A stretch of DNA of 64,000 bases. It comes from a virus. The notes under the pieces were generated by a model. That model worked only from the letters and a program-made list of their open reading frames with translations. It was not told the DNA's origin and made no database searches. Shown piece after piece: positions 1 to 64,000 of this stretch. The stretch's first letter is position 1. Every line of letters begins with the position of its first letter. The stretch spans positions 11,019 to 75,018 of the IMG/VR virus record IMGVR_UViG_3300013094_000033; one strand, 5' to 3'. A program made the position numbers and the translations under genes.

Positions 1-135
1 CACTCGTTGATGATCAAACATATGATGCAACAGATGTCCAGTTATATTTGGATATCCATCTAACCCACCTTCCACTGTGCAATAGTCTAGTAATGCAGAT
101 AGTGTGTGTATTTCGAAATCAACTAAATTAATCAT
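1..135 (-). CDS. Hypothetical protein, 5' part only (runs off the window start)
   Basis: The ATG at 135 overlaps the TGA of the upstream gene (ATGA). The frame is open to base 1: MINLVDFEIHTLSALLDYCTVEGGLDGYPNITGHLLHHMFDHQRV. Confidence 0.6.
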   Translation of the reverse strand, partial: MINLVDFEIHTLSALLDYCTVEGGLDGYPNITGHLLHHMFDHQRV

Positions 136-1439
136 ACATTATATATTTTTGATCTATCCCAGTATTTGTATACTATGTTGCTTACGCCTGCAAAATTAAG
201 TAGCTCCCCACGAAGAGCAGCGCAATTTGCGATAGTATCGTACGCCGCTTTTCTAAAACTGTAGACATATAATGTATCGTCAACGTAATTGAGTACAAAA
301 TCATTTAACGTTACATCACTATTGATTATTCCAATCATGAATTGTTGCACATCTGCAATGTATTGATTATTAATCAGCTGATTACCTTTGAAAAATACTC
401 GGTTGTTATACTCAGCAACATAATTGCTAGTATCCCGACCATTGGCCCACAGTTTATTATTTTCAATTGTGTAATCTATTAGACTATCACCTAGTTCATT
501 TGAAAAATAGCTGTCATCTGTTTTACGAATTGTTTTACTGAAAATTGGTGTCAGTGATGTATCTGGAATATATAAGGCTGTTATAGCATCCACACCTCTA
601 CTAAACAACCAATCACATACTTTGGCCGACGGTGCGGCTTTTTGTGGTCCAGATCGTGCAGTAATTATCCGAGCACCATCAAAATCAAATTTAAAAGACT
701 CTGACCCAAACGGACTGCTTTTGTTCATGCTATCTTCAAGTAACTTAAATGCTTGTAAATGCGTCGGAGATATTACTATATAGTCTAGTCCTTGTGTTCG
801 CAGTAGACTTGCTAGTTCAATCATATGCGAGCAAGAATATATTGTTGACTGCTCAATCATAAGAGGTGTAAGCAACATTGGCAAAGTTTCATGATGCATT
901 GTATACTGTATTGTTGCAATATTTCCGCCGCTAAAAATTGATTTTAATAACGGCTTAGACGCTAGAATAAATTCTTCAACGGTATACTCTACTAAATTAG
1001 AAAATACGCGATTAGAATCCGCTACGTTTTTAATTAATATTGAATTTAATTTAAACTCTGTGGCTGTGTATACAGGATCTTTATGATAATGATTGGCATT
1101 TAAAAATTTAGGTCTATCGGTTGATATTTCAGTTTTACCAAATCCAACAATAGTTAAATCTACTGTATTAGCCAATTCATCAATCATGTCATTTGAATAA
1201 GTGCCTGTATAAATGGTAATGCCATTTTCCATGCATGCAAGTATTATAGCGATACAGTCCAAGCATTGGTAAAAGTGCATAGAAATAGTTGTAATTGATC
1301 GTTCGGCAAAATAATCTTTCCAATATTGAACTCTATTTAAAATATCTTTTTTTTCGTAAAAAGGAAATACCGAAGTTGAATCAACTATACAACCGCCGTA
1401 TATTAAATCTTTGCTCGAAGCACCACTACGTATCGTCAT
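132..1439 (-). CDS. Degenerate ANL/AMP-binding (adenylate-forming) superfamily-like protein
   Basis: Segments CIAIILACMENGITIY, LASLLRTQGLDYIVISPTHL and ARIITARSG..CDWLFSRGVDAITALY follow the order of ANL-family motifs. No canonical TSGTTG P-loop is visible. Confidence 0.45.
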   Translation of the reverse strand: MTIRSGASSKDLIYGGCIVDSTSVFPFYEKKDILNRVQYWKDYFAERSITTISMHFYQCLDCIAIILACMENGITIYTGTYSNDMIDELANTVDLTIVGFGKTEISTDRPKFLNANHYHKDPVYTATEFKLNSILIKNVADSNRVFSNLVEYTVEEFILASKPLLKSIFSGGNIATIQYTMHHETLPMLLTPLMIEQSTIYSCSHMIELASLLRTQGLDYIVISPTHLQAFKLLEDSMNKSSPFGSESFKFDFDGARIITARSGPQKAAPSAKVCDWLFSRGVDAITALYIPDTSLTPIFSKTIRKTDDSYFSNELGDSLIDYTIENNKLWANGRDTSNYVAEYNNRVFFKGNQLINNQYIADVQQFMIGIINSDVTLNDFVLNYVDDTLYVYSFRKAAYDTIANCAALRGELLNFAGVSNIVYKYWDRSKIYNV

Positions 1440-2611
1440 TTTAGTTTATAAAGTTCTCTAAAAATCTTACTACTATCTATGCTGCGGCGTTGATCTAGTT
1501 CTGCCAATTGAGCAAAGGATCCAGACAAATCTTTCGCCCACGGCTGTTCTAAATATTCCAATATGTTTCTGTAACTGTTTTCTAATAGAAATCCTGGCTT
1601 ATTAGCAATACGTTGAGTAAATTCTTGTTTAACTTCATCTAATACAGTATCGGGCAAGTTTCGTACGTTTAAAAACTCAGGGGTAATAATACCGCCAATG
1701 ATAAAACTATTATTGTGAAATCCCTGTTGTTGAAAATACTCAACGCAATCAAATAGACTCTGATAGTTTAACAAGAAATATAACATGTTAAACGATATTT
1801 TATGATCCAACTGTTTAATTGTATTTAAGTTATCTAAAAAGTCAGTCCAAGATCCACCATAACGTATATATTCGTATTCCGCTTCAATGGTTTCTACACT
1901 TACAGTCCAATGTACATTTTTAAATTCACATACTAAATCAAATACTCGTGTGTCTGTTTTACTTAGGTTACTGTTAATGCGTAGATTAACTCCAGGATTT
2001 GTTTTAAGTAATCGTTCTAGTAATTCTACATTTTCTTTCATTAGCAGGGGCTCGCCACCGGCTAGATATACATGATTCAATTGACTGGTATGATCAAAAA
2101 TATAGTTTTTAAATTCTTCACGCTGTTGATTAGTGGGCATTTCCTGTTGGATGTTTAATTCCGCAGCCCATTTACTGCTGAATCTAGGAAAGCAATACAC
2201 ACAAGCAAAGTTACAAAGGTTAGTCCAACGTATATCTGTTTTACGTAGCCCAAATGTTGCAGGACTATCGTATAAACTTTTATCAACGTGTTTCATTTCT
2301 TTAAGATAAAACACACGGTCACTGATAATATCAAAACTACGTTCGTTCTTTTCTAATGTGTAACAAGTATCACAAGTGGCACAAGGTTCGCCTGCACGCA
2401 TTTGTGTACGGTTCATTATATTAACAGGACTATTTACAATTTCTTCAATTGAATTGTCTTTTATATTTCCTATTTCGCCTGTACTGCGTATGCAATTCTT
2501 TACTGCACCATCGTAGTTGTACATTAACCCAGTCCAGGGAATAGGGCAAAAACTTTTATTAGTTAAGTATTCCTTACTCTCCATAATAAACACGTGGATA
2601 ATCCTGTGCAA
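1436..2611 (-). CDS. Radical SAM protein with N-terminal SPASM/twitch-like Fe-S domain (real start probably the MESKE Met at 2584)
   Basis: CNFACVYC (CxxxCxxC), AGGEPLL and INSN; N-terminal FCPIPW..DGAVKNC..GNIKDNSIEEIVNS..CATCDTC. Confidence 0.9.
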   Translation of the reverse strand: MHRIIHVFIMESKEYLTNKSFCPIPWTGLMYNYDGAVKNCIRSTGEIGNIKDNSIEEIVNSPVNIMNRTQMRAGEPCATCDTCYTLEKNERSFDIISDRVFYLKEMKHVDKSLYDSPATFGLRKTDIRWTNLCNFACVYCFPRFSSKWAAELNIQQEMPTNQQREEFKNYIFDHTSQLNHVYLAGGEPLLMKENVELLERLLKTNPGVNLRINSNLSKTDTRVFDLVCEFKNVHWTVSVETIEAEYEYIRYGGSWTDFLDNLNTIKQLDHKISFNMLYFLLNYQSLFDCVEYFQQQGFHNNSFIIGGIITPEFLNVRNLPDTVLDEVKQEFTQRIANKPGFLLENSYRNILEYLEQPWAKDLSGSFAQLAELDQRRSIDSSKIFRELYKLK

Positions 2612-3572
2612 TATCTATACCACGTAATCTATCCTGCATTGATATATATTGTTCTAACTCCATGATATTACTTTTGTCCACAGCAACAAATTGTGATATA
2701 ATGTGGTCGCCTAATTTGTCTATTGCTCGTTGTGTAAGTCCATTAACATTCTTAATGCTGAGTACTTCGGGACTATGCAACAAAGCATAAGAATGTTTGA
2801 AATTATGTTCTTTAACAAACGATTCTATTTCTAGTAGATTGCAAATATTCAACACGCTCACTGTAGTCCATAAATTTAATTCATGTAGATTCATCTCTTT
2901 GTAGGTCATAAGATTTGAATAAAACTTATCCCATTTAATGGGCCATCTGAGATAATCATGATAATCTCTTACACCATCGAAGCTAACAGTCACTGTTACT
3001 TTAACGCCACGTGCCACTAATTGTTCAAGTTCAGGAATCACTAAACTACAGTTTGTGTTAATGCGAATTGATTGCACGTTAGGTGGAAGGTTTGCTAATA
3101 CGTTGCGATAGTTTTTACTGGCACTGGGTTCTCCGCCATTGATATCCAGATGCGTAATGCGATCTAGAGGCAAAGACCAAAACTTATTTGAATTATCAAC
3201 TATTGTATATTCTTTATCATACAAACTACCAATCTTGGTACTACAGTTCGGATTACATGTTTGGCATGCACTATTGCATACGTTATCTAATACTCCTCCT
3301 ACTATAAGATAGTCTGATTTTGTTTGTAGTTCTTGATACCGAATATCATTCATTCGTATACTAGATTGATTCATACGTTCTGTTTCTGCACAACGAATAC
3401 ATTCTGCAGGGAACTCATCTATATCAAACTTATCTTTAATGCTTTGTTGCCATTGGCTAGCATTCATTTCTTCAAGAGAATCAAATCGCGGTGGATTAAC
3501 CATGTGACCACAACGACTAACTTTTCCGTCTGGATTTAATCTTACAAAATGATTTATTCTAGGACATTGCAT
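2574..3572 (-). CDS. Radical SAM protein with N-terminal twitch-like domain
   Basis: CNSACQTC, NGGEPS, INTNC and VSFDG; N-terminal QCPR..DGKVSRC..ECIRC. Confidence 0.88.
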   Translation of the reverse strand: MQCPRINHFVRLNPDGKVSRCGHMVNPPRFDSLEEMNASQWQQSIKDKFDIDEFPAECIRCAETERMNQSSIRMNDIRYQELQTKSDYLIVGGVLDNVCNSACQTCNPNCSTKIGSLYDKEYTIVDNSNKFWSLPLDRITHLDINGGEPSASKNYRNVLANLPPNVQSIRINTNCSLVIPELEQLVARGVKVTVTVSFDGVRDYHDYLRWPIKWDKFYSNLMTYKEMNLHELNLWTTVSVLNICNLLEIESFVKEHNFKHSYALLHSPEVLSIKNVNGLTQRAIDKLGDHIISQFVAVDKSNIMELEQYISMQDRLRGIDIAQDYPRVYYGE

Positions 3573-4171
3573 AAGTTTATTGATCTTTGTATAACTTCTC
3601 GGTGTACTTCAGGGAATTCTTGTTTTATAGTGTCTACTATGTCAGTGAATTCAACTGTTTTTCCTAATAGATTATTTACTAAAACTTTATCTACATCTAA
3701 GTAAAAAAGTACTTTATCATTGTTTTCAAAATATTCAACTAACTCATCGTCGACTATAGATTTATTTCTTGCTTCGTTAGTAATGGTTTCTACATAATGC
3801 AATGGCTTAATAGATAAAGCAGCATGCGAATATCTACGTAAATTAACTAACCAATAAAATTGTGGAGCAAAATGTCTATTTAAAAATAAATGATTTTCAA
3901 TATAGTATAATGCTGTTTTTCGATCTAATTCCGGATCAAGTTTATCCAGGTATGTCTGAACGCCCGAGATAAATCTTTCAAATGGATTGCGTACTAGTAC
4001 TTCAATGGTTTTAATTTCTATTAGATTATCTTGATCGACAATCGAAAAGCCAGAGTTCATTAAAGAACTACTGGCATTTTTGAAAATAGGATAGATATAC
4101 TTTTGCGATGGTACTATTTCTAATACCTCGCAACGATCTGGAAATATAATGTTATCAAGTTGCGATAACAT
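3554..4171 (-). CDS. Sulfotransferase family 2-like protein
   Basis: 5'-PSB-like IFKNASSSL, 3'-PB-like VRNPFERFISG, and HFAPQ motif. Confidence 0.7.
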   Translation of the reverse strand: MLSQLDNIIFPDRCEVLEIVPSQKYIYPIFKNASSSLMNSGFSIVDQDNLIEIKTIEVLVRNPFERFISGVQTYLDKLDPELDRKTALYYIENHLFLNRHFAPQFYWLVNLRRYSHAALSIKPLHYVETITNEARNKSIVDDELVEYFENNDKVLFYLDVDKVLVNNLLGKTVEFTDIVDTIKQEFPEVHREVIQRSINLCNVLE

Positions 4172-4822
4172 TTAGTTAAACTCACATTTGTTATACCAAT
4201 TTCTTGATTGAACTAATTTTAGATATGGTGCGTAATTAACATCAAGTTTAACACGCTCAACAATGTCAGATATTGTTACCGTCTCATTCATACAATTATT
4301 ATATATTACCCTGTCAGGAGTAAAAGCTAATATTAAACCCTGAAGAAGTTGATGAGATACTGAATAATTTTCTGCTCTGGTAACTTGATTTAAATGAACA
4401 TTAGTTATTTTTGTTAATTCGTCCATGGGAATTATTTTAAATTTTATTCCAGGACAGTACATATCCATTTTTAATAAAGTCCAAAATTGGGGAGAAGAAT
4501 GTGCGTCTAAAAATGGTATATCAAAACTTTTGGTCAGATAAATAACAAAGTCTGGTACACTTAACGCTAGTACATCTCGATATGTGTTGCAAGCACTAAA
4601 AAATCTGTCAATTGGATCCCGTATTATAACTGTACACTGATTTATGTTAAATCGATCAATGAAATTTTTTAGACTAGTACCTTTGTAATGTCTGTACCGG
4701 TTGGGGTCAGTGTTATATAGGTTCACTAGACTACGTGTACCGTTTTTAGGTATTAGTGTGTAGCATACACCACCTTGCGGATCGTATAGCAATTCTACAT
4801 AATTTGATAAAATATTAAACAT
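4172..4822 (-). CDS. Sulfotransferase family 2-like protein (paralogue of 3554-4171)
   Basis: IPKNGTRSL, IRDPIDRFFSA and HSSPQFW motifs. Confidence 0.7.
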   Translation of the reverse strand: MFNILSNYVELLYDPQGGVCYTLIPKNGTRSLVNLYNTDPNRYRHYKGTSLKNFIDRFNINQCTVIIRDPIDRFFSACNTYRDVLALSVPDFVIYLTKSFDIPFLDAHSSPQFWTLLKMDMYCPGIKFKIIPMDELTKITNVHLNQVTRAENYSVSHQLLQGLILAFTPDRVIYNNCMNETVTISDIVERVKLDVNYAPYLKLVQSRNWYNKCEFN

Positions 4823-4828
4823 AATTAA

Positions 4829-4850
4829 TTACAGGGGTTCCCCCCTGTAA
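4829..4850 (-). terminator. Hairpin directly after the gp32 stop (weak terminator or processing/stability stem)
   Basis: TTACAGGGG-loop-CCCCTGTAA 9-bp stem with a GGAA (GNRA) loop on the minus strand; U-tract is poor. Confidence 0.5.
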
Positions 4851-4857
4851 ATTTATA

Positions 4858-5853
4858 TTATTGCTTGCGATTTCTAATCATTGCTAAAATGTCTTCAGCA
4901 CGTTGGCTAGAAGGTTTAGCGGCAGGTGTTGCAATTGGTGCAGTTGGTGCTGGAGCATCATCTTCGTCAAATGGTGCATCATCAACTGCCGCTACAGGAG
5001 CAGGAGCAGATTGTGCTACTGGTGCAGGTGCTGTATCTGCTGGAGCAGAATTACCACCTTGGAAACCAGCTGGTTTGAAATATGAACTCCAACGATCTGG
5101 GTCATATGGTTGACCGTCTACTGACGCTTCAAACATTTCTTTCATAACTCTAAGCTCAACATCTGTTGGTTTCTTTGGCAAGAAATCACTTAAGTTATAC
5201 AATCCGAATTGTTCAACTGCGGCTGCTTCATCAGCAGTTAGTGCAGTTTCTTTACGTGCCCATGTGCTGGTATTGTAATCAGCATATCCACCTTTTGAAG
5301 TTTTCTTGATGTTAAAGTCAAGACCACCTTCATAGTCAGTTGGTAGATTTTCCATTTCTGGATCGATCAATGCATTTTTAACCAAGTTAAAAATTTGTGG
5401 ACTAATAACAAATCTGCGAATTGGATTTGCTGGTGTTTTGTCATCACTCAATGGATTGTCACGTACAAAACCTTGGAACAAATAACTACGCTTTTTCCAA
5501 TATTTACGGCCCATTTCTTCTAAATTGGGATCCTTAAACCATGTACGTACTTCTGCCAAGATTGGGCAAGCACTCCCGTCATTATACATTTCCACGCAAG
5601 GAACTTGTACCATAACTGGTTTGCTGTCTGCTTGTCCTTTAATACCAGCAAATGGTAATTTAATCATTGCACGTTCAACCCAAAAGAAATCATTCTTTGT
5701 GTTACCGTCTGGTAAAAATCTTACTCTTGCTGTGGTGTTTTCTGGAATGTTCCAGTGTGCGTAAATGGCGTTATCGCCTTGTGACTGATTACCGCTCCCA
5801 CGGGTCTCATTTGCTTGTAGTTTTGCGCGAATTTCTGCTAATGTCATTGCCAT
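4858..5853 (-). CDS. gp32: Single-stranded DNA-binding protein, T4 gp32-like
   Basis: ARVRFLPDG, PC..CPI, KYWKKRSY, GLDFNIKKTSKGGYADYNTS motifs; acidic/Pro-Ala-rich C-terminal tail; SD AAGGA. Confidence 0.9.
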   Translation of the reverse strand: MAMTLAEIRAKLQANETRGSGNQSQGDNAIYAHWNIPENTTARVRFLPDGNTKNDFFWVERAMIKLPFAGIKGQADSKPVMVQVPCVEMYNDGSACPILAEVRTWFKDPNLEEMGRKYWKKRSYLFQGFVRDNPLSDDKTPANPIRRFVISPQIFNLVKNALIDPEMENLPTDYEGGLDFNIKKTSKGGYADYNTSTWARKETALTADEAAAVEQFGLYNLSDFLPKKPTDVELRVMKEMFEASVDGQPYDPDRWSSYFKPAGFQGGNSAPADTAPAPVAQSAPAPVAAVDDAPFDEDDAPAPTAPIATPAAKPSSQRAEDILAMIRNRKQ

Positions 5854-5937
5854 GATATGTTTCCTTTATAAATTAAGATGGTCTTTAAAAATGTGCCTAA
5901 ATGTATACAGCACTCCCGCAGTATACAATAATATTTA
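5854..5937 (-). promoter_or_regulatory. gp32 leader: TAAATA late-type promoter and putative H-type pseudoknot (autoregulatory operator)
   Basis: TAAATA at 5937-5932; stem TGTATAC/GTATACA; loop GTGCT complementary to downstream GGCAC; A/U-rich stretch before the SD. Confidence 0.5.
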
Positions 5938-5962
5938 TCTAGTTGCTAGACTTTTGGTAGAT

Positions 5963-7432
5963 TTATTTTTTTAATCCAGCCAGACTACGAATGAATTCCA
6001 AATCGTCCGATTCTTTGACTACTGGATTTTCATTTGGCCAATCCATCCCAGTTGCACCGTATTCATGTGAATGTTCTGGATCTTGTTGTGGACTTGTCTG
6101 TTGAGCGAAATTGGTTTGAGCATCACGTCCATTTTGTTTTAGACTTGCTTGTACTTTTTCGAATACTTCAGGCATATTTGATTTTAGCCAAATCTTAACT
6201 AACGCTGTTGCATCTGCATCCGGACCATGACTTATTGCCAGCTGTTCAATTGCATCATTCAATTCATCATTGCCAATGATTGGGCTAACGCTACTACGAG
6301 CATCCATGCCATCCATACCAACCGGCAACGGACTTTGCAATAGTTTAATTAATGCTGTTACTTTATCTTCGTTGTCGGGCTTTGCCCATGTGCCTTCAAA
6401 AACACCATCAGCCCATTCTTCCAACTCGTTGCCGTGTTGTGCAAATGCTTCTTCTTGTTGACGCTTGTATGCACGAGCAACATATGGTAATGCATCGTCA
6501 AATCTTTCATCGTACATTTTTTTAACAAAACGTTCGCGCAATGTATTTACATCTATTTCTTCTTCTACGTCTGAGTCAGGTGTATAAGAATCTAAGAATT
6601 CTTGATAGTGTTTCTTATTTGCTAAATGTCTTAGTGTATTTTTAAGTTGTAGATAGTGGTGTGTTGCGGCCTGTGCCATATCAGCAGTTTCAGCATCTTC
6701 AAATTGACGACGTTTAGTTGAACGAACAAAGTGGCTCATTGCAGACATTTCAGCAACCATATTGTTAATGCATTCACCTATCTCATCGTACATACTACCA
6801 CCTTCACTTAAGTGACGTGCAGTAGCACGAGCACCATGTAGGTTAGTGTGATCTAGTAAGAAACGCTCGCCACGTGAGTTTTCAATATAAATTTTTTCAA
6901 TTCTTCTACCACGGTCGCCACGAACTTTATCGCTAACTGGTGCACCGTGTTTGATTAACAATCGGCACTCACCCATGTCTGCATAGCTTTTATGAGTTGT
7001 GCCGTATAATTTACTTTCAGTTACTTTAATATCTTGAGAAGTTGATACTTCGTCTGATTTTGCCTGTTGTTTAATATCTTGTAATTGTAAATTAGATTTA
7101 TTAATGTCTCGTGTATCAAAAGTTAATAAATTTCTTTTTGCAAATTGTCTTAGATTACGTAAAAATTCATACCATTGTTTTCTTTGGTCTCTATCCATAT
7201 CTGCGCTGATATTTTGACCAAAATAAGCCTTTAAGCTAGTTTCATCGATTAAACTAATTGTTACTTTGCCAAATTCTGTGCCATCACTGCCAGTATATGT
7301 AAAATTAAAAAATCGTGCATTTTCAGGATCTGTTTCAGCCTGTGCTTTTTCGTTACCCAAAGTTACATTGGGAAAACGTGAGCGTATCTTGTTAAACAGC
7401 TCTGTGGAAATGGATTCTATTTCTTTACTCAT
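5963..7432 (-). CDS. Hypothetical protein, probably prohead/internal head protein
   Basis: 489 aa; TAAATA 7 nt upstream; C-terminus FIRSLAGLKK resembles the scaffold C-terminus EIKRLAGLK. Confidence 0.5.
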   Translation of the reverse strand: MSKEIESISTELFNKIRSRFPNVTLGNEKAQAETDPENARFFNFTYTGSDGTEFGKVTISLIDETSLKAYFGQNISADMDRDQRKQWYEFLRNLRQFAKRNLLTFDTRDINKSNLQLQDIKQQAKSDEVSTSQDIKVTESKLYGTTHKSYADMGECRLLIKHGAPVSDKVRGDRGRRIEKIYIENSRGERFLLDHTNLHGARATARHLSEGGSMYDEIGECINNMVAEMSAMSHFVRSTKRRQFEDAETADMAQAATHHYLQLKNTLRHLANKKHYQEFLDSYTPDSDVEEEIDVNTLRERFVKKMYDERFDDALPYVARAYKRQQEEAFAQHGNELEEWADGVFEGTWAKPDNEDKVTALIKLLQSPLPVGMDGMDARSSVSPIIGNDELNDAIEQLAISHGPDADATALVKIWLKSNMPEVFEKVQASLKQNGRDAQTNFAQQTSPQQDPEHSHEYGATGMDWPNENPVVKESDDLEFIRSLAGLKK

Positions 7433-7442
7433 GATAGTATAT

Positions 7443-9011
7443 TTATCCTAATACAGCTAGAAAAGGCATAGGTTCAATGAATGTATCTATGCTGTCCCGC
7501 AATTCAGCATCAAGTCCTGCATCAAAATTCTGCATTAACTGTGCCATTCTAACTACAAGTAGCGTTGCCATGACCAAATCGTCATGCTCTCCCAATTTGG
7601 CTGCATAACTAGATCCTGTTGCTACAAAATTCTTTAATTCACTTACAAGCATTTTACTTGCTATAGCCATTCGTTTTGTTTCAATTAAACTCTTTAACTT
7701 AGAGCATGCAGCCAGCTTTGATTTGTTTAATGTAGTAAATCCTTTGCGATATCTGCCTGTGTGCCCTGTGCGTTTTGGTTCGCTTAAAAATATACCTGAT
7801 ATATTTTCTTCACCTATTTCATTTATAGCAACTAGTGCGGCTTCTCCCAAGGTATTGTTTTCTACACTATAGTAAACATTGTTATTACCTGCAATTTCAG
7901 CAAGGTACTGACAAATTTCTTTCATAATAACAACTTGGCGTTGTACAATAGTTCTATTATGACTCCACTCTGCAACTTGTTTTAATCCTGGTAACTCAAA
8001 TACTTGGATGGCTGCCGGATCACCACCGGTACCTAGGCTTGGATCTAGCCCTACTACATAAGTACAATCTTTTTCAGGCTTTTTATACCAACGTACTTGT
8101 CCTTGTTTTTCTAACGGATCGATGCCCGCCATTTCAACTAAGAACAATGGATTAATAAGAGTTTCATCAAAAATAATGAACTCGCATTCCATTTCACGAC
8201 GGAAACGTTCTTCGCCTAACTGCGCTCGCATTTGTTCTGCCCACGCCTCATCACGATCTGGATGTTCTTGCCACTTACTACGAAACGCTTTAAATCCATT
8301 TTTGCCAAGTTCTGTTTCGTTACCGAAATTATCAAATGTGTTGTTAGCTTGACGCCAAATTTGTGCAAACTGGTCTTCGTCTGAATTTGGTGTACTTGTA
8401 ATAATACACTTACCACCAGTTGCTAGTGTAGGAGTAATAGAAGTCCAAAACTCTGACGCAATAGTGGGGCGGACGAACGCAAACTCATCACAATACAATA
8501 AGGATATTGACATACCCCGGCCTGTGTTTTCTGTGGTTGTTTGACTTACAATACGACTTCCATTTTCAAAGTCCAAACTTCCTTTGTTGTAACTGGTAAC
8601 ACCAGCACGTATAAAGTCCGGACAGTTTTCATATGCATACCGAACACGTTGCATAATCTCTTGTGCGCCCAAGTACTTGTGTGCCGCAACTAAGATAGTG
8701 GAATCGGGCACAAACATAGCGTACCATAATAAGTAGCCAGCGGCAGTAGTTGACTTTCCAGTTTGTCGTGGCATCATACTAATCGAAAATCTGTAATTAT
8801 GATAAGACTCAATTAGTCTTTCTTGATATTCAAATGGTTCATATTGTATTGCACCCTTAGTTGGGTGCTGGATGAAAAAGTAACGACTCATAAAATATGA
8901 AGGCCCTTTTACTGGGTCTGCACAACGGGCAATTTCCAGAATTTGTTGTTCTGAATAAGACATCTTTCGGTAAGGTGTCTTGATAATTGCTGATTCTAAG
9001 TCTTTACTCAT
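7443..9011 (-). CDS. gp17: Terminase large subunit, T4 gp17-like
   Basis: Q-motif FEYQ, Walker A MPRQTGKST, Walker B LLYCDEFAFV, coupling motif ITSTPN, RNase H-like VGLDPSLG and HDDLVMA. Confidence 0.95.
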   Translation of the reverse strand: MSKDLESAIIKTPYRKMSYSEQQILEIARCADPVKGPSYFMSRYFFIQHPTKGAIQYEPFEYQERLIESYHNYRFSISMMPRQTGKSTTAAGYLLWYAMFVPDSTILVAAHKYLGAQEIMQRVRYAYENCPDFIRAGVTSYNKGSLDFENGSRIVSQTTTENTGRGMSISLLYCDEFAFVRPTIASEFWTSITPTLATGGKCIITSTPNSDEDQFAQIWRQANNTFDNFGNETELGKNGFKAFRSKWQEHPDRDEAWAEQMRAQLGEERFRREMECEFIIFDETLINPLFLVEMAGIDPLEKQGQVRWYKKPEKDCTYVVGLDPSLGTGGDPAAIQVFELPGLKQVAEWSHNRTIVQRQVVIMKEICQYLAEIAGNNNVYYSVENNTLGEAALVAINEIGEENISGIFLSEPKRTGHTGRYRKGFTTLNKSKLAACSKLKSLIETKRMAIASKMLVSELKNFVATGSSYAAKLGEHDDLVMATLLVVRMAQLMQNFDAGLDAELRDSIDTFIEPMPFLAVLG

Positions 9012-9031
9012 AATGCCTTTTACTGTATAAT
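9003..9031 (+). promoter_or_regulatory. Sigma70-like promoter for the HNH gene, overlapping the terminase start codon
   Basis: TTTACT-N17-TATAAT. Confidence 0.5.
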
Positions 9032-9071
9032 ATAAGTATATTTAACATCAAACAAAAAATGGTAAATCAAA

Positions 9072-9611
9072 ATGTCAGATACCCTATTGCTTAACAGCAA
9101 CTACGAACCTATTAGTGTACTTCCATTAAGTGTAATCGGATGGCAACATGCAATCAAGCTCATGTATTTGGGCCGCGTCCATGTGCTAGAAACTTACCCA
9201 AATTGGATTATTCGTTCTGAACGACTTGCGATAAATGTACCTAGTGTATGTGTGACTAAAGAATATTTTCATCACAAAAAGAATGTTAAGTTTAGTCGCT
9301 ACAACATGTATATGCGTGATTTGTTTCAGTGCCAATACTGCAATGATGTATTTGATTTTGAAGAATTAACCATTGACCACGTGATCCCACGTGCCGAGGG
9401 TGGAAAAACATCTTGGACTAACTGTGTGACTGCATGCAAACCATGTAATCATAAGAAAGGTAGCTCGATGAAAATTCGTCCTCGTATTATGCCGTACAAG
9501 CCAGATTACTATGCATTGGTTAATAAGTGGAAAGAAATGCCATTTACTGTTCGCCAAGAATCTTGGAATCAGTATTTAGGTGTTACTCGTCCTGTCCGGG
9601 CATCAGCTTAG
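9072..9611 (+). CDS. HNH endonuclease (McrA/HNH_5-like)
   Basis: RDLFQCQYC..LTIDHVIPR..GGKTSWTNCVTACKPCNHKK; N-terminal LLLNSNYEPI. Confidence 0.9.
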   Translation: MSDTLLLNSNYEPISVLPLSVIGWQHAIKLMYLGRVHVLETYPNWIIRSERLAINVPSVCVTKEYFHHKKNVKFSRYNMYMRDLFQCQYCNDVFDFEELTIDHVIPRAEGGKTSWTNCVTACKPCNHKKGSSMKIRPRIMPYKPDYYALVNKWKEMPFTVRQESWNQYLGVTRPVRASA

Positions 9612-9981
9612 GAACAAAACGTTGTTTGGGATTTTTTCTCAGATAGTCTTCAACTTGATCTTTAAGACTTTTGTGATTGATACCGGGCTTGGCAAACATA
9701 ATCAACATCCATAGTTGATCACCAGGCTTGGTATTATATTCTTTAATTAAATTATTACGCTCTTCAGCAGTCCAACTGATGTTACTGCCTACTGGACTTT
9801 CAATTCCAACTTCAGTACCTTGTGGTGTTGTTTTGTTTCCAGTCCATATACCTTCTTCGGTGATTGGTATGCCAGCTAATCTTTTTAAATCACGTAGATC
9901 AGCAGGATCCATTACTGCATCTGTTTCACCTGTTTCGCCACGAGGAACAAAATGCTCACTGGTTACACGATATTGTTTCAT
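9583..9981 (-). CDS. Hypothetical protein, putative internal head protein
   Basis: Contains DLKRLAGIPITE; coupled to the upstream gene by an ATGA overlap. Confidence 0.5.
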   Translation of the reverse strand: MKQYRVTSEHFVPRGETGETDAVMDPADLRDLKRLAGIPITEEGIWTGNKTTPQGTEVGIESPVGSNISWTAEERNNLIKEYNTKPGDQLWMLIMFAKPGINHKSLKDQVEDYLRKNPKQRFVPKLMPGQDE

Positions 9982-10391
9982 TTTTTCTTAATGAGTTGTA
10001 TATCGCCAACTACTCTATGTGGGCTAACTCTATGCACCGCTGAATGCTCTGTGCTATTGTTGTCGGTCATGTCTAACTGACTGAGTGGATCTCCGCCACG
10101 TGGGGGCAATCCAATTTGCTCTAATGCAAAATCAATCATATCGCCTTCTACATCAGTATATGTGGTCATTATAGGATCACCACTGAAGGCACCAGTTTCT
10201 GGAGTCTTAATTTCAGGAGCACCAGCTAATGCTATTCCAAAACGATATTGTTGATAAAAACTACCATTGGATTTGTTCATGCTCAATGCTGGTAAGGATT
10301 TAAGTCCTTTTATTCCAGCAAACTGGTCAGGGCTTAATGCTTTGCCATTAGCTGATGGGACATCTTCAGTGATAATTTCGTTAATTTTCAT
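9978..10391 (-). CDS. Putative internal head protein (paralogue of 21486-22028)
   Basis: N-terminal MKINEIITE, resembling a capsid-targeting sequence. Confidence 0.55.
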   Translation of the reverse strand: MKINEIITEDVPSANGKALSPDQFAGIKGLKSLPALSMNKSNGSFYQQYRFGIALAGAPEIKTPETGAFSGDPIMTTYTDVEGDMIDFALEQIGLPPRGGDPLSQLDMTDNNSTEHSAVHRVSPHRVVGDIQLIKKK

Positions 10392-10392
10392 A

Positions 10393-10923
10393 TTACCAAA
10401 CTCTGCAAGACCAACGTCTTGTATCAGTATTAAGTTTTCTAATTCCGCTTACGTTTAATTCAAAAATTTTATCAGCATGACGTACATAAACTTTAGATTC
10501 ATTTTTCTTTTTGTTTATTGCACGCTCATTTTTGTCTGCTATTTTTTGCATCTTTTTAACATGCGGCATATCTTGTATTTCGCCGTTAGGGCTATCAATT
10601 GAAGTGCCGTAATTCTTTACACTCTTACCCTCGGACTGATCGGTGTGTTCATCACTAAGTGGTTTAGGATTAATGTATGTAGGAAATATTTTCATTCCTT
10701 CTTCTTCATCAGGAGAAACAAACATACCTTCAGTTATGTTATAACGCTGTAATGCTTCTAGTAATGCACTATCACCTTCGATTACTATACCATCTTCAGC
10801 TAACTCAATAACACGAGACTGTAATTTAGTTATTTCTTTAATAACAATATCAAAGCGATCGCCAACCACTGGATTGTGGCTAGCGTATTCTGCTTCAGCT
10901 AAGTAGTCGTTAAATGATTTCAT
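10393..10923 (-). CDS. Putative internal head protein
   Basis: N-terminal MKSFNDYLAE, similar to the T4 internal-protein targeting sequence MKTYxEFIAE. Confidence 0.55.
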   Translation of the reverse strand: MKSFNDYLAEAEYASHNPVVGDRFDIVIKEITKLQSRVIELAEDGIVIEGDSALLEALQRYNITEGMFVSPDEEEGMKIFPTYINPKPLSDEHTDQSEGKSVKNYGTSIDSPNGEIQDMPHVKKMQKIADKNERAINKKKNESKVYVRHADKIFELNVSGIRKLNTDTRRWSCRVW

Positions 10924-12827
10924 TTTACTGATTTTTTAATACTTTCGTACTCGGCTTCCATGTACGATTCTAATGTAGGAATCTGCTTAACTGGTTTAGC
11001 AGGACGATCAGGTTGTGGTTTCATCTTATTGTCGCCAAGACCGTCGTAATTGTCCTTTTCGCCAAAATCGCCTTCGCCTGGATTCATAGTAGAACCCTTC
11101 ATTGATTGATACTTAGGTGTTGGTTTATTAACTGGATCAGCACCTGCGTCTTCAACATCTGTGCTACCATATGTAGCTGTAGTTTTTGCAAGAGCTTCTT
11201 CTAACTTGGAAGAATCTAAACCAGCAATCTTCATCATTTGTATTAGTTCGTTAGCTTCTTTAACTGCGATTTCTTTGCCACCAACAGTTACAGTTTCACC
11301 AGGTTGTACGCCATCCTTTTTGGCATCACGTACTGCCTTACCAAATGCGTTGCCTTCCATTTCTGGCTCTTCATCTAGTTCGCTAGTATCCGTATACTCT
11401 TTGCCATCTAAATCAAACTTTTCACCTTTTGGTGTATCTTTTAATTTAGCTGTAAATGCATTGCCTTCTTCCATACCCTCAACTACGTCAAGCCCGGCTA
11501 AACGTGCTAGTTCGTTTAGTTCCTGATCTTCAAATGTATTAGATGGCTCTTCGCCGCCAGTAAAGAATCCTTTTAGGCCTTTACCAATATCGCCAACATC
11601 TTTCTTAAACACATCTAAACGACCTTGTTTTTCTTTACCAAGCTCTAGTGTAGGCCATACTGCCATATCGCCATTGTTTAAATGTACGAAACATTTGTTA
11701 CCTTCGCAACGATCAACAATACCTTGTTGTCCACGATGGAATACTACATCACCTTGATTAAAACCCATATCGACCTGTTGCCATGGATCTGCGGCTTGCG
11801 TAGCAGCTTCGTCGGCTAATTGTTTCTTGCTGTGATTATGTACTTTTAAGAAAGCATTTAGTTTATCACTGCATTCACCTGTTTGTTTGTAGTGATCCAT
11901 GTCTGCATGTAACTCATTTAACATTTCTTCTAGAGTCATGTCGTGATCACGCATCATTTCAGCAAAGTTTACGCTTTCAACGATACGACCTAATTTCTTT
12001 TCAAGTATGCTTAGACTTTCGCCCATAGTGTGTACTGTTCCTTTTTTGCCTTTTGGTGGCTCACCGGGAACACGACCAAATGGGTCATTAAATTTCTTAC
12101 CAAATGTTGGTAAATTTGCTGCAGACTTTTCACTGTCGGCTTTCTTTGGACGTCCTTTAACACCTTTGTTGATAACACGCTTAGGTGCTTCGTCGCCGGT
12201 AAAGTCAGGATCATTGTAGTAACTACGTCCATAGCGATCTGGACCTTTGGTTACATTGTATGAATGCTCTGTACAATTGCCTTCGGCACACATAGCGCAT
12301 TCTTCCATATAGTCCATTTTGTCATTGAAGTTTTTTACATCAGCATCTCTGTGCTTTTTAATCATGTCTAAACGTTTCTGTGCGTCTACATCACCGGCAT
12401 CGGCTTTCTTTTTAAGTTCAGCATGATAGTGTGCTTTTGAGTCTCTAGCCTGTTGAGCATCAACATTATTTGGATTATATGCTTCTTCGATATCAGTTTC
12501 TTCTAACTTACCTTGCTTGGCTAATTTAGCACGAACAGCACCTGCCACACGGTCTCCAGCTTCTTTGCTACCATAACGCTTGGCAGCGTCTTTGCTAATT
12601 TTAGCAAAATTCTTACCTGGCTTGCCTTCGTCACGTTCAAACATCTGTTGAAGTTTAGTTTCAACTGGATCAATGTTACGCAATCCAGATAGAATACTAC
12701 CTTGTGATTCAACGCTTTCACGTATCATTTGTGCTTTGTCTTTAATAACTTCAGCAGGTGTTGGTTGCAATGCATCTAGCTTACCTAGAATGTTGTAAAT
12801 GTTATCGTGTGGGTGATTTTGTGCCAT
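10920..12827 (-). CDS. Large acidic/charged putative prohead-core or internal protein
   Basis: 635 aa with many xxE sites, two RLAGL/KIAGL motifs and a duplicated EGNAF..GE...GKE segment. Confidence 0.55.
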   Translation of the reverse strand: MAQNHPHDNIYNILGKLDALQPTPAEVIKDKAQMIRESVESQGSILSGLRNIDPVETKLQQMFERDEGKPGKNFAKISKDAAKRYGSKEAGDRVAGAVRAKLAKQGKLEETDIEEAYNPNNVDAQQARDSKAHYHAELKKKADAGDVDAQKRLDMIKKHRDADVKNFNDKMDYMEECAMCAEGNCTEHSYNVTKGPDRYGRSYYNDPDFTGDEAPKRVINKGVKGRPKKADSEKSAANLPTFGKKFNDPFGRVPGEPPKGKKGTVHTMGESLSILEKKLGRIVESVNFAEMMRDHDMTLEEMLNELHADMDHYKQTGECSDKLNAFLKVHNHSKKQLADEAATQAADPWQQVDMGFNQGDVVFHRGQQGIVDRCEGNKCFVHLNNGDMAVWPTLELGKEKQGRLDVFKKDVGDIGKGLKGFFTGGEEPSNTFEDQELNELARLAGLDVVEGMEEGNAFTAKLKDTPKGEKFDLDGKEYTDTSELDEEPEMEGNAFGKAVRDAKKDGVQPGETVTVGGKEIAVKEANELIQMMKIAGLDSSKLEEALAKTTATYGSTDVEDAGADPVNKPTPKYQSMKGSTMNPGEGDFGEKDNYDGLGDNKMKPQPDRPAKPVKQIPTLESYMEAEYESIKKSVK

Positions 12828-12834
12828 TTTATTC

Positions 12835-13449
12835 TTATCCTCTAGGTTTGCGATATATTTTATTTTGATTACTACCTACAGGATCTACATTTCCTTGTGG
12901 TAAATCATTTGTAGTTTTGCCGTATGATGGATCTTTAGCTCCGCCAATTGTAGTATCGTTACCAGCAATTTCAAACTTACGACTTTCTAATTCTTTTAAT
13001 AGGCTACCAATGCGACTTTGTCCAACCATTGCAGGGGCTTCTTTGCTACCGCCTAAGTCTTCTACATCCAATAAAGCACCAGTATGATCTTTGCCTGCGG
13101 CTTCTGCTTCATCTGTATAATTAGCTTCATGTAAATTACGTACAGCAATCCAGTCTGGATTTAAATGAGCACGTTCTTTTAAACACTGGCGAATAGCAAC
13201 TGTAGTTGTTGGGTATGTTACTTTAACATCAAATGTCCAGCACTCACAAGCACCGCCCCATTGAGGGAATTCTCTATGTTCTTGTATTGGTAAACTTTTA
13301 ATTGCACTAATACTTTCCAATTGATAAGTTTCAAGAGCAGACTTGATTTTATTAATTGTTTCTGTAGTAGGCTTAGTACCTGCTAATTTAATACGAAACT
13401 CACTTGGCTTGCTAAGTTCGTATATGTACTGTTGGAATGGTTTCATCAT
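12835..13449 (-). CDS. Hypothetical protein, putative head-associated
   Basis: N-terminal MKPFQQYIYE (capsid-targeting-like); TAAATA promoter and AGGA SD upstream. Confidence 0.5.
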   Translation of the reverse strand: MMKPFQQYIYELSKPSEFRIKLAGTKPTTETINKIKSALETYQLESISAIKSLPIQEHREFPQWGGACECWTFDVKVTYPTTTVAIRQCLKERAHLNPDWIAVRNLHEANYTDEAEAAGKDHTGALLDVEDLGGSKEAPAMVGQSRIGSLLKELESRKFEIAGNDTTIGGAKDPSYGKTTNDLPQGNVDPVGSNQNKIYRKPRG

Positions 13450-13484
13450 TATATTCCTATATTGTTATATTTAGTCAAAAAGTC

Positions 13485-13976
13485 TTATTTGTCTTGCTTG
13501 TTGGCTAAGATCTGCTTTAGTAGATCGTTACGATCCAGAACTATACCTTGTCCATCCAATGGTATGTCCTCAACTTTGGTATCTTTTTTAATCTGATGGT
13601 CTAGTTTAGCTTTTTGTAACTGCAAGTTAATCATACGCAACTTTTTATCCATTTTTGCTGTCTTAGCAGTTATAGCATGTCCTAGCATAGTACTAGCTGT
13701 TTGTAATATAACACCAGCAAATCTTGGATCACTGTTCATTCCCAAATCAATCATGTCTTCAGCACGTTGTTTAGCCATGTTAGCCAATTCGTCTAGCTCT
13801 GCATCACCGGCTTCTAAGTCTTTTACCAATGGCAATGCCGCGTCAATTTTACCAATGGCCGAATCAACTTCAGCGATTACATCACGATTTTCTTGGATAA
13901 AATCCTGTGCGCTCTGAGCTGTGGGCTCATCAGGAATAGGTGGTAGATTTAATAGTTCTTCGAGTTTTTTAGTCAT
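13485..13976 (-). CDS. Probable terminase small subunit (gp16-like)
   Basis: 163-aa helical/coiled-coil protein with C-terminal DRNDLLKQI; lies next to gp4 and upstream of the large terminase. Confidence 0.55.
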   Translation of the reverse strand: MTKKLEELLNLPPIPDEPTAQSAQDFIQENRDVIAEVDSAIGKIDAALPLVKDLEAGDAELDELANMAKQRAEDMIDLGMNSDPRFAGVILQTASTMLGHAITAKTAKMDKKLRMINLQLQKAKLDHQIKKDTKVEDIPLDGQGIVLDRNDLLKQILANKQDK

Positions 13977-13984
13977 ACCAATAT

Positions 13985-14419
13985 TTATTTGGCACGACCC
14001 TGGTGGAACAAATCATTTTCAGTAATAATTCTAAACTTAACATTATTTGCCTTGCACCAAGCTCCTGCAGCTTGCCATTTTGCCATGTTTAGTATAGCGG
14101 CCGCTTTGTCCCTGGTACTACGTGCATTTTCTAATGTAGTTTCCTTACTGGGTTTGATTTCCCATAATTCGCCATGTTGGCTTCCATTTGCATCTACAAA
14201 CGTAACAAAAAAATCTGGTACATATATTGTATTTTTACCTGTAAATGGATTACGGTAGTTAATATGTATTGCTTCGTTTGCCCAATTGAGTATTGCAGGA
14301 TTGTTATCGCACATTACCATAACAGAGTGTTCCCAACTGCTACGATAGTGCGGTGCTTTTTTACCTACATATTTTTCTGGATTTTTTAATTGGAAGAATC
14401 CGTTTGCGTATTTGCTCAT
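13985..14419 (-). CDS. gp4: Head completion nuclease, T4 gp4-like (TnsA-like PD-(D/E)xK)
   Basis: KNPEKYVG, YRSSWE, WANE, YVPDFFV, EIKP, NMAKWQAA..C and FRIITENDLF. Confidence 0.88.
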   Translation of the reverse strand: MSKYANGFFQLKNPEKYVGKKAPHYRSSWEHSVMVMCDNNPAILNWANEAIHINYRNPFTGKNTIYVPDFFVTFVDANGSQHGELWEIKPSKETTLENARSTRDKAAAILNMAKWQAAGAWCKANNVKFRIITENDLFHQGRAK

Positions 14420-14811
14420 GCTACTATTGTTCTTGCAACTACTGGATTAGTGCTTAATCCAGTCTTAACACCTATTAGGCTTGTAGGTATACGATTAATA
14501 TTTAAAAATGCAATTAAATAATTACTCAAATCGCCAGCAGGCAATTTTTTAAAATCTGCAAGTACTTGCATGGGATTTAATTGTTGCGCGGTTGCTGTGT
14601 ATAGAACTGCCGCGGCTAAATTATCTGCGGCCTGTTTGTTTGATGTGTACTCTTCAAAAAATGCTACCAATGCATCATTTGCAGGTCCTGTGCTCATATT
14701 AACAGAATACAAATTATTAAAATAAATGTTGGTATTTGATGTTCCTGGGGCCGCATTTACGTTTGGACCTTGTAAATTGGTTGCTGTTGAAACTTGGTTA
14801 TTAATTGCCAT
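14416..14811 (-). CDS. Hypothetical virion-module protein
   Basis: 131-aa ORF tightly packed between the gp48/54-like gene and gp4. Confidence 0.6.
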   Translation of the reverse strand: MAINNQVSTATNLQGPNVNAAPGTSNTNIYFNNLYSVNMSTGPANDALVAFFEEYTSNKQAADNLAAAVLYTATAQQLNPMQVLADFKKLPAGDLSNYLIAFLNINRIPTSLIGVKTGLSTNPVVARTIVA

Positions 14812-14812
14812 A

Positions 14813-16312
14813 TTATGGTCCTAATGAAAAATCTTGTCCGGTTATTGCATCTTTAATTGAGTTTAAAGCTGATGATGCAACATTTTGTATTTCGCCGGTT
14901 AATGTAGTGCCATATCCAGCGCCAGCAAATACTGATCCAGCGGCACTATTTAAATAACTTAATCCTTCACTGACTTCACTGGCAACAAAACTACCGGCAG
15001 ATTTTAATAATGGGGTTAGTAACGTTTGTGCTTGTTGTGATGCATAACTTGTTGCAACGCCAACTGCTAGATTCTCAGCTGTGGTAACTAACAGTTTAGG
15101 ATTACTAATTGCAGCCGCCGCCAATGCAACTGTGCCAGCACCTACACTAGATTTTAACCCGCCTACTACAGAATTTGTAAATGTACTAGTTAATTGTCCG
15201 GCAGTTGATGCAATAGCAGTTGATGTCTGGTTTAATAATCCGCTAGTTGTGATCCCACCATTGTTTAAACTTCCAAGATTAGGGATACTAAATCCGCCAC
15301 CATTGGTACCACCATTTGCAACAGAAAAAGTAGTTGCAGCATTCATAGCGGCCGCACCAGTATTCACAATAGGAATACTGTTGTTTTGTATTAGTGTGCC
15401 AAATGTTGTGTTGTTAAGATTAACTCCAGCTAAATCAACTTGTTTATTTGGTGCATGAGTATAACCGCCAATGCCATTATCTATTAGATCTGTGCCTTCT
15501 AATGGGGATATTGGACTGGGTTGATTATCGTAGTGGAGATCAATATATCCGCCAGCAGTACTGGTTGTTGTATATCCAGTGTAATACTTTACAGTTTCAA
15601 ATTGAAGACTCATTGAGTGTTGTAATAGTCCACCTTCATTACCTTGTTGATGCTCGCCGTGTTCAAATCTAGTGATGATTGGATTAATTAATTCATACTC
15701 GCTGAAATTCTTTTGATAAAGACTATAAATTCTTATTGCCTGTATGTATTGATAAGGCTGGTTACCATTGGCATTATTATATCCTACACGTGCTTGTGGG
15801 CTATATCCCCAATCAAAACTAGGACGGTCTTGATACTTGTGTGGTGCAGTATATGTAGCATCAGCATAATCAGGATCTCGGTAATAAAAACTATAATAGT
15901 CATACCAGAAATTTCTTATTACATCAGATTGATCGTCATGAAAAGTTATAGTAACTGGATCATACTTGATTGAATTTTGTACGTAATTTTTTCTATTGTA
16001 CGCATTGTGTTCTTTTACCTGCACTGAAAATTTTGGTAAACTAACTGTTTTAACAACCATGCCCATTTCTTGTTGACTGTTAGGCGAACCATTTGCACCA
16101 GTTGATGTGGGGCCGTTTAAATTTGTAATTAAAGGATTTAAATCAAATTCAACATAAAATAGAAAACCGTATTTTGGACTTAATCTATAATCAGCATCAG
16201 TAAAGATTCTTGCGGCATGCTGATAGTCACGCAATGTAACTGCGCCAGTATTACCGTTATCCATTGGGGCTCCCCAATTACCGGCTGGTTGCAGAAATTT
16301 ATTAATACTCAT
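14813..16312 (-). CDS. Baseplate/tail-tube initiator-like protein (gp48/gp54-like) with low-complexity C-terminus
   Basis: VKTVSLPKF..YNRK..YDPVTITFHDD..WY resembles the tube-fold signature of the adjacent gp19; follows the tube gene. Confidence 0.6.
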   Translation of the reverse strand: MSINKFLQPAGNWGAPMDNGNTGAVTLRDYQHAARIFTDADYRLSPKYGFLFYVEFDLNPLITNLNGPTSTGANGSPNSQQEMGMVVKTVSLPKFSVQVKEHNAYNRKNYVQNSIKYDPVTITFHDDQSDVIRNFWYDYYSFYYRDPDYADATYTAPHKYQDRPSFDWGYSPQARVGYNNANGNQPYQYIQAIRIYSLYQKNFSEYELINPIITRFEHGEHQQGNEGGLLQHSMSLQFETVKYYTGYTTTSTAGGYIDLHYDNQPSPISPLEGTDLIDNGIGGYTHAPNKQVDLAGVNLNNTTFGTLIQNNSIPIVNTGAAAMNAATTFSVANGGTNGGGFSIPNLGSLNNGGITTSGLLNQTSTAIASTAGQLTSTFTNSVVGGLKSSVGAGTVALAAAAISNPKLLVTTAENLAVGVATSYASQQAQTLLTPLLKSAGSFVASEVSEGLSYLNSAAGSVFAGAGYGTTLTGEIQNVASSALNSIKDAITGQDFSLGP

Positions 16313-16329
16313 ATTATTATTTAGCCCAT

Positions 16330-16360
16330 AAAAAAACCCGGATTTTTATGTCCGGGTTTT
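16330..16360 (-). terminator. Rho-independent terminator after the tail tube gene
   Basis: AAAACCCGGA/TCCGGGTTTT stem followed by a T-run on the minus strand. Confidence 0.8.
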
Positions 16361-16375
16361 AAGCATCGTTAACTT

Positions 16376-17008
16376 TTAGTTTACTGTACTACCAGCAGTC
16401 TGTGATTGTACTGTTGTACCAACACCAACACCACCTGCACTACTTTGATTAATTGTTTGAACAGCATTGTCAAACTTAATCTCGCACATGATAATAACAG
16501 GATCACTGCTGTTATAAGCCATTTCGCCGTAATCAACATTACTCAGGAAACAACCCTCTAGGTCCCATTGCTCAAGAATAGTAGGAGTAGTTTGACCATT
16601 GCCACCATCAAGAATATCAAATGTCATTGAGAATTTATAATCAATACCACTTGGTGCACTTGACTGCTCCATAAAGTCAAATTGCTTCTGAATTTGTTCG
16701 CCGACTAGTTGGCTAACTTGTCCAGATGCATCGTCGCGGAAGTTAATTGTTGTTGGTTGCCACTCAGGCTTACCTTGTAAGAATACCTTGCTGTTGTAAA
16801 CATCAATTGTGATTGGATTGAAGTTTACGCTTGGACGCTTAATATCCTGTACTTGTTTTGATAACGATGTAGTGTCCTTTGTTATACCAAAGTTAATAAA
16901 GTTCGCTCTAAAACGATACTTTAGTTTTGGCATTAACAAGCCTTGAGTACTGCTACTCTGACTTGTTAATTGAGGAACTGTAAATTTATTTAACGATGCG
17001 ACTGCCAT
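16376..17008 (-). CDS. gp19: Tail tube protein, gp19-like
   Basis: PKLKYRFR, GKPEWQPTTINFRDD, WDLEGCFLSNVDYGEMAY..IKFDNA; directly follows the sheath gene. Confidence 0.85.
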   Translation of the reverse strand: MAVASLNKFTVPQLTSQSSSTQGLLMPKLKYRFRANFINFGITKDTTSLSKQVQDIKRPSVNFNPITIDVYNSKVFLQGKPEWQPTTINFRDDASGQVSQLVGEQIQKQFDFMEQSSAPSGIDYKFSMTFDILDGGNGQTTPTILEQWDLEGCFLSNVDYGEMAYNSSDPVIIMCEIKFDNAVQTINQSSAGGVGVGTTVQSQTAGSTVN

Positions 17009-17036
17009 ATTGTTCTCCTATTACTATTATTTATCA

Positions 17037-20000
17037 TTAAGTTGATGCTATTTGTAAGGCAGAAATATCGCCTGGATTATACAACGCAATAGGAATGTAA
17101 ATAAATTCTACATCACGCATTGGCTCAATCGCTACATCTACATACAACTGCTGGTTAGCGATTGTAGTTGATGTATTGTTACTTGTGTCGCAAATTACTA
17201 AGAAGTCGTATACGCCTCTCTTAGCTAATACATCATTTAATGCGCCTTCAATTTGTCTTGCAATACTTGTTCTTGTAATATTGTCATTAGGTTCAAACAA
17301 ATATCCATTTGATATTGATTTGAAAATTGTTCTTAGATAATTCTCTAAACGAACAACGTTAATGCTATCACGTGAACTTGTATCAGCTGAACGTGTTTGT
17401 TGTCCCCAAATTACAATGCCTGTACCAGGTAATTGTGTTAATGGATTAATTTTTAATGGGTATAACGCATCGCGCAACCCTTGATTAATACCATTATGTA
17501 CAAACGAACCGCTATTAGCGTCAACGTAACCGATGTTGTTTAAGTTGCTTACTAAACCACGGTTAACACCAGCTGGGGCAAACCAAGGATAACTGATTTG
17601 ATCGCTGTACAAGAATGTACGCAATGCAGCATGACTTGCTGGAACTACTACTGTGTTACCTGCTAAATCATTTGTTAAACCAGCTGGATAATATAAACCA
17701 GTGTAAGGATCTGTTGCAGCTACTGCTGGCAATCCTGTACCATCTGTGTTGTTAACCCAGTTTGTAATGTCAACTGTGTTTGGTGCTAATGTTATTGGTG
17801 TATCACCAATAACAAAACCAGTGTTACTGCGATTATTGTTTAAGTTAATCAAGTTGCTAGTAATTTCTGGGTATCCAGGGCATACTAATAAATTGAAGTT
17901 ATAAATGTCTTCAATAATATCAGTGTTACTATCAACTGCACTTGCCAATGCAGCAACAACAATTGCTCGTTGTGCAGCACTACCAGCATACATTACACCA
18001 TTGCTGTTTAATCCGCTAGCAGATTGCCATGTGCTGGTCACAGCAGGCAATGAACCGCTTGAGCCGGGAATCAATCCAGGAGTTGGATATGCTGTTGCAT
18101 TAAACTTGTTGTACACAAATTGCTTAACATTATAACCACTGCGACGTGTGTTAAACAATAATGTACCACGTGGATACAATCTGTAATCTGGAGCATCTTG
18201 ATCAATATAATTACTAGATAACATTTCTGTTACAGGAATTAAACTTCCGCTGATAACATCAGTTGTTCCGTCTACGTCCCAACGAGCATCAGCAAAAATA
18301 ATACCATTGCTTGATGTATGATCGGCTGTGTTAATTGACACCCATGTGCTACCATTGTAACGGCTTAGTGCTGGGTAATCAACTAAATTAGAAATGTCTA
18401 ACCACAAATCACCAGCTACCAAGTTAGCACCTGTTGATTGTGCAACAGGAGCAGTACCTGCACTGATAATAACACCATTGGAGTCTGTATTAGAAAGATT
18501 ATAACCGCGTACATCGCTGGTTACATTTTGATAACCTTTCCAACCATTGTTGTTAATCATAATATCAATATCAGCAGGATTGCTATAGTACCAATATGTT
18601 CCGCTAGCAGGAGCAGTATAAGGCTCGCTTGATTGATATGTAATTGTAGAAGTTATGTCTGACCAGTTATTAATAACAATCTTATTAAGATAGGTATTAA
18701 CTACGAACCCTGTTCCTTTACCTGATACAAATTGTGCAGCAGTTAGTGGAGTTCCACTTGCCGGTGCTAGTGTAATTTGTCCGCCAGCAGTATGAATAAT
18801 ACTGATACTACCATATGTACCGTCAGTTGAATTAAATGCTGCAGATACATAAGGAATGTTTGCCGCTAACACGTCAGTAACAAATGACTGAGCTGTTGTT
18901 CCACTTAATGTAATTGTTGTTGTAGTAACAGCTGAAGTTCCAGGAGTTGAAGAAAATATATTAAAAGTATTGCTTGCTGTAAATGGAGTAGCTGATTGTA
19001 GTTGTCCGCCTGTACCAACTGCAACATTTGCGGGCTTTTGTACATAGAATTTCAAACCATTGGCGGTAGTATCGTATATATCAAAATCCGCAAATGTTTG
19101 ACCATGGGAGATATTAATACCACCACCAGTTGGATCTAAACCGTATACAGCATAGTTAAAGTTCTGGAACATTGGGGTGTTCAATGTAGACCATTGCATT
19201 ACATTAGCATTGTAATTTTCTAATACTGGGCTAAATCCTGTACCAGTAGCAGATGTTTTCCACCAAATACTACCACTTGGACGTGGTTGAGTATCGGTTG
19301 CAAACCAACCACCTGCTGGTGCCTGTGCATAGTTTCCGTAGAACAAATATGGGCAGTAGCAAGTATTCAAAGAAATAGCTGCAATTGCTGATAATGGAGT
19401 GTTAGTTCCATCAGTTAATAGTAACTTACCATCAGCAGGGGCACCAGAGCCACCACTCTTAGCTGCACTAGTAACAAATAATGTTAAGCGTCCATTGTAT
19501 GTTGATGCTTTAACACCAGTGATACTTGCACCGTTAATTGCTGTTGCAATAGAACCAATATTTAATGTTTCAGTGCTTGGCATTGTAACAGTAACACCGT
19601 TGATAATAAAAGTTGCACTATTCAATGATGAAGCTTGTCCACTTGAAATAGATGATGCAATACCAGTTGCAACTGGTATAGAATTTTGCCAATTTGTGCC
19701 GCCAACTTGTACCCAAGTGTTAGGACCAGGGCCGCCGGCACCTGTTGGTAATGCTGAAGCTGTAGTTTTGTAGAACAAACGTATTACAGATGCGTCTAAA
19801 CCATTTGTGTCAACAAATACTAATGCATATTGACCAGGAGATCCTACCGAATTTAATGGAGTAGGAACATTGTAAGCGTATGTGTTATCGTCGAATACGT
19901 GTGTTTTATCTGTAATTAACAATGGTGACACATGATCAAAACCGCTGATTGAATTATCAAGAGCATAAATTCCCCACTCTGTTGATTCTGTGTTTAACCA

Positions 20001-20399
20001 ATATGTGTTATTAGCTGGAGCACCTTGTGGTCTAGCTGAAGTGCCAATTAATTGATTTAAATCAATATCTGCACGAATTGCATACAACTGATTGCTTACG
20101 CCTAGTGCGCTGTATGCAGCTAATAAGCCATATTCATTTAATTCGCTAGCATTAACTGGTGTACCAGATGCGCTTACTTGGAATGTTGGTGTACCAAGTG
20201 CAGTAACTAGTTCGCGTTGGCTACCAAAAGACTGCAACATTCCTGCGTTAGTTTTGCTTGTGCCAGTGGCAGAAGCACCGTTATATGTTTTATCTTGTGC
20301 TGTCGCTAAAACAACTAGTGGGATCGAGCCAACATTGCTGTTAATGTACTGACTTTGATCGTTAATGGAAATCGAAATTCCTGGGGATACTAGTGCCAT
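17037..20399 (-). CDS. gp18: Tail sheath protein, gp18-like, enlarged by insertion domains
   Basis: MALVSPGISI start; PWFAPAG..RG, INP, IWGQQT, INVVRL, FEPND and VEFIYI motifs; 1120 aa. Confidence 0.93.
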   Translation of the reverse strand: MALVSPGISISINDQSQYINSNVGSIPLVVLATAQDKTYNGASATGTSKTNAGMLQSFGSQRELVTALGTPTFQVSASGTPVNASELNEYGLLAAYSALGVSNQLYAIRADIDLNQLIGTSARPQGAPANNTYWLNTESTEWGIYALDNSISGFDHVSPLLITDKTHVFDDNTYAYNVPTPLNSVGSPGQYALVFVDTNGLDASVIRLFYKTTASALPTGAGGPGPNTWVQVGGTNWQNSIPVATGIASSISSGQASSLNSATFIINGVTVTMPSTETLNIGSIATAINGASITGVKASTYNGRLTLFVTSAAKSGGSGAPADGKLLLTDGTNTPLSAIAAISLNTCYCPYLFYGNYAQAPAGGWFATDTQPRPSGSIWWKTSATGTGFSPVLENYNANVMQWSTLNTPMFQNFNYAVYGLDPTGGGINISHGQTFADFDIYDTTANGLKFYVQKPANVAVGTGGQLQSATPFTASNTFNIFSSTPGTSAVTTTTITLSGTTAQSFVTDVLAANIPYVSAAFNSTDGTYGSISIIHTAGGQITLAPASGTPLTAAQFVSGKGTGFVVNTYLNKIVINNWSDITSTITYQSSEPYTAPASGTYWYYSNPADIDIMINNNGWKGYQNVTSDVRGYNLSNTDSNGVIISAGTAPVAQSTGANLVAGDLWLDISNLVDYPALSRYNGSTWVSINTADHTSSNGIIFADARWDVDGTTDVISGSLIPVTEMLSSNYIDQDAPDYRLYPRGTLLFNTRRSGYNVKQFVYNKFNATAYPTPGLIPGSSGSLPAVTSTWQSASGLNSNGVMYAGSAAQRAIVVAALASAVDSNTDIIEDIYNFNLLVCPGYPEITSNLINLNNNRSNTGFVIGDTPITLAPNTVDITNWVNNTDGTGLPAVAATDPYTGLYYPAGLTNDLAGNTVVVPASHAALRTFLYSDQISYPWFAPAGVNRGLVSNLNNIGYVDANSGSFVHNGINQGLRDALYPLKINPLTQLPGTGIVIWGQQTRSADTSSRDSINVVRLENYLRTIFKSISNGYLFEPNDNITRTSIARQIEGALNDVLAKRGVYDFLVICDTSNNTSTTIANQQLYVDVAIEPMRDVEFIYIPIALYNPGDISALQIAST

Positions 20400-20429
20400 G
20401 GTTATCTTCCTTTATATACATGTTAAAGT

Positions 20430-20437
20430 TATTTATA
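20430..20437 (-). promoter_or_regulatory. T4-type late promoter for sheath/tube
   Basis: Exact TATAAATA upstream of SD AAGGA and the ATG. Confidence 0.7.
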
Positions 20438-20499
20438 ATAAAGGTTGAAATTCTGGTAGTTACAATGCCCTTAATTAAGGTCTACAAATAAATATCATT

Positions 20500-20844
20500 A
20501 TGAGACCATTGTGCCCCACTTGTAACCGACGTCCTGTTGCCATTAATAGGCATATAGGAGATAAAATCTATTATAGAAAAACATGTGATATATGTTCTAG
20601 AGCTGGCAAAAAAGTAAAACCTGATTCGCCGCAATGGGCCAAAAGCGGATATACAAAAAAGCCACAATGTGAACGCTGTGGCTTTAAGTTTAAATTAGTT
20701 GAACAATCAAATGTGTTCTATGTAGATGGCAATTTAAAAAACAATAATTGGCTTAATCTTAAGACTGTATGTTTAAACTGTCAACAGGAAGTGTATAAAT
20801 CTAGATTGCCGTGGAAACCTGCTCTACTAGTGCCAGATTTTTAA
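20500..20844 (+). CDS. Zn-ribbon protein with degenerate HNH-like C-terminus
   Basis: Four CxxC pairs; VFYVDGNLKNNNWLNLKTVCLNC is HNH-like but lacks His; TAAATA 5 nt upstream. Confidence 0.65.
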   Translation: MRPLCPTCNRRPVAINRHIGDKIYYRKTCDICSRAGKKVKPDSPQWAKSGYTKKPQCERCGFKFKLVEQSNVFYVDGNLKNNNWLNLKTVCLNCQQEVYKSRLPWKPALLVPDF

Positions 20845-21436
20845 TTTGACTATACAAGTCATCTATAGTTCCATTATTATCAATTATAGCATCAAAGTCC
20901 GTGCCTACCCAAGAGGTTTCGCTGGCATGAATTTTGCGATTAATCAATTCCCACTTTGCAGATTCTGATCCATTGTTGCAGTCTAATGCAACATTGTACC
21001 ATTCAGGCAATTCGCCTCTCTTAACCCAGATTACTTTGCCACCGGCGTTTTTGATCGATTTTATTTCATTGGGAAATCTGCAATCGCTAATAACAATATT
21101 GTCTTGGCTACTACGTAGTTTGTTTTCCATACTAGCGATCCAAATATCATCATGAAATCCTTTTCTGCACACTTCAGTTCCCCAGTATTGTAATACCCAG
21201 CGTGGCGTAATATCTATTCCCAATCTATTACTCCACCAATCATCTCGTTGTTCGCGCCATTCACGGGCTTGCTTAGTGCGTCCTTCTAGCATAGTACGAT
21301 CCCATCCAAAAACTGCGGCCACTGCATCTTTAAGAGTGCTAGCAAATGATTCTCGTCTGAACTCATGAAAGTTTTGCAAATAGTCTGCGGCTGTATCTTT
21401 GCCGCTGCCAATAAACCCGCAGATTCCTATGATCAT
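20801..21436 (-). CDS. gp1: Deoxynucleoside monophosphate kinase (T4 gp1-like); real start at 21436
   Basis: MIIGICGFIGSGKDT P-loop, FASTLKD, TPRWVLQYWGTE, ISDCRFPNE and HASE; SD AGGAG upstream. Confidence 0.9.
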   Translation of the reverse strand: MIIGICGFIGSGKDTAADYLQNFHEFRRESFASTLKDAVAAVFGWDRTMLEGRTKQAREWREQRDDWWSNRLGIDITPRWVLQYWGTEVCRKGFHDDIWIASMENKLRSSQDNIVISDCRFPNEIKSIKNAGGKVIWVKRGELPEWYNVALDCNNGSESAKWELINRKIHASETSWVGTDFDAIIDNNGTIDDLYSQIKNLALVEQVSTAI

Positions 21437-21489
21437 AAAAAATGCTCCTGTATTAGGAGCATTATTACATATTTGTTTAATAGTGTCAA
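21437..21489 (-). promoter_or_regulatory. Sigma70-like promoter plus SD-sequestering terminator hairpin before the dNMP kinase
   Basis: TTGACA-N17-AATAAT with TG extension; AATGCTCCT-AATAC-AGGAGCATT followed by a T-run and the ATG. Confidence 0.65.
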
Positions 21490-22028
21490 GTTCTCTTAGT
21501 TTTTTTCGACTTTGCTTTAGTTGTAACATACTGAGCTGATGCACTAGTTTTGTCATGACTATTTGATTTACGATCTTTTTTCTGGAAAACCTGTTCGTGT
21601 TTTGTATCAAGTTTTAAGTCGGGCAATACTTCTGGTTTTTCGCCTTTCTTTAATAACTTAATAGGTGGTTTAGGTTTTACTGCACTTCTATTGTAAATGT
21701 CTGGTAACTCATGGCTTTGTCTCCACTGGGTAACATTTTTATAGTCGCTATCTACGGTTGCAAACGCGGCTGCTAACATGTTGTCATCTGCCTGAGTGTA
21801 CGGATATGCAGTATTATATTTTTCGTACCAGGATTCTTGCTCAAAATCTTTCATTACACCACGATCAATTCCGTTAGCTGCCGCAGCGGCCATCATAATA
21901 CGATTTAAGTGATATATACGATCGTATCCACCAACATCACGAAAGCGCCAAGACGAGTGTTGAGCGGCAGAATGGCCAGCATCGTATTCGCCTTTGAGTC
22001 CTTCAGTAATAATTTCGTTAATTTTCAT
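21486..22028 (-). CDS. Putative internal head protein (paralogue of 9978-10391) with basic tail
   Basis: MKINEIITEG start; shared Y..R...A.A and YT..D/E..M..A pattern; TAAATA 6 nt upstream. Confidence 0.55.
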   Translation of the reverse strand: MKINEIITEGLKGEYDAGHSAAQHSSWRFRDVGGYDRIYHLNRIMMAAAAANGIDRGVMKDFEQESWYEKYNTAYPYTQADDNMLAAAFATVDSDYKNVTQWRQSHELPDIYNRSAVKPKPPIKLLKKGEKPEVLPDLKLDTKHEQVFQKKDRKSNSHDKTSASAQYVTTKAKSKKTKRT

Positions 22029-22037
22029 ACTTTATAT

Positions 22038-22991
22038 TTAGCCAATTACAAAAGTTAATGGTTGACTACCATCTACAAACAGTTTGAGATCTTCATCTAA
22101 TTGTTTCATTTCTTCGTTGGCTTCTTGTACCATAGTAGCACCATTTAAACTTGTTCCGCCTTGCGGTCCGGCTATTTGACTAAACTTACTGTATGCTTGA
22201 CCTAAAATACGTTTAGCAAAACTGTAGGCATATTCTTGGATCCACGGAAATGCCTGCGGATCATTGAATATCATTTGATCTGGTTTGGTATTGAAGACCC
22301 AAAGTAAAACTGATTCTTGTTGATTGGGATCTGGGTTAGCACCTTGGTAAGGCATCTTACGCACAAGTGTTAATTTTTTAGTAACTGGGTTAAATGTATA
22401 GTTCATGTAACCTCCGAACATTTTCATAGCTAACTTTTGATAGTCAACAAACATCTCGTAATTAGTTAAGCCACCTACACGACCTGCTACTAACATATAA
22501 GTGTTCAAATATCCACTTGCAAAAGGTTCAAACTGACTTGCTGTTGTTCCTGTTGTACTACCGATACCACGTCTAAAAATAGCACGAACCTGTTGTATTT
22601 CTTTAGGGAGTATATATTCCTGAGTTTCAGGCATTAGTTGAAGTGTGGCATAACTTTCTTCTGTGCTATTTTGTGCACGTTGACGATATTTAATTAATGC
22701 TTGATTAATTGACATCTCATAGTGTTCTTTTTCTAATTCAACATCTACAATTCCATCGCCTAAACGCATACGCACGTAGTCAACAATAGAAGCTCGCATT
22801 GAGTCATTGGTGTTGCCATAGTCCCAATTTGGGTCTTGTACACCAGGGAATGTTACTGTTTTACTACCATCAAAAGCAATGTGTGCACCACTTTGCGTTC
22901 CGGTATTGGCATTAAAAAGGCTGTCAACTATAAGGTTGTTGTTTGCATCATACCCTGACTCGGCAGTGACAGGTGAGTTTGTAATATCCAT
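22038..22991 (-). CDS. gp13: Neck protein, T4 gp13-like
   Basis: DYVRMRLGDGIVDVEL..INQAL, WIQEYA..AKRILGQAYSKF..GPQGGTSLNG motifs. Confidence 0.85.
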   Translation of the reverse strand: MDITNSPVTAESGYDANNNLIVDSLFNANTGTQSGAHIAFDGSKTVTFPGVQDPNWDYGNTNDSMRASIVDYVRMRLGDGIVDVELEKEHYEMSINQALIKYRQRAQNSTEESYATLQLMPETQEYILPKEIQQVRAIFRRGIGSTTGTTASQFEPFASGYLNTYMLVAGRVGGLTNYEMFVDYQKLAMKMFGGYMNYTFNPVTKKLTLVRKMPYQGANPDPNQQESVLLWVFNTKPDQMIFNDPQAFPWIQEYAYSFAKRILGQAYSKFSQIAGPQGGTSLNGATMVQEANEEMKQLDEDLKLFVDGSQPLTFVIG

Positions 22992-22995
22992 AGAA

Positions 22996-23037
22996 AAGTC
23001 CCGTTTATACAGTATTTAGTACTGCACAACGGGACTT
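22996..23037 (-). terminator. Long hairpin/terminator containing a late promoter and covering the gp13 RBS
   Basis: AAGTCCCGTT/AACGGGACTT stem with inner CAGTA/TACTG; TAAATA at 23018-23013 at the apex; TTTT just before the ATG. Confidence 0.7.
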
Positions 23038-23042
23038 GTGGG

Positions 23043-24215
23043 TTATTGTGTTTTTAACAATACAATATCTGCGTTTATACGTCCATTTAATTTAGTCTCA
23101 GTGGCTTTAATCTCATCTAAGAACTTACGTAATTGTATCTTGCCTGCTTTAGCAAACTCTTTCAATTGATCAATTGGCTTACGCAATGTTTTGCACACAC
23201 TTTTAGCTTCGTCGTAGCCTTCGATGCTAGTGCCTTTAACCCGCAATGGGCCTTGCAAACTGTCTGCTACATACTTGCCTAGCTTTCTAGTTTTAGAATT
23301 GTAGATCCACAATTCGTTTGCACCTAAAATATCAACTGGGTTAATACTAATTATTTTAAGAGCTTTGTCTTCTTTGGCGTACTTGAGTTTTGCTACAACT
23401 TTTTCTTTACTTACTGCCCGTGGAGCACGTAATTTTTTAGTGGCTTTCTTTACGCCTCTATATTGCTCAATATCGTTAAGAATACTATCTAAAAACACAA
23501 AGATGCGTTTGAAATCTGCCGCTTTGTAATGCTTGTAACCCTCAACTACTTGCTCATCTGCTTTTTCATATGCTAGTTTAAGTTCATCAAATCTCTTTTG
23601 ATACACTTCTACATATTTGCTGAGTTGACTTTGTGGAACATTGTTAGCAACCAAAAAGTCATAGGTCTTAAACTTGTAGTCCTTGCTCTTAATAACTTCA
23701 TCGTAATGGCCTTCTAGCTCGCCGATTGTTTCGCTAGTTTTTTCATTAAGACGATCCTGAATAGTGGGCACGTATGCTTTGGGTTTTTCCTCAGCAGTCT
23801 CTACCACTTCAGGCTCGGCTAACTCTATAGATTTGTTGATACAATCTGTAATAAACTCAATATGACGTCCACGGAATGGCATACCCACACGATGTGCCAT
23901 TATAAGACTACATGCTGTCATTGACAAACTTCTGTCAGGACTGCGAATAAACGCACTTATGTCTCGTTTTGTAAACACCGTCGGTTGTGCTTGCATCCAT
24001 TCTACTACATGTTTTTTGCAGTCTTTTTGACTGTAATAGTAATTGTAGTAATAAAAACTCTTACGAAGACAATGATCAAAGGTTTCGTTATCAAATTTTT
24101 CTGCACGTTCTGTATCCCACACGGGCTCAGATCCTGTGTACTTTTCGTCTGCAAAAGCACCGCCACGGGGTTTTGCTACTTTAGTTTTAATTTTGATACC
24201 GGCTACTGTGGCCAT
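23043..24215 (-). CDS. Hypothetical protein (basic, early-expressed)
   Basis: 390-aa Lys-rich ORF with SD AAGGAG and a consensus sigma70 promoter. Confidence 0.75.
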   Translation of the reverse strand: MATVAGIKIKTKVAKPRGGAFADEKYTGSEPVWDTERAEKFDNETFDHCLRKSFYYYNYYYSQKDCKKHVVEWMQAQPTVFTKRDISAFIRSPDRSLSMTACSLIMAHRVGMPFRGRHIEFITDCINKSIELAEPEVVETAEEKPKAYVPTIQDRLNEKTSETIGELEGHYDEVIKSKDYKFKTYDFLVANNVPQSQLSKYVEVYQKRFDELKLAYEKADEQVVEGYKHYKAADFKRIFVFLDSILNDIEQYRGVKKATKKLRAPRAVSKEKVVAKLKYAKEDKALKIISINPVDILGANELWIYNSKTRKLGKYVADSLQGPLRVKGTSIEGYDEAKSVCKTLRKPIDQLKEFAKAGKIQLRKFLDEIKATETKLNGRINADIVLLKTQ

Positions 24216-24243
24216 AAATGCTCCTTAACTTGACAATAATACT

Positions 24244-24281
24244 ATTATATAGCAAAACCCATTTTTATGCAATGGGTTTTG
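24244..24281 (-). promoter_or_regulatory. Sigma70 early promoter with an 11-bp inverted repeat around the -35
   Basis: TTGCAT-N17-TATAAT; CAAAACCCATT (24253-24263) / AATGGGTTTTG (24271-24281). Confidence 0.7.
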
Positions 24282-24290
24282 TGTTGTATT

Positions 24291-24569
24291 TTAGCCACGA
24301 CGTGCGAGCTTTTTGTACACTAGCAACGGCATTTTAATTGCTACATCCAGTGCATTTGCTTTTATACGCAAAGACTCTGCAACAGAGTTTACCTCTGCTA
24401 GCGTAGATGTATTGGGATTGAGATCTACTAAAAATAGAGCTTTGTTTGCTGTAAACTCTGCGTAAGTATGAGCAACAATACGTAAAGATATTACATCATT
24501 TTTATATGGTGTACGCTTAAAGTTAACTTTTACATATAACTTGTTTGTAGGCATTGCGTTAAACAACAT
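24291..24569 (-). CDS. Small hypothetical early protein
   Basis: 92 aa, SD AAGGAG, own sigma70 promoter. Confidence 0.7.
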   Translation of the reverse strand: MLFNAMPTNKLYVKVNFKRTPYKNDVISLRIVAHTYAEFTANKALFLVDLNPNTSTLAEVNSVAESLRIKANALDVAIKMPLLVYKKLARRG

Positions 24570-24597
24570 ACGAGCTCCTTTTTATGGACAAGTATGC

Positions 24598-24634
24598 ATT
24601 ATACCCGAAATAGTATTTTGGGTCTACCAAAATA
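24598..24634 (-). promoter_or_regulatory. Sigma70 early promoter with an 8-bp inverted repeat around the -35
   Basis: TAGACC-N17-TATAAT; TATTTTGG (24614-24621) / CCAAAATA (24627-24634). Confidence 0.65.
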
Positions 24635-24886
24635 TTACATCTTTAACAACGAGCCAAATGTTAACTGTTGCTCTAAAACAACAAGACTTTTGTCTAAATT
24701 TTCAGCAATTTCTGTGTACTTTGGTGTTACTTTTTGATAACGTCTACATTGCACAAATTCATTATCTAATTCATTCCACAATCGTGCACAATTAGCCCAC
24801 ATTTTAGTAAGGTTATTATCCCGTAGTCTAAAAGTAACACGACGGGCATCTTCTAATCTGTTGTAAAGTTCTTGTGAATGATGCAT
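24635..24886 (-). CDS. Small hypothetical early protein (83 aa, probably leaderless)
   Basis: The ATG at 24886 lies 7 nt after TTGACC-N17-TACAAT. The longer ORF call (24928) would run through the promoter. Confidence 0.6.
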   Translation of the reverse strand: MHHSQELYNRLEDARRVTFRLRDNNLTKMWANCARLWNELDNEFVQCRRYQKVTPKYTEIAENLDKSLVVLEQQLTFGSLLKM

Positions 24887-24893
24887 AACGGTA

Positions 24894-24933
24894 ATTGTAC
24901 TATAAAAATCATTCTGGGTCAAATCCATAAATA
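24894..24933. promoter_or_regulatory. Divergent promoters: sigma70-like (minus) and TAAATA late-type (plus)
   Basis: Minus: TTGACC (24922-24917)-N17-TACAAT (24899-24894). Plus: TAAATA at 24928-24933. Confidence 0.6.
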
Positions 24934-24955
24934 CTACAATATTAGGATTAGATTT

Positions 24956-26317
24956 ATGGCACGGTTAAGCCTTTGGAAAAACGGTAAACACTCAAATGAT
25001 TATAAGTTTATGGATAGACGCATATCCGAAATGTTTACCATTGGTGGTACTGGAATACTGCTAAACAAATACCTAGGGCCAATTGCACAAGGTACACAAA
25101 TTGCTACTAGTGCTAGTCAGACTACAACATCCGATCCATTGGTTTTTAGTAATACAAATGGTGTTAACATCGGTGACTACGTGTATGGTAACAACATTCC
25201 AGGTGGTACCCAAGTTATCGTAAAATCAGCTACGTCTGTTACTCTAAGTGCAAATACATCTGCACTAGTAGGGACTGGGTCTACAATCGGATTTAGCGCA
25301 GATGCTACCCAACCTAGTTACACAAATCAAAGTGAACTAAACATACAAGACTTGTTATGGCAAGAAAATCGTGATCGAAAATATGATACAAACGTATATC
25401 AAATGCGTGGTATCTACCAACGTGCAGATCAAGATTTTGATCTAAGCCAATTTGGCCTGTTCCTACAAACTGGTACTATTTTTATGGTGTTTCATTTGCG
25501 TGACATGGTTGATTTAATAGGTCGTAAACTAATGTCAGGCGATGTGCTTGAACTGCAACATTTAAAAGATTACGATGCATTAAACGGCGATTTACCAGCG
25601 GCACTAAAAAGATATTATGTAGTTGGCGATGCTAGTTTTGCCGCAGAAGGATTTAGCCCAACTTGGTGGCCACACTTATGGCGTGTTAAACTTAATCCGT
25701 TAGTAGACAGTCAAGAATACAAAGATATTCTTAACAATATTGCAGCCAGTGACACTACTACAACACCAGTGGGACAAATTTTATCTACTTACAATGAATA
25801 TTTAAACATCAATGAAAGTACAATAGCCCAAGCAGAAGTTGATGTACCATTAAGCGGGTACGATACTACACCGTACTACTCATTGCCAGATCCAAGTATT
25901 GTAACTGGTGATATTACATCTGACTCAGGCGAGATTACCGCTGACAGTATTGATTTAACATCCGACAGTATCATTACAACTCCTGCTTACAAAATAAGCG
26001 GATACTTAACAGGTGACGGTACTCCGCCAAACAGTATTACATGCGGCACAGGAATATCATTCCCAACTAATCCAATCAATGGAGAGTATTTTTTACGCCT
26101 TGATTATCTGCCAAACAGATTATTCAGATTCAATGGTCAGTATTGGTTACGAATAGAAGATTCAGTACGTACAAACATCACCCCAGGTGATACAAATAAT
26201 AAGACAATGCGCGAGGGTTATGTAAATAACACTAACACATACACAGACTCGCAAGGTGTAGTACACAAAGAAAGACAGTCCCTTAGTGAAGCATTGACTC
26301 CTAAGGCAGACAATTAA
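24956..26317 (+). CDS. Neck/head-closure protein, gp14-like, with inserted beta domain and C-terminal extension; start 24956
   Basis: IQDLLWQENRDRKY..DFDLSQFGLFL..GRKLMSGDVLEL pattern; immediately upstream of the gp15-like gene; AGGA SD. Confidence 0.65.
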   Translation: MARLSLWKNGKHSNDYKFMDRRISEMFTIGGTGILLNKYLGPIAQGTQIATSASQTTTSDPLVFSNTNGVNIGDYVYGNNIPGGTQVIVKSATSVTLSANTSALVGTGSTIGFSADATQPSYTNQSELNIQDLLWQENRDRKYDTNVYQMRGIYQRADQDFDLSQFGLFLQTGTIFMVFHLRDMVDLIGRKLMSGDVLELQHLKDYDALNGDLPAALKRYYVVGDASFAAEGFSPTWWPHLWRVKLNPLVDSQEYKDILNNIAASDTTTTPVGQILSTYNEYLNINESTIAQAEVDVPLSGYDTTPYYSLPDPSIVTGDITSDSGEITADSIDLTSDSIITTPAYKISGYLTGDGTPPNSITCGTGISFPTNPINGEYFLRLDYLPNRLFRFNGQYWLRIEDSVRTNITPGDTNNKTMREGYVNNTNTYTDSQGVVHKERQSLSEALTPKADN

Positions 26318-26326
26318 AGGATTATA

Positions 26327-27715
26327 ATGGCCGGACTAGTACAATTTGCTTACGATGGGCAAATCAGAAGATTTGTTATACAGTTTATACGTATGCTTTC
26401 AAACTTCCAAGTTGAGTTTGGACAAGACACTTCTGGTGCTATTGCATTGCAAACCATTCCAGTCTATTACGGAGATGTTAGTCGCCAGGCTGCAGTCATA
26501 TTAAAAAATAACAGCGAAAACACATTAAATGCAGTACCAGCAATGGCCACATATATTTCTGCGTTAACATATGATCGTCAACGCCTACAAAATCCCTATT
26601 ACGAAAATACATTAACACTAAGAGAACGTGAGTACAACGAAAATACCGGAACATACAGTAGCGTACAAAATGGTATTTTTACAGTTGAGCGATTAATGCC
26701 AGCTCCATATAAACTACAAATGAAAGTAGATATATGGACTAGTAATACTGAACAAAAACATCAAATTGTTGAGCAAATTGCTCCACTGTTTAATCCTTCG
26801 TTAGAAATACAAAGCACAGACAATTATGTTGATTGGACTAGTTTAAGTGTAGTAGAATTAATTGATATTTCTTATACAAATAGAAGTGTGCCCACCGGCA
26901 GCGACGACACCACAATTGATATTGCTACATTAACTTTTGAAATGCCAATTTGGATAAGTTTACCGGCTAAGGTTAAACAGGGCGGAGTTATTACACAAAT
27001 TATTGCCAGTATATACGATGAAAACGGATCCATTACCGCAGACAATTATACAGCCGGTGTGTCGTCACTTCAGAGAATTACTCCACTAAATGCAGGAATT
27101 ACATTTATCGGAAATGTACTAACACTATACAAAGACAATACAAATGCTGTTGGCGATACTGTATATGGCACAAAAATGCGTTGGGCAGATCTTGTTAACA
27201 TATATGGTAAGCCATTAACAAATGGCATTTCACAGGTAAGATTAACATTTCCATTCCCCGATCAATATGGATTCCATGAGATTGTAGGCACAGTAGCATA
27301 CGATCCCACTGATGCAACACAACTATTGTTTACCACTATTGCACAAACATTGCCTGCAAACACATTGGATGCTGTGAGTGCAATCATTGATCCAACTACA
27401 GTTACCGTAAACAGTAATATTTTAAGTCCAGCTACAGGAACAAGATATTTAATCTTAAGACCAATTGGTGATGCAAACACTACATCGGCCGTGGCATGGG
27501 CAGGCACCGCAGGATCTAATTTATTAGCAAATGCAAATGACATTATAGAGTGGAACGGCACTGAGTGGACTGTAGCATTTGAAAGTCAAACTAATCCTGG
27601 TGTTCAATATGTAACAAACTTAAACACCACAGTACAATATCGTTGGACTGGCACTGAGTGGATTAAGAGCTACGAAGGATTATACAAGGCCGGAAATTGG
27701 AGTTTGGTGCTGTAA
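26327..27715 (+). CDS. gp15: Tail sheath stabiliser/terminator, gp15-like, with C-terminal extension
   Basis: FAYDGQIRRFVIQFIRMLSN, IPVYYG, YDRQR, MPAPYKL..IWT..QIVEQIAPLFNP and TLTFEM. Confidence 0.8.
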   Translation: MAGLVQFAYDGQIRRFVIQFIRMLSNFQVEFGQDTSGAIALQTIPVYYGDVSRQAAVILKNNSENTLNAVPAMATYISALTYDRQRLQNPYYENTLTLREREYNENTGTYSSVQNGIFTVERLMPAPYKLQMKVDIWTSNTEQKHQIVEQIAPLFNPSLEIQSTDNYVDWTSLSVVELIDISYTNRSVPTGSDDTTIDIATLTFEMPIWISLPAKVKQGGVITQIIASIYDENGSITADNYTAGVSSLQRITPLNAGITFIGNVLTLYKDNTNAVGDTVYGTKMRWADLVNIYGKPLTNGISQVRLTFPFPDQYGFHEIVGTVAYDPTDATQLLFTTIAQTLPANTLDAVSAIIDPTTVTVNSNILSPATGTRYLILRPIGDANTTSAVAWAGTAGSNLLANANDIIEWNGTEWTVAFESQTNPGVQYVTNLNTTVQYRWTGTEWIKSYEGLYKAGNWSLVL

Positions 27716-28143
27716 TGACTGACCACACAGAAGGTTGTGGAGCATTAATATATGCTAAAACAACCAATCGATATCTTTTCTTATTAAGAAATAAAAGCAA
27801 GCATGCTGGCTCATGGGGTATAGTAGGCGGTAAGATTGAGCGTGGCGAAAGTGTTATGCAGGGATTGGTTAGGGAAATACAAGAAGAAATTGGTATTGAT
27901 TATACTAATAAAAAATTTATTCCCTTAGAAACATTTACAGCCGACAATCGTAAATTTGTATATTACACATTTCTAATAGGTGTAGATGAAGAATTTGTAC
28001 CTAAGCTCAATGACGAGCATCGTGGATATTGTTGGGTAAACTTAGATGATTATCCTAGACCTTTGCATCCAGGATTATGGAGAAGTTTTAATTTTGATAT
28101 TGTTAAAAAGAAAATTAAAACTTTAGAATCAATATTGAATTAA
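27715..28143 (+). CDS. Nudix hydrolase
   Basis: Nudix box GGKIERGESVMQGLVREIQEEIG; LNDEH..W and LHPG; start coupled to gp15 by a TAATG overlap. Confidence 0.9.
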   Translation: MTDHTEGCGALIYAKTTNRYLFLLRNKSKHAGSWGIVGGKIERGESVMQGLVREIQEEIGIDYTNKKFIPLETFTADNRKFVYYTFLIGVDEEFVPKLNDEHRGYCWVNLDDYPRPLHPGLWRSFNFDIVKKKIKTLESILN

Positions 28144-28889
28144 CTAATAAAGCCAATGTCGGCTTCTAGTACAAAATCTCTATAATCAATTTGTCTGAAA
28201 TTAACTAAACCAGATAACGATTCTGGAACTGAGTATGTTTTAGCTGGAACTATTCTAATAAATTCTACATCAGAATATGTAGTCATAATAATATGCAATG
28301 CTTTTATCCAGATGTCATGATTCTGATGTTCTGATTCTGGTAGATAGCCGTTTGTATTTTTATAGATATTGTTGACTTTACCAGCCATATCGTATCCATC
28401 ATAGCCCATCATAAAAATCTTTTTATGTCCATCAAAGCAAGCCAAATACACAGCAAGTGAACCGGCATCCCAAGGAATATTTTGTGGTATTAAATAAAAC
28501 TTACCTGGATAGTCTAATAGGTAAGGAGCATTTGCATAAACAATATGCTCAGATGGATATGTCAATTTGGCAATTTCTTCGACGATATCATCACCTGTTG
28601 CTACTAAAAAGTCAGGAGCAAAATCTCTATATAACGCATTACATCCGTAACTTTGTAAACTGTTTTCTCCACCCAGACCTGCTTTGTGACCTGAAATAAA
28701 TCTGAGATCAAAGTTTGCACGAGATTCACCATTGGCAATTGCAATAGCTTGTGTAGTTGTAAAAGTATTAAACACACTATTAGCAATGTATTCAGTTTCA
28801 GGTGTCCACTCACTGTTACTTAATGTCATAGTTGTAACAATCGTTTCTCCTGCGTAATTGCTACGATATAATTGTTTTAGTTTTTGCAT
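28140..28889 (-). CDS. Maf/DUF115 (MptE-like) or sialyltransferase-like nucleotide-binding protein; start 28889
   Basis: AIAIANGESR, YGCNALYRDFAPDFLVATG and AGSLAVYLA..GHKKIFMMGYD, the pattern of DUF115/Maf and GT42-like folds. Confidence 0.6.
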   Translation of the reverse strand: MQKLKQLYRSNYAGETIVTTMTLSNSEWTPETEYIANSVFNTFTTTQAIAIANGESRANFDLRFISGHKAGLGGENSLQSYGCNALYRDFAPDFLVATGDDIVEEIAKLTYPSEHIVYANAPYLLDYPGKFYLIPQNIPWDAGSLAVYLACFDGHKKIFMMGYDGYDMAGKVNNIYKNTNGYLPESEHQNHDIWIKALHIIMTTYSDVEFIRIVPAKTYSVPESLSGLVNFRQIDYRDFVLEADIGFIS

Positions 28890-28890
28890 A

Positions 28891-30891
28891 TTAATGTTTT
28901 CCAACAACCACTTCAATGGTTTCTATATTATTAGTATTTATTGCGGCTAGTGCTTTGCCGATTACACACCCTGGCACAAATTTACTGTTATCAATTGCTT
29001 GTGCAACACCCGGAATTGAACTTGTTACTAGTACTTGTCCTTTTTTAACAGGCCCAAGCACTCTACAGGGAACACGACCTTGCAATGCTACTGGTAATCC
29101 AGTTGCTGTTGAATTCATCAAATAAGCTGGGTCTGTTGAAATAATTCCTGCAACAGCTGGGTCATGATCAATGGTCGTTACTGTGATTTCAGCTGGGCCA
29201 CCAAAAACAACAACAGTACCAGGATCATACTCTCCGTCGGCGGCATAATTTTCTGCTAAGTCAGCGTATTGTGCATGAGATGCTGTACCGTAAATTGTTC
29301 CCCACCAAGCGGTAGTACTACCAAGATTATACGATGTATTTGCACTAGGAGTTACTGTTCCTGTAATTGAAATTGATGCCGTACCAACAGTAATTTGATA
29401 TGTACTTGAGTTGCCACCGCCACGAATATTAACTGAACCGCCAGTCCAAGAACTTAAATAAGTATTCTTATCAGTTTGCCCCATTAGCAGACCGTACTCA
29501 CTGCCACTCATACCAGCTTGTTGAACAGTATTGTATGTGCTATTTCCTGGCCATGAACCAATGAATATATTGCCGCCAGTTAAGCTATTTGTGCCTGCGG
29601 CTAGTGCACCTGTTAATGTAAGTCCAGCAAATGATGGGCTAGCTGAAGTTTGTAAATTTTGTGGAGTACCTATTGTAACAGTTTGGCCACTGGCACTAGC
29701 AGTTACACCATTTGTTCCAGCAAATGTTAATGTCTGTGTTAATAAAGATACACTACCTGTACCAGACGTTCCAGCAATCGGAAGAGTTGAACTTACTGTA
29801 GCTGTTGAGATACTAGAAATTCTACCAAAAGTGTCTGTGGTAATAACTGGAATAGCAGTTGCCGATCCAGTGGTAACTGCACCCGGTCCAGTGATAGTCA
29901 AAGAAACTGCTGTACCAGAAATTGTTAAGTTGCCGGACCCAGATGATGTTGACAATACACGGTTGCCACTGTCGTATACTGATCCGATGTAAGCGGCACC
30001 AGTAACTCCTAAACCTCCATTAACAACTAATGCACCAGTGGTTGTACTAGTACTCGTTGTGCCGGATTGTGCAACAATGTTACCAAGAGAAGTAGTTGTG
30101 CCACCAGTATATAAAGATCCAGAAATTGATGCCCCACCAGTGACTTGTAAAGCGCCTGTTGCTACGCCAGTTGCAGCAACACCACTTGCAGCAATCACAT
30201 TTGCTGTTGTTAATATTTTATTTGATGCTATTGCTGTGTTAGTATTAATATTGCCAGACATTGATATGCCTGCCAAAGTTGTAAGACCAGTTACCGACAG
30301 TGAACCAGTATCAACAATACTTGTTGTTATGTATTCAGTTACCTGTTGATAAGTGTTGCCCTGTACAATTAAATTACCTTGTACTGTTACGTTTCCGCCA
30401 GCATATACATTACCTCCAACGCCTAACCCTCCGTATATAGTAACAGCACCGGTACTGCTACTTATAGAAGGAATTGTATTGGCAAATATAGTAGCGTAAG
30501 GTACCGCACCACCGGCAAAACCACCTGACGCTGTCCAATATACTTTTGTTCCGTCTGATGCTAAAATTGATCCAGGAAATCCAATATTGCCATTTACATA
30601 TATCCCAGCATTGTTAATCATCAATACATTACCAACGCTTACATTAGCATAATTTTGAACTGTAACATTGCTGTTTGTTACGCCAGAATTTGCAGTAATG
30701 GCATACATGAAACTTTGACTAGATTCATTCCAATAAAATGCCGCATTTGGAACTAAGCCGTTTGCACGATTCATAATAAAGCCAACATCCACATTGGCTT
30801 GGGTTGATGCTTGGTGCAACACCGTCAGCGGGTCCATAAAATACTCTACATTAGTATCTAAGTCCCATATTTTTGGTCTAGTTAATCCCAT
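28891..30891 (-). CDS. Tail fibre/appendage protein with C-terminal peptidase G2-like autocleaving chaperone domain
   Basis: S/T/G-rich STTTGAL.V.GG.G repeats; C-terminal YADLAENY..AGIISTDPAYLMN..ALQGRVPC. Confidence 0.7.
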   Translation of the reverse strand: MGLTRPKIWDLDTNVEYFMDPLTVLHQASTQANVDVGFIMNRANGLVPNAAFYWNESSQSFMYAITANSGVTNSNVTVQNYANVSVGNVLMINNAGIYVNGNIGFPGSILASDGTKVYWTASGGFAGGAVPYATIFANTIPSISSSTGAVTIYGGLGVGGNVYAGGNVTVQGNLIVQGNTYQQVTEYITTSIVDTGSLSVTGLTTLAGISMSGNINTNTAIASNKILTTANVIAASGVAATGVATGALQVTGGASISGSLYTGGTTTSLGNIVAQSGTTSTSTTTGALVVNGGLGVTGAAYIGSVYDSGNRVLSTSSGSGNLTISGTAVSLTITGPGAVTTGSATAIPVITTDTFGRISSISTATVSSTLPIAGTSGTGSVSLLTQTLTFAGTNGVTASASGQTVTIGTPQNLQTSASPSFAGLTLTGALAAGTNSLTGGNIFIGSWPGNSTYNTVQQAGMSGSEYGLLMGQTDKNTYLSSWTGGSVNIRGGGNSSTYQITVGTASISITGTVTPSANTSYNLGSTTAWWGTIYGTASHAQYADLAENYAADGEYDPGTVVVFGGPAEITVTTIDHDPAVAGIISTDPAYLMNSTATGLPVALQGRVPCRVLGPVKKGQVLVTSSIPGVAQAIDNSKFVPGCVIGKALAAINTNNIETIEVVVGKH

Positions 30892-30920
30892 TTTATAATC
30901 CGTATTGTTCAGTATTTATG

Positions 30921-30950
30921 AAAAAATAAAAGGGCCCAATGGCCCTTTTA
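30921..30950 (-). terminator. Rho-independent terminator
   Basis: TAAAAGGGCC-CAAT-GGCCCTTTTA followed by a T-run on the minus strand. Confidence 0.8.
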
Positions 30951-30968
30951 AATTTAGCTACGGTAGAA

Positions 30969-33353
30969 TTATACTCTACCAACAACTACTTCGATAACTG
31001 CTTTTCCAGTACTTGGGTAGTCCTGCAAGGCTTTACCAATTACTGATCCAACTGCGGGATTATTACTGGCTTTAGCAAATCCAAAACCAGCACTTACCAT
31101 TAAATCGCCCTTCTTAACGGGTCCGATAATCTGGCATGGAACACGCCCTTGTAGTGCTAGTGGCACAACTGTTGCACCAGTTAGCCCGCCATTCATCAAG
31201 TGAGCTGGGTTAGTAGAAACGATACCTGCTACAGAAGTAGTATCTGCATCAGCTACAGTTACTTCAGCTGAGCCACCAAACATTAATACTGTACCTGCAG
31301 AATATGTTTTGTCAGCTTGGTAGTTCTCTGCCAAGTCAGCGTATAGTGCATGAGTTGATGTACCGTATATATTATTAAACCAAGCACTTGTACTACCTAT
31401 GTTAACGCTTGCGTTAGCAGTTGGCAATATTGTACTAGTGGCATTAATTGTTCCGCCAACAAATAGTGCTCCGCCAATACCAGTACCGCCAGTAACAACC
31501 AATGCACCCGTTGTGGTACTTGAACTAGATGTTGAATTAGCAACCAACAAGTTACCCAAAGATCCACCAGCAGGAGTAGTGCCTGCCCAGTTAACGGTAT
31601 TAGATGGTTGCGAAGTTAATCCATCAAATAACTGATAATATCCAGTTGAGTGATTTTTAGCAAAACCAGTATAAACGTTACCAGCACCGTTGTAGTAAGA
31701 TCCAACTAAACCTAAGTCATATGAGTTGCCAGGATTTAAGTTACCAACGAACACAATTGGACTTTGCACCGCTAAGTTTTGTGTAGTAACAGTTGTACCT
31801 GAACCACCAAAACTAATATTACCGTTAATGAAAACATTACCACCAACGTTAACGTTACCTTGTACACCTAAACCACCTGCAATACGCATAGCACCAGTTG
31901 TTGTACTAGTTGATGTTGTGGCAATATTAACTGTAATACCAGCTGGTGCGCCTGCACGACTAGTACCAGTAATACGCATACGTTCGTGACCAGTGGTAAA
32001 ACCACCTGTAGTAAACACAATATCGTTTTGTACACCGGATGAGTCTGTGGAAATAAAGATACTACCATTACCAGTTGTACCGCGTGGCGCACTCATGAAA
32101 ATGTAGCCATCGTCTGGTCCAGTAATACCGTATTGACTTGCACTAAATTGTCCACCAGTGATACCCAAGTCAATCCAACCATTTAAATTATCGCCGTTGG
32201 CACTATAAGCAATCAAGTCAGTACTTGAACCGGATCCATATCCATAATTCTTAAGTGCAAACTGTTGGAAGTTCGTAGTATTACCAGTGAACACACCCGA
32301 AGCATTTGTCAGGCCATTGTAAATTTGCACAACTGCTGCAGATGAATTATGCGATGCAGCAGTAGTACCTCCTGCGGCACGAGCAATTCCTGTAAATTGA
32401 ATGTTACCTGTGTTATATACCACACCAGTATAGTTAATTAGCTCACTGTCAATTTGAATTTGTCCATATGGATAAAACCCGTAAATATCCGGACCATTGA
32501 AATAATAATTACTTGTTACTCGGTTACCAATTGATGCTGCATTACCATTGTCAGTTGAATACGCCCAAGGTCCTGTTTGATTACTAAAGTTTTGATATAA
32601 AGTATGATTAATAGTAATCGGTGAAGTTGACGAATTATTAACTGACGTTGTTAGCCCACCAATTAATGTGTTATTGTTATCAGTGTCTGGTGCGTTTGTA
32701 CCTTGATATACAACGCCCATTTGCGAATACAAATTACCAACTACATATAAACCGTCATTTGGCACAATCTGAGCTTGAATAACTGCGTTTGATGCGCCAA
32801 AACCGCCGGCTGAGAATTTAATAATACCATTCATTGCACTAGCTTGGTCTGTTGCTAGCACCAGATTACCACCAATTGCTGCAGAGTTACTTGCAAATAC
32901 CGGAGCTGATGCTAAAATATAAGCATCGCCAGCATTAGTAATAATAAATCCAGAATTTGTATAGCCTGAACTTTCAATACCCATATCAATGTAGCCAGTT
33001 AGATTATCGCCTAAATCACTGTATGCAATAAAGTCTGCAGATGCGCTGGGTCCATTGCTAGGATTATGTACAACCACTTGCACAAATGCGTTGACGTTTT
33101 TACTTACAACTAGTTCTGCATCTGATAAGGGAGTAGATTGCCCGTTGGTAGAGTTAGTTGAGTGCGATCCATTGGTTATAAACGATTGTGCTGTGTTGTC
33201 AGTACTAACAGTAATGTTACCTGCTGTGACATTGATGTCTGAGCTTAAATTACTCGGACTTGTACTTGTACTGGTAATTGCGCCATTACCTGCCCAAATT
33301 GTTGTTGGTCCTACTTGAAGACCGTTTTGTACTACGAAATTACTATTTGCCAT
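30969..33353 (-). CDS. Tail fibre/appendage protein with C-terminal peptidase G2-like domain
   Basis: YADLAENY..AGIVSTNPAHLMN..ALQGRVPC; duplicated D(F/L)IAYS..GDNL.G.ID.GI module. Confidence 0.7.
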   Translation of the reverse strand: MANSNFVVQNGLQVGPTTIWAGNGAITSTSTSPSNLSSDINVTAGNITVSTDNTAQSFITNGSHSTNSTNGQSTPLSDAELVVSKNVNAFVQVVVHNPSNGPSASADFIAYSDLGDNLTGYIDMGIESSGYTNSGFIITNAGDAYILASAPVFASNSAAIGGNLVLATDQASAMNGIIKFSAGGFGASNAVIQAQIVPNDGLYVVGNLYSQMGVVYQGTNAPDTDNNNTLIGGLTTSVNNSSTSPITINHTLYQNFSNQTGPWAYSTDNGNAASIGNRVTSNYYFNGPDIYGFYPYGQIQIDSELINYTGVVYNTGNIQFTGIARAAGGTTAASHNSSAAVVQIYNGLTNASGVFTGNTTNFQQFALKNYGYGSGSSTDLIAYSANGDNLNGWIDLGITGGQFSASQYGITGPDDGYIFMSAPRGTTGNGSIFISTDSSGVQNDIVFTTGGFTTGHERMRITGTSRAGAPAGITVNIATTSTSTTTGAMRIAGGLGVQGNVNVGGNVFINGNISFGGSGTTVTTQNLAVQSPIVFVGNLNPGNSYDLGLVGSYYNGAGNVYTGFAKNHSTGYYQLFDGLTSQPSNTVNWAGTTPAGGSLGNLLVANSTSSSSTTTGALVVTGGTGIGGALFVGGTINATSTILPTANASVNIGSTSAWFNNIYGTSTHALYADLAENYQADKTYSAGTVLMFGGSAEVTVADADTTSVAGIVSTNPAHLMNGGLTGATVVPLALQGRVPCQIIGPVKKGDLMVSAGFGFAKASNNPAVGSVIGKALQDYPSTGKAVIEVVVGRV

Positions 33354-33404
33354 TTTTGTTTTCCTTTGGTTCCATATTCCCCAATAAAGGCTTTTACATT
33401 CCTA

Positions 33405-35987
33405 TTAGATAGGCACGTATTGTCTTGTTAATCTTACACTATTAGAAGAATTAACGCCAGTGAACTGTACAAGAACATTACCACTGCTGATAGTTGCACT
33501 TGTTATACCTAAATTACCGTTGGTCTGAACAACACCATATTCACTTACATATGGAGTTGATCCGTTTTGTACAACAAGCACTTCACTTGTTTGATAACTT
33601 GTTCCATGAGTAACCTGCACGATATATTTTGCACTACGGTAAGTAGATGTAGAGAATGTATCAATAGTGGTTGCAGCTCCAGCGCTTGCAACAGCTACGT
33701 TTGCATCACCTGTTACTAAACCACCACCCAATGGCATAGTGAATGCCGGAGTTAATGTTGTATTAACTGGATTTGATATGAATGTAATACCAGTGGAGTC
33801 GTTTACACCAACAGTAACATAACCTAAGCTACTTGTTAGCGAAGTAATCGTTTGTGTTGTTGTTAAAATACGAACGTCGATGACGTCACCTGATGATGGT
33901 GGTTCGTTAAATGTTAGTGTAGTTCCACTTACTGTATAGGAATAACTCGGTCCACCAATTTGTAACACACCGTTAACGCTGACTAATGTACCACCTGTGG
34001 TTGCGGGATTTGCAATTGTAAATGTACTAGTAGATCCGTCACCGTTAAATTGTTGTTCCTGAATAACAGTAAAGTTTGTAGTTGGGTGAGTCCATGATGT
34101 GCCATCATACCATTCTGGTGCACCGTATGTTAAGTTGAAACGGAACATACCAGCTACATCAGTGAATCCTGAACTTCCTGGACGTTGTGCGTTGTAACCA
34201 ATCGGCAACAACATAGAATCCGAAGAATTAATCTGGAATTTTGCACCTGGTATTAAATTACCAGCTGGAGCAGAACCACCAACTAAAACTTGATCGTAAG
34301 TTGAATTTGGTCTTGCCCATAACAATGTGCTGTCATTTTTACCACGTATTAAAACGTCTTGATTTGCAGTCTGCGATGCATTAAATACTGCGGCATTACC
34401 AAAGTAAACATTACCCATTACACCCAGGCCGCCGTTATTGGTAACAACCAATGCACCAGTTGTTGTACTTGTACTATTAGTGCCACTTGTGGCAACTAGA
34501 TTACCTGTTACCTTTGTAACACCATATGCATCAATACTCAAAGTTTGTGAGTTAGACAAACCACCACTGTAGAAAATTAAGCTATCATTGGCGCCAACAC
34601 TAATGCGACCAGAGCCGGTGGTATAGTCGACAATAATACCATCTGAATATGTGCCACCAAACGAACCTGTGGTTAATAGACCATTGGAAGTAACAGCAGC
34701 GGCACCACCGTAGATATTACCACCTATACCAATACCACCTGCTACTTGTACTGCACCAGTAACTGTACTAGTTGCTACAGTTGAGTTTTGTACAAAAACT
34801 GATCCCAATTTTAAACCATCGTATACAATATTGGAACTACCTAGGTTAACTACATTGCCACTGGGTTCGCCGATATTACTAAACAAATACCAATCACCGT
34901 CAACATAGTTACGTACAAAACCAGTGTGTGCGTAAACGTTAGCGGGACCGCCAATAAAGTGAGAGTAGAAACCAACATCGTAGTTATATGGGTAAACACT
35001 ATTTGTTGTTAAGTAAATTAATGGTTCTTCAACTGTTAAAATTTGAGATTGAGTAGCAAGAATGTTACCTGCGTAAACATTACCACCTACCCATAAATCT
35101 TTTTGTATACTTGCACCACCAGCAATTTGAACAGCACCAGTTGTTGTACTAGTTGCTTGTGTAGTGTCAGTGCTGTACATGGTCGTAACTGTTGCAGCTG
35201 CTGGTGTAATATTACCAATAACTGTATTCTGCAACGCTGTAATAAAACTGTTTTTACCAAATGCATTTAAGTTGCCGCCGATACCTACTCCGCCGACTAC
35301 AGTTAGTGCGCCTGATCCTTTGTCAAGACTCGGAGTTCCATTTGTAATAGTTAAATTACCATTGGCTGTAATTAAACCACTGGCCTGGACTGTGGTAAAT
35401 GCAGCACTACCAGGAGTAACATTTCCGATTGCAACAGCTTGGAATCCACCAATATTGGCTGTTGTCATCTGTGTATCTGCGGTGTGACTGATAAAGCCGT
35501 TTAATGTTGTTGTGCCATTAACAATAAGATTACTTGAAATAGTTGATGAAACTAATAAAGTATTACCAGCTTGTAGATTCGCCCAACCGGAATTATTAAT
35601 ACTTGTAACGCCAGAACCTGTGTCAGTTGTAGCAATGAACTGGAACTCAGATGAGTTTTCTGCCCAAATTAATGCGGTATTAACTGAACCATATGGATTT
35701 AACGTAGATAAATTTCTATTAAACAATACACCAATGTCGTAACCACTTAAACTTCCTGAATATCCATTGTTGAATACAACCAACGGGTCATTGATATATG
35801 TGTTAATACTGTTGATTGTTGTAGGAGTTCCTGTTACTTGGAAGTTACCAAGAACGGTAATGTTAGATGCTAATGTTAAATTAGCTGCAAACAGATTACT
35901 TGTAAGTGTTTGATTAACTAGTTTAGTACCAGTAATTGTTGCATCAGTAATCTGATTATTCTTAATTCTTGTTAAATAAACCGCCAT
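33405..35987 (-). CDS. Large virion structural/fibre protein
   Basis: STTTGA.QV.GG repeats, FNGDGSTSTFT..VNGVLQ domain and C-terminal YRSAKY domain. Confidence 0.7.
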   Translation of the reverse strand: MAVYLTRIKNNQITDATITGTKLVNQTLTSNLFAANLTLASNITVLGNFQVTGTPTTINSINTYINDPLVVFNNGYSGSLSGYDIGVLFNRNLSTLNPYGSVNTALIWAENSSEFQFIATTDTGSGVTSINNSGWANLQAGNTLLVSSTISSNLIVNGTTTLNGFISHTADTQMTTANIGGFQAVAIGNVTPGSAAFTTVQASGLITANGNLTITNGTPSLDKGSGALTVVGGVGIGGNLNAFGKNSFITALQNTVIGNITPAAATVTTMYSTDTTQATSTTTGAVQIAGGASIQKDLWVGGNVYAGNILATQSQILTVEEPLIYLTTNSVYPYNYDVGFYSHFIGGPANVYAHTGFVRNYVDGDWYLFSNIGEPSGNVVNLGSSNIVYDGLKLGSVFVQNSTVATSTVTGAVQVAGGIGIGGNIYGGAAAVTSNGLLTTGSFGGTYSDGIIVDYTTGSGRISVGANDSLIFYSGGLSNSQTLSIDAYGVTKVTGNLVATSGTNSTSTTTGALVVTNNGGLGVMGNVYFGNAAVFNASQTANQDVLIRGKNDSTLLWARPNSTYDQVLVGGSAPAGNLIPGAKFQINSSDSMLLPIGYNAQRPGSSGFTDVAGMFRFNLTYGAPEWYDGTSWTHPTTNFTVIQEQQFNGDGSTSTFTIANPATTGGTLVSVNGVLQIGGPSYSYTVSGTTLTFNEPPSSGDVIDVRILTTTQTITSLTSSLGYVTVGVNDSTGITFISNPVNTTLTPAFTMPLGGGLVTGDANVAVASAGAATTIDTFSTSTYRSAKYIVQVTHGTSYQTSEVLVVQNGSTPYVSEYGVVQTNGNLGITSATISSGNVLVQFTGVNSSNSVRLTRQYVPI

Positions 35988-36079
35988 GGCGTAAGCTCCT
36001 GAATCGTATTAATTAATGTATTTACCTTAGCCGTAGGTATTTTGGATCGCTGTCTTTTTTAAAGCAAACCAATGAAAAA

Positions 36080-37534
36080 TTATACGGAAATTAACGTTTT
36101 TGTTAAATTAACGTTATTGTTTGAGCTTGCGCCTGTGCCATAAATTACAACATTTCCCGAAACAATGTTTGCACTAAATGTCATTAAACTATTTGCACCA
36201 GTGTAAGTAGTACCATACACACTAATTTTTGCAGTAGTACCATCTTGCACTACAATAATTTCACTTGCTTGATATTGAGATGACGTTGTATTTGATACAC
36301 TTACAACATATTTGCCACTTCTATAAGCAGTAGAAGAAAAACTGTCAATGATTGTTGGCGTTGTTCCTATATTTATAATAGCTGCAGAATCTATTAAGGT
36401 TGGTGCATAATTATAGCCATAAGTAAGACCATTACCAAAAACTATTTGTTTATTAGCGGCTGTACCAATATTTCCACTGAATGCCGACAATTCTGGCACA
36501 GTAGTGCCAGCAATAAAACGTATATCAATAATATCAGTCGGTAGCGGAGCTTCAGCAAACGTTATTTGCGTCCCCGATACTGTATAAGCCGGATTTGCCC
36601 CACTGGGATTTTGTATTGTACCATTAATGCTTACTAACAAAGCTGATGCAGTCGACGCTTGAGATAATGTAAATGTTTGTGTTACGCCATCTGCATAGTC
36701 AATTGTTTGGTCATCTAAACTGTTAGTAAGTGGCATCCAATCAGTGCCAGTCGAAAATTCAAGACTACCTAATGTTGTATTATATCTGATTTGCCCAACT
36801 AGAGCCGCAGATGGTCTTTGTGACTCGGACCCATAAGGAACACCAAGTGAAGTAGTTGAGTTAATTGCAACTATTCCTGTTGCATTTGGTACTAAATGTA
36901 TATTTGCTGTTGATTGTGGGAAAATATAATCAGAATACACATTTCCATAAAATGTTGATGATACATTCCCAACTGTTATATTTCCTGGGAAATTTTGAAT
37001 ACCTGTAGGCCCGGTATAACGTGCACCAACTACATAAACAACATTACCAGTTACTGCTGTTGGCACGTTTGTGTCAGCAAAGTTAACAATACCAGCCATA
37101 TAGTCAAAATACCAACTGTCATTATTACCTGATCCACCCACTGGTAAATTGGTGTATGTTATTGCTGTAGATGCATTTGCACCAGTTGGGCCTGCATATA
37201 ATTTAATCTGATAACCTGCACCAAACTGAGGACTAATCCAATTTGTTAAATTTGTTGCCCAGGTTTCATTTGCAATGCCTTCACTTAGTGATACTGCTTG
37301 TACTACAGAACTTGTAGACCCACTGTAAACAGTTACTGCACTACTATTGCTACTTGGTAATGTTGTTACATTTGGTATAGCATAATCTTGTTGCCAGATT
37401 GTTGATCCTGGACTCAACTGAGGGCTAGCGTTAGATTCGTTGGCCGGTGATTTAGCTGTGCTCGTGTCAGTCTTAGAAACCCCACTAAGTTTCTTATATA
37501 ATATATCGACGATTTGTGTTTGTGAAATTGACAT
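36080..37534 (-). CDS. Virion structural protein
   Basis: ADGVTQTFTL..INGTIQ domain and C-terminal YRSGKY domain, both shared with 33405-35987. Confidence 0.65.
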   Translation of the reverse strand: MSISQTQIVDILYKKLSGVSKTDTSTAKSPANESNASPQLSPGSTIWQQDYAIPNVTTLPSSNSSAVTVYSGSTSSVVQAVSLSEGIANETWATNLTNWISPQFGAGYQIKLYAGPTGANASTAITYTNLPVGGSGNNDSWYFDYMAGIVNFADTNVPTAVTGNVVYVVGARYTGPTGIQNFPGNITVGNVSSTFYGNVYSDYIFPQSTANIHLVPNATGIVAINSTTSLGVPYGSESQRPSAALVGQIRYNTTLGSLEFSTGTDWMPLTNSLDDQTIDYADGVTQTFTLSQASTASALLVSINGTIQNPSGANPAYTVSGTQITFAEAPLPTDIIDIRFIAGTTVPELSAFSGNIGTAANKQIVFGNGLTYGYNYAPTLIDSAAIINIGTTPTIIDSFSSTAYRSGKYVVSVSNTTSSQYQASEIIVVQDGTTAKISVYGTTYTGANSLMTFSANIVSGNVVIYGTGASSNNNVNLTKTLISV

Positions 37535-37535
37535 A

Positions 37536-40154
37536 TTAGTTAGTTGGGTTCGCTATAGATAAGGCTGTTAAACTTTGGCTACTGGTTAATTTTATTCGAA
37601 CATATATTTCGTTGTTAGTCGAATTAGTTGAACTTGCTGTACCAAATGTACAGGTGTAACTTCCTCCACTCACTAGACTATTTAATACCGCGGCTCCACC
37701 AGTACTGCAACCTGCCGATCCATTGCCGCCGGTACCAGTACCAGGGACGCCAGAGCCGGCATAGGCCTGTGCCATATTAATCCATCCATGAGTAGGAGAT
37801 GCTGTTGTATCAATAGTGCTTCCAGGTAGTGCAACCCATAGTCCAGCGATAGTTCCTGTGTAGCTGATATTAAATTTACTTACTGCACTCTTAACAAACT
37901 TAAATGTAAAATATTGGCTTGTACTACGACCACTTAAATTTGGACCAACAGGCAAAAATCCAGTTGAATAATTTGTCTGATCGTATTGTATTTTTGCAGC
38001 TACATTAGTTGCATCTGTTGTATAAAATGGGCCTGTGGTACTGTTAAATGCGGCTTCACTACCAGTATATGAGGGATTATCTGCGGCTGTTCCTGCATCA
38101 GGATTCACAATACGATACGCAGCACTACCACCAGTATAACTATTTGTTATTGCTGTTTCTTCAATCTGTGTGCTGGTACCAGTTTTATAAAGTACGTAGG
38201 TTGATGGCGCACTAAATGCCCAACTAGTTGAATTGTAACTGTTGTTTACTGTGACGCTTGGTCCAGCAGTACCTAAAGAGTTACCAAATCCACTAGTAAT
38301 GTTAGCGGTTGTTGTAAAAGAAACGACTGCGGTGTTGTTTCTTGTGATTGGAGTTGTTACTCCAGCGGCAGCATAACTGACTAGCGCAGGAGCTGCAAAC
38401 GCACCATTGGCTGCACTTGATGAAATTAAATTAGTTGAATTAGGATATGTATCGCCACTGATATTTTGTACATTACCTTTTAAAGTAAATCCTGCACTGG
38501 TAGTAAACATAGGAATAGTACTTGAATACTGTACTACGTTACTGCTTAACACCATGCTTGTGCCCGAGAATGATGGCGCACTGGGACTAGAACTATCATA
38601 GTACCAAGTAGCATCATTTGTTTGATTCCCAGTCGCCGAATCTGAAATATGTACTCTATTCCATCCCGGCGACATACCAGCACCTGCTGTGGCATAAGCA
38701 GAGAATACTGTCCAAAATCCTGCTGTTACTGTTGATACTACAGAGTGATAATCTTCTACGTTATAAACATACAAGTTACCATTTAAGGTATTGCCATTAC
38801 TACCAGTTAGTGTTACATTACCATTAGGTACACCATTTACATAAGTCGTAATAGTTCCTGTACTACCAGGACCTACATTAGTGATAGGCGTACCAATTGT
38901 GCTAAATGAACTTGCTCTGAGTGTGCTAACTAATGTACCACCGGCTACGCTTAAGTTACCCCATCCCGAGTTATCAGTTTGTGTAAAGTTACACATTAGC
39001 CCACTATTAGTAGTTCCTACAGAAATTGTTGTACTGTTAGGAAAGTTTGGTGGGCTTGGTGGTACTAGCTTACCTAGTACATAGTTTAATTCTGCAATTG
39101 CATTTGTCACTGTTGTCGATTGTGTGAATGTTACTGCATTACTTATAAAAGCCTGTACTGTGTTGGCTCCAAGAGTAACAGTATTTCCATTTATTTCTGA
39201 AAATTCAGTATTAATAGTACTAAGGGTACTGAATATATTAGATATAGTAGGATCAGTATTAGATGCTAGATAAGTAGAAACATTTGTATTTCCATACAAT
39301 GCAGATACGCCATTAGCAGACCAATTAAGGCCATTGGTTGTATAGATATTGTTTATGTAGGCATTACCAGCAATGCCAATCCCGCCAGCAACTTGTAATG
39401 CACCACTTGTTGTACTTGTGGATGATGTTGTTTGTGCTAAAATTAAACCAACATTATTTTTAAAACGTCCTTGGTAATTATTAGTTGTGCTAAAACCGCC
39501 GGTAGAAAATACAATGTCACTAGCTGTCCCTGTGCCTATTAATAAGTTACCATTTAACCCCGATGTTCCTTGAACATACAAATAACCATCTAATGGGTTA
39601 TTAAGTTCGTTGCCTACACCACCTACAAAGCCTGAGCTATTAATACCCATGTCAATGTATCCGGCACCAGCAGTACCAGTATCGGCTGTGGCTACATAAT
39701 CAGTTGATGCGGCAGAACCATTGTTGATGTTTTGATGATTAACTTGACCATAACCATTAAAGTTTGTAGAGTTTTGTAATACAGTTTGTGGCTGATAAAC
39801 GTAACCAGAATTAACGCCAGCATATAAGGCACCAAAGCCTGCAGCATTACCAAAGAATCGACCAATATTTCCAGAAATATAATTTGTATTTCCGTTTGTG
39901 GTTATGTTACCAGTTAAAACTATATTCCCAGCAGAAATATTTCCCAGGAATGACGATGTGTTATATACAATTAATGCACCAGATATATTTGCATTACCAT
40001 TAACATCTAATGTATAGTTAGGTGTAGCAGTACTGATACCAACATATCTATTGTTTACATCAAAGAACGCAAGGTTTCCGTCAATGGCAAGATCAACACC
40101 CTGTCTGTCCAGGTTGCTAAACAGCATTGGTCCTGTAATACGTCCAATTGCCAT
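37536..40154 (-). CDS. Large virion structural/fibre protein
   Basis: VGISTATPNYTLDVNGN fibre motif; TDYVATAD..GYIDMGI module; S/T/G/N-rich. Confidence 0.7.
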   Translation of the reverse strand: MAIGRITGPMLFSNLDRQGVDLAIDGNLAFFDVNNRYVGISTATPNYTLDVNGNANISGALIVYNTSSFLGNISAGNIVLTGNITTNGNTNYISGNIGRFFGNAAGFGALYAGVNSGYVYQPQTVLQNSTNFNGYGQVNHQNINNGSAASTDYVATADTGTAGAGYIDMGINSSGFVGGVGNELNNPLDGYLYVQGTSGLNGNLLIGTGTASDIVFSTGGFSTTNNYQGRFKNNVGLILAQTTSSTSTTSGALQVAGGIGIAGNAYINNIYTTNGLNWSANGVSALYGNTNVSTYLASNTDPTISNIFSTLSTINTEFSEINGNTVTLGANTVQAFISNAVTFTQSTTVTNAIAELNYVLGKLVPPSPPNFPNSTTISVGTTNSGLMCNFTQTDNSGWGNLSVAGGTLVSTLRASSFSTIGTPITNVGPGSTGTITTYVNGVPNGNVTLTGSNGNTLNGNLYVYNVEDYHSVVSTVTAGFWTVFSAYATAGAGMSPGWNRVHISDSATGNQTNDATWYYDSSSPSAPSFSGTSMVLSSNVVQYSSTIPMFTTSAGFTLKGNVQNISGDTYPNSTNLISSSAANGAFAAPALVSYAAAGVTTPITRNNTAVVSFTTTANITSGFGNSLGTAGPSVTVNNSYNSTSWAFSAPSTYVLYKTGTSTQIEETAITNSYTGGSAAYRIVNPDAGTAADNPSYTGSEAAFNSTTGPFYTTDATNVAAKIQYDQTNYSTGFLPVGPNLSGRSTSQYFTFKFVKSAVSKFNISYTGTIAGLWVALPGSTIDTTASPTHGWINMAQAYAGSGVPGTGTGGNGSAGCSTGGAAVLNSLVSGGSYTCTFGTASSTNSTNNEIYVRIKLTSSQSLTALSIANPTN

Positions 40155-40163
40155 TTTGTCCCC

Positions 40164-40586
40164 TTATGCTGCGTTGGTGCTGTTTAAATTATGAATAACA
40201 ACAATTTGATTTGGGTTCACTCCTGGTGCAGGTGGAGGACTAGTAAAACTAATTCCGTAGCCACTAACTGAATAATTCGTTGTTGGTTGTTGATATACTC
40301 CGCCAATGAATACTGCAACTGCGGTTGGATCAGATTCGCTTTGTGTCATAGTAAATGCTTGTGTTAATCCATCACCAATGAATGTATCAACTACTAGCTG
40401 AACTGATCCAATTTTTGCAACTTGACTCCATGCATTGTTGTAATAAAATTCTATTTTACTTGTAGCTTGGTTAAATCTAATTAGACCATTAACTGGTGTG
40501 TCACCATATGCACTACTTGGAACCATTGGTAATAATGCCGCTTGTGCCCCATGTGCAAGTTCTGGATTTTTAAGAAATCTTGCCAT
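40164..40586 (-). CDS. Small virion structural protein
   Basis: GLIRFN..IEFY motif and FIGDGLTQAFT..IGGVYQ domain. Confidence 0.65.
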   Translation of the reverse strand: MARFLKNPELAHGAQAALLPMVPSSAYGDTPVNGLIRFNQATSKIEFYYNNAWSQVAKIGSVQLVVDTFIGDGLTQAFTMTQSESDPTAVAVFIGGVYQQPTTNYSVSGYGISFTSPPPAPGVNPNQIVVIHNLNSTNAA

Positions 40587-40588
40587 TA

Positions 40589-40897
40589 TTAAATTCCAAT
40601 ATAACTTATTGTTGAACTTACACCTGTGCTTGAACTTACGTTTGCATATACCGCATCGCCATTTCCAAGTGCGAATTTTTCTTGCGTGATTAATGTATTG
40701 TATGCGCTAATGCTTATATTTCCGTAAATTAAAGTTAACGAATTAGCACTAAATCCACTAGGTACCATGTATACGTTTGCATATACTGTTCCGTTAGTGT
40801 TGTTACAGATATGCATAGTAGATATTACGTTGTTACCAGAACTTGTATATATTGCTGCCGGTGAGCTATTGCTAAGTGATGCGTTTTGTAATGACAT
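40589..40897 (-). CDS. Small beta-rich virion protein
   Basis: 102 aa with IYT..ICN..L.NGD.V pattern; packed within the structural operon. Confidence 0.6.
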   Translation of the reverse strand: MSLQNASLSNSSPAAIYTSSGNNVISTMHICNNTNGTVYANVYMVPSGFSANSLTLIYGNISISAYNTLITQEKFALGNGDAVYANVSSSTGVSSTISYIGI

Positions 40898-40908
40898 GTT
40901 TGTTCCTA

Positions 40909-41484
40909 TTATCCAAATAAAATACTGTAGGCTACACTACGAGTCTTAGACATTAACTCGGTGTTTGTATATTTTGTGTTTGTTACATATACTCCAGTTC
41001 CGCCAGAATTAACAGTATTAGATAAAAATATCTGTACGTTTGCGGTAGTAGTACTGTCCCATAATGTATGCGAGTGCAAATCTAAATTACCGCCTAGTCC
41101 CGGAGTTAAATCTTGGTTAACATTTCCTAGCAACGAACCCGAACCTGATGTAGTCGCAATGTTTCCGTACCCAATACCGTTTGTTGTAATTTGCCAATTC
41201 TTTACTGTTTCGTTCCAACGTAAAAATACATTGGCTGCTAAACCTCTATCAATTTCTAATCCTGAATATGTAGACGAAACACCGTTTCCAGATTCGCCAG
41301 CATTTAGATAAAGAAAATTGTCAGATATACTTGTATTTGTTTGAGTAATACTTGTAGAATTACCACCAACTAATAAATTACCTTGAATAAAGAATGTACC
41401 GGTTGTAAAAGTAACATTACCCGACAGATTTGCATCTGAATTAATAACGTGATAATCACCGGAAATTCGCTTAGTAACACTCAT
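40909..41484 (-). CDS. Virion structural protein
   Basis: I.DN...LN.GE..SGLEIDRG..WNE fibre module; D.TP.LGGNLD motif. Confidence 0.65.
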   Translation of the reverse strand: MSVTKRISGDYHVINSDANLSGNVTFTTGTFFIQGNLLVGGNSTSITQTNTSISDNFLYLNAGESGNGVSSTYSGLEIDRGLAANVFLRWNETVKNWQITTNGIGYGNIATTSGSGSLLGNVNQDLTPGLGGNLDLHSHTLWDSTTTANVQIFLSNTVNSGGTGVYVTNTKYTNTELMSKTRSVAYSILFG

Positions 41485-41513
41485 ATAGATATCCTGTTTA
41501 TCAAGTATTTAGC

Positions 41514-41540
41514 AAAAGAAAACGGCCCGAAGGCCGTTTT
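41514..41540 (-). terminator. Rho-independent terminator
   Basis: AAAACGGCC-TTCG-GGCCGTTTT-CTTTT (cUUCGg loop) on the minus strand. Confidence 0.85.
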
Positions 41541-41557
41541 GTTAACGCTTAATTTAA

Positions 41558-42259
41558 TTAAGCACTTTGTACTTGAACAAATGTGCTGTCAGGAGTAGCT
41601 AAACGATAACGGAATTTGTTATAGTTGTAACTACCATTTGTGTTAGCACTTAGAGTGCCATCACTAGAGTAATCCCATACAAATTTGTTTGTAATACGAC
41701 TTGCGTATGTGCTAGTAGTAATAGAAACACCAGTTTGTCCTAAAACATTACCTGTTGTATTAACTGTAACATTACCAACTGCATTAACAGCAGTAACTTG
41801 AGCTACTGCGGCTGCGCCAGTAAAGCCAATGATATAGTCTCCAACACGTGGGCTAGCAACAGGACCAGTTACTGTACTACGAGTATCATATGTTATATAT
41901 GTAGAAGTAGCGCCACCTGCAATGTTAGCAGAAGCAATGTTAGCGGCTGTTGTATTCAAATTTATAAGAAGGTTCATTTGACCAGCGGCTGGATTTGGTG
42001 TGTTTGCTAATGTGCAATCACCAACGTTTGCGCTAGCATCTTGAACGCGGAATTTTTTACTGCCTTTTTGTGCAATAATAAAACCTTGTGCAGAACTTTG
42101 ACCGTTAATATGAACTTGACCTTGGATTTGATATCCAGATTGTCCTGTATCACCACCAGTACCACCGTAGTGAGCACCGTCAATGATTGTTTGACTTATA
42201 TACTTGTCAACTACTTGACCAGATACTGAATTTGTTTTTTGTACTTTAAATTTTGCCAT
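41558..42259 (-). CDS. Probable abundant virion (decoration-type) protein
   Basis: Monocistronic unit with own TAAATA promoter, strong SD and own terminator; small-residue-rich. Confidence 0.55.
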   Translation of the reverse strand: MAKFKVQKTNSVSGQVVDKYISQTIIDGAHYGGTGGDTGQSGYQIQGQVHINGQSSAQGFIIAQKGSKKFRVQDASANVGDCTLANTPNPAAGQMNLLINLNTTAANIASANIAGGATSTYITYDTRSTVTGPVASPRVGDYIIGFTGAAAVAQVTAVNAVGNVTVNTTGNVLGQTGVSITTSTYASRITNKFVWDYSSDGTLSANTNGSYNYNKFRYRLATPDSTFVQVQSA

Positions 42260-42343
42260 TTTATTTTTCCTTTATTGTTAGCGTTCTAGGCTACCCGAAG
42301 TGGTGCTCCGAGAGTTACTCGGCATGAGTGAACAATATATTTA
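42260..42343 (-). promoter_or_regulatory. Late promoter and structured GC-rich 5' leader (candidate cis-regulatory RNA)
   Basis: TAAATA at 42343-42338; CCGAG-TAACT-CTCGG hairpin, GC-ACC..GGT-A-GC hairpin and a GTTC/GAAC closing helix. Confidence 0.5.
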
Positions 42344-42348
42344 TCCAA

Positions 42349-42654
42349 TTAAAGATAAACTGAGTGTGCGTTTGTTGCGGCGCCAACCACTGTTACAGGA
42401 TTTGTTTTTACTGTTTTTGGTTTTGGCGCAGTATCCGCTGGCTGTATAGTATCAGCGCCAGGAGTTGCGTTACCTCTTGCTGATACCGCAGTGGTTTTGG
42501 TAGTTGCGGCTATAGAAGTTTTTACTGCGGCAGTACTGGTTACTGGCGCTGCTACTGGATTAGCAATTTTTGTTTTTACTGCTGCTGTAGTTGTTACAAC
42601 TGGATCTGCTGTCTTAGATGCGATGGTTACTTCTGCTGGTTTTTGTACTGACAT
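42349..42654 (-). CDS. Low-complexity Thr/Ala/Val/Pro/Lys-rich small protein
   Basis: Own TAAATA promoter and AAGGA SD; repeat PVxTxTAAVKTxIA. Confidence 0.6.
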   Translation of the reverse strand: MSVQKPAEVTIASKTADPVVTTTAAVKTKIANPVAAPVTSTAAVKTSIAATTKTTAVSARGNATPGADTIQPADTAPKPKTVKTNPVTVVGAATNAHSVYL

Positions 42655-42694
42655 AATACGTTCCTTAATTTATTAAGTATTTATTATGTACTTT

Positions 42695-44005
42695 CTACTT
42701 TTTGGTTTGCAAAGCAAAATAGTTATAGTATCTTGGTTTTATCTGTAGTTTTTTAACTAGTGTGTCAACATCCTCATCCCAATTTCCAGATTCTCTGATT
42801 ACTTTGTAATACTCAGGAAATGTTATTTTAAAATCTTCTTGCCGATATTCATCTTTAGCCATAGTCCAAAATTTAAAATCTTCCCATGCACTGGCATCTG
42901 CAGGAGTTTCCATGAATTTTAAAACTCGGTCTAATCTTGGATTATTAAATTTGCTAAATTTTTCAACAACAGCAGATTTAACTTGATCAGGTAAATTTTT
43001 AATATTATAGTATGAAGGATTTGTTGCTAGATTTAAATGAGGGTCAGTATCAGTTGCTTGTGTTAACCATTCTACTAACTCTGGCAAATAATATATATTC
43101 AAACTAGTAATAGCAATGCTAGGTAGTAAAGAAAAATAATTATTTGTAGATGCAAATTTTTCTCTGAGTACAGTATGAAACCAATTTATATTTTTTGATA
43201 CATTACTCCACTTAGCAGGAAATCTAATATATTCAAATTGATCACCTAGCCCGTCAATACTTAAATTTAAATTAAAAGATTTAAAATGGCTTACAGAATC
43301 AACCCAGTCATCATCAGGTAACGTAGTTGTGTTTGTGCTTATATTAAGAAATATTTCTTTACTACGACCAGATTCAGCTAATTTTTTTAATAGCTTTGGA
43401 GTTTGTGTATCTAGCAACGGTTCGCCACCATAAAATTCAAGTCTTTTTAAATTTCCAGTGAACTCATAAATTTCATCTAGCTGTTGATCTGTCCATTCAT
43501 TACGATCTGGACCTCTTGTATAATAGTGTTCGTTAAGCAAATACTTTTCTTTATAATGCTCGCCTTCAATTTTGTATAGCACAGAATCTGTACTGTTGCA
43601 ACTACGGCATCGCAAATTACAAAAGTTGTTAACTTTCATAACTAACTGCATTGGACCATTTTTATAAAATGTTTCTTGTAATGCAGTCTCAGGTGTTATA
43701 TCAGTAAAATGTAGTTTTGTTTCTGTGCCGTCAGGATCTGTTTCGGTATCGTAAATAGACTTTCTTAGACTATATCCGCCAGCATCTTCTCTACTCCAAC
43801 ATATATTGCACTCAGGCATTTTTTCATTGCTTAGTGTTCTTTTTCGAAAATCTTGTAGTTCAACACTTTGCCATCTATCACGCATAGGTATATTATTAAA
43901 ATTCCAAAGGTCACCGCCTAATGTAGGGCACGGTGCCTGATTACCTGATGGATCAATAGTATTAAAAATAAAAGGTGCAAGACAAAGATTTTTTGGAAAA
44001 GACAT
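42695..44005 (-). CDS. Radical SAM protein with N-terminal twitch-like domain
   Basis: CNLRCRSC, YGGEPLL, ISTN and LSIDG; N-terminal LCLAPF..PC..ECNIC. Confidence 0.9.
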   Translation of the reverse strand: MSFPKNLCLAPFIFNTIDPSGNQAPCPTLGGDLWNFNNIPMRDRWQSVELQDFRKRTLSNEKMPECNICWSREDAGGYSLRKSIYDTETDPDGTETKLHFTDITPETALQETFYKNGPMQLVMKVNNFCNLRCRSCNSTDSVLYKIEGEHYKEKYLLNEHYYTRGPDRNEWTDQQLDEIYEFTGNLKRLEFYGGEPLLDTQTPKLLKKLAESGRSKEIFLNISTNTTTLPDDDWVDSVSHFKSFNLNLSIDGLGDQFEYIRFPAKWSNVSKNINWFHTVLREKFASTNNYFSLLPSIAITSLNIYYLPELVEWLTQATDTDPHLNLATNPSYYNIKNLPDQVKSAVVEKFSKFNNPRLDRVLKFMETPADASAWEDFKFWTMAKDEYRQEDFKITFPEYYKVIRESGNWDEDVDTLVKKLQIKPRYYNYFALQTKK

Positions 44006-44014
44006 AATCAGTTT

Positions 44015-44054
44015 TATTTATAGTACAGTATAGCACTAAAGAATATATAGTCAA
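44015..44054 (-). promoter_or_regulatory. Tandem sigma70-like and late promoters for the radical SAM gene
   Basis: TTGACT-N16-TATACT with TG extension, then TATAAATA at 44022-44015. Confidence 0.55.
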
Positions 44055-44055
44055 C

Positions 44056-44080
44056 AAAAAAGGACCTTGCGGTCCTTTTT
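44056..44080 (-). terminator. Rho-independent (bidirectional-type) terminator after the major capsid gene
   Basis: AAAAAGGACC-GCAA-GGTCCTTTTTT on the minus strand. Confidence 0.88.
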
Positions 44081-44125
44081 GTTCCTTCCCGTAAACCCAG
44101 CGTACTGGGCTCCCGAACGAGTGGA

Positions 44126-45310
44126 TTATTGGAATGATAGATTTGCTACAGCAATCTCACCAACGTAGTCGCCAGCGTTACCTAGAGACGATGCTGTGTT
44201 TGTTAACTCAACATAGCCGTAACGTGTCATAAACGAAACTACTGGTTCGAATGTGCTTGGATCTAGAACAACACCAGAAGACATCAATGGGATATATGGG
44301 CAATAGAACGCAGCTGCATCAGCTTCGCTAGAACCTTTATATCCAACCAATACTGCTTGGCTGTCGTTTGCATAACCGTCAACATAAATCTTCATTGCGC
44401 CGTTCAATGTACCAACAAACTTAGTGTTTGTAGGTGCTTCGAATGTACCTTCTGTTGTACGAGCAAAAGCTGAAGTAGTTGCAGATTGCAATACTGTCAA
44501 TGATGCTGGAGATACAACTGCCCAGTTACCTGCGCCACGACGTGTACGTTGAGCAATCAAGTTAGCTGTACGATTGATCAATACTGCTAAAGCAGCATGC
44601 TCATCACCAACGAATGTTGCTGTACCAGAAACTGCTGACTGGTCATATGTGTAGTCAGTAGCAGCTAGTGCACGTAGTGAACCAAGAATTTCTTGGTCAA
44701 TTTCAACTGTAATTTCTTGAGCCAAAGCTGCCATAATTTCTGCTTCAACATCTAGACCATGCATAGATTGTGCATCTTGTGCGGCCTCAAACGTCCAACG
44801 AGCTGACAATTTGCGAGTTTTAGCCTCAACAACTTGTTTCAAGATTTGAACGTTAATTCTGTTACCTGCAGTACCTTCAAGAGCTGCTGTACTTGATGCT
44901 TGACCAGTTGCGTTAGAACCAGAATAAGCAGTAGCAATCTTGAATGGTGATAATGCTTCATCACCAGCTGCAACAGAAGTTGCGTATGCTGAACCGTCAG
45001 CTACAGCGTCAGCATAACGTACACGTAGTGTATGAATCTGAGCAACTGGACCTGTCATTGGTTGTACACCAACGATTTCGTTAGCAATAACTGTAGGCAT
45101 AACACGACGGATAACTGGTAGAATAACACGATTAAGTGTTGCTACGTTACCTGCTTGTGTACCACCTGGTGTTGCATTTTCTGCCAACATTTTACGAGTG
45201 TTTTCTAAGATTACGCCCATTGTTGTACGACGTGAACCTTGTAAGCCTTCTAGCAGAGCGTCTTTGGTTTCGCCCCAACGGCTTTCTAATAATGCTTGTG
45301 TCATTTCCAT
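44126..45310 (-). CDS. gp23: Major capsid protein, T4 gp23-like
   Basis: IRRVMPTVIANEIVGVQPMTGP, AKTRKLSARWTFEAAQD, EIDQEI, FYCPYIPL and TRYG. Confidence 0.97.
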   Translation of the reverse strand: MEMTQALLESRWGETKDALLEGLQGSRRTTMGVILENTRKMLAENATPGGTQAGNVATLNRVILPVIRRVMPTVIANEIVGVQPMTGPVAQIHTLRVRYADAVADGSAYATSVAAGDEALSPFKIATAYSGSNATGQASSTAALEGTAGNRINVQILKQVVEAKTRKLSARWTFEAAQDAQSMHGLDVEAEIMAALAQEITVEIDQEILGSLRALAATDYTYDQSAVSGTATFVGDEHAALAVLINRTANLIAQRTRRGAGNWAVVSPASLTVLQSATTSAFARTTEGTFEAPTNTKFVGTLNGAMKIYVDGYANDSQAVLVGYKGSSEADAAAFYCPYIPLMSSGVVLDPSTFEPVVSFMTRYGYVELTNTASSLGNAGDYVGEIAVANLSFQ

Positions 45311-45331
45311 TTTCTCCTATTTAGGGTTAAG

Positions 45332-46447
45332 TCACTTAAGCCCTGCTAAACGTTTGATTTCAAATACATTGTCTTGCGACTCTGTTACTTTAGTTTCAAC
45401 TTGTGTTTTAGCAGATTTATCACCAGTTACTACTTGACGGCTCTCAGTTAATACTGCGGCCTTGGGGGCAGGAGTAGTAACAGCAGAACTGTTTAGCACA
45501 GCTGGTAGATATTTTTCATATGCAGATTGTAACTTATCTGTCTGCACTGATTCAAGTAAGTCACGCATGATTGCAGACTTCTCTTTGTTTAAAGGTTTCA
45601 ACATTTCTGCAAGACGTTCCTTGCGTTCTGCTGATTCCTTAATGATACGGATTTCTTTTTCTTTTGATTCAACTAAAGATTTTTTCGCTTCAATTGCAGA
45701 AACTGCTTCTTGCAGTTTAGCAGTTACAGTTTCAACTTGTGATTGTAACTCACGGATTTGCTTGTTCTCATTTAAGTGAGTACCTGCAAATTCGCTAGCG
45801 AATGCTTCAAATAGACGACGACCAAACATGTTCTCACGAGCAATTTGGATGTCTTCTTTTAGTTGAGTCAATTCTGACTCTAACGAACTGGTAATAGCCT
45901 CTTGAACGGCTTGAGCAGATTGTTTAACAAACTTGGCTTGTAGTTCAGCTAGTTTAGCTTTACCTTCAGCAACTAAACGAACCTTAGTTTCCACTACTGC
46001 TTGTTTGTCTGTTTCAAATTCTTTAATTTCTTCTGCAAGTGCGCGGATTGTGAACTTTTCTAGTTTGCTAATAGCAGACTCGTAAACTTTACGATCGTTG
46101 CGTAGTTCGCGGATTTCTTCTGATAATTTGCTTACCATAAAATCGTTAAACTTGCCGGCTGATTCGCTCATGTGCTGTTTAAATTTCACACGGTCTTCAG
46201 CTAATTTCTTCTTTTCGTCTGCAAACTCATTGAGTTCAGCAGTTAGAGACTCGGTTACCATTTTGTCAAGAGCTTCAACCATAACTTGTTTGTCATGTGA
46301 ATAACGTTGTGCGAATTCTTCACGTAGTTCAGCACGAGCCTGCTCTTTTGCTTCAGTAACTCTGGCTTCCCAGGCTTCAGCAATAGCTTGACGTGTGTCT
46401 TCGTTAATAATTCCGTTATCCAACAATGGTTTGATAGCATCTAACAT
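45332..46447 (-). CDS. gp22: Prohead core scaffold, gp22-like
   Basis: Glu/Lys/Ala coiled coil with GRRLFEAF; located between protease and capsid genes. Confidence 0.8.
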   Translation of the reverse strand: MLDAIKPLLDNGIINEDTRQAIAEAWEARVTEAKEQARAELREEFAQRYSHDKQVMVEALDKMVTESLTAELNEFADEKKKLAEDRVKFKQHMSESAGKFNDFMVSKLSEEIRELRNDRKVYESAISKLEKFTIRALAEEIKEFETDKQAVVETKVRLVAEGKAKLAELQAKFVKQSAQAVQEAITSSLESELTQLKEDIQIARENMFGRRLFEAFASEFAGTHLNENKQIRELQSQVETVTAKLQEAVSAIEAKKSLVESKEKEIRIIKESAERKERLAEMLKPLNKEKSAIMRDLLESVQTDKLQSAYEKYLPAVLNSSAVTTPAPKAAVLTESRQVVTGDKSAKTQVETKVTESQDNVFEIKRLAGLK

Positions 46448-46459
46448 TGGATATTTCTC

Positions 46460-47098
46460 CTATAGTTTTAGTTCTTTGATAAAGCCTGTCATGGCTTCTT
46501 TCAGGTACTTTTGTACTCGTTGATCTTGATTGGCTTCTTTAGCCATCTCAAATATTTTCGCACCGCCGTTCATGTTCATCAAACTTTCATAAATTGCTTT
46601 AGGATAAGCGTGAGGAGCACTAGGTTGTGCAACAATGTCCACAGTAATGATTTCAAAATCACTAACATGACCACTGCCTTCGTTAACATTACCAGATCCA
46701 CGTGAACTTACACCTAGCTTAACGCCACTTGTAATCATGGATTCAACTAATTGTCCCATTGGTGTTGGTAATATCTTCAATTTGCCAAATCCACAAGGGC
46801 CGTCCATCCACATTTGTTCAATCATGTGGCTAACGCGATCCAAGTTAATTTTCAAATCGTCTGGATGATCTACTTCGCCTAGGACGGAGTATCCACCTTT
46901 AATCTGTTCGTTAATAGTTTCTACAGCCTTTTGTATTTCGTGAACGGGATAAACACGTTGGTTAGCGTTCTTCACGCCTCCCTCAATGAATATCCCTTTC
47001 ATATAGAGATTCTTACCCTTCCCGTCAGTCTTTTCTTCAGTGATAACCTGAATACCAGCCCGGTCAAAAGTTAAGTTCTCGCGTAGGTACAAAGCCAT
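46460..47098 (-). CDS. gp21: Prohead protease, gp21-like
   Basis: GIFIEG..NANQRVYP, GEVDHP, LGVSSRGSG and DIVAQPSAP motifs. Confidence 0.95.
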   Translation of the reverse strand: MALYLRENLTFDRAGIQVITEEKTDGKGKNLYMKGIFIEGGVKNANQRVYPVHEIQKAVETINEQIKGGYSVLGEVDHPDDLKINLDRVSHMIEQMWMDGPCGFGKLKILPTPMGQLVESMITSGVKLGVSSRGSGNVNEGSGHVSDFEIITVDIVAQPSAPHAYPKAIYESLMNMNGGAKIFEMAKEANQDQRVQKYLKEAMTGFIKELKL

Positions 47099-47110
47099 TT
47101 GTAGTTCCTA

Positions 47111-48163
47111 TTACTTCTTACCAGTGTTCTGCTTTTGAACACTCTTATCGTTAACTGGAATTGAGCCATCATCTCCGGCTAATTTACCAGTTTCTTTTTC
47201 TTTAGTTTCTGCGCCACCACCTTGATGTGCTTGGTTAGACTTAAATCCAGTCTTTCCTGCGTCACCACCGGGTACGTTTTGGAATTTACCAGCGTGTGGC
47301 AAATTGCCTTCACCTTTGGTATATTCGTTGCTTGGTTGTGGAACGGGTTTGTTATCAGGGGACTCGTTAGCACCACCATTTGCAATGTTGTTTGACTCGC
47401 CACCAAAGTTAGCACCTGGGCCTACTGAGCCAGGCTTCTTATTGATAGTTGTTTTACCAGTTTTGTTGCCTGTACCAACTGCTGTACCTTCAGCTGCATC
47501 ACCTTGACCGCCGTAGATATCACCAATCTTGTCAACATATTCACGCATTAATTGTGCTGTGGACTTGCTTTCCATTTTGCCAGAACCGCTTTTGCCGCTT
47601 CCAGACTTACCTGAACCGCTTACACCAGAACCGCTTTTGCCGCTTCCAGACTTACCTGAACCGCTTTTAGCAAAAGGATTACCAGCTTCCATCATGCCCA
47701 TACTTTCTTCTTCAGGATGTGGCTCTTCTTCACCAGCTGGCTCTTCACCTGCTGTTGCTATTTCCCCACCGCCCATGATTTCATCAAACTTGGCTAATAG
47801 CTCGTCAAGTTTGCTGTCAATATTCATTACAGTACCTTCAATTTCTTGGTGCTCAGATGACAAATCATCAGCGTCTACTTCACCATCAGCTGGCATGCTA
47901 CCGCTCATATCGTCCATGTCATCCATGTCATCCATGTCGCCGTCCATTGGGGCTTCGTCGCCTTCGCCCATTGACTCTTCGGTACTAATTTCGTCAACCA
48001 TGTCTTCAACTTGGTTGCCTGCGACTTCTTCCATAGATTCTTCATCCATGATAGATTCATAAATGTCGCGTGACTTCTCTACAACGATGTCGTGAAATAA
48101 AGCACGAGCTTTGTCATCTTCATCGTTAATAATATATTCAATTAATTTTTCAAACTTGTTCAT
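47111..48163 (-). CDS. Acidic prohead core protein (gp67/gp68 position)
   Basis: Very acidic, low-complexity, with SGSGK repeats; located between portal and protease genes. Confidence 0.6.
   Translation of the reverse strand: MNKFEKLIEYIINDEDDKARALFHDIVVEKSRDIYESIMDEESMEEVAGNQVEDMVDEISTEESMGEGDEAPMDGDMDDMDDMDDMSGSMPADGEVDADDLSSEHQEIEGTVMNIDSKLDELLAKFDEIMGGGEIATAGEEPAGEEEPHPEEESMGMMEAGNPFAKSGSGKSGSGKSGSGVSGSGKSGSGKSGSGKMESKSTAQLMREYVDKIGDIYGGQGDAAEGTAVGTGNKTGKTTINKKPGSVGPGANFGGESNNIANGGANESPDNKPVPQPSNEYTKGEGNLPHAGKFQNVPGGDAGKTGFKSNQAHQGGGAETKEKETGKLAGDDGSIPVNDKSVQKQNTGKK
47580..47666. repeat. Tandem direct repeat (42 nt identical, 45-nt period) encoding six SGSG(K/V) units
   Basis: CCAGAACCGCTTTTGCCGCTTCCAGACTTACCTGAACCGCTT at 47580 and 47625. 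Confidence 0.9.
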
Positions 48164-48275
48164 TAGAACTCCTTAATAAGTTGGCTTTGTAAAGTTATTT
48201 ACAAAACTACGCATATTTAGGGGTTAAATGGGTGTTTTTTGAATGATTTTAGAATACTATATAGTATTCAGGCTT

Positions 48276-48506
48276 TTATAAGCCGGGTGCACCGCCTTCG
48301 GCTGCCGGTTGATACTGTTTTGATACAGCTTTTAATTTCTTTTCATGTTCCAATTTACGAACATCGTGTCCTTTACGCAATTGGTTTAAATGCGCTAAAG
48401 TAAAGCGTGTAGCACCACGACTGTCAGTCTTTTTAGCTATATTCTGATCATCTTTCTCAGAGTAATAGCCTTCCGGTGCGTGATCAAATAGTTCAAAAAT
48501 GTTCAT
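48276..48506 (-). CDS. Small hypothetical head-module protein
   Basis: 76 aa; TAAATA 5 nt upstream; MNIFELF start. Confidence 0.65.
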   Translation of the reverse strand: MNIFELFDHAPEGYYSEKDDQNIAKKTDSRGATRFTLAHLNQLRKGHDVRKLEHEKKLKAVSKQYQPAAEGGAPGL

Positions 48507-48528
48507 AATACTATTTAACCTTTTTTAA

Positions 48529-50238
48529 TTAAAGTGCTGGGCCACCGGCACCAATGGCACCTGCAGCGCCTTGCTCGCCGGGTCCACTTACACCACCAGG
48601 CACTCCGCCACCTTCAACACCTGTGTCAGGTCCCAATGATTCTAAGTCAGATGTAATACCACCCGGGCTAATACCAACACTACGTGGGCTTGGTGCATCA
48701 GGGCTTGCAAGCTCAGTATCGCCGCGTTCTTCTGCCCATGCTTGTTCATTTTCACTGATTTCTTGTTCAGTCATTCCTAAATAACGCTTCATTAACCAAC
48801 GCTTACTAAAATAAGGCATAGGTTCTAGCTGTTGGAATGTAGCTATACGTGCACTATCAATGTCTGCTTGGCGATATTGTGCAAAGTTTTGTGGTTCATT
48901 AAATGTTAAATCAAATAATGATCCGTCAATATTAAAGCCTCTCCAACGCATAAACAGTTTAAATTCACTGTCTAACTTCTCAGCAATCATGCCTTGTAAA
49001 CGTTGGCAGTATTGGTTAAAGCGCCATTCTTGTATAAGAGCTGTACCAACGCGACCATCTGTGTATGCTTGGCTACCGTCATCAGCTGTAGTAGGCAAAT
49101 AACTGCTAGGAATACGCAAACCACGGAATAACTTGTTAGTAAAGAAGCGCAAATCAGTGATTTCACCTAGATTAGCACCACCGGGTAGCACATCTACACT
49201 AGAACCACGTGCATCTGCTGTTACAGGGAAGAAGTAATCTTCATTTGTACTTAATGGATTATAAGTAGCATCCATCATTGATGCATTTTGATTAGTTCCG
49301 CCACTCTGACTTGGTATACGACGTTGATGAATTTCGTTTTTGATACGTTCCACAAACGCCATAGCCAAGTGACTTGGCATGTTACCTACGTCAATTTTGA
49401 AGATACGACGTTCTGGAGCACGTTGCACACGGTAGATAATAATGCTATCTTCTAGCAATTCTTTTTGCTTAAAGACCTTAAAAATGTTCTCTAATACGCT
49501 GTTACCAAAGGGCCAATATACATCTAATCCCTCTGTTAAACTGATGTGTAAAACGTGTTCTGCGTTAATTGCAGCTTCATTTTTAGCGTGGCTAAAGCGT
49601 GAACCACCACCAAATGGGCTTTGTGGCTGTACATAAGCACCACTTGGGCCACCAGTTTGCGGGTGATTCATGTAAGTATCTGTAGTAGCAACCGCAGTAA
49701 CTGTTAGATTTTGGAAATTGGGGTTTAAGTCTTTGATCAAGTACTGCTCAGGCTTTTTACCTTCGCCTTCGTTAACAATAACTTTAGTAACTTTACTCAT
49801 TTCTGTCCACATGAGTTTAAAGTTTTCTGGATCACGAATAAACACTTGATCGCCGTATTTTATTACGTTACGCACAATCTTAAACATGCGTTTGTTAAAT
49901 TCATTAAGCGCAACCCACTGTTGCAGTTGTTCTTTAATAATGTTAACTTCGTTATCGCTAGGGTCTTCTTTAAATTTAATTCTGAAACTTGTGTGATTTT
50001 CTAAGTTCTTTTGGGTACAGAATTCAGCTAAAATGTCTAATGCAGCATTAACTTCTGAGTCCATATCCATTTGTTCGTACTGGTTATAACGCTCAACACG
50101 ATTTGGTTGACCAGTGTAAACTTCAGGTAATTGGCTTTGATAGTTGCGATAAGACGCATCAGGCAAACGCCCAGCACCTAGTGGACTAATGTTACTAGGT
50201 AGATTGTTGGTTTTAAAGTACTTTTTCCAGCCGGCCAT
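48529..50238 (-). CDS. gp20: Portal protein, T4 gp20-like
   Basis: LLEDSIIIYRVQRAPERRIFKIDVGNMP, EDYFFP and LFRGLRIPSS. Confidence 0.95.
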   Translation of the reverse strand: MAGWKKYFKTNNLPSNISPLGAGRLPDASYRNYQSQLPEVYTGQPNRVERYNQYEQMDMDSEVNAALDILAEFCTQKNLENHTSFRIKFKEDPSDNEVNIIKEQLQQWVALNEFNKRMFKIVRNVIKYGDQVFIRDPENFKLMWTEMSKVTKVIVNEGEGKKPEQYLIKDLNPNFQNLTVTAVATTDTYMNHPQTGGPSGAYVQPQSPFGGGSRFSHAKNEAAINAEHVLHISLTEGLDVYWPFGNSVLENIFKVFKQKELLEDSIIIYRVQRAPERRIFKIDVGNMPSHLAMAFVERIKNEIHQRRIPSQSGGTNQNASMMDATYNPLSTNEDYFFPVTADARGSSVDVLPGGANLGEITDLRFFTNKLFRGLRIPSSYLPTTADDGSQAYTDGRVGTALIQEWRFNQYCQRLQGMIAEKLDSEFKLFMRWRGFNIDGSLFDLTFNEPQNFAQYRQADIDSARIATFQQLEPMPYFSKRWLMKRYLGMTEQEISENEQAWAEERGDTELASPDAPSPRSVGISPGGITSDLESLGPDTGVEGGGVPGGVSGPGEQGAAGAIGAGGPAL

Positions 50239-50268
50239 ATTGTTCTCTGTTATGCTATATTTACCGCA

Positions 50269-52677
50269 TTAGGCTTGTGCCCACAAGATCTTTTCCGAAG
50301 TATCTCTATGATCTTTAGTCACTGATAGCATTTGTGCCATTTTATCGTTTAGATCTGTTAAAAGTGCTACAGCCATATCGGACTGAGCAGACTCAGTAAA
50401 TCCAACTTTTTGCGAATTTGGCTTAGCATCTTGTTTTGCGTCTTTTCTAGCTTGTCTATCTTGCTCAATGTGTAAATGTTGCCCACCAGTTGGGTCTTCA
50501 GCATTAGAATGTCTTTCAGCATGATAGCCCGATCCCTTAAGCATTTGATTAATTTCATCTATATGGCTTAAAATATCTTTACTGTTTATATCAGCAGCTT
50601 CGCCTTGTCTATGCAGACTATTTTCGTATTCTGCCCCTTGATGAAATCGATCGTTAAGGGCTGTAATCTTAGCACCAAATTTTTCTGCAATCTGTTCTGC
50701 AATTTTAACCAACGCAGGATCAGCGGCACCACCAGCAGTTGATTCTGCACCTTTATACAATGATTCTTTACCCGGAGTAGGAGTACCTGTAGGAGGTATA
50801 ACATTGCCTGTATTACCTAAACGATTGTTTTCTTGTCTACGTTTGTTTGCTTCTTCAAGTTCTGCTTGTCTAGCGGCCCTGGCTTTTGCAATTTCTATTT
50901 GTTCTAGTTTTGCAATTTCGGCCGGATCTGCTCCGTTTTCTCTAGCACTTGCTACTGCTTCTGCAGCTTGATTAGCGTCTGCACGTCGTTCGCTTACTGG
51001 AGCTGATGTGCCATATCCCGCTTCGCCTAATAGTTTATTAATAAGACCAGCAAATTTATCAACAGCATTTGAAAATATAGGTGTAGCAGAACCAAATTTT
51101 TCAATTAACACTTCATTAATTTTGTTTAACTTAGTTGCAATTGAGGCCATGTCGCCAAGACTTTTTATAGTAGTTTCATCGCCTGTTATTTTTAATTGAT
51201 TAAGTCCCTCAATTGCACCTGCTATCTTAGGTATATCAGGACTAACTCCTGCGGCCTTTTGACGATCGTAAAAATCTTTTACTGCTTCAACTGTATCAGC
51301 AGTTTTAGATGTACCTTTTAAAAGTCCCACTAACACTTCGTTTGCGTGTTTGACATATTCGTTGTCAGTATTTTGATTATACTGTGCAACACCTGCCATT
51401 TGTTGTCTTTCACGTTCTCTAGCCGCAGTTTGATAATTTTGCAAATCATCTGCTTGTTTTTTAATTAATTCCTCAGTGGTACCTTTCCACGTTTTGGTAT
51501 AATCTAGTATGTGTTTAACTAATTCTGCTGTTGCACCAAACTGTGCTTGAGTAAACTGGTTATTGGTATTAATGATCTGACCGTTGCGCTGTATATATTC
51601 TGTGCCAAACTTGTCAAATGCTGGACCAAGTCTATCAGCAATTAAACTTAAAGTTTGATCTACTAGCGGTGCTGTTTCGCCAATTTCTTTTTTAGCTAAA
51701 ATATACCCAGCTTGTTCTTCACGTGCTTCTTGTTCTTTTTTAATAGAATCAAGATTTTTTCCAGTTAATTCAGTTAATGCTTTTTGTGCATACAAGTAAT
51801 CCAGTGCACCTTTTTTAAGTTGCTCTTGATTTTTTATTACATCAATGCCAGCATTGGCTTGTCTGGCTGCATATTCCGCAAGTGCTGAATCAAATTCTGC
51901 AACACCACCGTACATCACCAATAACTGTTGATCGGTTTTTCTTAGATCTGCGCCCCACTTGCCAACAAAGTTAGCTGACGTAACCATACTACCCGAGAAC
52001 TTACTAAGGCTATCCGCAGAATCTGTTACAAATTTTGAAAAATAATCTAATCCTAAGTTTGATTTAACTGCTGCTTGTCGCATTAACTCTAGGCTACCAC
52101 CAAATGACAAACCTGTTTTACTCATTGAGTTATAAGTATTCAACATTTTTTGTGCATTTTGCAATTGCATTTCCATTACTTTAGTAGTAATGTCGATTGT
52201 TAATCCTAATGCTTTATCAGCAGCCGAGAATATTCCACCTATAAAAGGTATCCCAGTAAAGGCCGTTGCCACTACATCAGTGACTGCCTTAATGGTATTG
52301 CCCATTAGTGTTAGTGTTGGCGCAACACTTGCAAATACTTCTGATGAATTATATGCTGAGTTAGCAGAGCCAATGGCACCTTCAGCAAAATTCTTTAATC
52401 CGCCAATGGATTTTTCCACTGCATCAGCAACTGCTTTATTACGCTGTTCTTCTTTTTTACCTAATTCTTCTTCTAGTTTAATCTGTTCAGCAAGTTGCTC
52501 TGCTTGTTGAATGTTAACACCTTTTAGCTTTGCTATACTTTTAATATGAGCTTCTTCTTCTAATCGTCTTCGGGTAGCAGATTTAGACAGTGATGCAAAA
52601 TCGCTGTTTACAGACGAGATAGCAGACATGAGTTTGGTTAACTCGTCTGCTGTCATTGATGATGGGTCTAATGCCAT
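50269..52677 (-). CDS. Tape-measure-like protein with C-terminal M15-like Zn peptidase domain
   Basis: Long Ala/Lys/Glu helical protein with a hydrophobic IPFIGGIF segment; SLHRQGEAADI (H-x6-D) and HLHIE (H-x-H). Confidence 0.65.
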   Translation of the reverse strand: MALDPSSMTADELTKLMSAISSVNSDFASLSKSATRRRLEEEAHIKSIAKLKGVNIQQAEQLAEQIKLEEELGKKEEQRNKAVADAVEKSIGGLKNFAEGAIGSANSAYNSSEVFASVAPTLTLMGNTIKAVTDVVATAFTGIPFIGGIFSAADKALGLTIDITTKVMEMQLQNAQKMLNTYNSMSKTGLSFGGSLELMRQAAVKSNLGLDYFSKFVTDSADSLSKFSGSMVTSANFVGKWGADLRKTDQQLLVMYGGVAEFDSALAEYAARQANAGIDVIKNQEQLKKGALDYLYAQKALTELTGKNLDSIKKEQEAREEQAGYILAKKEIGETAPLVDQTLSLIADRLGPAFDKFGTEYIQRNGQIINTNNQFTQAQFGATAELVKHILDYTKTWKGTTEELIKKQADDLQNYQTAARERERQQMAGVAQYNQNTDNEYVKHANEVLVGLLKGTSKTADTVEAVKDFYDRQKAAGVSPDIPKIAGAIEGLNQLKITGDETTIKSLGDMASIATKLNKINEVLIEKFGSATPIFSNAVDKFAGLINKLLGEAGYGTSAPVSERRADANQAAEAVASARENGADPAEIAKLEQIEIAKARAARQAELEEANKRRQENNRLGNTGNVIPPTGTPTPGKESLYKGAESTAGGAADPALVKIAEQIAEKFGAKITALNDRFHQGAEYENSLHRQGEAADINSKDILSHIDEINQMLKGSGYHAERHSNAEDPTGGQHLHIEQDRQARKDAKQDAKPNSQKVGFTESAQSDMAVALLTDLNDKMAQMLSVTKDHRDTSEKILWAQA

Positions 52678-52705
52678 ATTTAATATACTCAGTTAATAGT
52701 ACAAG

Positions 52706-52729
52706 ATAAGTACTTATATCAAATATTTA
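52706..52729. promoter_or_regulatory. Divergent late-type promoters on a 12-bp palindrome
   Basis: ATAAGTACTTAT (52706-52717) gives TAAGTA on both strands; TAAATA on the minus strand at 52729-52724. Confidence 0.45.
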
Positions 52730-52742
52730 TGGAGATAAAAAC

Positions 52743-53591
52743 ATGTCAAATTCAGTCGCAAATCCTTTGGCTAAACATTTTAGACAACCTGCATTGTATT
52801 TAAAATTGCCCAGTAATGGCCGTTGGTACCCCGAGGGTACATTGGATTTGCCAGTCACAGGCGAAATTCCAGTGTACCCAATGACTGCAAAAGATGAAAT
52901 AATGTTTAAAACACCAGATGCATTAATGAATGGTACCAGTACTATGGAAGTTATACAAAGTTGCTGTCCAAGTATTAAGAATGCCTGGAAAATGCCAGCA
53001 ATTGATATTGATCCAGTACTGATTGCTATTAGACTTGCTACGTACGGAAAAGAAATGGATTTTACCAGCGTGTGTCCACATTGTGGTACTAAGAATGAAA
53101 AAGCATTAGATTTAACATTCATGCTTGATAAAATTACACCAGCTGATTGGGGTACACCTGTAGAAGTTGACGGATTACAAATTATCTTAAAGCCACAAAC
53201 CTACGAAGATTTTAACAAAAACAGTATTATTAACTTTGAAGAACAACGCATTATGCAGTTAGTTCAAAGTGACGAAATGTCTGCAGATGAAAAGACTGAA
53301 CGTTTTAACGATATGTTTAAACGGTTAATCGAAACTGGTGTTAACCAAGTAAGCAAAAGCATTGCGGGTATTAAAATCGAAGATGGGTCAGTGGTTGATA
53401 ATCCAGATTTTATCAAAGAATTCTTAGAAAACTGCGAACGTCATGTTTGGGAATCTATCAAAGAGAAACTAGATGAGATCAAACGTGTTAACAGCGGATA
53501 CAACAATATAGACATGACCTGCGAAAATGAAGAATGTGCAAAAATATTCACAACACCATTTGTATTTGAACAGTCAAGTTTTTTCGCATAA
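52743..53591 (+). CDS. gp26: Baseplate hub/tail assembly chaperone, T4 gp26-like
   Basis: YLKLPSNG, PMTAKDE, LIAIRLATYG, CPHC and a second C..C pair; SD GGAG. Confidence 0.75.
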   Translation: MSNSVANPLAKHFRQPALYLKLPSNGRWYPEGTLDLPVTGEIPVYPMTAKDEIMFKTPDALMNGTSTMEVIQSCCPSIKNAWKMPAIDIDPVLIAIRLATYGKEMDFTSVCPHCGTKNEKALDLTFMLDKITPADWGTPVEVDGLQIILKPQTYEDFNKNSIINFEEQRIMQLVQSDEMSADEKTERFNDMFKRLIETGVNQVSKSIAGIKIEDGSVVDNPDFIKEFLENCERHVWESIKEKLDEIKRVNSGYNNIDMTCENEECAKIFTTPFVFEQSSFFA

Positions 53592-53596
53592 GGCTT

Positions 53597-53815
53597 TTGA
53601 CATTAAACAATGAAGAGATTGTCGAACTACTTGAATCATTCGACAGAGACTCAAAAGCCCTTAAAAAAGATCTCTTATCTATGTGTTGGTATATGAGAGG
53701 TAGTATATCTTATGATGATGCTGTAATGCTCTGTTACGAAGATCGAAGAATTATAAGCAAGATTATTAAAGATAACTTAGAAACAACAGAGAAGTCAGGT
53801 TTGCCATTCTTTTAA
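53597..53815 (+). CDS. gp51-like small hub assembly protein, possibly expressed by -1 frameshift from gp26
   Basis: CWYMRG.ISY.D....EDRRII pattern; no ATG with a strong SD; -1 frame open from the slippery TTTTTTC at 53579-53585. Confidence 0.65.
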   Translation: MTLNNEEIVELLESFDRDSKALKKDLLSMCWYMRGSISYDDAVMLCYEDRRIISKIIKDNLETTEKSGLPFF

Positions 53816-54245
53816 GATCTCTAACGAGATCTGTTGTTTCACTTCGTTCACAACATTATTTTTAATAAGAAGCGAAGCGATTAATGTTTCATCCAGATTG
53901 TTTGGTCACACTTTGCCCGCACAGGGCAAAGAGAGCTTCATCCGAGTTACCTCAGTCACTTAGCGTTACAGCATTACAGAGGCGGTTGTCCGGTACCTCG
54001 AGCTGTGTCTTTACACAACGGCGGGTTTATATCTATACGCTAACATACATATAAACCGTGTGCTATCACTAGCACGTCATTTTAGCTTTATATTTCTTTT
54101 CAAACAATCAAACCGTAGCATTTTACGATCTTCGTCCTGTCAAGGATAGTGATTGAGTACTCTTTACAGCGAAGAGATTTCCATCCCTGTGATCCGGGAT
54201 CCAGGTATAGGGCACACGAACTTAGCCTGTGCTAGCATTACTGTT
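53815..54245 (-). ncRNA. Putative large structured non-coding RNA of unknown class
   Basis: ORF-free; at least ten hairpins; GNRA loops (GUGA, GUAA) read on the minus strand; 7-bp pseudoknot; locally GC-rich. Confidence 0.7.
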
Positions 54246-54257
54246 GATTTATTTGCC

Positions 54258-54695
54258 TTAATAAAGTTTAAAAAGATTTTGGTAGTGTAAATGGAATTGT
54301 ATAAAGTCTTTGTCAAATAAATCTATAGTAATTGTGCCGTTTTTATCCCAGAAGGTAGTGTTTATTAAGTTTTTGTCGCAGTCAGTTTTATACGAACATA
54401 AATGGAACAGTCGATCTGTATCCCAATCTATGCCACCAAACTTGAACTGCTTGAGTTGTACATATTTATTTTCTGTAATCTTATTGTCATATATTTTTGT
54501 ATCTGTGCCATAATTTTTGTTTGAAAGTGTTAAAGTTAATGTATTTGGTAGTGTAATTTCGGTTTTAATTGTAAGTTGGTCTTTGTTATTATCTTTAAAT
54601 GTGCCTAAAAATTGATTTCTTGATTTAATTTCAACATCCATTGTGCCATTGCAATAGCCAAATTCTAAAACAAATTCTAGTTTAGTTGTTTTCAT
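54258..54695 (-). CDS. Hypothetical protein coupled to the B12-radical SAM gene; start 54695
   Basis: ATGA overlap with the stop of the upstream gene; beta-rich, 145 aa. Confidence 0.65.
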   Translation of the reverse strand: MKTTKLEFVLEFGYCNGTMDVEIKSRNQFLGTFKDNNKDQLTIKTEITLPNTLTLTLSNKNYGTDTKIYDNKITENKYVQLKQFKFGGIDWDTDRLFHLCSYKTDCDKNLINTTFWDKNGTITIDLFDKDFIQFHLHYQNLFKLY

Positions 54696-56068
54696 ACTAC
54701 TGTAAATCCACATTCAACAGAACATATTTGTTTTAATTCTTGATAGTACTGTTGTCGTTGCTCATATGAGATGTTTAAATTTTGATTAACCCACTCTACT
54801 CTATCTTTTTTAGTGTGAATAGGAGTAAGCATCATGTTTTTTCCGCCTTGCTCTAGTTTAGTACCGGGCAAAACATCTAACGGGGATAAAAATACTTCTA
54901 TCACGCTGTTGTTAGCATACTGCCAGCGATCCCTGAACCATTGCTTGGTAAATTCGTAATCTTCTAGTGTTTCTGTTGGGTACGCTACAATTAACAATAA
55001 AGTCTGTGTAATTCCGTATTTTTGTCCCATTGCCAAATGATAATCAATATCATCGTTGTTAAACGATTTACCTAGATCATTTCTCACATGTTGTATAACA
55101 CTTTCTACACCCATGAATATTCTAGCATTAGTTGCCTGCAACTGTTGCCAAATTAATTCAGGATGTTGGCTAGCAGGTCTTACAATAAAAGATCCTTCCC
55201 AGCTGATCTGTTCACTTCTATACTTTCCTCGGTTGTATTCTGTCATCAACGACAGTAATTTTTTAAATTCTTTGAGATTGCCATTGGAAATACTGCTTCT
55301 AAAGTCAAAATGCAATATGTCGTGCTTTTCGTATTGGTGCATCATTTGCTCAAATATTTTATCAGCAGTCATTGACTGATACTTTTTCCAAAATGCAACA
55401 ACATCACAAAATTCACAGTCTCTTACACACCCTTTACTATCCATAATGGGAATAGTAGGTTCCTTGTACCAGAACCAGTTATAATCACTGTAGTCGGGTG
55501 CAGGCAAACTGTTTAGATCTGTAACAGGAATCCAGTTTTCAGAGTTAATGCCAGGGTATGTTAAATTGCCTTTAACGTATTCCACAAAGGCTTGTTCGCC
55601 GTCACCGATAATGTAGTCGTCAATTAATCCTAATTCTAGCAAACGATCCCTGTATGTTATATCTGTTACGTTAGTTTTAAGTCCCGGGCCGCCAACTACT
55701 ATACGAGCACTGGCATTTCTATGTCTAATCGCAGCACATAGCCATGCTGTAAACACCTGACAATCAAAACAAAACAAACTAAGTGCTATTATACTGGGAT
55801 TGTAGGCTAATATGCGATCAGCACAGTACTCGATTATTCTTCCCACGTCCTCAACAATCAAGTCATCGACTTTTTGTTTGTAGAAAAATTTAAGTATTTT
55901 ATCTTTATGAAAGTGCCCGGAAACTTTTGTAACAACTTCAGCATTCAAATCTAATGTAGTACTGTTGATGCCATGTTGAGCTAAGGCTGCTTTTAACACA
56001 GCTGGAGCTGCCATTGGTCGATTAACATCAACATAAGGCACCGAAGCAATAACTATAGTTTCCTGCAT
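54692..56068 (-). CDS. Cobalamin-binding radical SAM protein (class B methyltransferase-like)
   Basis: N-terminal B12-binding-like domain (APAVLKAAL..DLN..IVVGGP..GDGE); SKGCVRDCEFC; GVES; YPTETLED. Confidence 0.88.
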   Translation of the reverse strand: MQETIVIASVPYVDVNRPMAAPAVLKAALAQHGINSTTLDLNAEVVTKVSGHFHKDKILKFFYKQKVDDLIVEDVGRIIEYCADRILAYNPSIIALSLFCFDCQVFTAWLCAAIRHRNASARIVVGGPGLKTNVTDITYRDRLLELGLIDDYIIGDGEQAFVEYVKGNLTYPGINSENWIPVTDLNSLPAPDYSDYNWFWYKEPTIPIMDSKGCVRDCEFCDVVAFWKKYQSMTADKIFEQMMHQYEKHDILHFDFRSSISNGNLKEFKKLLSLMTEYNRGKYRSEQISWEGSFIVRPASQHPELIWQQLQATNARIFMGVESVIQHVRNDLGKSFNNDDIDYHLAMGQKYGITQTLLLIVAYPTETLEDYEFTKQWFRDRWQYANNSVIEVFLSPLDVLPGTKLEQGGKNMMLTPIHTKKDRVEWVNQNLNISYEQRQQYYQELKQICSVECGFTVV

Positions 56069-56497
56069 TTAAATTTTGTTTATAATGTGTGATCCGTGTA
56101 CTCTGACACTAATCTGTCCGTTGTAATAATCTGTTGATTCTAAAACTCGGTATCGAAATTGTTCTCTGGCTTCTATGTAACTGCACTCAGCTTTTGATTT
56201 ACATAAAAATAAAATTTCTCTTTGAAATTTATCGCGCCCCAGTGTTTCAACATCCTTGTTTAGTTCTATGTTTGAGCCATAATATGTTTGCCAGTCGCTG
56301 TCTATTTTGCTTCTAATCTTCTTTTTCTTTTTAGTGCCGTTTTTGAGTTTTACTGTTTTGTATGTTGTTTTTGAAAATTTAGCTAGTTTTTTTCCAATAT
56401 ACTTTCGACCAGTGACTAAATTTGTTATCAAGTAAACAAATCCAACACAGTCGTCGGGTAGCGATTCTATTAAGGTGTTTTCGTAAAGCCAGCTCAT
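56069..56497 (-). CDS. Stand-alone GIY-YIG nuclease-like protein (no separate C-terminal DNA-binding domain)
   Basis: GFVYLITN..KYIGKK, YYGS, F.REIL..E..YYN; Lys-rich insert KLKNGTKKKKKIRSK. Confidence 0.85.
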   Translation of the reverse strand: MSWLYENTLIESLPDDCVGFVYLITNLVTGRKYIGKKLAKFSKTTYKTVKLKNGTKKKKKIRSKIDSDWQTYYGSNIELNKDVETLGRDKFQREILFLCKSKAECSYIEAREQFRYRVLESTDYYNGQISVRVHGSHIINKI

Positions 56498-57747
56498 GCA
56501 TAGTAGTTATCCCAACCATCCAATAGAAAGTAATTTTTAATTTCGGGATCAGCAAACCAATTCCATTGATCTAATTTTTTATACAATAAATCAGTTAATT
56601 CTGTATCTCCTGGCATGTTCAGCATACCAATAACATTACGCATTTCATTGTCTGCGTGTAACTTTTGATGTTCGGGTTCCCTGCCGTTTGATTCAATACC
56701 GGCAGAATCTGAAAATTCCCACAATTTAAACTTTTCAAGCAATCGTTGTTTGATATCTGCGGGCAAGTTTTTAACCTGCATTTCTGGGGGATAGTCTAAG
56801 GTATTACTTAAAATACCTAAGTTATTATCTAATGCCCATTGCAGGGTTTGATCGTATGTGTGTACGCTTAACGCACTGATAACAGTACGTAGAGTTACAT
56901 AATAATTCGGTGCTTGAAATTGCTGTATCTTTTTAATATTATCAATGACTGCCTGGGTACTTGACCCTGCTCGTATAAAATCGTTAAGTTTCGACGGCGA
57001 TTCTAAGCTGATACCCACGTCTACATGGCGGAATTGCTGTAGTTTTGTGAATATTTCTTCACGATAAATTGTTCCGTTAGTACTGAAGCCAAAGTAAGTG
57101 TTGGTCTTGCCTGCAGCAATTAGTCTATCAATTAGCTCTTCAAATCTGTAGTTTAAAAATGGTTCACCACCAATAACGTGTACAAATTTTAATTCTGGAG
57201 CGGCAATAATACTTTCTACCAGATGATCCCAGGCCTGCTGATTATCAGTCCAATTAAGTCTGACGGGATTAGCTTTTTCCATAAACGCAATTTTACTGCT
57301 ATAACTGGGTTCGCAGGTCCTGCAATATAAGTTACACTCGTTACCTAAACTAAAGTGAAAACTGCGAATATTAACTTCGGATAAGTTTGAATTTTGTAAA
57401 GTTTTATAGTCAGGACTGTGTGCAAATGTTATGCCATACATATGATTATTATGTATACGGCTTTTTAAATTTTCTCGTATGCGCTTACTGCTACCGCCTC
57501 CGGATTCAGCAACATAACAAGATCCACATTTTGTATCCGGTATGCCTATTAGTTTACTATAACGATCAGCATTCATAGCAGTATGTGTCATCCAGTCCGG
57601 AATAGACATTGTCTGTATGTTGTATTTGTCGGCTAAATTAGTACCAGTAATCCAATTACGTTGCATACCGCAGGTATGATAACTGCCGTCGGCATTGATG
57701 TGGACTTCAAACCACGGTACTGTACAAAAAACGTTACGTTGCTTCAA
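56494..57747 (-). CDS. Radical SAM protein with N-terminal twitch-like domain
   Basis: CNLYCRTC, IGGEPF and STNGT; N-terminal FCTVPW..DGSYHTC..KCGSC. Confidence 0.9.
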   Translation of the reverse strand: MKQRNVFCTVPWFEVHINADGSYHTCGMQRNWITGTNLADKYNIQTMSIPDWMTHTAMNADRYSKLIGIPDTKCGSCYVAESGGGSSKRIRENLKSRIHNNHMYGITFAHSPDYKTLQNSNLSEVNIRSFHFSLGNECNLYCRTCEPSYSSKIAFMEKANPVRLNWTDNQQAWDHLVESIIAAPELKFVHVIGGEPFLNYRFEELIDRLIAAGKTNTYFGFSTNGTIYREEIFTKLQQFRHVDVGISLESPSKLNDFIRAGSSTQAVIDNIKKIQQFQAPNYYVTLRTVISALSVHTYDQTLQWALDNNLGILSNTLDYPPEMQVKNLPADIKQRLLEKFKLWEFSDSAGIESNGREPEHQKLHADNEMRNVIGMLNMPGDTELTDLLYKKLDQWNWFADPEIKNYFLLDGWDNYYA

Positions 57748-58736
57748 TTACAATCCTGTTGACATTTTACTCTACATACTGGTAATGCACCAGTTGCAAA
57801 TGTTCCTATTAGTTCGTCCCAACATGGGTCTTCTAATATTTCTTTTATACTTCTTGTGTGTATGCTTATACGGTCTGCATACTTTTTAACAAATAAATTC
57901 TGTTGATATCCAGTATTAAACCATCCACAAGGATATACGTGTCCTTCAATTGTAACATTAATTTCTCTGTTACCGTTAAGACATTTTGCCCACTTGTGTT
58001 GCTTCCTATTCAAATTGTAAGTAAAAGGATCATCACGTCTAAATACAACTTTTTCATGGTAGTGTGCATGCCCTTCAACATGACTAGGATCCACAGGCTT
58101 TAACGGATCCACCCCATTGACTAGATATCGATTATCAAACTTTGAACTGCGAACAGGTTGAAAAGTGTCGCAGCCTGAATTTTTAGCGATATCAGCGAGT
58201 TTGAGCATCTTGTCTTCGTTAAATTTAAAATAGATAGTACTCCAATTAATATAACAAGTACCAACAGAACGTAAATCACGTATGCCATCTAATATACTTT
58301 CAAAATCGCTGTCGACTCTATATAGATTGTTGGATTCATTGTCCCATCCGTCTATGCTAAAAATAACGCCGTCGTTGTCATCTAACAAAGAACCTAACTC
58401 GTGCCACCAGTGGGATTTTTTATAACTGCCATTGGTAATAAGTCTAATTCGAGTACTGGAATTTTCTTTAACATATCTAACAATGTCAAGAAATTCAGTA
58501 GCATATATACTATCACCATGATGCCCGCAAAACAACAGATATTTGATCTGTGATAATACCGCAGGTGTAAAAGCGTTCTTAAACACCGCTAAGGAGATTT
58601 CTCTATTTAAAAATGGTAGTAACAATTCCGTGCGCGGACATCTGGGGCACTTAAGCACACACTTACTGCTAACTTCAACTTGTACTATATCAAGATTGAA
58701 GGATGTCGATATCGGTGTTGTAACTTGTAAATCCAT
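57744..58736 (-). CDS. Radical SAM protein with C-terminal SPASM/twitch domain (start uncertain)
   Basis: CVLKCPRC, ITNGS and FSIDG; C-terminal KC..EGHVYPC..SIKEIL..CRVKC. Confidence 0.88.
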   Translation of the reverse strand: MDLQVTTPISTSFNLDIVQVEVSSKCVLKCPRCPRTELLLPFLNREISLAVFKNAFTPAVLSQIKYLLFCGHHGDSIYATEFLDIVRYVKENSSTRIRLITNGSYKKSHWWHELGSLLDDNDGVIFSIDGWDNESNNLYRVDSDFESILDGIRDLRSVGTCYINWSTIYFKFNEDKMLKLADIAKNSGCDTFQPVRSSKFDNRYLVNGVDPLKPVDPSHVEGHAHYHEKVVFRRDDPFTYNLNRKQHKWAKCLNGNREINVTIEGHVYPCGWFNTGYQQNLFVKKYADRISIHTRSIKEILEDPCWDELIGTFATGALPVCRVKCQQDCN

Positions 58737-60465
58737 TTTCTTTGACCACGTGCAATGTGTTGTTAACTCTACCTGCTAGCTCATCTTTGTGTGACACAAG
58801 CCAAATACTTTTGTTTGCATCACGACTCATCTTTTTCAGGATAGCTAGCGAGTTTTCAACTCCACTACTATCCATACCGCTGTCAACTAACTCATCAATG
58901 AATAACAAGTTAATAGGCTGATATAGACTTTCCCACACATCACGGAATGCCCACGATAAACTTAAAATCAAACGATTGCGTTCACCACGTGACAGGTTAT
59001 CAAAGTCTAAATCTCTACCTAGTTCGGTAATGGCTACAGTTAAGTCGTTGTTAAATTTAACTGTGTGTGGTAAGCCAATACGATCTAAGTATTGTCCCAG
59101 GCGGGCGTTTAAGTAACTTAAATTCTGATCAATAATACGTTTACGTATAAAACTATCTTTGTTTGTTAATAACTTTAACAAGAACTCTTGATGGTCTTTG
59201 AGATTGGTTAACTCGTTCATCACAGAGTAATCAATTTCTTCCACTGCTTGCTCTTGCATGTCTTGAATTTGTTCTGCATAAGGATCTTGTTCAGTTTGCT
59301 TTGCAGTCAGTTGTGCTAGCAAACTGCCCATGCTACTACGATGCTCAAATGCGTCCGACTCTTTGTCATAGTATACTTTTGGCTGTGCACCTAATTCACC
59401 TAATGCTTTAAGTGCGTCAGTATGCTCTATCCATTGTGTATTAGTTGACAATGCTTGTAATGCAGCCTCTTGTAGTGCTTTGTGCTTGCTTTCTAGCAAT
59501 GCTTGTTGCTTTTCATCGTGGAAGTCTTGACCACACGCATGACACTTATGATCTTCTAAACTGGCAATTTCGTCTTTTAGCTGATTAATCAGTTTTTCTT
59601 CACGCTTCTCATCTAGCTCACATCGTTTAATCCATGCAGTACAGTCAGCAATTGCTTTACGTTTTGTATTGTAATCAGTTAATGCTGTATGTGCCAGCAA
59701 TTCAGATTCGATATCTAATTGACTTAATTCATTATAAGCTGACTGCAACGATTCAATGTCTTCGTTGTGCTTTTTAAGCCAAATACTTTGTTTACGTTTT
59801 AGATTTTCAATTTGTTCTTCAATGCGCTTGTTAGCATCACCTACGGCTTTAATTCTAAATTCTTCTTGGCTGATTGCATCTTTAGTAGTTTTAATTAAAT
59901 CTTTAAGAGCGTCAGCCTTTTCACTTAGTAATGTAATACCTAAAAGTTGCTCAATGATTGTACGTTGGTCATTGGCTTTTAATGCTAAGAAGGGCTCTGT
60001 ATATGTATTAAGAGCCACAACATGCTTAAACATGTCATGACTCATACCTAACATTCTTTCTATTTCTGCTTGCGTTTCTCTGCTGTCACCTTGTGCTTCG
60101 TCGGTGATTTCTTTTTCTACGTCACCAACGAAGAATTTCATAACACCAGGTTTACGCCCACGTTCAATACGATATTCAATACCGTCTTTTTCGAAATCAA
60201 TAGTAACCATCATACCTTTGGTATTGGTTTTATTAATTAAGTTGTCTTTTTTGATATTAGTTAGCGCATTACCATAAAGAGCATAGGAAAGAGCATTAAT
60301 AATTGTTGTCTTTCCTGTGCCATTACGTGCACCAGAATCATCGCCGCCTAAGTCTAGATTTTCACCTAAGACAAGAGTTAGGTCACGTCTATCAAAATTG
60401 ACAGCCTGGGTAGTTGCACCCACGCTCATAAAGTTACGAACAGTCAGCGTTTTTATTTTAAACAT
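58690..60465 (-). CDS. gp46: Recombination endonuclease ATPase subunit, gp46 (SbcC/Rad50-like)
   Basis: NFMSVG, Walker A NGTGKTT, Zn-hook CHACG, signature LSRGE, Walker B LLFIDE and His-loop VSH. Confidence 0.95.
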   Translation of the reverse strand: MFKIKTLTVRNFMSVGATTQAVNFDRRDLTLVLGENLDLGGDDSGARNGTGKTTIINALSYALYGNALTNIKKDNLINKTNTKGMMVTIDFEKDGIEYRIERGRKPGVMKFFVGDVEKEITDEAQGDSRETQAEIERMLGMSHDMFKHVVALNTYTEPFLALKANDQRTIIEQLLGITLLSEKADALKDLIKTTKDAISQEEFRIKAVGDANKRIEEQIENLKRKQSIWLKKHNEDIESLQSAYNELSQLDIESELLAHTALTDYNTKRKAIADCTAWIKRCELDEKREEKLINQLKDEIASLEDHKCHACGQDFHDEKQQALLESKHKALQEAALQALSTNTQWIEHTDALKALGELGAQPKVYYDKESDAFEHRSSMGSLLAQLTAKQTEQDPYAEQIQDMQEQAVEEIDYSVMNELTNLKDHQEFLLKLLTNKDSFIRKRIIDQNLSYLNARLGQYLDRIGLPHTVKFNNDLTVAITELGRDLDFDNLSRGERNRLILSLSWAFRDVWESLYQPINLLFIDELVDSGMDSSGVENSLAILKKMSRDANKSIWLVSHKDELAGRVNNTLHVVKENGFTSYNTDIDILQS

Positions 60466-60500
60466 CTATAGAGTATAGCAGAGTTGTTACTTAAGTTCAA
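60466..60500 (-). promoter_or_regulatory. Sigma70-like promoter giving a leaderless gp46 mRNA
   Basis: TTGAAC-N17-TATACT with TG extension, then 6 nt to the ATG; no SD. Confidence 0.6.
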
Positions 60501-61443
60501 TGTTATTGGTTTTCAAGTACGTGATATAGTTTTCACCATATGTCTTGTAAAACTTTTTAAATTCATGAATTGATGTATGCCATGGCAAATATCCAATTGG
60601 ATCCAGTGCTTCGTCCATTTTATGTGTGTTTATCACTTCAACAATGTCTCGTTGAATTTGATTTTTTACATTGTCTGGTAAATTTGAACTTGTAGCAAAC
60701 ACCATGAATGGGTTCAACATTGTTAATTTTTTACCTGTAAATTCTGATAGTGTAGGAACATCAGGAAAACGTGAATCACGATGATCAGACACAACAGCAA
60801 TATAATTTAATTTGCCGGCAGCCAATAACTGTCTTGTTGATGCAACAGTAGTAAAACTATACGTCATTAATCCATTTGACAAATCAGTAAACCATTGGCC
60901 ATAGTCTCTATAAGGTACATGAACTCCTGCAACATCAAATGCTTTACTTAGTACGATTCCATCTACGTGTGCTTGGCTTCCAATTGCCCATGAACCATAA
61001 GCAGGATTCTTTTGTAAGGCTGTTTTAAATTGATCTAAATTTTTAATATTTGGTGGTGTAACCAACATCATGTCAGCTTTGATAAATCCCATAAATGGAT
61101 CTATAGGCTTTAATAAATCCAATTGATTGGTAACAACTGGATACACAGCTAAATTATCTACTGTACCAAAGTAAATAGTTGCTTCAGCTGGTTCTTTAGC
61201 AAACGCAACCAACGATACAATACCATTGCCCCCGGGTCGATTGTCGATTATAACAGATGTTTTCCATTTTTCTGACAAATCTTGTGCTACTTTTCTAAGT
61301 GCATTGTCGGGCCCGGACCCCACCGGCATTGAACTAACAAATTTAACAGTTGCTGGCGGAGTCCATGCATCTTGTGCTTGCACACATGCTCCTACGAGTC
61401 CTAACATTAATAATGCTAGAGTTTTGTTGATAATTGATTTCAT
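60487..61443 (-). CDS. Bug/TctC family tripartite tricarboxylate transporter substrate-binding protein
   Basis: Signal peptide; PVGSGPD..R, IDNRPGGNG, YGSWAIGS..H, HVPYR and R..FPDVPTL.E motifs. Confidence 0.88.
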   Translation of the reverse strand: MKSIINKTLALLMLGLVGACVQAQDAWTPPATVKFVSSMPVGSGPDNALRKVAQDLSEKWKTSVIIDNRPGGNGIVSLVAFAKEPAEATIYFGTVDNLAVYPVVTNQLDLLKPIDPFMGFIKADMMLVTPPNIKNLDQFKTALQKNPAYGSWAIGSQAHVDGIVLSKAFDVAGVHVPYRDYGQWFTDLSNGLMTYSFTTVASTRQLLAAGKLNYIAVVSDHRDSRFPDVPTLSEFTGKKLTMLNPFMVFATSSNLPDNVKNQIQRDIVEVINTHKMDEALDPIGYLPWHTSIHEFKKFYKTYGENYITYLKTNNIELK

Positions 61444-62621
61444 AATAAATTAAATTCTCCTATTTTATAAAATTGTGAAGTCATGCCGGTTATACCATCA
61501 CGTTTGCCTACAGAATTGTAAGTGATGTATTTTTTGTCAATTTGTTGCTCGATATAATCTAAACTGTATTCCCAAGAACCAATCACAGACGAATCTGCAT
61601 TGGCATCAGTATACATCCAATTATCTAACTCGCACCAAACCAAACTAGATGGTTTTTTTACTTGGAAACGATTTTGATCCCAATAGGGATATATGAGATT
61701 GCGTACCATTACTTCATACTGATTACGCAACTCGTATGATTTTGATGCTTCGGGGGAAATCATCGGTAACAAATGTACATTTTGTTTCATGTAATTCATA
61801 ATATGATGCGTCTGCACCTTAATAACTTCAGGCATATCCGGAGACCAATAAAATAACTCAGTGGCTCCGTATGTTTCATCGTACCCATCAAAGTTTACCA
61901 TGGTACTGACCATTGCATCTAAATAAAATACAAAGAAATTGCCGCCAGTGTAGCACATACGAGGCTTGTCAACTCCGTATAATTGACAGCCTTTAACGCC
62001 TTTGTCGTTGAATTTACGCTTATAGATATCTAGTGCTTTCCAACGCATTGCATGACTTGGACTCAGTTGTGCACCAGGACCTTTAAGAAACCAAGGATTG
62101 TTTTCAGCATCACTGCTGGTCCAAAAATCAATTTGATCATCGCTGTGATCATACAGCTCAATATGTATTTCGGGATGATTTTTCTTAATGTACTGTATAT
62201 CGGGTAGAGCAGTTAGATACCATTCACTCATATGGTTTCCGGCGTCTCGGTTAGTAGTAACTTCAAATACTTTTTCTGTGCGTTTCCAAGGATTGCGAAC
62301 ACAAATTTCATCAAGTTTGATGTTATTTTCTAAGAATGCTTTTAACACATTGTGACTATCTGCACCACCACTGTAGTTGAGAACAATATAATCATACTTT
62401 TCTCTAAGTTGTAGCGCACGATTTTTATAAACTTCTTTGAGACTTAACGTTGGAGGTGTTGTCCAATCAAATTTGTCTAGAATATCATTATTAAATACCC
62501 ATTGGCATGGTTTGTTGGTACGTTTCGATTCTGCTAACGCTTCAATTTTGTTAACAAACATCTGTACACCAACGGTGTAATAACCAAATCGTGGTATAAT
62601 TTTATTATCTAAGAGTTGCAC
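61440..62621 (-). CDS. PP-loop (adenine nucleotide alpha-hydrolase-like) protein
   Basis: IVLNYSGGADSHNVL (SGGxDS), G.DKP and ELFYWSPD; GTG start adjoining the gp47 stop. Confidence 0.7.
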   Translation of the reverse strand: MQLLDNKIIPRFGYYTVGVQMFVNKIEALAESKRTNKPCQWVFNNDILDKFDWTTPPTLSLKEVYKNRALQLREKYDYIVLNYSGGADSHNVLKAFLENNIKLDEICVRNPWKRTEKVFEVTTNRDAGNHMSEWYLTALPDIQYIKKNHPEIHIELYDHSDDQIDFWTSSDAENNPWFLKGPGAQLSPSHAMRWKALDIYKRKFNDKGVKGCQLYGVDKPRMCYTGGNFFVFYLDAMVSTMVNFDGYDETYGATELFYWSPDMPEVIKVQTHHIMNYMKQNVHLLPMISPEASKSYELRNQYEVMVRNLIYPYWDQNRFQVKKPSSLVWCELDNWMYTDANADSSVIGSWEYSLDYIEQQIDKKYITYNSVGKRDGITGMTSQFYKIGEFNLL

Positions 62622-63638
62622 TTATAAGTTCCTATATATGTCTAGCAACAGGTCTGGGTTATATTGTTTACTGTCAATTGTGTTTAGTTGACTATAAACA
62701 ATTTGATCTACACTTTCAAATTCTATGTTGCCTTGAATTTCATATTCTGTTAAATCAGTTACTTTAGCCGGAATAAGTGTAATCTCTCTTAAGCCGTAAG
62801 TGCTGATAAATGTTTCTTTAATAAATGTTGCTTCTTCGTAGCTGATATCAATATCTAAGTTAACACGTACATGCATATTCGGTTGCAACATTGCTTCGGT
62901 ATGCTTTAATACATCACTTAATTGGAAAACGCGATACAAGGGTTGGTTGGGCCATGCATAATACTCGGGTGGCTTGCCCCACTCTAATATGGTAAGTCCG
63001 CGATCGTCGTCTCCAGCATCTGCGTAATTGTGCGGAAAGCAATTTCCAATGTAGGTGATATTCTTTTGTGTTTGTCTTTTGTGAAAATGTCCGGTATAGA
63101 CGTGTTCAAAATTTGAAAAATGTTCTCTGCGTATCTCACCATGTTCGGGCATGGCTACCATAGCATTCATTAAGTATCCGGGCAGTTCGAAGTGCCCAAA
63201 CATATATTTACCTTTTAATTTAGGAATTCTCTTATGATCGTCAGAAACCAACCAAGGAGCAATAACCACATCGCCACTGCTAAACCAGTCGTTACATATT
63301 TGTACATTAGGGAGATGTTTGGCCCACTCCACGCTTTGTACGTCTCGTTTGTCGCGATAATACAAGTCATGATTACCAGGAATAAAATATACACAATCAA
63401 AATTGTCATTTAAATGCTCTAGTCCTTTAAGTGAGTACCCTAGTGTGAGTACATTAATTGATGCCCTATTGTTGTGATAATCTCCTAAAAAGAAACACGT
63501 CTCACATCCTTCCTCTTTTGCCTTACTAGTAGCCCACTTTATAAAGTTAAGACAATCTTCATTGTGTTGTGTGCTATTTGACTTTAAGCCAAAGTGAATG
63601 TCTGTTATCAACATTGCCTTTTTGAATAAATTACTCAT
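62622..63638 (-). CDS. gp47: Recombination endonuclease nuclease subunit, gp47 (SbcD/Mre11-like)
   Basis: Metallophosphoesterase motifs TDIHFG, LGD, GNHD, GHFE and GHFH. Confidence 0.95.
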   Translation of the reverse strand: MSNLFKKAMLITDIHFGLKSNSTQHNEDCLNFIKWATSKAKEEGCETCFFLGDYHNNRASINVLTLGYSLKGLEHLNDNFDCVYFIPGNHDLYYRDKRDVQSVEWAKHLPNVQICNDWFSSGDVVIAPWLVSDDHKRIPKLKGKYMFGHFELPGYLMNAMVAMPEHGEIRREHFSNFEHVYTGHFHKRQTQKNITYIGNCFPHNYADAGDDDRGLTILEWGKPPEYYAWPNQPLYRVFQLSDVLKHTEAMLQPNMHVRVNLDIDISYEEATFIKETFISTYGLREITLIPAKVTDLTEYEIQGNIEFESVDQIVYSQLNTIDSKQYNPDLLLDIYRNL

Positions 63639-63646
63639 TACATCCT

Positions 63647-64000
63647 TTATCTACAATCCACGAGCGGATCTCGTAATTTTACTATCTTGTATCCCTTGAA
63701 GTCAATTTTTTTGGCACATACTCGTAATCCGTATTGAACATCGATGCCAATCTCTCTTGTAGCCGATCCACATGAGTTGTAAATTTTTATACTACCATCA
63801 GGAAATGTGATTTGAACTTGATACCCGTATTTTGAATGTTGTTCTTTTTCTTTCTCGGTAAACCCAATAGTAGCAATGCGATCTAGTCGAGTTTGTATTT
63901 TTTGCTTATATGATTTTTTTTCTGCTTTACTTAAGCCATTTTTGGCATGTTTCTTTTTTAATGTTTCGGCTCTTTTTATTATATGGTCTGAAGTAATATA
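63647..64000 (-). CDS. 3' end of a probable homing endonuclease (basic region plus NUMOD1-like HTH); truncated by the window end
   Basis: Open frame of 117 aa ending ...QITFPDGSIKIYNSCGSATREIGIDVQYGLRVCAKKIDFKGYKIVKLRDPLVDCR*. Confidence 0.55.
   Translation of the reverse strand, partial: YITSDHIIKRAETLKKKHAKNGLSKAEKKSYKQKIQTRLDRIATIGFTEKEKEQHSKYGYQVQITFPDGSIKIYNSCGSATREIGIDVQYGLRVCAKKIDFKGYKIVKLRDPLVDCR

What the first reader, a model, noticed from the sequence alone, without database searches (positions are those of the whole stretch)
53815..54245. About 430 nt of ORF-free, densely structured, pseudoknotted RNA-like sequence of no class I recognise
This is the only large intergenic block in an otherwise wall-to-wall coding window. 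It is GC-rich: 32 of 60 bases are G+C at 53941-54000, in an AT-rich genome. Read 5'->3' on the minus strand, the visible helices are GCACA/TGTGC (54232-54212); CCTG-GATC/GATC-CAGG; CTCTT/AAGAG; a three-way junction CAATCA/TGATTG enclosing TCCT-TGAC-AGGA and CGTA/TACG; GTGCTA-GTGA-TAGCAC; a 9-bp GGTTTATAT/ATATAAACC stem; TGTGT-AAAG-ACACA; GAGG-TAC-CGG-ACAA-CCG-CCTC; GAG-GTAA-CTC; an 8-bp CTTTGCCC/GGGCAAAG stem; TGTTGT/ACAACA; and AGATCTC/GAGATCT. The loop TTAGCGT (54043-54037) pairs perfectly over 7 bp with ACGCTAA (53966-53960), forming a pseudoknot. The 5' GCACAGG can alternatively pair with the 3' CCTGTGC (53925-53919). GNRA loops (GUGA, GUAA) appear on the minus strand. I see no tRNA, tmRNA, RNase P or group I/II intron signatures. 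Inference: this is a large phage-encoded ncRNA (ribozyme, RNP scaffold or guide), possibly undescribed.
Basis: partly seen in the sequence, partly recalled or inferred. Interest (0 to 1): 0.9.

Follow-up and report, generated by a model that had tools for sequence, protein, structure and literature searches.

The report
Full-length Polynucleobacter-1 twin-box phage RNA
The gene-free stretch encodes a real, knotted non-coding RNA of about 430 bases in an uncultured lake T4-like phage; its first third is an orphan RNA motif catalogued in 2010, its last third is uncatalogued and carries one 7-letter word twice, and its job is still unknown.

Summary
Window 54244-53815 (minus strand) is an ORF-poor, GC-richer block that folds better than shuffles (z -4.1).

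It is not of an unknown class. Bases 54237-54102 are a full-length match to Rfam RF01718, Polynucleobacter-1 (117 bits, cut-off 37).

Uncatalogued parts:
- a 5' leader pseudoknot;
- a third pseudoknot;
- a 3' module with two stem-loops, each carrying the word GGAUGAA (53943-53937 and 53894-53888).

Support from relatives:
- In 44 relatives, 95 modelled pairs are 94.6% paired, and 46 show changes on both sides.
- In 80 of 80 distinct relatives the two words are identical, across at least 10 different words. They switched at least 9 times on the tree, at the tempo of ordinary base pairs.

The RNA normally follows a 142-aa SegE-like GIY-YIG gene. Here two genes (1.8 kb) lie between them. Cultured phages have the nuclease without the RNA, so the nuclease is a neighbour, not a partner.

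Function is unknown. My leading guess, about 1 in 5, is that one word pairs with the DNA copy of the other (R-loop or primer). This scan has already found the same family many times on other DNA.

The parts
53815..54244 (-). Whole RNA element, from the leader strand of pseudoknot PK1 to the terminal hairpin (about 430 nt)
   Evidence: Homology to 61 viral contigs over 345-417 nt at 70-81% identity. Alignments A1 and A2. No conserved reading frame.
54102..54237 (-). 5' domain: full-length match to Rfam RF01718 Polynucleobacter-1. Holds P1 54232-54212, P2 54205-54186, conserved CACAGGGAUGGAAA 54191-54178, P3 54176-54160, and P4 54155-54105 enclosing P4a and P5.
   Evidence: cmscan 117.3 bits against a gathering score of 37, model positions 1-141 of 141. 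Covariation in P1, P2, P4 and P5.
54240..54244 (-). PK1 5' strand: leader ACAGU, pairing with GCUGU in the P3 loop (54170-54166)
   Evidence: Columns 3-7 with 84-88 of A2: pair 3:88 is AU in 21 and GC in 20 sequences. The window and L065 carry the compensated ACAGU/GCUGU where others have ACGGU/GCCGU. This lies outside the Rfam model.
53960..54076 (-). Central domain. P6 54076-54059. P7 54056-54024, with loop UUAGCGU 54043-54037 pairing with ACGCUAA 53966-53960 (PK2). UUG 54018-54016 pairing with the P9 loop CAA 53988-53986 (PK3). P8 54006-54002 with 53972-53968. P9 53999-53979 (GAGGUACCGGACAACCGCCUC).
   Evidence: helices 8-14. PK2 has 7 of 7 pairs with changes on both sides. PK3 pairs 260:303 (UA 32, CG 12) and 261:302 (GC 36, AU 8). 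Pair 292:310 is UA 28, AU 16. Coordinates.
53937..53959 (-). Twin-box unit 1: GUGAC (53959-53955), variable linker, AACUC, box 1 GGAUGAA (53943-53937)
   Evidence: The box is identical to box 2 in 80 of 80 distinct relatives.
53911..53931 (-). P11 hairpin CUUUGCCC-UGUG-GGGCAAAG between the two units
   Evidence: helix 16. Stem kept with a variable loop in all relatives.
53888..53911 (-). Twin-box unit 2: GUGUGAC (53911-53905), variable linker, AAUCU, box 2 GGAUGAA (53894-53888)
53815..53856 (-). 3' hairpins. UGUUG-UGA-AC-GAA-GU-GAA-CAACA (about 53855-53833), a short-loop hairpin with tandem G-A. AGAUCUC-GUUA-GAGAUCU (53832-53815), terminator-like; it overlaps the stop of the convergent 72-aa ORF.
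   Evidence: Both hairpins are kept with different stem sequences in relatives (alignment A1, columns about 530-600).
56069..56497 (-). 142-aa SegE-like GIY-YIG nuclease gene, the usual immediate upstream neighbour of the RNA
   Evidence: PF19835, E 3.9e-33. 69-82% identical to the ORF that ends just before the RNA in 44 of 46 relatives. Homologous to PSSM2_218.
54258..56068 (-). Window-specific 1.8-kb insert between nuclease gene and RNA: a B12-binding radical-SAM gene (54692-56068) and a 151-aa ORF of no family (54258-54713)

Best explanation
Shown: the stretch is a stand-alone gene for a full-length member of the Polynucleobacter-1 RNA family, read from the minus strand of a lake T4-like phage.

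It has three parts:
- a 5' domain (the Rfam model), locked by a leader pseudoknot;
- a central domain with two more pseudoknots;
- a 3' module of two stem-loops that each show the same 7-nt word after a fixed pyrimidine triplet (CUC before box 1, UCU before box 2).

Inferred: it is made as the tail of the early DNA-metabolism transcript (gp47, gp46, then the GIY-YIG gene). It ends at the 3' hairpins, because in relatives a T4 late-promoter core follows those hairpins and precedes the next gene.

It is neither a leader of the next gene nor a dedicated partner of the GIY-YIG nuclease. The nuclease genes beside it look like homing-type genes parked next to a conserved RNA gene.

Mechanism (inferred, low certainty): the two words are coupled to each other directly, not through a separate reader. 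They switch at the tempo of ordinary base pairs, and mixed states are never seen, even for G/A changes that a reader would tolerate.

The simplest direct coupling that demands identity is that one word, as RNA, pairs with the template DNA strand of the other. That would hold an out-of-register RNA-DNA hybrid (R-loop) usable as a replication or recombination primer, as ColE1 RNA II does. I give this step about 0.2. The identity and anatomy I give about 0.9.
For: - Rfam match of 117 bits.
- Homologues in 61 of 119 scanned viral contigs over 345-417 nt.
- 95 modelled pairs: 94.6% paired against 84.1% in shuffles; 46 pairs with changes on both sides; covariation score 0.352 against 0.154 (shuffles) and 0.05-0.08 (slid partners).
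- The frequent non-Watson-Crick pairs are G-U on this strand (7:84 UG in 41 sequences, 283:346 GU in 29, 419:440 GU in 39), which would be C-A on the other strand.
- No conserved reading frame; gap lengths are mostly not multiples of 3.
- Twin words identical in 80 of 80 distinct sequences, with at least 10 words. At least 9 switches on a 44-sequence tree; position 1 switched 7 times, against 4-12 for Watson-Crick pairs of the same RNA.
- The Polynucleobacter chromosome copy in the 2010 file also has twin words (AGCGAAA twice).
- No excess of the complementary word within +/-3 kb (39 found, 42.9 +/- 6.7 expected), and no third covarying column in the RNA.
- ATAAATA lies 64-111 nt after box 2 in 39 of 43 relatives (background 0.035). 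It is missing only where the next gene is convergent, as in the window.
- Independence from the nuclease: inserts of 0.15-1.3 kb in 11 of 64 loci and 1.8 kb here. L065 has a PDDEXK nuclease instead. Four complete cultured phage genomes with the GIY-YIG homologue lack the RNA. P-SSM2 gene 218 is followed directly by gene 219.
Against: - No transcript data: no RNA run holds the sequence, so the ends, the processing and expression itself are inferred.
- Nothing shows an R-loop or origin activity.
- A 7-nt hybrid is short, and the fixed CUC/UCU difference would interrupt a longer one.
- An origin model does not explain why three pseudoknots and two alternative 5' domains are conserved.
- The boxes sit in what look like apical loops of two similar hairpins, an arrangement that also suits a dimeric reader.
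- The stems of the two box hairpins are only moderately supported (helices 15, 17 and 18: 78-98% paired, few double changes).
Confidence: 0.7

Rival explanations
1. Shared-reader RNP: the RNA is a scaffold, and its two similar stem-loops present the same word to two copies of one trans factor (a dimeric phage or host protein, or a repeated site on another RNA).
For: Pseudo-symmetric 3' module (GUGAC, linker, AAYYY, word) duplicated about 55 nt apart. The elaborate conserved fold with three pseudoknots is typical of RNPs.
Against: Position 1 of the word flipped G/A at least 7 times among close relatives, yet no mixed G/A state occurs in 80 distinct sequences. A reader that accepts both letters should allow mixed states, and a co-varying reader needs three coordinated changes each time. 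No complementary word is enriched within +/-3 kb. In the 64-kb window the complementary orientation occurs once, against about 6 sites of either orientation expected by chance.
Confidence: 0.2
2. Guide or cofactor RNA of the neighbouring minimal GIY-YIG nuclease, giving an RNA-programmed nuclease.
For: The RNA starts right after the nuclease stop codon in 53 of 73 close loci. The protein is essentially a bare catalytic domain of 142 aa.
Against: The window has 1.8 kb and two genes between them, and 11 of 64 loci have inserts. L065 has a PDDEXK nuclease at that place. The nuclease family is in 500 cultured phage records, and four whole genomes checked have no such RNA. P-SSM2 gene 218 has none. 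No target-like complement of the words was found.
Confidence: 0.05
3. Cis-regulatory leader or riboswitch of the downstream gene; Weinberg et al. (2010) score the motif as probably cis-regulatory in their Table 1.
For: In most relatives a same-strand gene follows within about 150 nt.
Against: The downstream genes fall into at least 11 unrelated clusters. In the window, L105, L042 and L005 the next gene is on the other strand. Hairpins and a late-promoter core separate the RNA from the next gene in 39 of 43 relatives.
Confidence: 0.03
4. A DNA-level element only (iterons, recombination sites whose 7-bp cores must match, or a replication origin) with no functional RNA.
For: Identity of two direct 7-bp words is what crossover cores of site-specific recombination require. 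The genes nearby act on DNA (gp46/47, nucleases).
Against: 46 helix pairs show compensatory changes, including long-range pseudoknots, and G-U pairs are tolerated on one strand only. That is selection on a folded single strand. No recombinase gene is nearby. Excision of a 47-65-bp segment would need an implausibly small DNA circle (prior knowledge, not tested here).
Confidence: 0.04
5. Core of a group I or II intron, or another ribozyme, associated with the homing endonuclease gene.
For: GIY-YIG genes ride in T4 group I introns. The RNA has the size and pseudoknots of an intron core.
Against: No intron or ribozyme family reached E <= 5 in the sensitive Rfam scan. The flanking genes are not halves of one gene and differ between loci.
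Confidence: 0.02

Closest known systems
Polynucleobacter-1 RNA motif (Rfam RF01718; Weinberg et al. 2010, Genome Biol 11:R31, PMC2864571)
   Same: The 5' 136 nt match the model end to end at 117 bits. The central hairpins and the 7-bp pseudoknot match the 'tail' and 'tailpknot' annotation of the authors' raw alignment. There is the same association with a PSSM2_218-like gene, shown here to be a GIY-YIG nuclease (37% identity, E 2e-20). Function is unknown in both.
   Different: The Rfam model stops at 141 nt. The 2010 paper found no instance in a purified phage and did not annotate the leader pseudoknot, PK3 or the twin-box module, although the twin words are visible in its flanks, including the Polynucleobacter chromosome copy. 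Here the RNA sits in a T4-like phage contig and is separated from the nuclease gene by two inserted genes.
ColE1 RNA II pre-primer (Masukata and Tomizawa 1990; recalled from memory, not read here)
   Same: A several-hundred-nt folded transcript in which an upstream RNA segment must match a downstream segment, because it pairs with the template DNA there. That would explain selection for identity of two words.
   Different: There is no evidence of hybrid formation, RNase H processing or origin activity here. The words are 7 nt and lie in hairpin modules, and the fold has three pseudoknots. This is a resemblance of logic only, not membership.
T4 segB in the tRNA gene cluster (free-standing GIY-YIG homing endonuclease beside structured RNA genes; recalled from memory)
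   Same: A Seg-type GIY-YIG gene lies next to conserved RNA genes. This fits the nuclease being a selfish or domesticated neighbour.
   Different: The nuclease here is 66-100% conserved among relatives and nearly always present, unlike sporadic Seg genes. Cleavage of the RNA gene in nuclease-free phages is untested.
Large orphan phage-associated RNAs (GOLLD, ROOL)
   Same: Large, ornate and phage-borne, with function unknown or only recently approached.
   Different: No Rfam match to them. This RNA is smaller and has the twin-word feature.

Membership tests
Polynucleobacter-1 RNA (RF01718) | Covariance-model score above the curated gathering score over the whole model | tested here: met
   117.3 bits against 37, model positions 1-141 of 141, E 8e-25.
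Polynucleobacter-1 RNA (RF01718) | Helices P1, P2, P3 and the multistem junction (P4 enclosing two hairpins), with the conserved CACAGGGAUGGAA stretch | tested here: met
   cmscan alignment. P1, P2, P4 and P5 covary in 44 relatives. Note that the relatives were fished with the 15-mer TCACAGGGATGGAAA, so its invariance in A2 is by construction. Loci fished by protein (L121, L165) vary in it.
Polynucleobacter-1 RNA (RF01718) | Optional 'tail': further hairpins and a 7-bp pseudoknot, as in the authors' raw alignment | tested here: met
   P6-P9 and PK2 are present. PK2 has 7 of 7 pairs with changes on both sides. Tail annotation seen in supplementary file 101.
Polynucleobacter-1 RNA (RF01718) | Lies downstream of a GOS11034 / PSSM2_218-like gene | tested here: inconclusive
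   PSSM2_218 is a homologue of the window's GIY-YIG gene. In 53 of 73 close loci the RNA follows it directly. In the window it lies 1.8 kb further on, after two other genes.
RNA-guided nuclease system (guide RNA plus effector) | Obligate co-occurrence of effector and RNA | tested here: not met
   Nuclease without RNA in Melnitz, phiM12, P-HM1, ACP17 and after PSSM2_218 in P-SSM2. RNA next to a different nuclease in L065.
RNA-guided nuclease system (guide RNA plus effector) | A variable guide segment with matching targets | tested here: not met
   The only fast-changing segments are the twin words. Their complement is not enriched nearby or in the window.
Group I / group II introns | Match to intron core models; interruption of a host gene | tested here: not met
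   No hit at E <= 5. The flanking genes are unrelated and variable.
R-loop / primer RNA of a replication origin (ColE1 RNA II type, T4 oriF/oriG type) | Persistent RNA-DNA hybrid and DNA synthesis starting at the RNA 3' end | not testable with these tools
   Only indirect evidence: identity coupling of the two words with base-pair-like tempo, purine-rich words, and neighbouring replication and recombination genes.

The most novel reading that the evidence does not exclude
The twin words are kept identical because one of them, as RNA, hybridises to the template DNA strand of the other. On this reading the whole knotted RNA is a structured pre-primer that seeds a persistent, out-of-register R-loop, making it a conserved, RNA-defined replication or recombination start site of lake and marine T4-like phages and of the bacterial islands that carry it. 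It would be a phage counterpart of ColE1 RNA II.
Probability: 0.15. Interest if true: 0.85.

Novelty: new member of a known kind. Interest (0 to 1): 0.5.

Why it matters
Polynucleobacter-1 has been an orphan motif since 2010, and I found no follow-up paper: full-text searches return only the original paper and two incidental mentions of the Rfam accession.

This window shows three things:
- The catalogued 141 nt are only the head of an RNA of about 430 nt with three pseudoknots.
- It is carried by T4-like phages. More than 588 viral contigs carry the linked nuclease gene, and 64 of 73 of the closest loci that could be judged hold the RNA.
- It can stand apart from the nuclease gene.

Two words kept identical, rather than complementary, is a rare kind of covariation, and it gives a sharp bench test by swapping one box or both. 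If the words mark an RNA-DNA hybrid, this would be a sequence-defined origin or primer RNA in an abundant group of environmental phages. If they mark a reader, an unknown RNP remains to be found.

For annotation: Rfam's model should be extended. The 'NAD synthetase' label on the GIY-YIG gene in phage records looks wrong.

Tried and rejected
- Rfam for the 3' 290 nt: only sub-threshold chance-level hits (cow-rumen-2 at 20.9 bits, snR3 at 19.6). 'Type B' relatives have no Rfam hit at all.
- tRNA or tmRNA: none.
- blastn against 50,697 cultured phage records: no match.
- Expression: no RNA holder listed among public runs; 20 DNA runs, mostly lake-water metagenomes, hold it.
- Bacterial genomes: the first pattern gave 0 hits. 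The second gave 4 MAG contigs, and the three long enough to judge also carry the GIY-YIG gene upstream (the fourth is a 1.7-kb fragment), so they look like mis-binned phage DNA.
- Complement of the twin word as a cis partner: not enriched within +/-3 kb, and no third covarying column.
- Rolling-circle or concatemer ORF idea: the box-to-box unit is 47-65 nt with no preference for multiples of 3 and no conserved open frame.
- Box-box Watson-Crick pairing, or a palindromic kissing dimer (AUCURGAU): broken by the GCAU, ACAU, GAC and GCG words.
- CsrA-type GGA sponge: GGA is lost in the AGAU and GCAU words.
- Protein coding: open stretches on the opposite strand fall in three different frames in different relatives.
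- Own promoter: no sigma-70-like site upstream of the RNA. The AAATAAAT just upstream in the window is not conserved.
- Literature: no paper links GIY-YIG genes with a structured phage RNA.
Full report
**What is there.** The window is a fragment of an uncultured T4-like myophage. The record is an IMG/VR virus contig of 75 kb, estimated 22% complete. It carries:
- a T4-type portal gene (48529-50238);
- a gp26-like baseplate hub gene (52743-53591, plus strand);
- gp46/gp47-like genes (58690-60465 and 62622-63638);
- a SegE-like GIY-YIG gene (56069-56497).

DNA runs that hold the sequence are mostly lake-water metagenomes. Between the stop of a minus-strand 151-aa ORF (54258) and the stop of a plus-strand 72-aa ORF (53815) lies a block with only 30-56-aa ORFs. 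Its G+C is 0.40-0.45 against 0.27-0.37 around it, and its fold is better than all 100 shuffles (z -4.1).

**Known part.** A scan of the whole window against Rfam gives one hit above threshold: 54237-54102, minus strand, RF01718 Polynucleobacter-1, 117.3 bits (cut-off 37), covering model positions 1-141 of 141. The rest (54101-53815) has no family; the best is cow-rumen-2 at 20.9 bits against a cut-off of 66.

The only paper found that describes the motif is Weinberg et al. 2010. Its supplement says that the motif lies mostly downstream of GOS11034 / PSSM2_218-like genes, that its '3' half is not always detected', and that it was not seen in any purified phage. The authors' raw Stockholm file goes further than the Rfam model. 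It annotates a 'tail' of extra hairpins and a 7-bp pseudoknot ('tailpknot'). It also prints flanks in which the rest of the RNA can be read, including the copy in the Polynucleobacter chromosome NC_009379. The family is known but orphan, and its catalogue entry is truncated.

**Relatives and structure.** An exact 15-mer from the motif found 119 viral contigs. Of these, 61 (46 distinct) align with the window's minus strand over 345-417 nt at 70-81% identity, far beyond the Rfam model. Alignment A2 (44 sequences, 446 columns) gives an RNAalifold structure of 75 pairs, 33 of them compensated. Mutual information exposes three pseudoknots:
- PK1: leader RCGGU with the P3 loop GCCGY. The window has the compensated ACAGU/GCUGU, at 54244-54240 with 54170-54166.
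- PK3: UUG at 54018-54016 with the CAA loop of P9 at 53988-53986.

I counted my full model of 95 pairs on A2:
- 94.6% of cells are paired, against 84.1 +/- 0.3% in shuffles.
- 46 pairs have changes on both sides, against 32.5 +/- 2.5.
- The covariation score is 0.352, against 0.154 in shuffles and 0.05-0.08 with slid partners.
- 0 of 500 shuffles reach any observed value.

PK2 has compensatory changes at all seven pairs. The tolerated non-standard pairs are G-U on this strand, which fixes the minus strand as the RNA sense. Open stretches on the opposite strand fall in three different frames in different relatives, and most gaps are not multiples of three, so the region does not code for protein.

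Two 3' hairpins close the element: a hairpin with a short GAA-type loop and tandem G-A pairs, and a terminator-like stem at 53832-53815. Both keep their shape with different stem sequences in relatives.

**Twin boxes.** The last third is a duplicated module: GUGAC, a variable linker, AACUC, a 7-nt word, then the P11 hairpin, then GUGUGAC, a linker, AAUCU and the same 7-nt word. In the window the word is GGAUGAA, at 53943-53937 and 53894-53888.
- A search that did not force identity found the two words identical in 48 of 48 distinct sequences.
- An HMM-based alignment of 100 distinct 3' domains gave 80 of 80 identical where both words are resolved.
- The 80 fully resolved sequences carry seven words: GGAUAAU, AGAUAAU, GGAUGAU, GGAUGAA, GCAUAAU, AGAUGAA, AGAUGAU. 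AGAUCAA and ACAUGAA come from the regex scan. AGACGAA is seen whole only in box 1 of one sequence whose box 2 is cut off. AGCGAAA occurs in the Polynucleobacter copy.
- The three pyrimidines in front differ in a fixed way (CUC against UCU).
- On a tree built without the box columns, the word changed at least 9 times. Its first letter flipped G/A 7 times, and both boxes changed together every time. Watson-Crick pairs of the same RNA changed 4-12 times on that tree.

The boxes thus behave like two partners of one contact, except that the rule is identity rather than complementarity.

**What the boxes are not.**
- They do not pair with each other or with a third column of the RNA.
- The complementary word is not enriched within 3 kb (39 found, 42.9 +/- 6.7 expected) or in the window.
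- The box-to-box unit is 47-65 nt with no multiple-of-three preference, so a concatemer reading frame is out.
- Palindromic kissing and GGA-sponge ideas fail on the GCAU, ACAU and AGAU words.

**Relation to the nuclease.** In 44 of 46 distinct relatives the ORF ending just before the RNA is a 141-146-aa protein 69-82% identical to the window's GIY-YIG gene at 56069-56497. That gene is homologous to PSSM2_218 (37% identity, E 2e-20), which identifies Weinberg's 'GOS11034' neighbour as a SegE-type GIY-YIG nuclease.

Fishing by the protein instead of the RNA found at least 588 viral contigs. Of the 73 closest loci with enough flank, 64 have the RNA downstream: 53 directly, and 11 after inserts of 0.15-1.3 kb. 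About twenty of these carry a different, uncatalogued 5' domain joined to the same central and twin-box parts ('type B').

Several facts argue that the nuclease is a neighbour, probably a homing-type gene parked beside a conserved RNA gene, and not an RNA-dependent enzyme:
- In this window, 1.8 kb with a B12-binding radical-SAM gene and a 151-aa ORF lie between nuclease and RNA.
- In the window's nearest relative, L065, a PDDEXK nuclease gene takes that place.
- The nuclease family occurs in 500 cultured phage records.
- The complete genomes of Melnitz, phiM12, P-HM1 and ACP17 have neither the Rfam motif nor the 3' domain. P-SSM2 gene 218 abuts gene 219.

**Transcription unit.** No sigma-70-like promoter precedes the RNA. 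It sits at the end of the gp47-gp46-...-GIY-YIG gene string. In 39 of 43 relatives the T4 late-promoter core ATAAATA lies 64-111 nt after box 2, just behind the last hairpin and before the next gene (background 0.035). The four exceptions, including the window, are exactly those where the next gene is convergent. The downstream genes belong to at least 11 unrelated clusters. So the RNA is not a leader of the next gene. It is most likely the 3' end of the early operon transcript, possibly processed. Expression could not be checked: no RNA run holds the sequence.

**How it may work.** The fold and the identity coupling are shown; the function is inferred. A separate reader, whether protein or nucleic acid, that accepts both G and A at the first position should allow mixed states, and none occurs. 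A co-varying reader would need three coordinated changes, at least nine times over.

A direct two-partner contact that demands identity arises when one word meets a copy of the other's complement. That means the template DNA strand (an out-of-register RNA-DNA hybrid, the logic of ColE1 RNA II) or a nascent complementary strand (template switching). In favour of this:
- The words are purine-rich.
- The genes around act in replication and recombination.
- T4 itself starts early replication from R-loops (textbook knowledge, not tested here).

I give this reading about 0.2, and a shared dimeric reader about the same. Two earlier notes of this scan proposed the origin idea. I reuse it, and add the tempo comparison and the mixed-state argument. 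Against it:
- 7 nt is short for a hybrid.
- The fixed CUC/UCU triplets would interrupt a longer hybrid.
- The model leaves the three pseudoknots and the exchangeable 5' domain unexplained.

**Verdict.** This is a real RNA and a typical full-length member of a known but orphan family, with an uncatalogued 3' module. The scan has reported the same family many times on other DNA, so this instance adds detail rather than a new kind. The details it adds:
- separation of the RNA from the nuclease gene;
- a different nuclease as neighbour in the closest relative;
- the finding that the pseudoknot was already in the 2010 file;
- identification of PSSM2_218 as the GIY-YIG gene;
- the late-promoter boundary after the RNA;
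- the base-pair-like tempo of the twin words.

Noticed in passing
window 54692-58736 and 60487-61443: Three radical-SAM genes (54692-56068 with a B12-binding domain; 56494-57747; 57744-58736) and a TctC-family solute-binding gene (60487-61443) are interleaved with gp46/gp47 and the GIY-YIG gene. Relatives have only a small ORF of about 100 aa between gp46 and the nuclease gene. This looks like window-specific auxiliary cargo. TctC ('Bug') proteins are most expanded in Burkholderiales, a weak hint at the host.
   Followed up: partly
window 54258-54713 (-): The 151-aa ORF directly upstream of the RNA has no Pfam or PHROG family (only a sub-threshold OB-fold hit at 18 bits). It has no homologue upstream of the RNA in any relative.
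   Followed up: partly
L125, L126, L128, L132, L153, L156, L167, L168, L180, L182, L184, L186, L188, L190, L197 (about 190 nt after the GIY-YIG stop): 'Type B' relatives: the same central (GGUACCGGUCAACCGCC) and twin-box parts joined to a different 5' domain that matches no Rfam family. The 3' half is therefore the more widely conserved part of the RNA, contrary to the 2010 remark that the 5' part is the conserved one.
   Followed up: partly
L065:4127-4642: The window's nearest relative has a PDDEXK_15 phage endonuclease gene (E 1e-25) instead of the GIY-YIG gene right before the RNA. Two unrelated nuclease families at the same spot suggest a homing-endonuclease landing site.
   Followed up: partly
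GIY-YIG homologues in RefSeq phage records (e.g. L209:26712-27149, PSSM2_218; PHROG 447): The small GIY-YIG protein is widely annotated as 'NAD synthetase'. Pfam places it in SegE_GIY-YIG (E 4e-33), and it keeps the GIY...YIG, Arg, Glu and Asn motifs. The label looks like a propagated error.
   Followed up: partly
L202, L203 (Haliscomenobacter MAG), L201 (Flavobacteriales MAG), L204 ('Bifidobacterium' MAG): Four MAG contigs carry the RNA. In L202, L203 and L204 the GIY-YIG gene lies directly upstream; L201 is a 1.7-kb fragment that shows only the RNA. They look like T4-like phage contigs binned into bacterial genomes; one MAG holds two different copies.
   Followed up: partly
window 54149-54133 (A2 columns 107:120 and 108:119): In hairpin P4a, two neighbouring pairs swap between [A-C, U-A] (UAUCC...GGAC) and [A-U, C-A] (UACCC...GGAU), with 24 and 20 sequences and no other combination. 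This is a coupled non-canonical A-C covariation that travels with the loop type (UUNACA or GNRA).
   Followed up: no
A2 columns 369 and 429 (window 53948 and 53899): The base five positions before each box is also usually the same in both units (AA 25, GG 16, UU 1, two exceptions). The three pyrimidines between it and the box are fixed as CUC and UCU.
   Followed up: no
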